A stretch of 64,000 nucleotides of DNA from Auanema rhodensis. Lineage: Eukaryota; Animalia; Nematoda. A program made the translations under genes and the position numbers. Numbering within the stretch: the first letter of the stretch is position 1; each line of letters starts with the position of its first letter. The notes under the pieces were generated by a model. The model was not told the origin of the DNA and did not search any database. It worked only from the letters and a program-made list of their open reading frames with translations. The stretch lies in assembly GCA_964057225.1 (NCBI GenBank), contig OZ059894.1:13826001-13890000 (forward strand), given 5' to 3'. Of this stretch, positions 1 through 64,000 are shown in pieces.

Positions 1-13600: not shown

Positions 13601-16600
13601 TGTTCACAAAAAAGTTCAGGCTGAGCACACGATCTGACCGGTGATTCTCCTTTTTTCTCATCGATCATAGATTTTATACAATGAAAAACATACAGAACTT
13701 GGGTATTGAAATCTCCAGAATCTGCATATCCTACTGAGACTTGGCTGGAATCTCTCAATTTTCCGGAAAAAGGGTTTATGTCAAGCCTATACGCAAGAAT
13801 GTTCACAAAAAAGTTCAGGCTGAGCACACGATCTGACCGGTGATTCTCCCTTTTTCTCATCGATCATAGATTTTATTCAATGAAAAATATACAGAACTTG
13901 GGTATTGGAACCTCCAAAATCTGAATATCCTACTAAGACTTGGCTGGAATCTCTCAATTTTCCGGAAAAAGGGTTTATGTCAAGCCTATACGCAAGAATG
14001 TTCACAAAAAAGTTCAGGCTGAGCACACGATATGACCGATGATTCTCCCTTTTTCTCATCGATCATAGATTTTATACAATGAAAAACATACAGAACTTGG
14101 GTATTGAAATCTCCAGAATCTGAATATCCTACTAAGACTTGGCTGGAATCTCTCAATTTTCCGGAAAAAGGGTTTATGTCAAGCCTATACGCAAGAATGT
14201 TCACAAAAAAGTTTAGGCTGAGCACACGATCTGACCGGTGATTCTCCCTTTTTCTCATCGATCATAGATTTTATTCAATAAAAAATATACAGAACTTGGG
14301 TATTGAAACCTCCAGAATCTGATAATCCTACTAAGACTTGGCTGGAATCTCTCAATTTTCCGGAAAAAGGGTTTATGTCAAGCCTATACGCAAGAATGTT
14401 CACAAAAAAGTTCAGGCTGAGCACACGATCTGACCGATGATTCTCCCTTTTTCTCATCGATCATAGATTTTATTCAATAAAAAATATACAGAACTTGGGT
14501 ATTGAAACCTCCAGAATCTAAATATCCTACTAAGACTTGGCTGGAATCTCTCAATTTTCCGGAAAAAGGGTTTATGTCAAGCCTATACGCAAGAATGTTC
14601 ACAAAAAAGTTCAGGCTGAGCACACGATCTGAGCGGTAATTCTCCCTTTTTCTCATCGATCATAGATTTTATTCAATAAAAAATATACAGAACTTGGGTA
14701 ATGAAATCTCCAGAATCTGCATATCCTACTGAGACTTGACTGGAATTTCTCAATTTTCCGGAAAAAGGGTTTATGTCAAGCCTATACGCAAGAATGTTCA
14801 CAAAAAAGTTCAGGCTGAGCACACGATCTGACCGGTGATTCTCCCTTTTTCTCATCGATTATAGATTTTATTCAATGAAAAACATATAGAACTTGGGTAT
14901 TGAAATCTCCAGAATCTGAATATCCTACTAAGACTTGGCTGGAATCTCTCCATTTTCCGGAAAAAGGGTTTATGCCAAGCCTATACGCAAGAATGTTCAC
15001 AAAAAAGTTCAGGCTGAGCAGACGATCTGACCGGTGATTCTCACCTTTTTCTCATCGATCATAGATTTTATTCAATGAAAAACATATAGAACTTGGGTAT
15101 TGAAATCTCCAGAATCTGAATATCCTACTAAGACTTGGCTGGAATCTCTCCATTTTCCGGAAAAAGGGTTTATGTCAAGCCTATACGCAAGAATGTTCAC
15201 AAAAAAGTTCAGGCTGAGCACACGATCTGACCGGTGATTCTCCCTTTTTCTCATCGATCATAGATTTTATTCAATGAAAAACATATAGAACTTGGGTATT
15301 GAAATCTCCAGAATCTGAATATCCTACTAAGACTTGACTGGAATCTCTCAATTTTCCGGAAAAAGGGTTTATGTCAAGCCTATACGCAAGAATGTTCACA
15401 AAAAAGTTCAGGCTGAGCAGACGATCTGACCGGTGATTCTCACCTTTTCTCATCGATCATAGATTTTATTCAATGAAAAACATATAGAACTTGGGTATTG
15501 AAATCTCCAGAATCTGAATATCCTACTAAGACTTGGCTGGAATCTCTTAATTTTCCGGAAAAAGGGTTTATGCCAAGCCTATGCGCAAGAATGTTCACAA
15601 AAAAGTTCAGGCTGAGCAGACGATCTGACCGGTGATTCTCCCTTTTTCTCATCGATCATAGATTTTATTCAATGAAAAATATACAGAACTTGGGTATTGA
15701 CACCTCCAGAATCTGAATATCTTATTGAGACTTGGCTGGAATCTTTCAATTTTCCGGAAAAAGGGTTTATGCCTAGCCTATGCGCAAGAATGTTCACAAA
15801 AAAGTTCAGGCTGAGCAGACGATCTGACCGGTGATTCTCCCTTTTTCTCATCGATCATAGATTTTATTCAATGAAAAATATACAGAACTTGGGTATTGAA
15901 ACCTCCAGAATCTGAATATCTTACTGAGACTTGGCTGGAATCTCTCAATTTTCCGGAAAAAGGGTTTATGAAAAGCGTATACGCAAGAATGTTCACAAAA
16001 AAGTTCAGGCTGAGCAGACGATCTGACCGGTGATTCTCACCTTTTCTCATCGATCATAGATTTTATTCAATGAAAAATATACAGAACTTGGGTATTGAAA
16101 CCTCCAGAATCTGAATATCTTACTGAGACTTGGCTGGAATCTCTCAATTTTCAGAAAAAAGGGTTTATGAAAAGCCTAAACGCAAGAATTTTCACAAAAA
16201 AGTTCAGGCTGAGCAGACGATCTGACCGGTGATTCTCACCTTTTCTCATCGATCATAGATTTTATTCAATAAAAAATATACAGAACTTGGGTATTGAAAC
16301 CTCCAGAATCTGAATATCTTACTGAAACTTGGCTGGAATCTCTCAATTTTGCGGAAACAGGGTTTATGAAAAGCCTAAACGCAAGAATTTTCACAAAAAA
16401 GTTCAGGCTGAGCAGACGATCTGACCGGTGATTCTCACCTTTTCTCATCGATCATAGATTTTATTCAATGAAAAATATACAGAACTTGGGTATTGAAACC
16501 TCCAGAATCTGAATATCTTACTGAGACTTGGCTGGAATCTCTCAATTTTCCGGAAAAAGGGTTTATGTCAAGCTTATACGCAAGAATGTTCACAAAAAAG

Positions 16601-19600
16601 TTCAGGCTGAGCAGACGATCTGACCGGTGATTCTCACCTTTTCTCATCGATCATAGATTTTATTCAATGAAAAATATACAGAACTTGGGTATTGAAACCT
16701 CCAGAATCTGAATATCTTACTGAGACTTGGCTGGAATCTCTCAATTTTCCGGAAAAAGGGTTTATGAAAAGCGTATACGCAAGAATGTTCACAAAAATTT
16801 CAGGCTGAGCAGACGATCTGACCGGTGATTCTCACCTTTTCTCATCGATCATAGATTTTATTCAATGAAAAACATATAGAACTTGGGTATTGAAATCTCC
16901 AGAATCTGAATATCCTACTAAGACTTGACTGGAATCTCTAAATTTTCCGGAAAAAGGGTTTATTTCAAGCCTATACGCAAGAATGTTCACAAAAAAGTTC
17001 AGGCTGAGCACACGATCTGACCGGTAATTCTCCCTTTTTCTCATCGATCATAGATTTTATTCAATAAAAAATATACAGAACTTGGGTATTGAAACCTCCA
17101 GAATCTGAATATCTTACTGAAACTTGGCTGGAATCTCTCAATTTTGCGGAAAAAGGGTTTATGAAAAGCCTATACGCAAGAATGTTCACAAAAAATTTCA
17201 GGCTGAGCAGACGATCTGACCGGTGATTCTCACCTTTTCTCATCGATCATAGATTTTATTCAATAAAAAATATACAGAACTTGGGTATTGAAACCTCCAG
17301 AATCTGAATATCTTACTGAAACTTGGCTGGAATCTCTTAATTTTCCGGAAAAAGGGTTTATGCCAAGCCTATACGCAAGAATTTTCACAAAAAAGTTCTG
17401 GCTGAGCACACCATCTGACCGGTGATTCTCACCTTTTCTCATCGATCATAGATTTTATTCAATAAAAAATATACAGAACTTGGGTATTGAAACCTCCAAG
17501 ATCTGAATATCTTACTGAGACTTGGCTGGAATCTCTCAATTTTCCGGAAAAAGGGTTTATGTCAAGCCTATACGCAAGAATGTTCACAAAAAAGTTCAGG
17601 CTGAGCAGACGATCTGACCGGTGATTCTCACCTTTTCTCATCGATCATAGATTTTATTCAATAAAAAATATACAGAACTTGGGTATTGAAACCTCCAAGA
17701 TCTGAATATATTACTGAGACTTGGCTGGAATCTCTCAATTTTCCGGAAAAAGGGTTTATGTCAAGCTTATACGCAAGAATGTTCACAAAAAAGTTCAGGC
17801 TGAGCAGACGATCTGACCGGTGATTCTCACCTTTTCTCATCGATCATAGATTTTATTCAATGAAAAACATATAGAACTTGGGTATTGAAATCTCCAGAAT
17901 CTGAATATCCTACTAAGACTTGACTGGAATCTCTCAATTTTCCGGAAAAAGGGTTTATTTCAAGCCTATACGCAAGAATGTTCACAAAAAAGTTCAGGCT
18001 GAGCACACGATCTGACCGGTAATTCTCCCTTTTTCTCATCGATCCTAGATTTTAATCAATGAAAAATATACAGAACTTGGGTATTGAAACCTCCAGAATC
18101 TGAATATCTTACTGAGACTTGGCTGGAATCTCTTAATTTTCCGGAAAAAGGGTTTATGCCAAGCCTATACGCAAGAATGTTCACAAAAAAGTTCAGGCTG
18201 AGCAGACGATCTGACCGGTAATTCTCCCTTTTTCTCATCGATCCTAGATTTTAATCAATGAAAAATATACAGAACTTGGGTATTGAAACCTCCAGAATCT
18301 GAATATCTTACTGAGACTTGGCTGGAATCTCTTAATTTTCCGGAAAAAGGGTTTATGCCAAGCCTATACGCAAGAATGTTCACAAAAAAGTTCAGGCTGA
18401 GCACACGATCTGACCGGTGATTCTCCCTTTTTCTCATCGATCATAGATTTTATTCAATGAAAAATATACAGAACTTGGGTATTGAAACCTCCAGAATCTG
18501 AATATCTTATTGAGACTTGGCTGGAATCTCTCAATTTTCCGGAAAAAGGGTTTATGGCAAGCCTATACGCAAGAATGTTCACAAAAAAGTTCAGGCTGAG
18601 CACATGATCTGACCGGTGATTCTCCCTTTTTCTCATCGATCATAGATTTTATTCAATGAAAAATATACAGAACTTGGGTATTGACACCTCCAGAATCTGA
18701 ATATCTTACTGAGACTTGGCTGGAATCTTTCAATTTTCCGGAAAAAGGGTTTATGCCAAGCCTATACGCAAGAATGTTCACAAAAAAGTTCAGGCTGAGC
18801 ACACGATCTGACCGGTGATTCTCCCTTTTTGTCATCGATCATAGATTTTATTCAATGAAAAATATACAGAACTTGGGTATTGAAACCTCCAGAATCTGAA
18901 TATCTTATTGAGACTTGGCTGGAATCTTTCAATTTTCCGGAAAAAGGGTTTATGAAAAGCCTATACGCAAGAATGTTCACAAAAAAGTTCAGGCTGAGCA
19001 CACGATCTGACCGGTGATTCTCACCTTTTCTCATCGATCATAGATTTTATTCAATGAAAAATATACAGAACTTGGGTATTGACACCTCCAGAATCTGAAT
19101 ATCTTATTGAGACTTGGCTGGAATCTTTCAATTTTCCGGAAAAAGGGTTTATGCCTAGCCTATGCGCAAGAATGTTCACAAAAAAGTTCAGGCTGAGCAG
19201 ACGATCTGACCGGTGATTCTCCCTTTTTCTCATCGATCATAGATTTTATTCAATGAAAAATATACAGAACTTGGGTATTGACACCTCCAGAATCTGAATA
19301 TCTTACTGAGACTTGGCTGGAATCTTTCAATTTTCCGGAAAAAAGGTTTATGCCTAGCCTATGCGCAAGAATGTTCACAAAAAAGTTCAGGCTGAGCACA
19401 CGATCTGACCGGTGATTCTCACCTTTTCTCATCGATCATAGATTTTATTCAATGAAAAATATACAGAACTTGGGTATTGACACCTCCAGAATCTGAATAT
19501 CTTATTGAGACTTGGCTGGAATCATTCAATTTTCCGGAAAAAGGGTTTATGCCTAGCCTATGCGCAAGAATGTTCACAAAAAAGTTCAGGCTGAGCAGAC

Positions 19601-22600
19601 GATCTGACCGGTGATTCTCACCTTTTCTCATCGATCATAGATTTTATTCAATGAAAAATATACAGAACTTGGGTATTGACACCTCCAGAATCTGAATATC
19701 TTATTGAGACTTGGCTGGAATCTTTCAATTTTCCGGAAAAAGGGTTTATGTCAAGCCTATACGCAAGAATGTTCACAAAAAAGTTCAGGCTGAGCACACG
19801 ATCTGACCGGTGATTCTCCCTTTTTGTCATCGATCATAGATTTTATTCAATGAAAAATATACAGAACTTGGGTATTGACACCTCCAGAATCTGAATATCT
19901 TACTGAGACTTGGCTGGAATCTTTCAATTTTCCGGAAAAAAGGTTTATGCCTAGCCTATGCGCAAGAATGTTCACAAAAAAGTTCAGGCTGAGCACACGA
20001 TCTGACCGGTGATTCTCACCTTTTCTCATCGATCATAGATTTTATTCAATGAAAAATATACAGAACTTGGGTATTGACACCTCCAGAATCTGAATATCTT
20101 ATTGAGACTTGGCTGGAATCTTTCAATTTTCCGGAAAAAGGGTTTATGCCTAGCCTATACGCAAGAATGTTCACAAAAAAGTTCAGGCTGAGCACACGAT
20201 CTGACCGGTGATTCTCCCTTTTTGTCATCGATCATAGATTTTATTCAATGAAAAATATACAGAACTTGGGTATTGAAACCTCCAGAATCTGAATATCTTA
20301 CTGAGACTTGGCTGGAATCTCTCAATTTTCCAGAAAAAGGGTTTATGCCAAGCCTATACGCAAGAATGTTCACAAAAAAGTTCAGGCTGAGCACACGATC
20401 TGACCGGTGATTCTCACCTTTTCTCATCGATCATAGATTTTATTCAATGAAAAATATACAGAACTTGGGTATTGAAACCTCCAGAATCTGAATATCTTAC
20501 TGAGACTTGGCTGGAATCTCTCAATTTTCCAGAAAAAGGGTTTATGCCAAGCCTATACGCAAGAATGTTCACAAAAAAGTTCAGGCTGAGCACACGATCT
20601 GACCGGTGATTCTCACCTTTTCTCATCGATCATAGATTTTATTCAATGAAAAATATACAGAACTTGGGTATTGACACCTCCAGAATCTGAATATCTTATT
20701 GAGACTTGGCTGGAATCTTTCAATTTTCCGGAAAAAGGGTTTATGTCAAGCCTATACGCAAGAATGTTCACAAAAAAGTTCAGGCTGAGCACACGATCTG
20801 ACCGGTGATTCTCCCTTTTTCTCATCGATCATAGATTTTATTCAATGAAAAATATACAGAACTTGGGTATTGACACCTCCAGAATCTGAATATCTTATTG
20901 AGACTTGGCTGGAATCTCTCAATTTTCCGGAAAAAGGGTTTATGTCAAGCCTATACGCAAGAATGTTCACAAAAAAGTTCAGGCTGAGCACACGATCTGA
21001 CCGGTGATTCTCCCTTTTTGTCATCGATCATAGATTTTATTCAATGAAAAATATACAGAACTTGGGTATTGACACCTCCAGAATCTGAATATCTTATTGA
21101 GACTTGGCTGGAATCTCTCAATTTTCCGGAAAAAGGGTTTATGTCACGCCTATACGCAAGAATGTTCACAAAAAAGTTCAGGCTGAGCACACGATCTGAC
21201 CGGTGATTCTCCCTTTTTGTCATCGATCATAGATTTTATTCAATGAAAAATATACAGAACTTGGGTATTGAAACCTCCAGAATCTGAATATCTTACTGAG
21301 ACTTGGCTGGAATCTTTCAATTTTCCTGAAAAAGGGTTTATGAAAAGCCTATACGCAAGAATGTTCACAAAAAAGTTCAGGCTGAGCACACGATCTGACC
21401 GGTGATTCTCACCTTTTCTCATCGATCATAGATTTTATTCTATGAAAAATATACAGAACTTGGGTATTGACACCTCTAGAATCTGAATATCTTATTGAGA
21501 CTTGGCTGGAATCTTTCAATTTTCCGGAAAAAGGGTTTATGTCAAGCCTATACGCAAGAATGTTCACAAAAAAGTTCAGGCTGAGCACACGATCTGACCG
21601 GTGATTCTCACCTTTTCTCATCGATCATAGATTTTATTCAATGAAAAATATACAGAACTTGGGTATTGACACCTCCAGAATCTGAATATCTTATTGAGAC
21701 TTGGCTGGAATCTTTCAATTTTCCGGAAAAAGGGTTTATGTCAAGCCTATACGCAAGAATGTTCACAAAAAAGTTCAGGCTGAGCACACGATCTGACCGG
21801 TGATTCTCACCTTTTCTCATCGATCATAGATTTTATTCAATGAAAAATATACAGAACTTGGGTATTGACACCTCCAGAATCTGAATATCTTATTGAGACT
21901 TGGCTGGAATCTTTCAATTTTCCGGAAAAAGGGTTTATGCCTAGCCTATGCGCAAGAATGTTCACAAAAAAGTTCAGGCTGAGCAGACGATCTGACCGGT
22001 GATTCTCCCTTTTTCTCATCGATCATAGATTTCATTCAATGAAAAATATACAGAACTTGGGTATTGACACCTCCAGAATCTGAATATCTTATTGAGACTT
22101 GGCTGGAATCTTTCAATTTTCCGGAAAAAGGGTTTATGTCAAGCCTATACGCAAGAATGTTCACAAAAAAGTTCAGGCTGAGCACACGATCTGACCGGTG
22201 ATTCTCACCTTTTCTCATCGATCATAGATTTTATTCAATGAAAAATATACAGAACTTGGGTATTGAAACCTCGAGAATCTGAATATCTTATTGAGACTTG
22301 GCTGGAATCTTTCAATTTTCCGGAAAAAGGGTTTATGTCAAGCCTATACGCAAGAATGTTCACAAAAAAGTTCAGGCTGAGCACACGATCTGACCGGTGA
22401 TTCTCACCTTTTCTCATCGATCATAGATTTTATTCAATGAAAAATATACAGAACTTGGGTATTGAAACCTCCAGAATCTGAATATCTTACTGAGACTTGG
22501 CTGGAATCTTTCAATTTTCCTGAAAAAGGGTTTATGAAAAGCCTATACGCAAGAATGTTCACAAAAAAGTTCAGGCTGAGCACACGATCTGACCGGTGAT

Positions 22601-24081
22601 TCTCACCTTTTCTCATCGATCATAGATTTTATTCAATGAAAAATATACAGAACTTGGGTATTGACACCTCCAGAATCTGAATATCTTACTGAGACTTGGC
22701 TGGAATCTTTCAATTTTCCAGAAAAAGGGTTTATGTCAAGCCTATACGCAAGAATGTTCACAAAAAAGTTCAGGCTGAGCACACGATCTGACCGGTGATT
22801 CTCCCTTTTTCTCATCGATCATAGATTTTATTCAATGAAAAATATACAGAACTTGGGTATTGACACCTCCAGAATCTGAATATCTTACTGAGACTTGGCT
22901 GGAATCTTTCAATTTTCCAGAAAAAGGGTTTATGTCAAGCCTATACGCAAGAATGTTCACAAAAAAGTTCAGGCTGAGCACACGATCTGACCGGTGATTC
23001 TCACCTTTTCTCATCGATCATAGATTTTATTCAATGAAAAATATACAGAACTTGGGTATTGACACCTCCAGAATCTGAATATCTTACTGAGACTTGGCTG
23101 GAATCTTTCAATTTTCCAGAAAAAGGGTTTATGTCAAGCCTATACGCAAGAATGTTCACAAAAAAGTTCAGGCTGAGCAGACGATCTGACCGGTGATTCT
23201 CCCTTTTTCTCATCGATCATAGATTTCATTCAATGAAAAATATACAGAACTTGGGTATTGACACCTCCAGAATCTGAATATCTTATTGAGACTTGGCTGG
23301 AATCTTTCAATTTTCCGGAAAAAGGGTTTATGTCAAGCCTATACGCAAGAATGTTCACAAAAAAGTTCAGGCTGAGCACACGATCTGACCGGTGATTCTC
23401 ACCTTTTCTCATCGATCATAGATTTTATTCAATGAAAAATATACAGAACTTGGGTATTGAAACCTCCAGAATCTGAATATCTTATTGAGACTTGGCTGGA
23501 ATCTTTCAATTTTCCGGAAAAAGGGTTTATGTCAAGCCTATACGCAAGAATGTTCACAAAAAAGTTCAGGCTGAGCACACGATCTGACCGGTGATTCTCA
23601 CCTTTTCTCATCGATCATAGATTTTATTCAATGAAAAATATACAGAACTTGGGTATTGAAACCTCCAGAATCTGAATATCTTACTGAGACTTGGCTGGAA
23701 TCTTTCAATTTTCCTGAAAAAGGGTTTATGAAAAGCCTATACGCAAGAATGTTCACAAAAAAGTTCAGGCTGAGCACACGATCTGACCGGTGATTCTCAC
23801 CTTTTCTCATCGATCATAGATTTTATTCAATGAAAAATATACAGAACTTGGGTATTGACACCTCCAGAATCTGAATATCTTACTGAGACTTGGCTGGAAT
23901 CTTTCAATTTTCCAGAAAAAGGGTTTATGTCAAGCCTATACGCAAGAATGTTCACAAAAAAGTTCAGGCTGAGCACACGATCTGACCGGTGATTCTCCCT
24001 TTTTCTCATCGATCATAGATTTTATTCAATGAAAAATATACAGAACTTGGGTATTGAAACCTCCAGAATCTGAATATCCTA
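10657..24081. repeat. 199-bp tandem satellite, ~67.5 copies
   Basis: The 199-bp period is visible directly and in the spacing of the ORF track. Monomers differ by a few substitutions and rare 1-bp indels. Each contains the palindrome TTTTCCGGAAAA, mutated in some copies. Confidence 0.99.
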
Positions 24082-24365
24082 TTTCTTAATCTGATTTGAA
24101 ATTGGAAAAAAAATAATAGAAAATTAAAAATATATGAATATTTTATTAAAATATATACAAATTGTTGCAATAAAATTGGCAATAAGCAGTTAAAAGCTTC
24201 ATATAATCTCAGCAGTATGAAATGAATATTCGTATGTATCAAACGATGATTGGAAGCAATTTTTGGTTTTTTTCTTCAGAATTTCAATTTTTAAATACAA
24301 AAATGTGAGGATTTTTATTATTAATTGCTAAGCGAGTGTATAAGCTAACTAGATTCTTTCATATG

Positions 24366-27300
24366 TTATGCCCAACTTCCACCTCCGCCTTCATCCTTTT
24401 TGCCGGTGGATGGATATAGTCCACCTCCTCCTTGACCACCATTATCATCATATACTGGTCCAGCGCCGGTTGGGCTACCTCCTTGGTATCCTTGACCACG
24501 GTTGAAGCCACCGCCACCACCTCCAAACGCGGAACCTCCACCTCCACGACCTAAGATTTGAAGATCCGCATTAAGTAAAAAGTCATTCCTTTTTTTCTAC
24601 CTCTTCCAGAAAGGAATCTACTAACAAGGGAACCAATTGCTGCTCCACCTCCAGTTCGTAAAAGATTGCTGAACATGTTACTTCCACCAGAACGAGGAGG
24701 GGCTCCTCCACCACCATCTAAATAGTTTTGTAAAAATGAGACAAAAATTGAAAAAAAAACCATTTGGTGGTACAGAAGCATTCTGATTGCCTCCTTTTGA
24801 TCTGCAACAGCAGCAATAGCAGCATAAGCAACAACAGAGCAATGGAACAATAACGAAGATAAGAGCAAGCCAAATCCAGGATGGAATAGCTGGCATTTTG
24901 AAATTTGATCCTATAATTATTCCGTTAAACTTTTCATTCTAACTGAACATAAGAACCACCTTTACCACCTTGTCCACCTGAGAAACCACTTCCACCGTTG
25001 TTATTGTTGAATGGAGTCGGTTGCTGTCCTCTTCCGCCACCAGCAGAACCACTACTTGGTTGAGATGGACTTCCAGCTTTCGAGCTTGCTTTTTCCCTAA
25101 AAAAAATTACAAATTAAACGTGAAAAGTCTTCTGAAACACGCGGTCGATGCTATGCAAGATCTTTCGTATAATAATGTGTATCTGCGCCGCAACGATATC
25201 TTTGGTATAATGATGTTTATCTGTGCCGCAACCATATCCAAAATTTTATGACCGACTTAGGTGTGGCCGAATGGTCTAGGGGTATGATTCTCGCTTTGGG
25301 TGCGAGAGGTCCCGGGTTCAAATCCCGGTTCGGCCCAAATTTTTTAATTTCTGGGCTTCTGAATCTTTATTGCCTGAGGCAACGAAGACGTCGGCGTCGT
25401 CCGAAGTCTTCTGACCGACCTAGGTGTGGCCGAATGGTCTAGGGGTATGATTCTCGCTTTGGGTGCGAGAGGTCCCGGGTTCAAATCCCGGTTCGGCCCA
25501 AATTTTTTAATTTCTGGGCTTCTGAATCTTTATTGCCTGAGGCAACGAAGACGTCGGCGTCGTCCGAAGTCTTCTGACCGACCTAGGTGTGGCCGAATGG
25601 TCTAGGGGTATGATTCTCGCTTTGGGTGCGAGAGGTCCCGGGTTCAAATCCCGGTTCGGCCCAAATTTTTTAATTTCTGGGTTTCCGAATCTTTATTGCC
25701 TCAAGCAACAAAGACGTCGGCGTCGTCCGAAGTCTTCTAACCGACTTAGGTGTGGCCGAATGGTCTAGGGGTATGATTCTCGCTTTGGGTGCGAGAGGTC
25801 CCGGGTTCAAATCCCGGTTCGGCCCAAATTTTTTAATGTCTGGGCTTCTGAATCTTTATTGCCTGAGGCAACGAAGACGTCGGCGTCGTCCGAAGTCTTC
25901 TGACCGACCTAGGTGTGGCCGAATGGTCTAGGGGTATGATTCTCGCTTTGGGTGCGAGAGGTCCCGGGTTCAAATCCCGGTTCGGCCCAAATTTTTTAAT
26001 TTCTGGGTTTCTGAATCTTTATTGCCTGAGGCAACGAAGACGTCGGCGTCGTCCGAAGTCTTCTGACCGACCTAGGTGTGGCCGAATGGTCTAGGGGTAT
26101 GATTCTCGCTTTGGGTGCGAGAGGTCCCGGGTTCAAATCCCGGTTCGGCCCAAATTTTTTAATTTCTGGGCTTCCGAATCTTTATTGCCTCAGGCAACAA
26201 AGACGTCGGCGTCGTCCGAAGTCTTCTGACCGACTTAAGTGTGGCCGAATGGTCTAGGGGTATGATTCTCGCTTTGGGTGCGAGAGGTCCCGGGTTCAAA
26301 TCCCGGTTCGGCCCAAATTTTTTAATTTCTGGGCTTCCGAATCTTTATTGCCTCAAGCAACAAAGACGTCGGCGTCGTCCGAAGTCTTCTGACCGACTTA
26401 GGTGTGGCCGAATGGTCTAGGGGTATGATTCTCGCTTTGGGTGCGAGAGGTCCCGGGTTCAAATCCCGGTTCGGCCCAAATTTTTTAATGTCTGGGCTTC
26501 TGAATCTTTATTGCCTGAGGCAACGAAGACGTCGGCGTCGTCCGAAGTCTTCTGACCGACCTAGGTGTGGCCGAATGGTCTAGGGGTATGATTCTCGCTT
26601 TGGGTGCGAGAGGTCCCGGGTTCAAATCCCGGTTCGGCCCAAATTTTTTAATTTCTGGGCTTCTGAATCTTTATTGCCTGAGGCAACGAAGACGTCGGCG
26701 TCGTCCGAAGTCTTCTGACCGACCTAGGTGTGGCCGAATGGTCTAGGGGTATGATTCTCGCTTTGGGTGCGAGAGGTCCCGGGTTCAAATCCCGGTTCGG
26801 CCCAAATTTTTTAATGTCTGGGCTTCTGAATCTTTATTGCCTGAGGCAACGAAGACGTCGGCGTCGTCCGAAGTCTTCTGACCGACCTAGGTGTGGCCGA
26901 ATGGTCTAGGGGTATGATTCTCGCTTTGGGTGCAAGAAGATATCAATGAATTGTTGTGCTGAGGCAACGATCATAGCAAAATTCTGTGGACAAAATTTAA
27001 AACTAACCACGTGGCTTGGAGAACATTTGTCAGTGCTTGTTGATAATTTGATTGTTGGAAGAGAGATTTCTAAAGGTTGAACTTGAAAGTATAATATATT
27101 AGATTAACAAGCATACTTGCTTCATGAAGATATCAGTGAATTCTTGTGCGTATACTGGCACCTTATCGTCACGAGCAACCCAAAACTTCATATCATCAGT
27201 GGATACCTGAATTAATACTTAATTTCTAAACGAAATATTAAAATTCAACTAGAAAAAGAAAATACAAACCACAATAACAATGGCTTTCTGGCACTGAGGA

Positions 27301-27807
27301 TCTAGAGTCCATCTTTGAAGCATATCATTAGCCATTTGGCTTACAGCCTGAAAAATTTTATCGTTAATTTGTGTACAACAAGTTTAAATATGATATAGTA
27401 TTTTCTTTTAAACCTTACATCAGTTGATCCTCCTTTGACATGCCGAGCTATTGCCATGGCAGCAGTAACTCCTTTTTTGTCACAGAAAGAATGAGCCATA
27501 TTCTGAAGTTAGTGGTATTCACTTAAAGGATTGAATGGAAAATTTTAGTACCTGACGAGTACGAGACTCAAGTTGCTTGAGGTCATGATCTAATCTGTAT
27601 CTAGCAGATTCACTTAAAACACCGTCAGGATCACAAATATTCGCTGTTGTTCTCATTTTGCATGCCTGAAGAATGATTCTCAAATAGATTCAGGAATACT
27701 CAAAATATTACTTTAAATTGCCCAGCAGTTGGGTTAGGATAATTGCTCGCATCCCATTCGGTGGCTATCGTTCCTGTTATAAACAGGAAAAGTAGGAGCC
27801 AATTCAT
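24366..27807 (-). CDS. TPM-domain (MOLO-1-like) single-pass membrane protein with Gly-rich cytoplasmic tail
   Basis: Signal peptide MNWLLLFLFITGTIA; WDASNYPNP...CKMRTTANICDPDGVLS...FCDKKG...WTLDPQCQK; TM segment WIWLALIFVIVPLL followed by a Cys cluster CCCLCCYCCCC; Gly-rich tail ending GGGGSWA*. The frame is kept across the 25097-27007 intron (TG|G, Trp). Confidence 0.85.
25265..25336 (+). tRNA. tRNA-Pro (TGG), copy 1
   Basis: GGCCGAA/TTCGGCC acceptor stem, A box TGGTCTAGGGG, anticodon arm CTCGC-TTTGGGT-GCGAG, B box GGTTCAAATCC, followed by TTTTTT. Confidence 0.97.
25428..25499 (+). tRNA. tRNA-Pro (TGG), copy 2
   Basis: Identical to copy 1. Confidence 0.97.
25591..25662 (+). tRNA. tRNA-Pro (TGG), copy 3
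   Basis: Identical to copy 1. Confidence 0.97.
25754..25825 (+). tRNA. tRNA-Pro (TGG), copy 4
   Basis: Identical to copy 1. Confidence 0.97.
25917..25988 (+). tRNA. tRNA-Pro (TGG), copy 5
   Basis: Identical to copy 1. Confidence 0.97.
26080..26151 (+). tRNA. tRNA-Pro (TGG), copy 6
   Basis: Identical to copy 1. Confidence 0.97.
26243..26314 (+). tRNA. tRNA-Pro (TGG), copy 7
   Basis: Identical to copy 1. Confidence 0.97.
26406..26477 (+). tRNA. tRNA-Pro (TGG), copy 8
   Basis: Identical to copy 1. Confidence 0.97.
26569..26640 (+). tRNA. tRNA-Pro (TGG), copy 9
   Basis: Identical to copy 1. Confidence 0.97.
26732..26803 (+). tRNA. tRNA-Pro (TGG), copy 10
   Basis: Identical to copy 1. Confidence 0.97.
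26895..26933 (+). pseudogene. 3'-truncated tRNA-Pro (5' half only)
   Basis: Matches the first 39 nt of the tRNA, then breaks just after the anticodon loop. No B box. Confidence 0.9.
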
Positions 27808-29953
27808 CAGGCTTAAATGGAAAGGGTTAAAAACGTTTAGAAAATTAGAAAACAATGGTTTTAGATCAAGAAAAAAACTTTGAAAGAAAATAAGATAAAC
27901 AATATTTTACAATAATATTATAAAATAAATTTTAATATATATGTGTAGCGAAAATCATATAAAGATTATGAAACTAAAAGTTAATAGACAACAAAATGAT
28001 AATAATATCAGTGTAAGTAAAGAAAAGAAAAACAATAATACTTATAGCATAGAGAGGTTGAAAATGAAAAGAAAGTAGTTTTCAAAGAAAATAATCAACA
28101 AAATAGTTAGTTAACGATAAACAAAAAGCAAAACATTTAATTATAAAATGTGTGTATGTGTGTGTAATTATACTGATAATAATGATAAAAACACATATAA
28201 AGAATACAATTTATGATAAAAAAAAGGAAATATAAGTTATTAGACAAGAAATCTGAGTTAAAATATAATAAACATTAAAGGAATATTGTTAAAACATTGA
28301 TTGAAATTTAAAATTAAACAAAACTTTTTTGAATAGAATACGGTTTAAAGTGATAAGGTCTTATTAGAAAATCTTGAAATTGAAGTAAATTAATATGTAA
28401 AAGAATTTTTTGTGTTGCATTACATGTTATTGATGGTCAAGGTCATGTGTTGTGGACAGAAAAGAGAAAGAAAGGTTGGCTGCAAACAATCAAAGTTGTA
28501 GCTTTTAGGCCATAAAATACATCTCAACTGGAAAATGTAATGAAGGTCGATAATTTGACTTATTCTGCTTCATATGGCACCAGCTGTTTTGATGATAGTG
28601 TGTCAAAGTTAAGGAAGAATCTATTGATTATTTCCAGATTTTCAATAGAAAACAACTGACAAACGATTAGTACTATGGCAACATCAAAATAAAAAGAAAA
28701 CTAAACGAAATGTATATACTATATGTATATAGTAAATTCTTTTTTTGTTCTAATTTGAATAACTTTAGGTGAATATGTAAGAAAGATAAGAAACCAAATA
28801 AAAGAGATAAAGCCAAATTCTATAAAAATCAATAATACATGGCTGTACTGAAGCAAAAAGCAGCAAAAATATTGTGAAAATGGCGAGCACTACATAGACA
28901 ACTTTACACATTACCTGCTCCACAATATAATCGAAAACTACTATATTACTTATATATTTATGAAATATGATACAAATATGAATAAAAATAGAAAAAGTTG
29001 GTAACGTTTTACTTGAAACTTTGTATATTGAAAGACTTGAATTGTTTGCTATCGGCTAGTAAGGAACAACTAAAAGTGTTTCAATGACGGTTATACAACG
29101 AGAGGAAAATGAGAGTGTAATGCATATGCAGAGTGTGCCAGAGAAATAACATGTGAGATTCAACATAGTTTCAAATATTGAATACAATTCAAAGTAAAAG
29201 AGTAAAAGAAAAGAATTACAATTCTTTAAAATATACAAAAAGATGTTCTTTTTGTTAAAACTGAACAGAATGGCTTCAAATGTTGTATCGTTAAAAATAG
29301 AAGCTGGGTCACTAGTTATTTGGCTGTTTTCCTCGAAAGCCAAGCAGCACATAGAGCATATCGATCGTCATCTAGACTGCTTTTTTTAAAAATGGAAGAA
29401 TATAAGTTTTTAGATTTAGAAAAAAACAAATATGAAAAATAGAAATGAAAAACAAATTAATTTAAGAACAAAAATATAAGATTGAACCGCTTTATAAGTC
29501 AAAATAAATTAAAATGAATTGATGAGATTTATAAGAAATATGAAAGATTTTCAATTAAAATATTTACTTAGCAATAACAGGTTATATTGTTAGTGAAAAA
29601 ACATGAAAAATACTTTTTAATACCTATAGACTAACAGAGAAACAATGCTAAATCAAGATGTTATATTTTATTTTTTTTTATTTGAACAATGTAATAATAT
29701 ATAAAAGTATTTATGACAATAAATTTCGTCTTTCTTAACTATATCAAACTATTAGTTAACTATAATTTGTGTTGATGATTGAGAATCACATAAAAACTTG
29801 ACCATTGGACTGATTTCCCATGCGAAGCTATGATGAATTGAGTCATTACTACTGGATAGCAAACGACAACTCTACATTCATTTTTGTAAATTTAGAAAAC
29901 TTTATTCCAAAAAAATAAAAAATAAATATATTCAAAAACTAATATTTATAAGT

Positions 29954-29987
<34 letters not shown>

Positions 29988-29988
29988 T

Positions 29989-32900
29989 TTACAAGCGACT
30001 TTTAAGTTCAAGTTTTGCTATATTTTCCAAGTGAACTTCATCAGGTCCATCAGCCAATCTTAATGATCTAAAAAAATATTATTTTTTCATATATTATTAT
30101 CCTGATTTACCTAGCACTAATAAAGAATGATGATAGAGGAGTATCAGGAGTTAAACCACGTCCTCCTTCAATCTGAATAGCTCGATCAACAACTTTACAA
30201 GCCATCGTTGGAGCGACAACTTTTATCATTGCAATCTCAGCTTGAGCATCCTTTAAATAACAAAAAGTAAATATATTAATACATACATCTTTCAGTTGGA
30301 TGATTAACTATCTCTGTACCTTTGAGCCTACTGTATCAATCATGTGTGCAGCTTTAAGCACAAGAAGACGTGCCTGCTCTACTTCACATCTCGACAAAGC
30401 AATCTGCTTACGTATAGAATCGAATTCATTTAATTTCTTACGGAACGCAACACGATAAGAAGCCTAAAAATAATTTTCACATGATTAGAAATTCAAAAAT
30501 AGCGTTTTAACTCTTTCTTTCATGATATCAATAGATCTCTCAGCGTGACCAATAAGTCTCATAGCATGATGAATCCGTCCCGGTCCCAATCGTCCCTTAA
30601 AAAGCAAAGAAGAAGAAATAAATTATTATTGTTTTTAAAAGATTTTCAGTGACTTACTTGAGCAATTTCAAATCCTCTACCTTCCCCCAAAATCATATTT
30701 TCAATAGGTACTCGTACATTTGTGAAAGTTACTTCACAATGGCCAGCTGAAATGAAAGAAAGTATTATTCAAAATTAGAAAACATAATTTTGTCTTAGAA
30801 ACAGTGCACTTTATAAGAATAAAGCATACATGGTGCATCAACAGATCCAAAAACCTGCAGATTTCTTTCAATACGAACACCAGCACTATCCATTGGCACT
30901 AAGATCATTGACTGTTTAAATAATCGAGATTTCTACAATTTTTCAATATTTTCAACGTTTTTCAAATTTCTCGTTCAAACCTTTTCCGTTATAACTTGAC
31001 CCATAAATATGCAAACTTTACAATCTGGATGAGCAGCATTTGTTGTGAACCATTTACGTGAATTAATTATATATTCATTACCAATTTTAACGATTGAACC
31101 CTGTAAATAATAATTTATTTTTCATTATAAAAGTATAGAAAATACCTGAATATTGGTTGCATCACTACTAGCTACATCAGGTTCTGTCATCGCAAAACAA
31201 CTTTTAATTTTTCCTTCCAAAAGTGGCTTCAACCATTTTTCTTTCTGATCATCATTTCCATATTTAATCAAAACTTCCATATTTCCTGTATCTGGTGCTT
31301 GACAATTGAAAATCTTCAAAAAGTCAAGGTTTCAACACAATTTAACAATACTACAACACCTCTGGAGCATACATGCTTCTTCCCATTATTTCACAAATAT
31401 GAGCATATTCTACATTTGTAAGACCGTGTCCATATACAGCATCAGGATCAATATGTTTTGAAATGAAAAGATTCCACAGTCCCTGTGATTTAGCCTTTTC
31501 CTAAAACATTGCGTGAAATTTCCGATTGCGGAACTTATTTATTATCATTACTTTGATTGCTTCAAGCTTTGAATTAGGTGTCCATTGATCTTTTCCTATA
31601 TAGTATTCACTCATTTCTCTTTCAATGGGAATGATATCAGAATGAACAATTTCACGAACGCGTCTATAGAAATCTTGTGCCTTTGGAGATAAAGCATTAA
31701 TGCTGACAGCAAGCGTTCCTATAACATAGATATACAAATCTATCTTCTTTTCAATTAACTCGATATACAACTTACCTATTGAAGATAAATCTGACATTTC
31801 ATGAATTAAGCTTAATCCCAAAATGGCAAGTTTTTTGGGTACTGATCCAATATTCGATGCACTGAGAGAGGAAGCATTTTTTGTTAAAGATCTCATGTAA
31901 ACACCTTCAATATAACTATTATAATCACTGAAAAAACCACAAATTACCTTGTAATATACTGGCAAAACGGAAAATGACAAAAGTTATGTAATAGCTCCAT
32001 ATATCTGGCTTTATTGGAGCATTGTTACTGAACAATGCATAAAGTTCTAATGCTTCTGATATAGTTGGAATTCCCATTTTTTGAAGCTCATGTTCTTTCA
32101 AATGACCTAATCCAGGTAACATCTATATCATATAGTTAGTATTATATATTTTAATTAGATTAATAACCTTTGTATTACTTGTGTTATAATGAACAAACAT
32201 GAATGTGGCTAAATCTGCCAATGGATCACCAATTGTGGAGATTTCCCAATCCAAAACAGCTATAACACGATTTTCTGTTGGATGGAAAATCAGATTATCT
32301 AATCTGTAAAATCCAACAAAACAAAATACATTTTTTTAGAATTTCCATTACCTAAAATCTCCATGTACGATTGAAGCTGGATGCTCTTTTGGAATATTTT
32401 TTTGTAAATAATCGACCAATTTATTAATTTCTGGCAAATCTTCTGTTTTGGCCATCTCATAAGCAGTTACCCATCTTTTCAAGTTTCTGGTCATATATCC
32501 ATCTGAAGTTCATTTATTTTTCTCAAATATATTTTTGTTTAGTTTGTAAACAAATAACATCTTTAAGGTTAATTTATAAATAAGTTGATCTTTACCTTTA
32601 CGACCAAAGTCAGATAAACCAAGTTTCTCATAGCTCAATGAATGAATTGTAGCTAAAACACGAATAGCTTCTCTAAATATATTTATATTCAAATAATATA
32701 TTTATTTAAAATAATTTCACATACCTATAGATTTCTTGTCTTTCTTTTTTGCTCATTCCTGGTAACAATGGGTCAAGAAATATACGTCCAGGAGTATATG
32801 CCATAACATAGAAAGGTGTATCAAGTGTTCTTTAAATAAAATAAAAGATTAATATTAGTTGTTTTTAGAATTTGTTTTACTTTTCATCATATAATACCAC

Positions 32901-34492
32901 TTTTGGTACTGGCACATGTCCATCCAATGCTTGTAGAATTCGAAACTCTCTATCAATCTGATGAGCTTTTGGCAGAATTTTCCCACTCTATACAGTATTT
33001 AACAATAATTTCCAAAGAAATAATAAGAAGAAACTTACTGGCTTTTTACGTAAAACAAGTTCTCTTCCACAATATTTGATATAATATGTTGGATTACTTT
33101 GACCGTGATTGAATTTGCGAATCATCATATTTGTATTTCCGTTTAACGATAGCTTTTGATCAAACAGCTGTTTTAATTTATCCTTTGGTAATTTTTCTCC
33201 TTAACAATATAATTTATTAATAATATAATAATATTAATAATATTAATATATATCTATATATACTAATTTAATATTTTATACAAAAATTAGAATAATATTG
33301 AACTTAATATGAAACTTAATTGGTTCAAGCAATGAAAAAAGTTGGTTGGTTCAAGCATTGAAAAAAGACTACAAACTTGGTAAACAATCACGGGTTTCTG
33401 AAGGATATTCCATAGATAATCCAAGTAGTTGACAAACTTCATCAGCAGCATCTTCCGGCTTTGACACCTAAACGTCTTATGTTATCAGAATTATTTGAAA
33501 AGTATTTTCATTTTTTCATAAATTAATCAGTTGATTATTAATTATATGTTCCATATTTTTCGCTAATAACATATAAATAATAATAGTTTTTGAGATATAA
33601 AATTATTATTTTCTTTATAATATATTTTTTATTTTAATAATTAAAGATTATTATTATTATTATTATTAAAAATACCTTTATCGTATGAATACCCATTTCT
33701 CTGGGTACTTTTAAATTTGTACCCAAATCATCCAAAAACACGCATTCCTCTGGTCTCAACTAAAACAATATTATTTTTAAATTTAAATCATAAATTTTTA
33801 TTTATTACCTGAACTTTTGTTAAAGCTGCTTGATAGATTTCAATATCTGGTTTCCGACATTGAAGACGACACGATTCAATAATATGATCAAAGAATTGAG
33901 GAACATGCCTTGGAAGAGTAGGTTTCAGATGTGCTCTGTCCACATAGAAGTTATTGGTAATCAAAACAAGTTTGTATCCTGATGCTTTTAAAAGCTGAAA
34001 TAAGCAAAAACAATGTCCAAATATATTCATTGGAACGTTGAAAACCTTCAAGAGCTGTTCCATCTTTGGAATAATAGTATAATCACCAATGTTTTCACAA
34101 AAGCTTGCCATCAAGGGTATAATGGTATGTTGTGTATTATTCTAAATTATAAATATTTTGAATTATATATATATATATATAATTCTACCTTATTATTATA
34201 TAATAGTGTGAAAAGAGGGTCAAAATCTTCGCATGTTAAAAATCCTTTTTCAAAGTCTCCAAATATATCTTTTCCTTCTTTACTAAGCAAAACATCCAAA
34301 AGTGAGCCATGTTTAAGCTTCAATGATGTCTCAATGGCTAAAACAATTTATAAATTTATATTCAAATATAAAATATAAAATTAAAAATAAACAAATATTA
34401 TAGGAAATATATTTTGTATTACCTTCCCATAGTTTATATGGTGTCGGAAGAAGTACGCCACCCAAATCGAAGAATACAGCTTTGAATTTCAT
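29989..34492 (-). CDS. ACAD10: Acyl-CoA dehydrogenase family member 10 (HAD-like + APH kinase + ACAD domains)
   Basis: HAD domain: [35 protein letters not shown]. Kinase domain: [28 protein letters not shown]...VLDWE. ACAD domain: [60 protein letters not shown]. Ends LKSRL*. Confidence 0.95.
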
Positions 34493-37400
34493 CAGATTAA
34501 TTCAAATAAAATAATTGAAACAGAAGACGTTCTTCAATATTTATTGTAGACAATATGAACAATCGCAAAGGTTCTAATCAATGATTTGGAACGAGAGAAA
34601 ACAAAGTATTTTATCATTTGACATGACTACACTGTAGGCAACTATGTAGTTTGTTACAATGCTAATATTTTAATCTTTTCTGTTTTGTTAATTTCATAGG
34701 TTAAATGATAACTATGATATTTATTTCAGAAATAATGAATCATGATTTCTATAAGTTTTCATTGGGATTTTCCATTGAATCCCTTTTAATCCATCTGTCT
34801 ATCTCTCTCTATCTCCGTTTCTCTCTCTCTCTCTCTCTCTCTCTTATGCGATCTTATGATATCATCTTCATCGGTTTTTTGAATATTAGAATTTAATAAT
34901 AAATTACATTCTGTATAGTTTTCAATTTACATATGCTTACACTACATTCTTTGCTAACTGTTGCAAAGACCATCAAAATTTTTGGAAGTAACGACTCGTT
35001 CGAAGGAATGGAAAAGGAAATTGACGAGGAGGCTTCAACAAGATATTTAATGAAACAGATATAGACACTGAGATGAGAAGTTTAATCTGAAATTGAAAAA
35101 TTAAAGTTATGAGGCTACACTCAGAAGACACGACAGGATGTTTTTGAAAGACTTTGTGTTTGAAAAAGACATTGATCAATTTCACATCAGCAATTCAATT
35201 TTGTTTTATAAATTTAATTGAGTTCTGAACTATATTTCAGCTAATTTAAATCGGATATTTTTGGTTAAAACTTGAAAATACAACCCATAAAGATCAAAGC
35301 TTTAGTATAACAATAAGGTTTACAAGAGGATATACTTCAAAAATCAAAGAATATCTCCTTGTATCTCCCTATCTATCTATCTATCTCTTCATTCCCTTCT
35401 ATTACTAGAAAATAATTTTTTTTATAAAATACGGTGCAATTTGATATGCGAAATAAATTAAAAACATTCTTTTTCTACTTTGGATCACCTGATTCGTCTA
35501 ACAAACCACGACATTTAGTTGAAGCAGCTGACTTAGTCATATATAGAGAATTAATATTTTTAAAAAAAAAGAAAAAGAATTAATATTTTAATATTTCCTT
35601 GTAAATAATTTTTTTTTGATTTTTGTTTTTTTTTGTCTTATAAAAACAAAATTAATAATAATCTCAATATTTATATATATATTACTATACTATACACAAT
35701 CACAGTGTTTGTATACATGTTCATAATCATATAGATGACTGTTTTATTAATTATTTTCTCATAATTTATCTCAATATATCGTATTATTAAATTAAAAAAT
35801 AGATGTAATTTCTCAAGACAATATGTTTAGATACAGCTTGTGAAATATGGATGAAATGGAACTAAACCACGTGTAATAGTGAAGTATTATTGAAGCTTCG
35901 AATTACAAAGATTCAAAAGATTCAAAATAAAAATTTTAGTCAAATATTTTGAATATTGAATTCAAATTATATATATATATATATTTATATTTATTTATTC
36001 TGTCATAATATAATTATTTTTAAAAGAAATACATTATTCAAAGACTTTATGACATATTCCACAAATTATTGAAGACCAGCCTAAGATGAGAATAATAGAA
36101 CAAAACATTTCCTTCATGACTAATATGTTCTTAACTTCTTCTTTTTCAAAAAAAAACCTTCGAGGGCACTCTGTAAGCTGAGGACATCATCTTCATCTGA
36201 GCTAAATAGTCTGTGTTTTCATGAAAATATTCATGTTCTACTCAACTTCCTTTAATTTCAATTGAATAAGTGAGAATGGTCTTGAATAACTTTGCTATTT
36301 AAACCGAAAACAATGTTCCGATTTAGTACAATTCTCTGGATTTTCAATTTTAAAACTTAAAAATCTTTTTAAATTTAAATTTATTTTGACTTGTAATATA
36401 TAAAACATTTTTCATTTTTTTTCATTTCATTTTATCCACTGAACTTTCTTTTGATAATATTTCTGCCAACAATCATGTTTTCTAATATTTATCTATCCAG
36501 AATGAAATTGGCAACCCATATACACTCAAAATGGTATAATAATACTGTATCTTATCATATTCTTCATTGGAAATCTGTAGTAATAGTTTATTTAAATTAT
36601 TTTTATGATTATTAAATCATTTGAAATGAAATTGTCGTCTGTAAGTTAAATTGAAAATTTGCAAATTTTCATTGGAAGTTATTATCAAAATATTTTGAAG
36701 CAGATGTTAATTTACTAATTCTTTTAATAAATTTTGCGTTTTGAAGCAATTTTGTATCATAAATAGCTCGAACAATTAACGTCAAACACAAGCTATACCT
36801 GAAACATTTGATTTTTCATAAGATTTTCATAATATTATAACAGATATTTATAGAAAAAAAAATTATAAATTCTTATAATATGAAGAAAAGAAATATTAAA
36901 ATTTTCATCAATTTATAGTTATATTAAGATATATGTGCACATATACATATATGTATATACATTGTTTCCCCTGCTATAACTTGAAATTTGAAAAAAAAAT
37001 TAAAAATAGCTCACAAAGTAGATAGTAAAGCCTTATTTAATCCTATCAATTACATATTTCAACAAATGTAGTTTCACAATTTGTATCCAAAAGATGTTTC
37101 AAACTTTCATTTTTTCATAACCAAACACATAGTAATTATATTCATATTTATAGATAAATCTAAATAAATTGTAATATTATAGTCAAATATATAAAATTAT
37201 AAACATAAATGTATTTTTTTAAATATTATATAAACTAGAAAGTTAAATATAACAATGTATGTTTCATTGTATCCATGAAATATAAATCAAAAAATAAAGA
37301 TGATTAACATTTATTATTAAATAACATGATATATAGTAAGTATAAGAATTACTTTAATCAATTATTATTAAATTTTTCATAAAAAGAATTATATTTGATA

Positions 37401-38594
37401 ATTCTCATCATTTCATAACTTTTTCTTTTTTTTTCATCTAAGAATATACATCTTATGATTTCATTGTAAGACAGATTTTAATTATTCTTCCATATAAGTT
37501 ATTCATAGAAATTCACTAATTATTGTCATGAAATTAATAGGAGTGCTAAAGACAAATCTTCATTTCATTTGTTTTCTCGCATTTGTTACAATTATTTGAA
37601 ACAATTTCAATTTTAATCTTTGTCGTATCTAATTATTCAATTTTTTAATAATTTTTGGAAGCATAAAAGCTAATGATAAGTTATGTCATGCTGCCTTTTT
37701 GCAACAGCATCGTTGCAGCTTGGAATATGCAGGATTACAGCATGAATTTCGTTATGTTTCCAAAATATGACATTTACTTACATATATACAAACATGAAAC
37801 AGTTGCAGTTTCACCATTTCAAGCCATTCTAACCTTATGATATCATTTGACGATCTCTTTAATCCTTCTCTCTATTTCTCTTCACATTTTTTGTCTTTCA
37901 ATATATCTTTTCACATTTCTCTGATCTTCCATTTCAGCCGACTTTTCTTGTTAGAGCTTAGCTCCACCCCTTTTCTATCCGGCCTTTGTTCGGCTCCACC
38001 CTTCTAAGAGCCCAGTTTGAATATATTTCACCTCGTTTGGTCAGACGGAATTTCCTTGTAACCCAATCCTTCGAATATATTACTTCATCATTAATATTGT
38101 GCACATACATATATAGTGTTTTTGTTAAATATATATTTTTAATTATAAAAAATACATATGCTAACTATATCATAATAATAATAATATACATATACATGTA
38201 TAGTACTACTCTCCTATTATTCATCTTCATAATACCCTTCACATTTCGTGTGTTGATCGTCTCTAAATATGAAAATTTTTCGAATATTCAATATCTCATC
38301 TATAAATTTTCATTTTTTAAATTTTTTTCTAGCAACTGCTAGTCTGAACATAGCTATTAAGAAATCGTAATAACTACTTCAGCTGCTCTTAAATTCCAAT
38401 ATTTATACTTTTCCATTTCCGATTTCTACCGCTTTTAGCAACTATTTTTCTTCCTTTGTTCGTTTATATGGTGTCAACCATTTTACCAATTAATTTAATA
38501 TTAAACTATAAAATTATAACTTTATTCAAGTGAATTTTAAATCTTTTTCTTGTTAATATGTTAACTTATAAGTCTTCATCAATTCCAGTTACAA

Positions 38595-38928
38595 ATGTGG
38601 GCCGCTTTACTCGTTCTAGCCATACTTGTTTCGAACTCTTCAGCTCAATACAACGTGGTAATTGTTTTTTGCTCTCATCAACCATATCATTTTCCATTAT
38701 TTCAAATAAAAAATCGAAAAATTATTTGTAATTCTTGAATGTTTAGGAGGATGTGTATGCTGTAAACACGCAGGGTAATATCTTCCCTTGGGTAACCAGG
38801 TTCTATCCCGAAGAGAAAGTAATGTTTTGTTTTGTTTTCTAACAATTCTCAAGCCAGAATTTACTTTTTTGATAAAAAAAAATCAAATTTAGACAAGATA
38901 TGTTCTTGAATTCATATCCTCATTATAG
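38595..38928 (+). CDS. Candidate small secreted peptide (three exons, ~56 aa)
   Basis: MWAALLVLAILVSNSSA signal peptide, then QYNV|EDVYAVNTQGNIFPWVTRFYPEEK|TRYVLEFISSL*, through two phase-0 GT-AG introns. An acceptor-like TTCCAG lies just upstream of the ATG. Confidence 0.5.
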
Positions 38929-40730
38929 TCATGTATATATGATGATCTTAAGCATTCACAGCTTATCACACAGATGTGGCAATTCAGAATTACCACCTGA
39001 CTAACTAATAGATTCTAATAATTCTTTCAGTTATATATACATGTTATGATGATTTTTAAATTATTCCTATTTATAATTAAGCATTTATTTAAAATTATCG
39101 AACATAAAATCATAATATCAAGTTCAAAAACCAACAACGATGCCGCGAATGATGGCATTCTACATACTAATGTTCCAAACAATTTTTTCTTTTCAGCGAT
39201 CATCCAGTGCAAAATTGAAATCATTAAAAGAACGATTCCGAGGAACTGGAGTAAAAGAAACATTCTTTGGATAAATCAGAAAAATAATGAAACAATCATT
39301 GTATCACTGTATTGTTTTTTTATTGTGAATGATTATACTCTTATGATTAGATTGCAAATATTATCCGGCTTCCTCATTACATCTCATCTTTCTCATGTTC
39401 CTAAAATGCATACGATTCCAAATATTATTAACAATAATAATATACGTTGATATTTACTTGTTTTACTTGACAATAATTTGAGAAGAAAACACATTTTAAT
39501 TGAAATTTCCGATTGTTAAATTCACAGAGTTCTACTCCTATTTAAGGGGTCAACAAATTTTGATAAATCCCACGAAACACAATTATTCATAAACTTCGAA
39601 AATCCAAGAAAATTTAAGATTTTCTTAGAAACTGGAAGAAAAATATTAAACACATTTCAAACTTGATAAATAGTTAAACAGAAATGTCTCATTTCAAATA
39701 TTTTACACATACACATAAGCATATTAGACAAGTAGTAAACATAAATTTATAAAAAAAACCCTAAATACTTATTTCTTTTTTTAGAAAAGTATATCAGAGT
39801 ATTTTCAAAGCTTTTGATAATCCTGATTCTGATTGTATATGCGCTGTTATTATATTTAGAATATGCCGATTATCTTCTGATAAAAACACTAAGAAATCTA
39901 AAATAAATCACATCTGAGAAATGCAACCGCTCCTCATCCTATTTTGAAAAAAATAAGTTTCTCTACGTCAAAAGTCACGTTCACTAAGATACATGGAGAT
40001 GCTGGAGTTGACAAATTCAAATCACATTTAGTTGCAACTCATTTCGTGCTTATCTATTAAACTATAAAAGACTTTATTGATGATCATGAAACATACATGT
40101 ATACCACACGATTTTATTAATGAAAGGTGGAAGGGAGGGCAAAATAAACAAAGAAGTTTTAAACTATTGCTCATTTTATAAAAAATATAAATATACTAAT
40201 TTAATACTATGGCGGATCAGATTGACCAGAACAATTGATCCGTAGAAGATATACCTACATGTAACGAACAATAACAGCATAGAACTGCCGCGTTTCACAT
40301 TTTCTGAGCACTGATGTATGAATCATCTGACCCAAGTAATTGCATGCCAAATTGAGATGAACATAGAGCATAATATAAAACGATGAATCTATATGAACTA
40401 TAAAATTACCTATGGAAAGATTTTTAAAAAATTACAAAAAAAACAACACTAACTTTCTAGAGTTTGGAACAAGCCTACGGCTTTTTCTGATTTTTTCTAT
40501 ATTAAGATAAAAAAAGAATAACAAAAATATTACACCCGGTCGACAACCAAACAAACGAAGATGTGAGAATATGGAAAAATAGAATGATGACGACAAAAAA
40601 ACCAAGGAAATGGTCAACAGAGTGTATGAAATCTAGTGTGAAATATTTGAACAAACACATGAAAACTGTGAAATAGAAACTGTTCTGTAACTTATATGGA
40701 TAACAATATAACATAAGTACAACTCTTTCC

Positions 40731-43624
40731 TCAGCCAATAACCTCTTCTTCGTGATCCACCACAAGGTGATCACCTCTTGATGGATTTAATTGAGTGGGG
40801 GAAAATAGACTTATAGACGACGGTCGCAGAGGTACTTTCTGTTTCTTAGGTCTGAAAATAAGACAAATAACTATAATAATTTGAGCCAAAAAACTCACCG
40901 TTCTTGGAGAGGCTTTCTTTTCGTCGCAAAAATTTTTTCACTTTTCCATTTTTGTCGTACTGCATCTCGCATTATTATATCACTCGTATCATCAACACGA
41001 TATGATCGCATTCTCCTGAAATGATATAGAATTAAGTTTATTCATCTTAATCATGTAGGACTATCAGTATATACAAAAAGCCAAAGAATAACTCGTTTAT
41101 GATCATATAGAATCAAACTCTCTGAACTAAGACCACTGATAAGATCCGAAAATATCAAAACGCTTGCTGAGTGCGAAACTGAGTTCGATATGATAACTAC
41201 TCTGAATTGCAACACAGGTGAAACAGATAAGCGAGGTGACACATAAAACGAAAAACATGGGACCATCTCTAACTCAATATTTTCTAGAAATGAGTTCCAT
41301 CATCAAGAATTTTCTTTCAAACGTCATTGATCCCCCAAATCGAAAAGGGACAAAAGTGGTGTGGATTCTATACATTTTCTTTCGAATGATTACCTATCTT
41401 CGAGAAATGAGTCTACACCACGCGGGAAATTGATGAAAGAAACGGAAAAAACATAAACGCAAGAAGAGAGCTTTACTGTTTGAGAGCAATGTGCGAACCG
41501 GCATATGACGCAGAGAATCGAATCTCCCCGTTGTAGATCTACTCATTCACGTCAGCAGAGCACGTAGAAGAAACAGTTGGAAACTGTGTAGAGTCAACAC
41601 GGAAGACTTCGAACCGTGTCTGTGCAATAAAATAGCATGAGCAAACGAGATAGCTACATAACAGAGAAAAAGAGAACAATTGGTAGATAAGCACGAGCAG
41701 AAGCAGCGCAAAGGAAAAAGAAAGATACAGTTAGATCGTTTAAGAAAGCACAATATATCGAGAAACAGAGAATATGGACAAACTGAAATAGTTAAGAAGT
41801 ACTGATATCTAAACCATGCTAGTCGCTTGTTATGTTCGAAACTTTTCAAACCAATCAATGGCTATACGGGAGAAGATAATGAGTACCTTATCTATATCAC
41901 TCAATAGTAATTCCAGAAGTAGGTAAACAATAATAAAGAAGATGTTGTACGACAAGAAAAAAAGCTGTCCAGACAACGAACATGTAATGAAAAAATAAAA
42001 TACGTACCCTACTACGCCTCCTGTGTTCGGTGGACATCTGTGAAGTAAACCAGGTTGGAACACTTCTTCAGCGCAGGCGGTTTCACAATCAGGATGAACT
42101 GTCCACCAAGAGCCGGCTTCGTTCATAACGAGAAAGTCTTTTCTTGGCTAAAATATAAATTTTTACCAATAAATTTGAATATCCCCTAATATTATTATTC
42201 AACACTCTTAATTATTAATAAATGTACTGTGATATTCGTAATGTGGTAATCAAGGAGAGGTCATCACTTGCTTAACGGAACACTTATAACGCGCCGTTTT
42301 TCCCACATGAGCTATCCTCATTAGATAGAGATCCTTCTTACAAATCAATCTTTTGACCTGTAGTTGTTGACTATCGCAGACAAATCAAACCGTTTCAAGT
42401 TCAAAGACAATACATTAAAGAATCATATAAAACTTATGTGACAATATAAGGTAAATCATTACTTTCACACTTTTTTTAAAACATAGAGTAAAAATATAGT
42501 TTAAAAATAAAGAGACTTACATTTGGTGTCAATACACGAACGAAAACGGCAGAAGACATGAGACAATGTCTAATGGATTGTCGCCAATGCCGTCCATGAG
42601 CTGATGATGGATTCTAAAAATACCGGGAAGGTAAAAAACAAATATTTTTATATATCTTACTGTGTCTTCGAAAATTTCGAAAATGGCATTCAAGGGCAAC
42701 GCTCGGTATTCGGACGTTAAAAGGGTTCGGAACAACCAGCACACCATTGAGCATTCCCTCAGCCTTTTCCGCACTGAAAATATTGGGGAATATTATAAAC
42801 ATAAAAATTAAAAAATTGATGAATATATAATCTATAGTAACCCCAAGTTCATTTTACGGAATGGGAGACCAGTCATGGATACAAAAATCACATAGAGAAG
42901 ACAACTGTCTTCTATATTGTAAGGATAAAACACTAGGCATGGGAGGATGACGCTGAGAAACAATGATGAGAGGTGAAGAACATTTAGAAAATGAAAAAGA
43001 AGATAAACGAGAGACACGAAAGATATCTTGGAACACAGCTTCTCGTAACTCTATACCCTTTCCAGAATTTAGGGGTACTTCTCTATACTTTATGAAAAAA
43101 GAATAAAATGACGAGGTAAGAAAAAACAATGAAAAGAAAAGGAAGGAAAAACAATTAATTATAAAGAACGAAAATCAAAATAAATGTCTACTAACTCATA
43201 ATAGGCCTCCTTGCTGGGTGTGTTGTTTTTTCTTCTCGCGGTAAAGACATTGATGGATCAATCATAGTCAAATAATTATCATATGGCGAAAACGATGTAG
43301 CTAAATAACAGTAAACATAATTTATATTGGAATTCAAAGCAAAATACCGTTGATATCACATCCTTCCCCAAATGAAGAAATATTAGAGAATGAAGAACAG
43401 TCGTCATCCATTGATAATAAAGAAGATGGTGAATTTCCAGCAGAATCGTCCAGAATATCTTGAAGAAGAAAAAAATAATACAGTACACAAATATATATTA
43501 AAATTTTACCTTCTTTTAGTTCTTGTTTACCCCAATCAAGTCCGAACTCATCTTCTGAAACCAAAGGTTGTGCAACAGCTGAAAGCAACATAGAGAGACC
43601 TCCAGATGAGCAAGCGTCTTCCAT
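40731..43624 (-). CDS. Divergent forkhead (winged-helix) transcription factor, ~8 exons; possible extra 5' micro-exon at 44653-44663
   Basis: Exons at ~42659-42773, 42521-42613 and 42007-42147 splice in frame to CSMVCWLFRTLLTSEYRALPLNAIFEIFEDT-NPSSAHGRHWRQSIRHCLMSSAVFVRVLTPN-PRKDFLVMNEAGSWWTVHPDC. This matches the forkhead pattern W-x-N-S-I-R-H-x-L...F-V-K/R-V...G-S-x-W-T-x-x-P. The N-terminus is acidic and Ser-rich, and there is a basic NLS-like KRKPLQERPKKQK. Stop at 40731-40733. Confidence 0.78.
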
Positions 43625-46600
43625 CCTGTGGTAATAAAATGAGATAACGGAACTGAAAAATTACATTATAGTACAGTAGTTTGAGGAACATGACCGAATA
43701 AAAAGATACATGAAAGAAAATTAATATTATAAAAAATGAGAGAAAACAAATGACCAGAATTAAGCACTGCATATTCCTACTTCACCATGACAACCATGTG
43801 TGACCAAAAATAGATAAAAAGGGGTAAAGCAATGCTATTGACAAGTTGGCCAAACGATAAGCCGCAAAAAACGAAGACAACTTTAGAAGCTCGTGAAAAG
43901 AAATTGATTGAAATTATAAATACTATTTGTATGAATATTATATTATAAATTATTATAATGAAGAACTAGCACAAAGTTTAAGAAGAAAGATATTTTGATG
44001 AGGAAAGCTGAGAGATAGACAACTATTCTGAAGTGATCAGTAGTTAAGCAATTTATTAAATACTACTCTGAAATATGAACGGGAATATGAGTTGTAGACT
44101 TCACAAATCATGCTTTTACTGCATTTCCACAATACTTGAGATAAAAAAACAAATCAATCAATGACTTAAGATTTATGCCTCAAGGTTAGTGATGAGGCGC
44201 TCGGCTAATGGGTACAAGAAGCATCTTGCCGTAGCAAATCTTACACATAAAAAACCAAAGAGTTTAACATTAATATTCAATCCAAGGTTTAGTTGCTTAT
44301 TCCTCATTGAACAAGAAGGAACAACACAGGATAATAGATAAAATGTACATTATCGCTGTAAATCCCTTGACAGACGGGTCGTAAGAGCATAAGTAGGTGT
44401 AAGTGGTGCATGGCTTTTTTTGCCCTATTACAACATGAAGATGAGCAAAACTTTTTCTGTAAGAAAACGACAGGTATGCCTTCAATAAAGGAATTGAACC
44501 AGAATATAATTGCAACATATAACTAATAAACCACAAAATAAGAATAGGAGCATCTTAAATAGAAACATATCAATTGCAATAAAAATTCCATTGTATAATA
44601 AATAAAAACAGTAAAAATCAAACAAGATTACAAGTAACAGAAGAATGCTTACCTGTCCTGCATATAAACAAGGAAATCAGAGAAATGCTAATGAACAGAC
44701 TCATTATAACATCTATACATAGAAACATTATGAAGCATGCAGGATAAGAAGAGGGCGGGTGGGTTGTGACAAAAGAGCAACCAACGGTCCTAAGACGATC
44801 TTTGACAACGTTATTAATTGATAGCTATTCTATGAATAAATGCTATGAATAACTTTTTAAAATCATGAGAAAGCATACAAGCATATAAACATATTGCAAC
44901 AGGAGAAACTTAATACAATTCATACTAAACTATAACGAAAAAACGGAAGTAGTCAAAATATATCAAAGCGTTTAAAAGTGTTTTCAAGTAAAATGTTGGA
45001 ATTAAGAGAGAAAGAAAGGAAGAAAGAACGAAAGGAAAAATAATAAAAGCGAGCACATGTTCATAGATCTTAACACAAAAATGATGCAAAGTACAAACCA
45101 TACGTGGTTCACGTGGCTTTCATATGCATCATGCATGCGTATGCTAATGTAAATCAAGATTGAAATCAGAGCAAGAGATATAATATTCAATTCAAAAAAA
45201 TCAATATTACAAACATTATATAAAAGGATTAAAACTGTACTTTGTTACGTAAAAGCTTGTTTTTAAAAGAAATACGATGAATATATGACGGCATCAATTG
45301 CAATGTTTAAAAGCTTGTTAAAATATTTTTCCAAATCATCTATTGGATAATTTTTATCTTGAGAAAATATTTCGAAGCGGGAAGGATAAAGTTCATAAAA
45401 CTTAGTTCTAACACATATCTGCCTTCTATTTCGCGCCATCGATTCTGATTCGAATCGCATTCATAGTAAAAGTTAAAGGACTGCTTGAAAGATGACCTTT
45501 AAAAAAAATGCTTCCATTGTGCCCAGGTTGACAGATGGATCACCCTTATCTGGTTTAGCGAAACGAAATATAGTAAATAGAACGCAATACGCAAATAATA
45601 TTAATACAAGTGAAAAAATAATAATTCGTTTGGAAAAAAGTATGAAAACGACGAGCATGAAAGGAATAAAATAATATGATAAGGTGCCACTACCACGGCG
45701 TCTCCGTAAAATATGAATCATGAATAAGTTATATAAGTACTCATTCTTTTCCTCTCTCTTATATAGACTATACATACATGACTATAAGGATTTGTAGTTT
45801 ACATTTGTCTATAGTACGGGAATGTGACTAAAAACGTTTGCAATATAGGAAGAGATTGGCTGAAAGTTAAAAAATTGAGGAAGCAAGAACAGACGCTAGA
45901 AGATTGGAGAGAAAACTGATGGGTGAGAGATGGCAAGAAAGCTGGCTCCTGGTTTTCGCATGCTCATTCATTAAACTCCTATTTGTTCTTTGCTGATTAT
46001 TTTAAAGAATGTGCAGTTCAACTAGATAATCAAGACAGACAATTCAATGAAACTCATAAGGGAAATTGTAATTTTCCAAATAATTCAAATGTCGTACTAT
46101 ATATTGACAAGTCGATCAACTGTGTTTCCTCGTCTTCTATTAGGTCTAGAGTAGCCATGACGGTATGACGACATAATTACGTTTGCCGATTGAAACCGGT
46201 TTTCCAATATTTCTAACTTTGATCTTTCGTTCTTAATTCTTTATATAGAAACTTTTTTTGAAAATTTGGAAATGTTATTAAAAAAGATTCAAGCATTTCC
46301 AGGAAGAATCTATGTTTCTCGCAAAGTTTACGGGTGGATAGTTTTTCCAGAAAAGCATTTTAATCTGGTTGTTTCATTTATAATGTCCTGATTTATCAGA
46401 CATTCCTAAAGGTAGAATCAAAGAATGATCAGATCATCAAGGCAAATGTTGTGAAGATCGTAAATTTAGTTAAAAATGAAGTTTCTAATGCCTATGAATC
46501 AATATTGTTCATATGAGATTTGAAAAAACAGATGAATAGTTCAATACTAATGTATTGTATGACATATACTATTAGACATTACAAAAAGTCAAACAACAAT

Positions 46601-46713
46601 TTGAAAAAAATACGGAAAAAATTATAGAAAATGTGTTTCTTACTAGATAAGCAGTGATAAAAATCCAATGTTCATCATTATCACAGATTGAACTGTGATA
46701 TTATTATAAAGTT

Positions 46714-46716
<3 letters not shown>

Positions 46717-46762
<46 letters not shown>
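46717..46762. repeat. (AG)n microsatellite
   Basis: Seen directly. Confidence 0.9.
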
Positions 46763-46771
<9 letters not shown>

Positions 46772-47664
46772 CAGATAGAGAAAGAGATGGAGTGAGATAG
46801 AAATAGAGAGAAGAGTAAAAGAGATAGTGCTGTTGAGAAGGTGAGGATAATAGAAAGAGTGGAAGAGAGTAGATGGCGGGACGTTTTTCTCACTGTTATC
46901 TACATTGATTAAAATAATTTGCAATCTGTTTCAAATGAGGAAAAAAAAAGAGTAAGATTTGAAGATAGTATTAGATATCTGCATAGAATATTTCATTTTT
47001 CTAGCTGATAACTGATAAACTGCAAGCCAGCTGAGCAATCAAGACGACAGCTTGCTTCTGCTTGGGCTAAAACAAACAACTTGCCCTGCTGAAGACGAAA
47101 AGTTCTGTTGAAGAAAACGGCAGTTCAGAGTACTGAGTGAAGATTTAAGCTTACGAACCCGAAAATTGAACTTGATACTTTGGTTCACTGATACCACGAC
47201 TGAATATCATGCACAATTAGATTTGGTTTTCATATACATATGTATAGTTAAAGGCAAGATATTATAATGTGGTAATTTAATTAAACCTTTTATTAAGCAT
47301 TTCAAAGTTCAAACAGTTGTATTTGAAATATTTGAAACACAATAATTTTTTTTTCAGTTAAACACGTTGAATTGGATTTATTTGAAAGAAGTTTTTACTA
47401 TTCTATAATAAACAGTGAGAAAAAGTCAATGAAATATAATCCCCTGAGGAAAAATGAGAGGACAAGAACGAATAAGAATATAGTACGAACAGAAATTTAA
47501 AAAAGTTATAAAGAAATGAAAAATAGCTGAAATTCATAATTATCTTATCTTAAATAGACAAAATATATTTTCTTTTTTAAAAGATTAAATGGTTACTTAA
47601 TGGCATACAAAAATCTTTTTTCTACTTCCTTCCTCTGTTAGTTTGCAAAAGTGTGAAATAGAAA

Positions 47665-47670
<6 letters not shown>

Positions 47671-47716
<46 letters not shown>
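47671..47716. repeat. (GA)n microsatellite
   Basis: Seen directly. Confidence 0.9.
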
Positions 47717-47719
<3 letters not shown>

Positions 47720-50700
47720 CTAAAGAGGGGGAGGGGGGCTGACGTGGATCGAAAGAATCCCGTAGAAACAAATTTATGAAAGGCCGTTTGCAGGAAAATA
47801 TAATTTAATTGAAGAATACATGAAATCTTGAAGAAAAAGAAGATAAGAGTTAAAAGAAAAAAGATTGTGATAAAGAATTAACAGCAAAGAAATGGAACAC
47901 AGAAACGTGCTGGTGGATGATATTATTTTTGGATATTACATACTATGAATTACTCATATTCAGAAGAAGCAAATGAAGATGAAACAAGGTGACGAAAAAC
48001 AAGGAATAACATGAATTGCAAGCTGTTGAGCATTGAAACAATGACCAAATACTAAGAGAGCACACGGTCAAACCTTTCTTTAACAGCCATGTGTTGTCAG
48101 ATACAAGTCATTTAGATAAGAAATTCTGCTAGAAAAAGCTTGTACGATGCAAAAATATGCTATACACTGTTGTGACCTTCAAAGACTACATGTTAGAGCA
48201 TTCCAACGACAGGCAGACGGACGACGTTGACATGGATGGATGATGATAAGGTGGATTTGAAGCAGTAGGCACGCACATAGGGACGACATCAAGGTGGCGT
48301 TGGGAGTAGTTTAATACATCATATCTATGATGATATATGAATATAGCTTACTGCAAAATATTGAATTTTAGTACTAAGAAATAAGGTGAAAAGTGGTTTT
48401 GGTTACAAGAGATTCAGCAAAAATTCATAGCGGAACAACAAATTTAAACAACTAGGAGAGGGCGACGGGTGGTGAATCGATTGTAGTGCCCCCAACGAGT
48501 CTCAGCAAAAAAGACCGCTGTATGTGTATGTGTGTGCATGTACGTTATGTATTTTTTGGTTGATTTTCGAGAAAAAATTCAAACTGTTTGGCATATTGTC
48601 AAATTTTTGTAAAAAAAAGTTGCCTGAAACTGTTCTTTGGAAGATCGAAAGATCAATCTGGAAAAATTGAAAAAAACATGTAAACATAGAAAGAAGAAGG
48701 GAGGTGTTGGGTAAGGAACAACTTGAAAATAGAGTGTGAAATAGAAAATAAGCTTAATGAAGTAAAAATATAAAAATGGTTTTGGGTTGGAAGAAATGAA
48801 AACAAGAATTGGGCAATTGGCAGTAGAATACGTTGAGGGGGGTTCGGAATCTCTCAACCTCAAGTTATTATAGAAAGATTGACCATCATCTGCGTTAGCA
48901 ACTGAGGTATTTAGGAAGCAAAAGTCAATGAACACGAGCTTACGCTGGTTAATGGGTGCAATTGATTGCTTTAACTCTCGACAAATCCTAATATGGCCTA
49001 TATATGATTGTTCAAATAGGTTAAATAGGTGATTGAGTGCTGGTCAGAGAATGAGCCACAGTGTGACCACGATAAAGACCGCCACGATGACACTTACTAG
49101 AGCAAGATGCACTGGGCCTGTTGGCCGAGCCACTTTTCTATCTGTGTTACTCCTCTGTCATCACACATCTCAGCTCGTTTCTATCTCTCTCCCAGCCTAA
49201 ACCTTCGGCTTCTCCTCCCATCTTCACCGTCCTACTCATCTTCATCTCTATCTTTCTTCTACTCACGTCCTTCCTCTTTTTATTCTTCCTGTTTAGTCTT
49301 GTCATAGGATTTTTTTCTCTCTTTCTTCTATTCAATTCTCATTCTCCCTTCTACTATCTCTCTCTCTCTCTCTACCTGCATCTCTCTCTTTAATGTGTAT
49401 GCCCACTAGAATATCCAATACTATCTCTTCTTTTTTCTTTTTTTGTTCACTCCAATATTCACTATAAATCTTCCTTTACATTTTAATGCTAATAAATAGG
49501 ATCAAATATGGAAAGATAGGCTTATCCAGCGAATTACCGACAATCTGCTCAAATTGTCAAGTTTTTTGATAACTAACATGTTCCATCCTAGACTTTTAAA
49601 TATCATAACTAAAAATAACAAATAAGATGGTTAATCTGAATATTACTAATTAGGTTAGCTGATAGACTGACTTTGTTCTGCACTTCACATGCTGAGATGG
49701 AGATGTAGCCGTCGTGAGCGTCGTCGTGCAAAGTTAGCAGATGTCAGCCGGCGCTCTCGCTCTTTTCGTCTCCTATTCTACCTTATAAAATTAATTTCTC
49801 TCTCTTTTACTCTTGCTTTCGTTCTATCACTATATCTCTTCATCCTTCATTCTCTCTGAATTTTTTTTCTTTTTTTTCTTCATTTTCAATGTGTCTCTGT
49901 GTGTATCTAGGAACCAAGACATAGCTAGAACGGGAGAAAGAGAAGCATAGTAGCTGAAGAGAGATGCAAAAAACGCTAGAGAAAACGACAACGAAAGAGA
50001 GAGAAAGATGATGATGGTGTTGTCGGGCTGCTGCTGCTAGCTACTGCGCGTTAGCCATGTGTCAACCTCCCCCTCCCCGTTTTTTCCGCGCAGCGGCATC
50101 AACAAACTCCAGAGAACGATCACACACGATGTGTGTGCCCATGCCGCTTCAAAGTGTGTGTGGCCTGTACATGTCCACACACCTGGACCACAAAATTTGA
50201 AAACAAAAGAAAACGAAATTTCTTAGAACGTTTTTTCAATAAAAACGAACTAAAACACTCATTTTGATCGAGATGTCAATTTGGAGATGTTCAAATTGGG
50301 AGATGGGATAAGGGGTGTACCAGTCCTGAGTGAAAGCTGCAACTATTTGAGTAAAAAACGACAAAAACAAAACAAACGCGACTAAACGACTACTAAAAGC
50401 TTATTGAGTGAGTTCATCCCTTGAATTTATTTAAGAAATGAGAAAATGCTCAATAAAATGATAAAATTAATTGAGTAAATACTAATGTACATTGATATTC
50501 TTGAAAAACATTTATCAAAAAAAAGTTTGTGCTAGGAAGAGCTAAGGTTTAGAGAGCACATATGTATATAATCAGTTGCTCTTAGGATTCTACATCATCA
50601 TTTCTTAAGATGCAAAATCAATACAAGGAATATGATATGAGCTTTAAACTCATAATGTTCAAGAGTTTCAACGTAGTTTGCATCCGAATTACTTGTTGTT

Positions 50701-51998
50701 TCTCTACAATACCTCTTCTCAATGATTTCAGGTTTTCTTCTTTTTCCGTTTTTTCATTCTTTTCGCCGTTTTCATATTCTTCATCCTCATCATCTTCTTA
50801 TACCTTCACCTTCTTCTTCTTCAACTTCGTTTTCTTCATTTCTTTGGTCTGAACAATCAAGTCAAATAGAACACTTGGCAATAGATCGAGAAAGGACAGA
50901 AGAAGGATAAACTAACTGAACAATAAGCAAAGAAAAAAGTATTAAAAATTGAAGAAGAAACAGAATTTTAAACATATTAATAATAAGAAAATAAAGTTAT
51001 AACTATTCATATAGTTTATAATTAAAGAATCATTTGATATATAATCTTTCATCAAGATCATGTAGTTTGAACTTTATCTTCAAAATTTGAAAATGAAATT
51101 TGATTTCATTTGAAAATAATATATAATACATCTTCTGAACCATATATTTCTGATTAATACAATGAATGAATGGTTTCCAATTCTCTGATCTTTAAAATTA
51201 CGAATTTCAGTTTCACTTTTTTTTCTGACAAACAACTTGTGAAAAACTGAAACAACTAACTGATATAAACGATTTCTGACAAGATTGGAAACTGAACTTC
51301 GGTCCTTAACATTGAAACTATAAATTGGAAATCATATGGAAAAAAAACTAAAGTATATTAGAGAAATATGTATTTATACACATACATATTTCCATTAAGC
51401 ATCTAAAAAGAGTACATTCTGGTTTCTGGTAAACTGTGTGAAGCATCCGTAAAACGGTCGGATCCGCAAAATAAGTGAAATGCACAACCTTGATACATAT
51501 TAAATATTTAATAATAATTTTTAAATAAATAAACTTTAATGACTTAATGTATATATATAATATTTATATATTAATATATATAATAATAATAATAAATATG
51601 AAAACTGTTTTACAAAATATACTATAAATAACATGTTATATATAATATATTACAATATTTAAATTTCATTCTAACTTTGAACTGAAATTGTAATTTCACT
51701 TTAATTATTAATTTTTCTTCTTTATCGCTTTATCTCTTTATTATTTTTATGTTATTAATATAACAGAAACTAGAAAAATAAAAACATTCAGTACAGCTAT
51801 CACCAAGTAATGGCTTTTGGTTCCTATCTTCTTGAAAATTGTTGAACCGTAGTAGCGACATGACGATAGGACTTTTATAAATAAAATGTTTTTGTTTATA
51901 CAACATATCAGATTCAAGTTAGAAATAAAGTTTTAATTAAGAAAACTTTAAATTAAATTTGGATTAAATGAAACATTCTTCTTCGTATTATTATTAAA

Positions 51999-54294
51999 TT
52001 ATTGAATTCCAACTTTTTGCATTGTTTGTTGAATGACAACATCAATAACGCTGTTAATAACTATCTGAAATTAAAATTTATATCAGTTATTCATATAATT
52101 TAATATATTATTATTATATTTATAAAGAAAAAAAAAATATTTTTTAATTTAAAATCAAAATATTTGCATATTATTTGTATTTTAGACATGTTTATAAAAC
52201 TTCCGCTATTATGAGATTCTGCTAAAACTGCATGTTTGCAATTTTAATACAATAAGATGATTACAATTATATATAAATATATATAATAGTAAATAACAAA
52301 TAATATTTGAACTCAATTATATTTTTAAAAAATGAAAAAGATTTACCTGTATTTGTTGAGTATCTGTAGCACATGTTTCATGAATATAAATATTTCGTTT
52401 GGAATTTTTATTAGCTTGTTTGAACTTTTTAGTTATATAATCCAATGATGGTCTATATTCTTGTTTACCTTAAAAATTATTATTATTATTATTAAATAAT
52501 TTATATATTTATTACCTTTGTAATTTTTTAAAGCAACTGTTATAGGTATATGCTGAATTTTTTCAGCAAACAAATCAATTTTATTCAGAAATAGAATCAT
52601 AGCTGTACTGCAGAACCATTCATTATTGCAAATTTGATCAAATAAATCAATGGAATCTAACATTCTGTTCTAAAAAAAAGGATAAAATAGTTAAAGAACT
52701 ACATATATATAGTTAAATATAAATCTTACAATTGTATTATCTTCTGCTAATGTTTGATTATATTCTGATAAAGATGTTATAAATAAAACAGCATGCACAT
52801 CATCAAATATATGAATCCATTTTCTACGTTGAGCTTTTTGTCCTCCAACATCAAATACTCTACAAGAATTAAAATGTATTTTTCATATAAGTTACATAAA
52901 CTTTACCGAAATGTAAAATTTTTAATTAAAAATGAAAATTGTACAACTCCTGATGTTGGTACTCGACTTTTCAGTATATCATCTTGTGTTGGAATATAAT
53001 CTTTTTGTCGTATTCGATCTAGATTTTGTATAAAACTATAAGAAAAAAATATATATTATTTAAAAATTATATATATTATTAATAAATTAAATTGTATTAC
53101 TAACTATTTGGTCGTATCATCTGCAATCTCAGTATTGGTTGATAAATGATGTTGTATAGCTGGATCTTTCACTATTCTAAATTTAAATTTAAAGTAAATT
53201 TACTTAACTATATAATTTATAAAATGAATATTCTTAAATTGAAATTGTTAAAAGATCACCTTCCAATAGCATCAAACATATCATTAGTTATATCAATGTC
53301 TGTTTTTTTTTCATCACAAAATTTTCGAATAACTAGGGAATAGTTCTGAAAAAAACAAGAATATACGTAATTTATGTACTATATATTACTATATATTAAT
53401 AATAATAATAATAAATTTAAAACAATACTTGTGAGTTTGGGATTTGATAGCTAATACCATGACTTTCTATATAATTTATCAAATCAGATACTCCACTAAT
53501 CAAGTTCGCATGAATAATTTCTTTTTTAGCTTTACGTTCATCTTCTGAGAATCCTTGATCATGAATAATTCTAAATAACAAATTATATAAATTAAAATAA
53601 ACTTAAGTTGTAACCTTATCTGTTTTAATGTTGTGCTCTTTCCTGATTCTCCGGGACCTACAAAAATTTGTTTTTAGATCGGTAATGAAAGTAATAATCA
53701 GAACTAGAACTCGAAATTTGAATTTTTGATGATGTGATACTCTGATTTTTGATAATTATATGTTCAATTGTTGCTAAAAGTTATATACATTTTTACAAAT
53801 TCTCATTATTCTGCTGTTTTTGCATTCATGTCATCATCCATTAGATCATTTCATAGAAATATTTTGTATATAATATGTATATAATTATAAATCAATATAT
53901 ACATATAGTCCTTTTTAATTATATTTGTATGTTAAGGTTAGAAATATACATTATAATATGATTTTCACATTAAATGAATAGAATAATAATGAAACTCGCA
54001 AGAAAAAATTTCAAATTATGTGAAAGTAGGATTTAAGATGATTCAATAATATCGACTTTAACTTGAATTTTCTCAGACATAATCACAATAATTAAAAAAA
54101 AAGGAAGAATTATTTAAAAAGATTTTTATTTAATTTAAAAAGAACTTGCCTAATAATAAAAGTTTTAATATTTTTCTCCTTTTTTCCTGTTGAATATCTC
54201 GATCAATCTGACGAGCTTTAACCTGTTGTTCGGCTTCACCCTTCTTATCCGAGACCGATGCTCCGGATCCCATTAAGGAACAAACGCTTCCCAT
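51999..54294 (-). CDS. Heterotrimeric G-protein alpha subunit (divergent nematode GPA-type); first intron GC-AG
   Basis: MGSVCS..., KLLLLG|[51 protein letters not shown]-terminus [11 protein letters not shown]. Confidence 0.93.
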
Positions 54295-55632
54295 CAGTTC
54301 ATTAGATAAAAAAAAAGGTTCAATGTTTTAATTTTTAAAACAAAAGAAAAAGGAAGAAGAAGAATCTGAAATAAAAAGAAAAATAGATTATAAGTTTGGT
54401 AATAACTATTTTGAAAAATGAAACGAAAAGAAAACAAGTATTTTAAGAAATTAAAAATGAAAACTATAGTATACATATAGTATATGTAACTATATATGGA
54501 TAACAAATATTTTAATAAAAGTTATAAAGAATGTTTATTGATAAGAATAAAAGTTTTAATCAATGACTTCTTCACAACTTCCTTTAATTTGTTTTTGAAT
54601 AATAGAGAATATGGGTACTTAGTTGTACACGTGTATAAGGATATAGTATGTAGATATGAAAGTGTGAAAAAGGAACATGAATAAATTTTTGTGCACTTTT
54701 CTACATACATATATAGATAGAAATATACATATGTACATATAACTATATATATATATAGTTTAGTTTAGTTGAATGACCGAAAATGAAGAATGACGTTGAC
54801 ATGAGTTAGTATGATTTGCAAGTTTTTATCTATGAATATTGAAGAAATATAAAATATTGATTGAAAATGAGATAATTTTATGCTATAAATGGTTATATGA
54901 AGGACAATTATTATAAAAATTTTTTTTAAATTCAAAATGTGAAATCAATTTATTTTCAATTATATATATTTACTTGTACATCATCTAAGAGTAATGAACG
55001 AAGTGTGACAGAATGATGAACTTGATAAACGATTTGATTAAAGTTAAAATTTAAAAAATGAAAATGAATAGATAATGTATTGAAAATAAATAAGTTATGA
55101 ATATGATATACTATATATAAGATAGATAAGTTTTGAGAAGAATAATAAGAATAAGAATATATAAAAGTTTTATACATTTATAAACTATTATAATAGATAA
55201 CTGCTCTTCATATGCTTATATGTGAAAATGAGTTCTAACACCATTCAGCTAATATGCAAAATCAATTCAACAACTTCTATATAATCAAGATGTTATGAAA
55301 GTTATAATTATTAATGATGTTAAAATCAAATAATTTATTTGAAACTATTTATATATATTTCAAGTTTATTTTAAAATATAAATTATAATCATTGTTGCTT
55401 TAAGCCCAATGTTTGAACTTTAAACACAAGAATCCAATTTTTTAATAAATATCTTTGTTATAATTATAAGTATTTGAATTAATTTGATTTCTCACTAAAT
55501 AAATAAATAATTTATACTTAATGTATTATTTTGAGAATAATACTGAGTGAAGATACATACATATCTATACAAGGTAAATGGTATTTCTTTGGAAATTAAG
55601 GAGATAATACTTTATTTTCTTTTTTACTCCCA

Positions 55633-55673
<41 letters not shown>
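55633..55673. repeat. (TC)n microsatellite
   Basis: Seen directly. Confidence 0.9.
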
Positions 55674-55676
<3 letters not shown>

Positions 55677-57006
55677 TCTCTTATTCATTTTTAAGAGAGA
55701 TTATTGTATTGTATATAAGTTATCATATACATTTATGTGTACCTTATGCAAAATATAAAAAAATTGTGTTTGTAAAGTATAGTAAAGGTATTAGAATTGA
55801 AGAAAAACTGAAATTTTGTTCTGTCTATATCTATGCCAGAATATCAGTTATCTTTGATAGTATAATTGAATGAAATTATAAGGAAGAATCAATAAAATAT
55901 TCAAAGAATTCTATGAATATCTTTTCAAAACCATTGTAATATACATATTGCAAGAGAAGTTTGAAATATAATATAAAATTAAAGAATTATAGTCTATAAC
56001 AGCTTTCTTCTAATTCTCATTGCCCTGTTTTCATGTTTGTCAAATTTTGCTAGGAATTGACGACAAAGCATGAACTTGACGAAGAAAAAAAAAGAGAAAA
56101 AAAAAAGAAAGTTTCGAACTAATTAAATTATAATGGAAGTACGATGAAAGTGTCTGAAAATACTTCTGTACATATACATGTAAGATAATGTTTTTCATTA
56201 TATGACTTCATATCTTTCATGCAAGACATAATTACTTTATATAGTTATATAGAACCTATAGATATAAGCATGTTAAAGGGTGGAAAATGAAAATCACAAA
56301 GATAGAATAAAGGAAAACAATAGATATTTTCAAATTATTCTGCTTCAATTAGCTTGTAATAACACCTGCAATATATAAAATATGTGCTTTCTATATATCT
56401 ACATAGATATCTACATGAATATGTATAGATAAGATAAATACTATATATGTATATATTAAAACAGACTTTGCTGTTTTTTTAAAAATTTTTTTCTTACATA
56501 TACATATATTGAGTAAATGATATACTTTTGCGGACAGTCATGAACTATAAAAGGTTAGGTTTAAGTACATACTAACTATAATTTTATAAATTTGTTTAAA
56601 TAATAATAGAATTTTTTTCAATATCTATCTATATTTTTTATATATTAATATAAAAGTCAAAAAGAAAAAAAAACAGTTGAATACCGTAAAATTGGTAAGC
56701 AAAATATTTAAAAAAATTTTGAATATTCATGATTAAATTCATAAGTGATTAATCACAGGTGAAAAATAATTTATTAAATATTTACTTTTCACCTATAGTA
56801 ATGCTTAGAAGTTAAGATATTTAAAGAGAGATTCTATGATATGTGTGATATAATGAGAATAATTTAAGAAAAAAAGAGAGAGAGAGAGCATTGAGAACAG
56901 AGTTGTTGGTAGAAAAGTCAGTATATGCTATATCTATATCGTATATGTTTCATACTAGACGTCTAGTATAGTATAATATATTTGAGATATATGGATATAC
57001 TACATA

Positions 57007-57558
57007 CAGTCCTGTGCGATGAAGGTTGCACACCCCTATGTTAGAGGCTCCAGAAAACCAATTCAAACTACAAAAAAAAATAATTTATAAGAAAAAATAG
57101 TGTTTTTTCGGTTTTTTTTAAATAATCCATCTTAATATAACAAAATTTGAAATTAGAAACAAGTTAATTCCTTAGAAATATTTAAAATGATTCTAAATGC
57201 ACAGCTCAATTAAAACAAAGTTTTTTTTCTGAAGCGTAGCTTCAAACAAGTGAGCTTAAACATCTGAATTTTACTGAATATCTATGAAAAGGTTGACGTA
57301 CAAACAAATATTCTCATTCAAATAATTTTTATTAGATGTTTAGTGTACTCCTCCAAAAATTATAACTGAAGTCTTGATGAAACTCATGAAATTCAAGCAT
57401 ACTCCAGACAATAGTTTTAAACATGATTTTTGATTATTTCAAATTTTTTTCTAATTAGTTATTGTTTTTTAACACTAAAAATATATTTTTTCTGAACTTA
57501 TGTAGTTTGTAACATATAAGGATTTCTAGTGATCGTTTGACTTTCATCTCACAGACTG
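57007..57558. mobile_element. Non-autonomous Tc1/mariner-type MITE (~550 bp)
   Basis: Left end TA|CAGTCCTGTGCGATGAAGGT and right end ACTTTCATCTCACAGACTG|TA are imperfect TIRs starting CAGT and flanked by TA. No ORF. A related copy lies at 61801. Confidence 0.75.
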
Positions 57559-58993
57559 TATGAACAAAACGTTTTTTCAGCGATCATTACTATCATGAAA
57601 AAAAAAACTTAAAAATAATTTTTTTTTCTTTCAACTTAATTTTCTGAATATTTTTGTTAATGATTGAAATTTATTCAGGCTTTCCCTAAATAATGCTTCC
57701 TATCATGCTTCCGCTTCCTATCAGAAGGTAGCGTCGAATCAAGACGTTCAAACTGTGGTAGGAGTTTAGCTTCTAAGCGTGCTCTAAGATTTTCTATTAT
57801 TGTAGGCACACTCAGGTTTTGTCACAAAAGATGTAAAAATCATATTTTCTTTTTTTCTCACATCCATGTTGTTATTTTATTTTCCTCCTAATAATAAAAT
57901 GTTTGTTAGTTAAAAAGCTTCTAAATAATACAAAAAGATTTGGAACAAAACGTCATTTGAAAAAAAAATTAAAATGAAGAGGCTACAACATTTTGCATCG
58001 CAGTGTATATAATAATACAAAATATAAAAATTATTAAAATACTATATCAAATTTAACTGAATTATATTAATAATATGAATAAAAATTAATTTCGTGAGCT
58101 GCGAAAGTTAATAGATTTCTAATTGGTTTGATATTCACTTATAAATATATTAATATACATATGTATATGTATATATATATATATTAATATTGTTTTAAAA
58201 AAAATAATTTTTTATATGTATGTATCTTACTATAATATTTTTAAAAATTTAAAAATTAAAATGTTTAAACATTAATAAATGTGATGAATTTGATATAAAC
58301 GTTCAAAGGCTGATTATAAAACAAATTAGAAATGATTATATAATAGTTAATAAGTTAATATGTTCATCGATAAATATTTAAAATTATAATATAATCAGAT
58401 TTGTTAAGAAAAATTGTTTTTAGAGAAATTATAGAAGCATTGGATTCGAAACATATATTTAAACAAAAATTTTGAATAAAAAAATTTTTTAATTTCGTTT
58501 TCATGTGCTAAATAGATAACAGAAAATAAGCTTATTAAGCCTGAACAATATCAGAATTGGTGTTTCCCGTAGATCTTTCATCTTCTCAGTTGAGTAAATT
58601 GGTAAAAGATATATTAATAATATTTTAATAGAAAAATAGATTTAAATATAGTAAAGAAAAATAAAAAAACTTAGATATAAATTTACATTTTTTTCTTTTT
58701 TTCAAAAAAAGCGAGAAGCTCGTTCATACAAATTCTCAATTATTAATTCAAAAACTACAAATTATCTATTTCATATTTATTTTCGAAATAAAAAAAAAAA
58801 CTGTAAAAACATGAATATTGTTCGTACAAATGTACTCAAAAAGTAGAAAATTCTTTTATACTATTGATATTATAAATATATTATTATATATTAAGCAATA
58901 CAACAACAATACGAATTAGATAATTGATTTAATTGATGTTTTCATATAATATTTTTAGAATATTTGTTCTTATTTCTATAATGGATTTCATAT

Positions 58994-59783
58994 TCAATAC
59001 ACATGATCTTTGGGAGCATTGTTTGATGTTTGTGGCAAATTGTCTACATGTTCTTGATTTAGCTTCGTCGTTTCGTTCACCACATCATTATCATCAACGT
59101 TAGGCTGTTCAAGTTGAATTTTTACTTCACTTGTGTATATTTTCATAATATGAGGTTCAGACAAAGCCTAAATGAAATAATTAAGAATTTCATTTAATGA
59201 AACTTCTTACTCGACTTTCATAGATTACCCAGTCTGAGTGTTGTAGTGATTTTGATTGAATTTTTAAATCAACATCCTATATGATGTTTTATAATTTGAA
59301 TATGGTATATCAAAATTGTATATTTTTACCTTTTTCAAACATTTTCTAACAAAACTGCTTGTATGAAATAATCCTTTCTATAAAACAATTATAAGAATAA
59401 ATCAGTTAATTCTGTATAGATGGAAGAAAAAAAAAAAAAATTCAACCTGTTTTTGATCATTCGGAAATTCATTGTTTACTTGCCGCTTATTATTTAATAG
59501 CTCTTTGCTCTCTTCCTGAAATTTCAATTATTTTAAACCTGTGAATCTATCTAACCTTCGGCATACGCAAGCTTTGACTTCGTAAAGATCTATTGAAAAA
59601 GCTTCTTTTCTTCTTGAAACAATCATCTTTCGATTCAGATTCAGATTCAAATATTATTTTATGCTTTAAAAAAACGAAATTTAAGGTGATTCATGTTTAA
59701 ATTTTTCAAAAAGTTTTCACCTTTGTTCTATATTCATCAACTCTTAATGAGATGCTACTTTGAAATATTTCAATTGCAGCCAT
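58994..59783 (-). CDS. Hypothetical protein, six exons, ~175 aa, no recognisable domain
   Basis: MAAIEIFQ...RTK|HKII...RMPK|EESK...QKQ|KGLF...LKK|DVDL...ESR|ALSE...DHVY*. Five short GT-AG introns, all phase 0, give an uninterrupted frame. Confidence 0.65.
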
Positions 59784-61800
59784 TTCATATAGAAAAAAAA
59801 GCTAAAAATAAATTAAAATGTTAGAAAACTATAAAAAGAATAAAGATTTTTAGTGAAATAAATATTTCTTTTATGTTAAATACGTGTTCTTCATGTATAC
59901 ATAATGTCATAAACGAATAAGACGACACGTCATCTATGAAAAAGCCATCAATTTTGAATCAAAAATGAAACATATATGAATATAAACAAAATTATAAAAA
60001 TGGATAATATATAAATATATTTTTATTATGTGAATGTTCATATATATATTTCTAAATATATACATATATATTTATCTATATCATATAAGGGAATAAGTAA
60101 ATAGTCAAATCAAAAATTCATTCAAATCATCAGTTGTTATTTGAAATTTGAAAATTAATAAAAAAAAAAGTAAAAATTTAAATAAGAATTAGAGTAAAGT
60201 TATTTCTTTCAAAATATTTTGTCAATTATTATCAAACAATTGGTTATCTTATCCATTATAAAGCTTAATTTCTATTTCTACTTTTACTATATGAAGAAGA
60301 TGTCTAAGATATGATAAATCTGATCAAAGACAAGATTTCCCAAATATTGTTCGTCTTAAGTCTAAATGAAATTTATTGTTTTATGAATTTTTTAGAGACA
60401 AACTTGAATATATTATACATAGATAACAATTTGAATTTTTTCTTTAAATCTCTTGTATTAAATTAAAAATAAATTTTTATAATATAATCAGACTATTTTT
60501 GAAATTAAATATAAGAAATCATGTTTGGTGCATGCATGAACGCATGTTAGACATAGGTTTTAAAGCATTTGAAGCGGATTAAAAGGTAATCGAAGAAACT
60601 AATGTCTTCAGAATATAGAATATAACCAGTCAACATATGGCTTTGTTGCTTTAATTGTAGGATCGAACAATAGGAATACAAGAGACAAGAATTCAGTCAT
60701 GTACGGGAATGACAAACCCAAAACCATGTGGCTCCTGAAGTTTCAATAATAAGCACAACTTTAATCTTTATATTGTTAAGGAAGTTTTGCTAAAGCAAAA
60801 TTAAAATTAAGTTAAATGATCAAAATAAAAAGAAAAATAAACTTTTTTTTGCAAATTGTTTTTTTGCTAAATAATAATTTTCTCAATTATAATTCAATTA
60901 TAATTCATTGAAATGGTAGACAGATTGATGTGAAATTTCTTAATTTACTAAAACAATTAGAAATAATAATTGAATTGGTTATAAACATTCAGTTTATAAT
61001 TTGAAAATTGTTCAAAAAATGTAAAAAAATGTATATAAAGACCAATATTTTAATAAAGATATGTCATTTTATATTAATTATTACATATTTTGATCTTATA
61101 ACAAATCCATTTAATTAATTAATATTAATAAGTAATTAATACTTAATTATATCTTATAGAATTATTTTTAAATTTTCAATGTTTAATCAACTTATTATAT
61201 AATATTTTATTATTTATCAACATGCTTTGAATATTATGCATCATCACATCTTTTTAATTATATGTATAGTTAAATATAATAAAATAAATTTATTCATTGT
61301 TGTTATTAAATTGAAAATATTATTAAAATAGTTATTTGACCAGCAAATTAAAAAAAAAAACTTAATTTTTGTGTAAATCATGTATATCTATCTAGTACTA
61401 TCTTGTAGTATTTTGGTAAATTACCTTAAATTATCGTATTTAATGTACTATTATACCAACTTGAATACTAAAATATACAATTTTTCTTTATTTATTTGCA
61501 GATAAATGTACAAATAAAGACATTTTCTCAATTTCTCGATTGAAACTCAATAGTCAAATGTTTTTTCATTTGTACAATGGGCAAGGGTTTTTACCAACTT
61601 TTATAAAATATGCATACATGTGCTTCATATCTTACATATCTAGAAATATTATTAATATTTGAAAATTTAGTTGAAAGATAAATATATTTAAAGAATAATA
61701 TTAGTTTAATTAAATTAACATTTTTATTTTTGTATACAAATACAAATACACAGGTAATATTGAAATTGAAAATAAATATGCATACATATATACAAATATG

Positions 61801-62139
61801 CAGTCCTGTGCAATGAAGGTTGCACACTCACTAGAATCCCTCATATCTTTGAACACAAACTACAAAAAATCAGAAAAAATACATTTTGAGTGTTAGAAAA
61901 CGATAATGAATTCAGAAAAAATCTTAAAAATTTTACAAATCATGTTTAAAAGTATTTTCTGAAATCTCCGAAATTTTCATAAACGCTTGAAGTCTTCTTT
62001 CATGAATTTCATGAGTTTCATCAAGACTTCAGAAATAATCTTTTGATAGAATGTTAGGAGTACACTAAATGTCTATATTTCATTTGAATTGGAGAATTTG
62101 GTTGTACGTTAACCAAGTTTTCATCATAGATATTCAGTA
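61801..62139. mobile_element. Partial second copy of the same MITE family (inverted relative to the right half of 57007-57558)
   Basis: Begins CAGTCCTGTGCAATGAAGGTTGCACAC. Shares GAATTTCATGAGTTTCATCAAGACTTCAG, GGAGTACACTAAA and CATAGATATTCAGTA with the reverse complement of ~57270-57558. Confidence 0.75.
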
Positions 62140-64000
62140 TGTATATTTGTATATTTTTTACTATATCATATTACATTATTATTATAATAATGTGATGAAT
62201 ATTTCCTATTAATACAATAAATAGCAAAATGACTCTATGATGTATGATGTACTTGAGAACATATTATATATAAATTATTTATATTATATGTATATGTATG
62301 TATAACATTGTATTTAGTATATTATATTATATAAATATAATTCCAATACAATACAATTTAATTACCATTTTATATTAATTTATATTATTTTTTTAAAACT
62401 TTTATACAGAAAAAATAGTATATAGTTTCTTTAACTATAACTACATATGTATATACATTATTACAACTTTAATGCTTCCTTTAACAGGACAAAATATTAT
62501 TCAAAAATTTGCATAAATCCACAATAAAGCTTCAAAACTTGGTTTTAAACTTGAGCCTGTAGAACCTGTCGGTTTCAAACACTGAACTTTTAGAACCCTA
62601 CCATCCGGTTTGCACATCCATAAGAGAAGGGTAAACAAGAAAAGCTTTCCAACCAATCTAAATTCTAAATGTCAGTTGTCCAGTAAAAATTAAAGTTTTA
62701 CTCGTTAATTGAAATATATTTTGGAATTTTTTATTAAAATAATTGAATAATATTTTTTATTGATTAATTTATTTATAATATAAATAGAATAAATATTTAT
62801 ACTGTTTTTATAATTTTTTATATCAACTTAATTATAATTTTTTTTATTTAACTTTGATTCAAAAAAAAATTTAAATCAATTTATAACAGATTAATTAAGA
62901 AATGGATGATTTTCGTTGAAGCTTGTACTTAATCAAAAGAACTGTTTATTTGGTTTTTTTTTGAAAATTAGCTTTTATTTTTCTTCAAAGCAATCAACAA
63001 ATTACGTATTACAAATGACAATTACACTTTTTTTTGAAATAGAAAATTCAACAAATGGTAATCGTGATGATATTCTTAACAGAATAACAAAAAAAAGACG
63101 GAAATTCAAGTTCAATGACGTTAAATGTAAATCTTGATAGTATGGGCTCAATGGAAGTCATAGTTTCTTGTTGTCAGCTGTTCTTTTCTTTTTCTCATCT
63201 TTTTCATTCATATGCCTTTTTTTCATTTTTTTCTTTCCTCTTGTCCATTCTTTTCTTTTTTTTTAAACAACAACGAGCGTAAGAGCATTTGAAAACACTT
63301 GAAATTTTCCTAAAAAAAAGATATTATCATAACTAGAATAGGTTTAATATCAATTTATGTATAAATTCAATATATATCTCTCTCTATATATATATATAAA
63401 TGAATATTACTTTTATATTCTAATAATATTTAATTTAAAATTATATATTTTAAACAAATATATAATAAATTTTATAATAAAAAATAATATATGTATATGT
63501 ATAGTATTATAGTATTCAGTTATACATATACAGATATATACACAAAGATTGCTTAGATATATACTATAATCATTATAAAAATATTTTTTATTATTTTTTG
63601 TATATATTATAATAAACTATTTTATATATTAATTTAATAAATTTATAAATTCTATATTCTTTTACCTTCTAGCTCTTCCCTAACTAACAACAAGGTCATA
63701 CACTTTAAAACGTTTCCGTAGAGCAAAATCAAACCTGCAGTTAACAATTCGTTTCAATTGTATTAGTTAACTTTCAAAAAAATTTGTTGAAAAGAAAGAA
63801 GAAACATTTCCTTGTCTTCAATAAATAGAAAAATGAATTTCTTGTTTTGTATAAGTTGAATATATCAAATAGATTAGATAGATAAAGCCTACTTCCTTAT
63901 GTAACAACTTTTTTCATTTTTATCACTTTTCCTATTTCTATATCTATTTAATTTTCTTTTTTTCAGAGTTTTTATCTTCTTCTTCTTCTTCTTCTTTCTT

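Follow-up and report, generated by a model that had tools for sequence, protein, structure and literature searches.

Tandem tRNA-containing units with a satellite-like organization make up the tRNA arrays of Entamoeba and the tRNA clusters of vertebrates, as they do the array described here. The units of those systems usually hold several different tRNA genes, are much longer, and are not intronic, unlike those of the present array.

The clustered tRNA-Pro genes of Arabidopsis (24, 6, and 9 copies; Hummel et al., 2020, PMC7544208) share with it the isotype, a similar copy number, and the retention of canonical Pol III elements. These clusters, located near pericentromeres, are silenced epigenetically, whereas the array reported here lies antisense within an animal gene whose other introns are short. 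It is common for rhabditid nematodes to carry tRNA genes in introns. Of the 609 tRNA genes of C. elegans, 44% are intronic, and their expression can be influenced by the host promoter (Sagi et al., 2016, PMC4999229). Like these single Caenorhabditis genes, the present array sits within an intron of a gene that encodes a protein; it differs in that the tRNA gene has been multiplied tenfold, with the intron expanding from roughly 0.2 kb to about 1.9 kb.

The germline assembly of Auanema rhodense (180.9 Mb, seven chromosome scaffolds), probably the same genome as that searched here, has 19,554 annotated tRNA loci including only 215 pseudogenes, and tandem blocks of several tRNA loci were noted in it (10.64898/2026.08.27.747507). 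Head-to-tail blocks of one tRNA gene with few pseudogenes are common to that description and to this locus. The published arrays were given in outline and lie mainly within germline-restricted repeat blocks, unlike the present array of 1.7 kb, which is intronic, in a gene of a conserved family, and in non-satellite DNA. It is a small case among hundreds of tRNA arrays in the genome, a phenomenon already published in outline. As a whole, the locus is likely explained by the growth in place of one intronic tRNA-Pro(UGG) gene as part of a genome-wide amplification tendency.

Anatomy of the tRNA-Pro(TGG) array

The window, i.e., the whole stretch of 64,000 nucleotides that was analyzed, corresponds to C1:13,826,001-13,890,000 in a searched genome of 180,911,798 bases and 112 contigs, much bigger than that of C. 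elegans. ARAGORN identified ten tRNA-Pro(TGG) genes on the plus strand of the window at a constant step of 163 bp, each scoring 58 bits against Rfam RF00005 (cut-off 29 bits), and TRF delimited the array at 25249-26937 (period 163, 10.4 copies, 97% matches). The features of the array are as follows:

25249-26937, plus strand: tandem array of 10.4 units with a 163-bp period, each unit comprising a 16-nt leader, a 72-nt tRNA, and 75 nt of spacer (TRF, unit comparison)
25265-25336, plus strand: tRNA-Pro(TGG) copy 1 (ARAGORN, RF00005)
25340-25345, plus strand: T6 run of the Pol III terminator type, 3 nt past the 3' end of copy 1 and recurring in every unit (sequence, consensus unit)
25428-25499, plus strand: tRNA-Pro(TGG) copy 2 (ARAGORN, RF00005)
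25591-25662, plus strand: tRNA-Pro(TGG) copy 3, with the most divergent spacer at 7 differences from the consensus (ARAGORN, RF00005, unit comparison)
25754-25825, plus strand: tRNA-Pro(TGG) copy 4 (ARAGORN, RF00005)
25917-25988, plus strand: tRNA-Pro(TGG) copy 5 (ARAGORN, RF00005)
26080-26151, plus strand: tRNA-Pro(TGG) copy 6 (ARAGORN, RF00005)
26243-26314, plus strand: tRNA-Pro(TGG) copy 7 (ARAGORN, RF00005)
26406-26477, plus strand: tRNA-Pro(TGG) copy 8 (ARAGORN, RF00005)
26569-26640, plus strand: tRNA-Pro(TGG) copy 9 (ARAGORN, RF00005)
26732-26803, plus strand: tRNA-Pro(TGG) copy 10 (ARAGORN, RF00005)
26895-26937, plus strand: truncated 11th tRNA copy, its first ~39-43 nt, interrupted within the anticodon stem, where unrelated sequence takes over (sequence, unit comparison)

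All ten copies were head to tail on a single strand, and direct comparison of the units showed one 72-nt body sequence common to 10/10. Exactly nine positions varied among the ten units, all of them within the 91-nt spacer and none in the body. The first-pass annotation had described ten identical tRNA-Pro(TGG) genes in 163-bp tandem units with about nine variable spacer positions in 91 bp, and ARAGORN, RF00005, TRF, and the unit comparison bore this out; the truncated 11th copy was absent from it.

The A box (body positions 8-18, TGGTCTAGGGG) matched the textbook consensus at 9/11 positions and the B box of the T-arm (GGTTCAAATCC) at 10/11, both regions looking like those of a normal eukaryotic tRNA-Pro, and every body was followed immediately on its 3' side by AAA and then T6. 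Each 163-bp unit therefore reads as a complete Pol III type-2 gene with 5' leader, A and B boxes, canonical cloverleaf, and T6 terminator, as had been proposed, and for this reason the ten copies are probably competent for transcription. These elements make Pol III activity of the array plausible. Clustered tRNA genes in Arabidopsis are silent although their promoter elements are canonical (PMC7544208), so the intact sequence of the Auanema array is no proof of activity.

The MOLO1-family host gene

The array lies antisense in intron 6 of a gene on the minus strand, for which a manual model of ten exons was built:

24366-27807, minus strand: MOLO1-family host gene, manual 10-exon model (frame, splice sites, Pfam PF17175 matches)
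27807-27712, 27665-27552, 27502-27419, 27347-27270, and 27206-27117, minus strand: host exons 1-5 (manual model)
27069-27008, 25096-24966, 24910-24761, 24717-24601, and 24550-24366, minus strand: host exons 6-10 (manual model)
25097-27007, minus strand: intron 6 of the host gene, 1,911 nt, GT...AG (exon model, splice sites)
25160-25238, plus strand: 38-bp direct duplication (2.1 copies) within intron 6, close to the left end of the array (TRF)

All introns of the model were GT...AG, the phases closed, a stop codon stood at the end, and the frame was intact across intron 6. The tRNA array occupied 88% of the 1,911 nt of this intron, compared with lengths of 43-71 nt for the other host introns. 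The intron boundaries originally given proved correct to the base, the donor being GT and the acceptor AG, and the claim that the host frame is preserved across the array held in that the ten-exon model closes. This in-frame model predicts splicing of the host transcript across the array. In local alignments, the 38-bp duplication was not significantly similar to either the spacer or host exon 5.

Host exons were searched singly against Pfam rather than as one spliced protein. Exon 2 alone matched MOLO1 (PF17175) with 33.1 bits (cut-off 27; profile positions 16-52), which upheld the initial description of a TPM/MOLO-1-like host, and exon 4 gave a weak match of 14.6 bits at the end of the profile (positions 92-116). 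A six-frame scan of the genome scored the locus at 38.7 bits (27264-27668, profile positions 14-118) and yielded about five MOLO1-family loci, including one on C8 that fits PF17175 better than the host gene; because of this better match, the host is classed on its sequence as a MOLO1-family member rather than as the named molo-1 orthologue. In the translations, inspected by eye, the N-terminus encoded by exon 1 is hydrophobic, and exon 8 encodes a stretch that is both hydrophobic and rich in cysteine. This stretch is likely membrane-spanning and lies downstream of the array, so that a full-length host product would need splicing across it.

A 199-bp satellite (67 copies, 96% identity) was also present in the window at 10657-24078, ending ~300 bp from the 3' end of the host gene. 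Relatives of 73-83% identity were found as small blocks on C1 (at 14.61 and 15.88 Mb), C4, C5, and C6. This satellite constitutes a dispersed family of short blocks, unlike the megabase satellite blocks.

tRNA arrays elsewhere in the genome

An exact 24-nt anticodon-arm pattern retrieved about 352 Pro(TGG) genes genome-wide, of which the window array represents ~3%. Most are in far larger arrays on the chromosome that carries the window, including large arrays of the same body at C1 ~7.42-7.57 Mb with periods of 253, ~375, ~497, and ~617 bp, and the body also occurs in a four-copy array on C7 and at single loci. Replacing the first anticodon base of the pattern by A, C, or G retrieved about 399 further genes, those for other Pro isoacceptors. 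The top-scoring tRNA matches in the genome were Arg(TCG) genes with a period of ~377 bp over C4:18.56-18.94 Mb. Amplification of tRNA genes is thus general across isotypes and neither proline- nor anticodon-specific, which settled the question, raised from the window sequence, of whether isotypes other than this one are also arrayed, with both Pro(CGG) and Arg(TCG) arrays found.

The amplified set includes an isoacceptor for a usually rare codon, and amplification of this breadth argues against an explanation by proline demand or collagen synthesis. The suggestion that the array could boost proline supply for cuticle collagens consequently found no support, in view of the ~399 genes for other Pro isoacceptors, the CGG arrays, and the Arg(TCG) arrays that span hundreds of kb. 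Nor was there support for the supposition that the window array is unusual, among ~352 Pro(TGG) genes that are mostly in bigger arrays.

The tRNA-Pro(CGG) arrays extend over C1:8,551,832-8,627,581 with a period of ~245 bp and >100 copies; their blocks occur in both orientations, with several kb between one block and the next. ARAGORN also called three tRNA-Gln(TTG) genes inside the Arg(TCG) arrays at C4 ~18.67 and 18.94 Mb (L024:3023-3097, L024:4157-4231, and L025:4112-4186). These are presumably Arg bodies in which the anticodon has mutated from TCG to TTG and, if expressed, could misread codons.

Body and spacer variation

Among the ten units of the window array, variable sites numbered 0/72 in the body versus 9/91 in the spacer, and the probability that all nine land in the spacer under uniform mutation is p = (91/163)^9 = 0.0053. 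The four units of the C7 array likewise had 0 variable sites in the body versus 14 in the spacer, and diversity (pi) in a C1 array of 24 units of 253 bp was 0.015 in the body versus 0.068 in the spacer. The tRNA bodies are therefore constrained relative to the spacers in the window array and in two others. This agreed with the earlier view of an amplified and still constrained array, against which equal diversity of body and spacer in other genomic copies would have counted; body diversity was the lower in both the C7 and the C1 arrays. At least one change was present in 19/93 tRNA bodies sampled from the big arrays, so constraint on any single copy is loose. The uniformity of the bodies could result from purifying selection, from gene conversion between the hundreds of bodies with this sequence, or from both, and conversion alone could yield identical bodies without selection on the window array.

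Comparison of the spacers showed that units 1, 2, and 9 are identical, as are units 4, 8, and 10, while units 3, 6, and 7 form a diverged group 4-8 differences away over 91 spacer positions. The two spacer lineages are interleaved along the array. The first-pass annotation had called the array recently amplified; true tandem amplification stands, and its recency is to be qualified by these two lineages.

The same amplification might have left a silent and neutral by-product, held in repressed chromatin or never transcribed, with bodies uniform through youth and through conversion with the hundreds of identical bodies elsewhere. The silence of the Arabidopsis tRNA-Pro clusters of 24, 6, and 9 copies despite canonical elements (PMC7544208) is consistent with this, as are the changed bodies in the larger arrays, by which individual copies appear dispensable, and a genomic complement of ~352 copies to which ten more would hardly be limiting. 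The lower diversity of bodies than of spacers in three independent arrays argues against it, and so does the location within an apparently intact gene in non-satellite DNA; with spacer lineages 4-8 differences apart and zero body changes, the array is moreover not very young. We regard a silent array as possible, although its probability is well short of even.

The array may have a selected local role, which we consider unlikely. It might raise the supply of tRNA-Pro for proline-rich proteins. Alternatively, as a TFIIIC/Pol III cluster, it might insulate the MOLO1-like host or throttle it by head-on transcription, and the host promoter might gate the array, as demonstrated for sup-7 in C. elegans. 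Expression of intronic tRNA genes in C. elegans does depend on the host promoter (PMC4999229), and the position of the putative exon 8 membrane segment past the array means that Pol II would cross ten antisense Pol III units to give the full protein. Such a role is at odds with the arrays of CGG and other Pro isoacceptors and of Arg(TCG), with the small share of Pro(TGG) genes in the window, and with the existence of about five MOLO1-family loci in the genome.

Origin and growth of the array

A search of the 181-Mb genome matched the 91-nt spacer only to the ten units of the window array, and the right flank of the array was single-copy. The confinement of the spacer to this locus indicates that the array grew in place. 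Flanks of the other Pro(TGG) loci were unrelated to it, sharing only the tRNA, (T/C)GT just upstream, and AAA plus a T run downstream, and the unrelated spacers of the other Pro(TGG) arrays imply that amplification recurred independently at several loci. Local amplification of the window array accordingly combines an observed uniqueness of the spacer with a presumed mechanism.

Under the preferred explanation, the starting point would have been a lone tRNA-Pro(UGG) gene, antisense in intron 6 of the MOLO1-family gene. Unequal crossing-over or replication slippage would then have amplified it in place to ten full units and one truncated, with the bodies kept identical and the spacers drifting. 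The array would be a minor result of a tendency, seen across the genome, for tRNA genes of many isotypes to be amplified, and neither a proline-specific nor a host-gene-specific device. The interleaved unit types fit repeated unequal exchange in multi-unit registers rather than a single burst.

At the right end of the array, the intron sequence adjoining the truncated tRNA resembles a host exon:

26938-26959, minus strand: 22-nt intron stretch matching host exon 5 (27128-27149) at 20/22 positions (local alignment)

The score of this match was reached by 0/500 shuffles, and the stretch reads as a relic of a local duplication. The end of the array inside a tRNA, together with this exon-5-like relic, implies at least one extra local rearrangement at the right end, for which simple unequal crossing-over alone does not account. 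Homology of the spacer and the left flank to host exon 5 was also considered and was rejected as not significant in local alignments; the 22-nt right-flank match stands out, as do an exact 12-mer that the spacer shares with the right intron flank and an exact 11-mer shared with the left.

A four-copy tRNA-Pro(TGG) array with the same period of 163 bp is located on the minus strand at C7:6,889,276-6,890,012, followed by a fifth, heavily decayed copy. A common origin with the window array was rejected on account of their unrelated spacers, and the equal period is read as a coincidence.

An array fragment pasted in from elsewhere, or a tRNA-derived mobile element, would explain why both ends fall at an arbitrary phase of the unit, the left end 16 nt upstream of a tRNA and the right end in the middle of one. 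It is improbable, however, as the spacer occurs at no other locus in 181 Mb, no dispersed copies of it were found there, and neither an A-rich tail nor an obvious target-site duplication was seen in the array sequence; the exact 11- and 12-mers common to the spacer and the intron flanks hint, as weak evidence, at a local origin. A tRNA-derived SINE or retrocopy was rejected on the same grounds: the spacer is confined to the array, and neither a tail nor a target-site duplication was seen. Over-expansion or a chimeric join in the assembly, which the abrupt end within a tRNA copy and the error-prone assembly of tandem repeats might suggest, is very improbable for an array of 1.7 kb that is far shorter than PacBio HiFi reads (if the assembly is the HiFi assembly of the preprint), in which the non-periodic pattern of nine variants anchors each unit and which is set between unique flanks, in a coherent intron, and among in-frame exons.

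Possible retention of the locus in the soma

About 61% of the germline genome of A. rhodense is lost from the soma, mostly as satellite blocks at chromosome ends and centers (10.64898/2026.08.27.747507). Most of the window is non-tandem DNA that carries fragments of ordinary genes, among them a HAD hydrolase and a short-chain dehydrogenase, and this content is taken to favor retention of the locus in the soma.

A telomere-like motif, TAGGC-N15-GCCTA, was absent from the window and had recurrent matches on C1 on either side of it, at 10,852,762 (plus strand) and 17,531,190 (minus strand). The motif begins CAGTGGATA, continues with the telomere-like GCCTAAGCC, and was present on six of the large scaffolds. 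Its role as an elimination break signal was rejected, since no satellite lay within 5 kb of either C1 site, the sites have a common non-palindromic flank, and one of them is ~300 bp from a Tc3-type transposase domain. The motif is probably a Tc1/mariner-type terminal repeat that resembles the telomere-seeded break-site pattern.

Elsewhere on C1, a 350-bp satellite followed by a 160-bp repeat occupies 5,558,001-5,562,490 and stops abruptly at ~5,562,490, with unique sequence beyond. An imperfect GGCTT...AAGCC palindrome was observed at L029:4712-4733, where L029 starts at C1:5,558,001.

Significance

It is doubtful, though conceivable, that the array is retained in the soma and forms an active cluster of Pol III genes whose head-on transcription or TFIIIC binding is coupled to the MOLO1-like host, such that the host promoter gates the ten tRNA genes at once or the array throttles production of the full-length membrane-anchored protein. 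If true, the locus would serve as a natural model of how Pol II and Pol III interfere with each other inside a single intron.

On its own, the window array matters little. It is nevertheless small, fully resolved, and apparently locally born, with flanks, variants, and a truncated end that can be read base by base, and this makes it a convenient specimen for how the hundreds of tRNA arrays in the genome start and grow. It is likewise useful for asking if transcription occurs from arrays in gene-rich DNA, and what effect ten antisense Pol III units have on a host gene spliced across them. For such arrays in general, the genome-wide counts argue against explanations based on codon demand.
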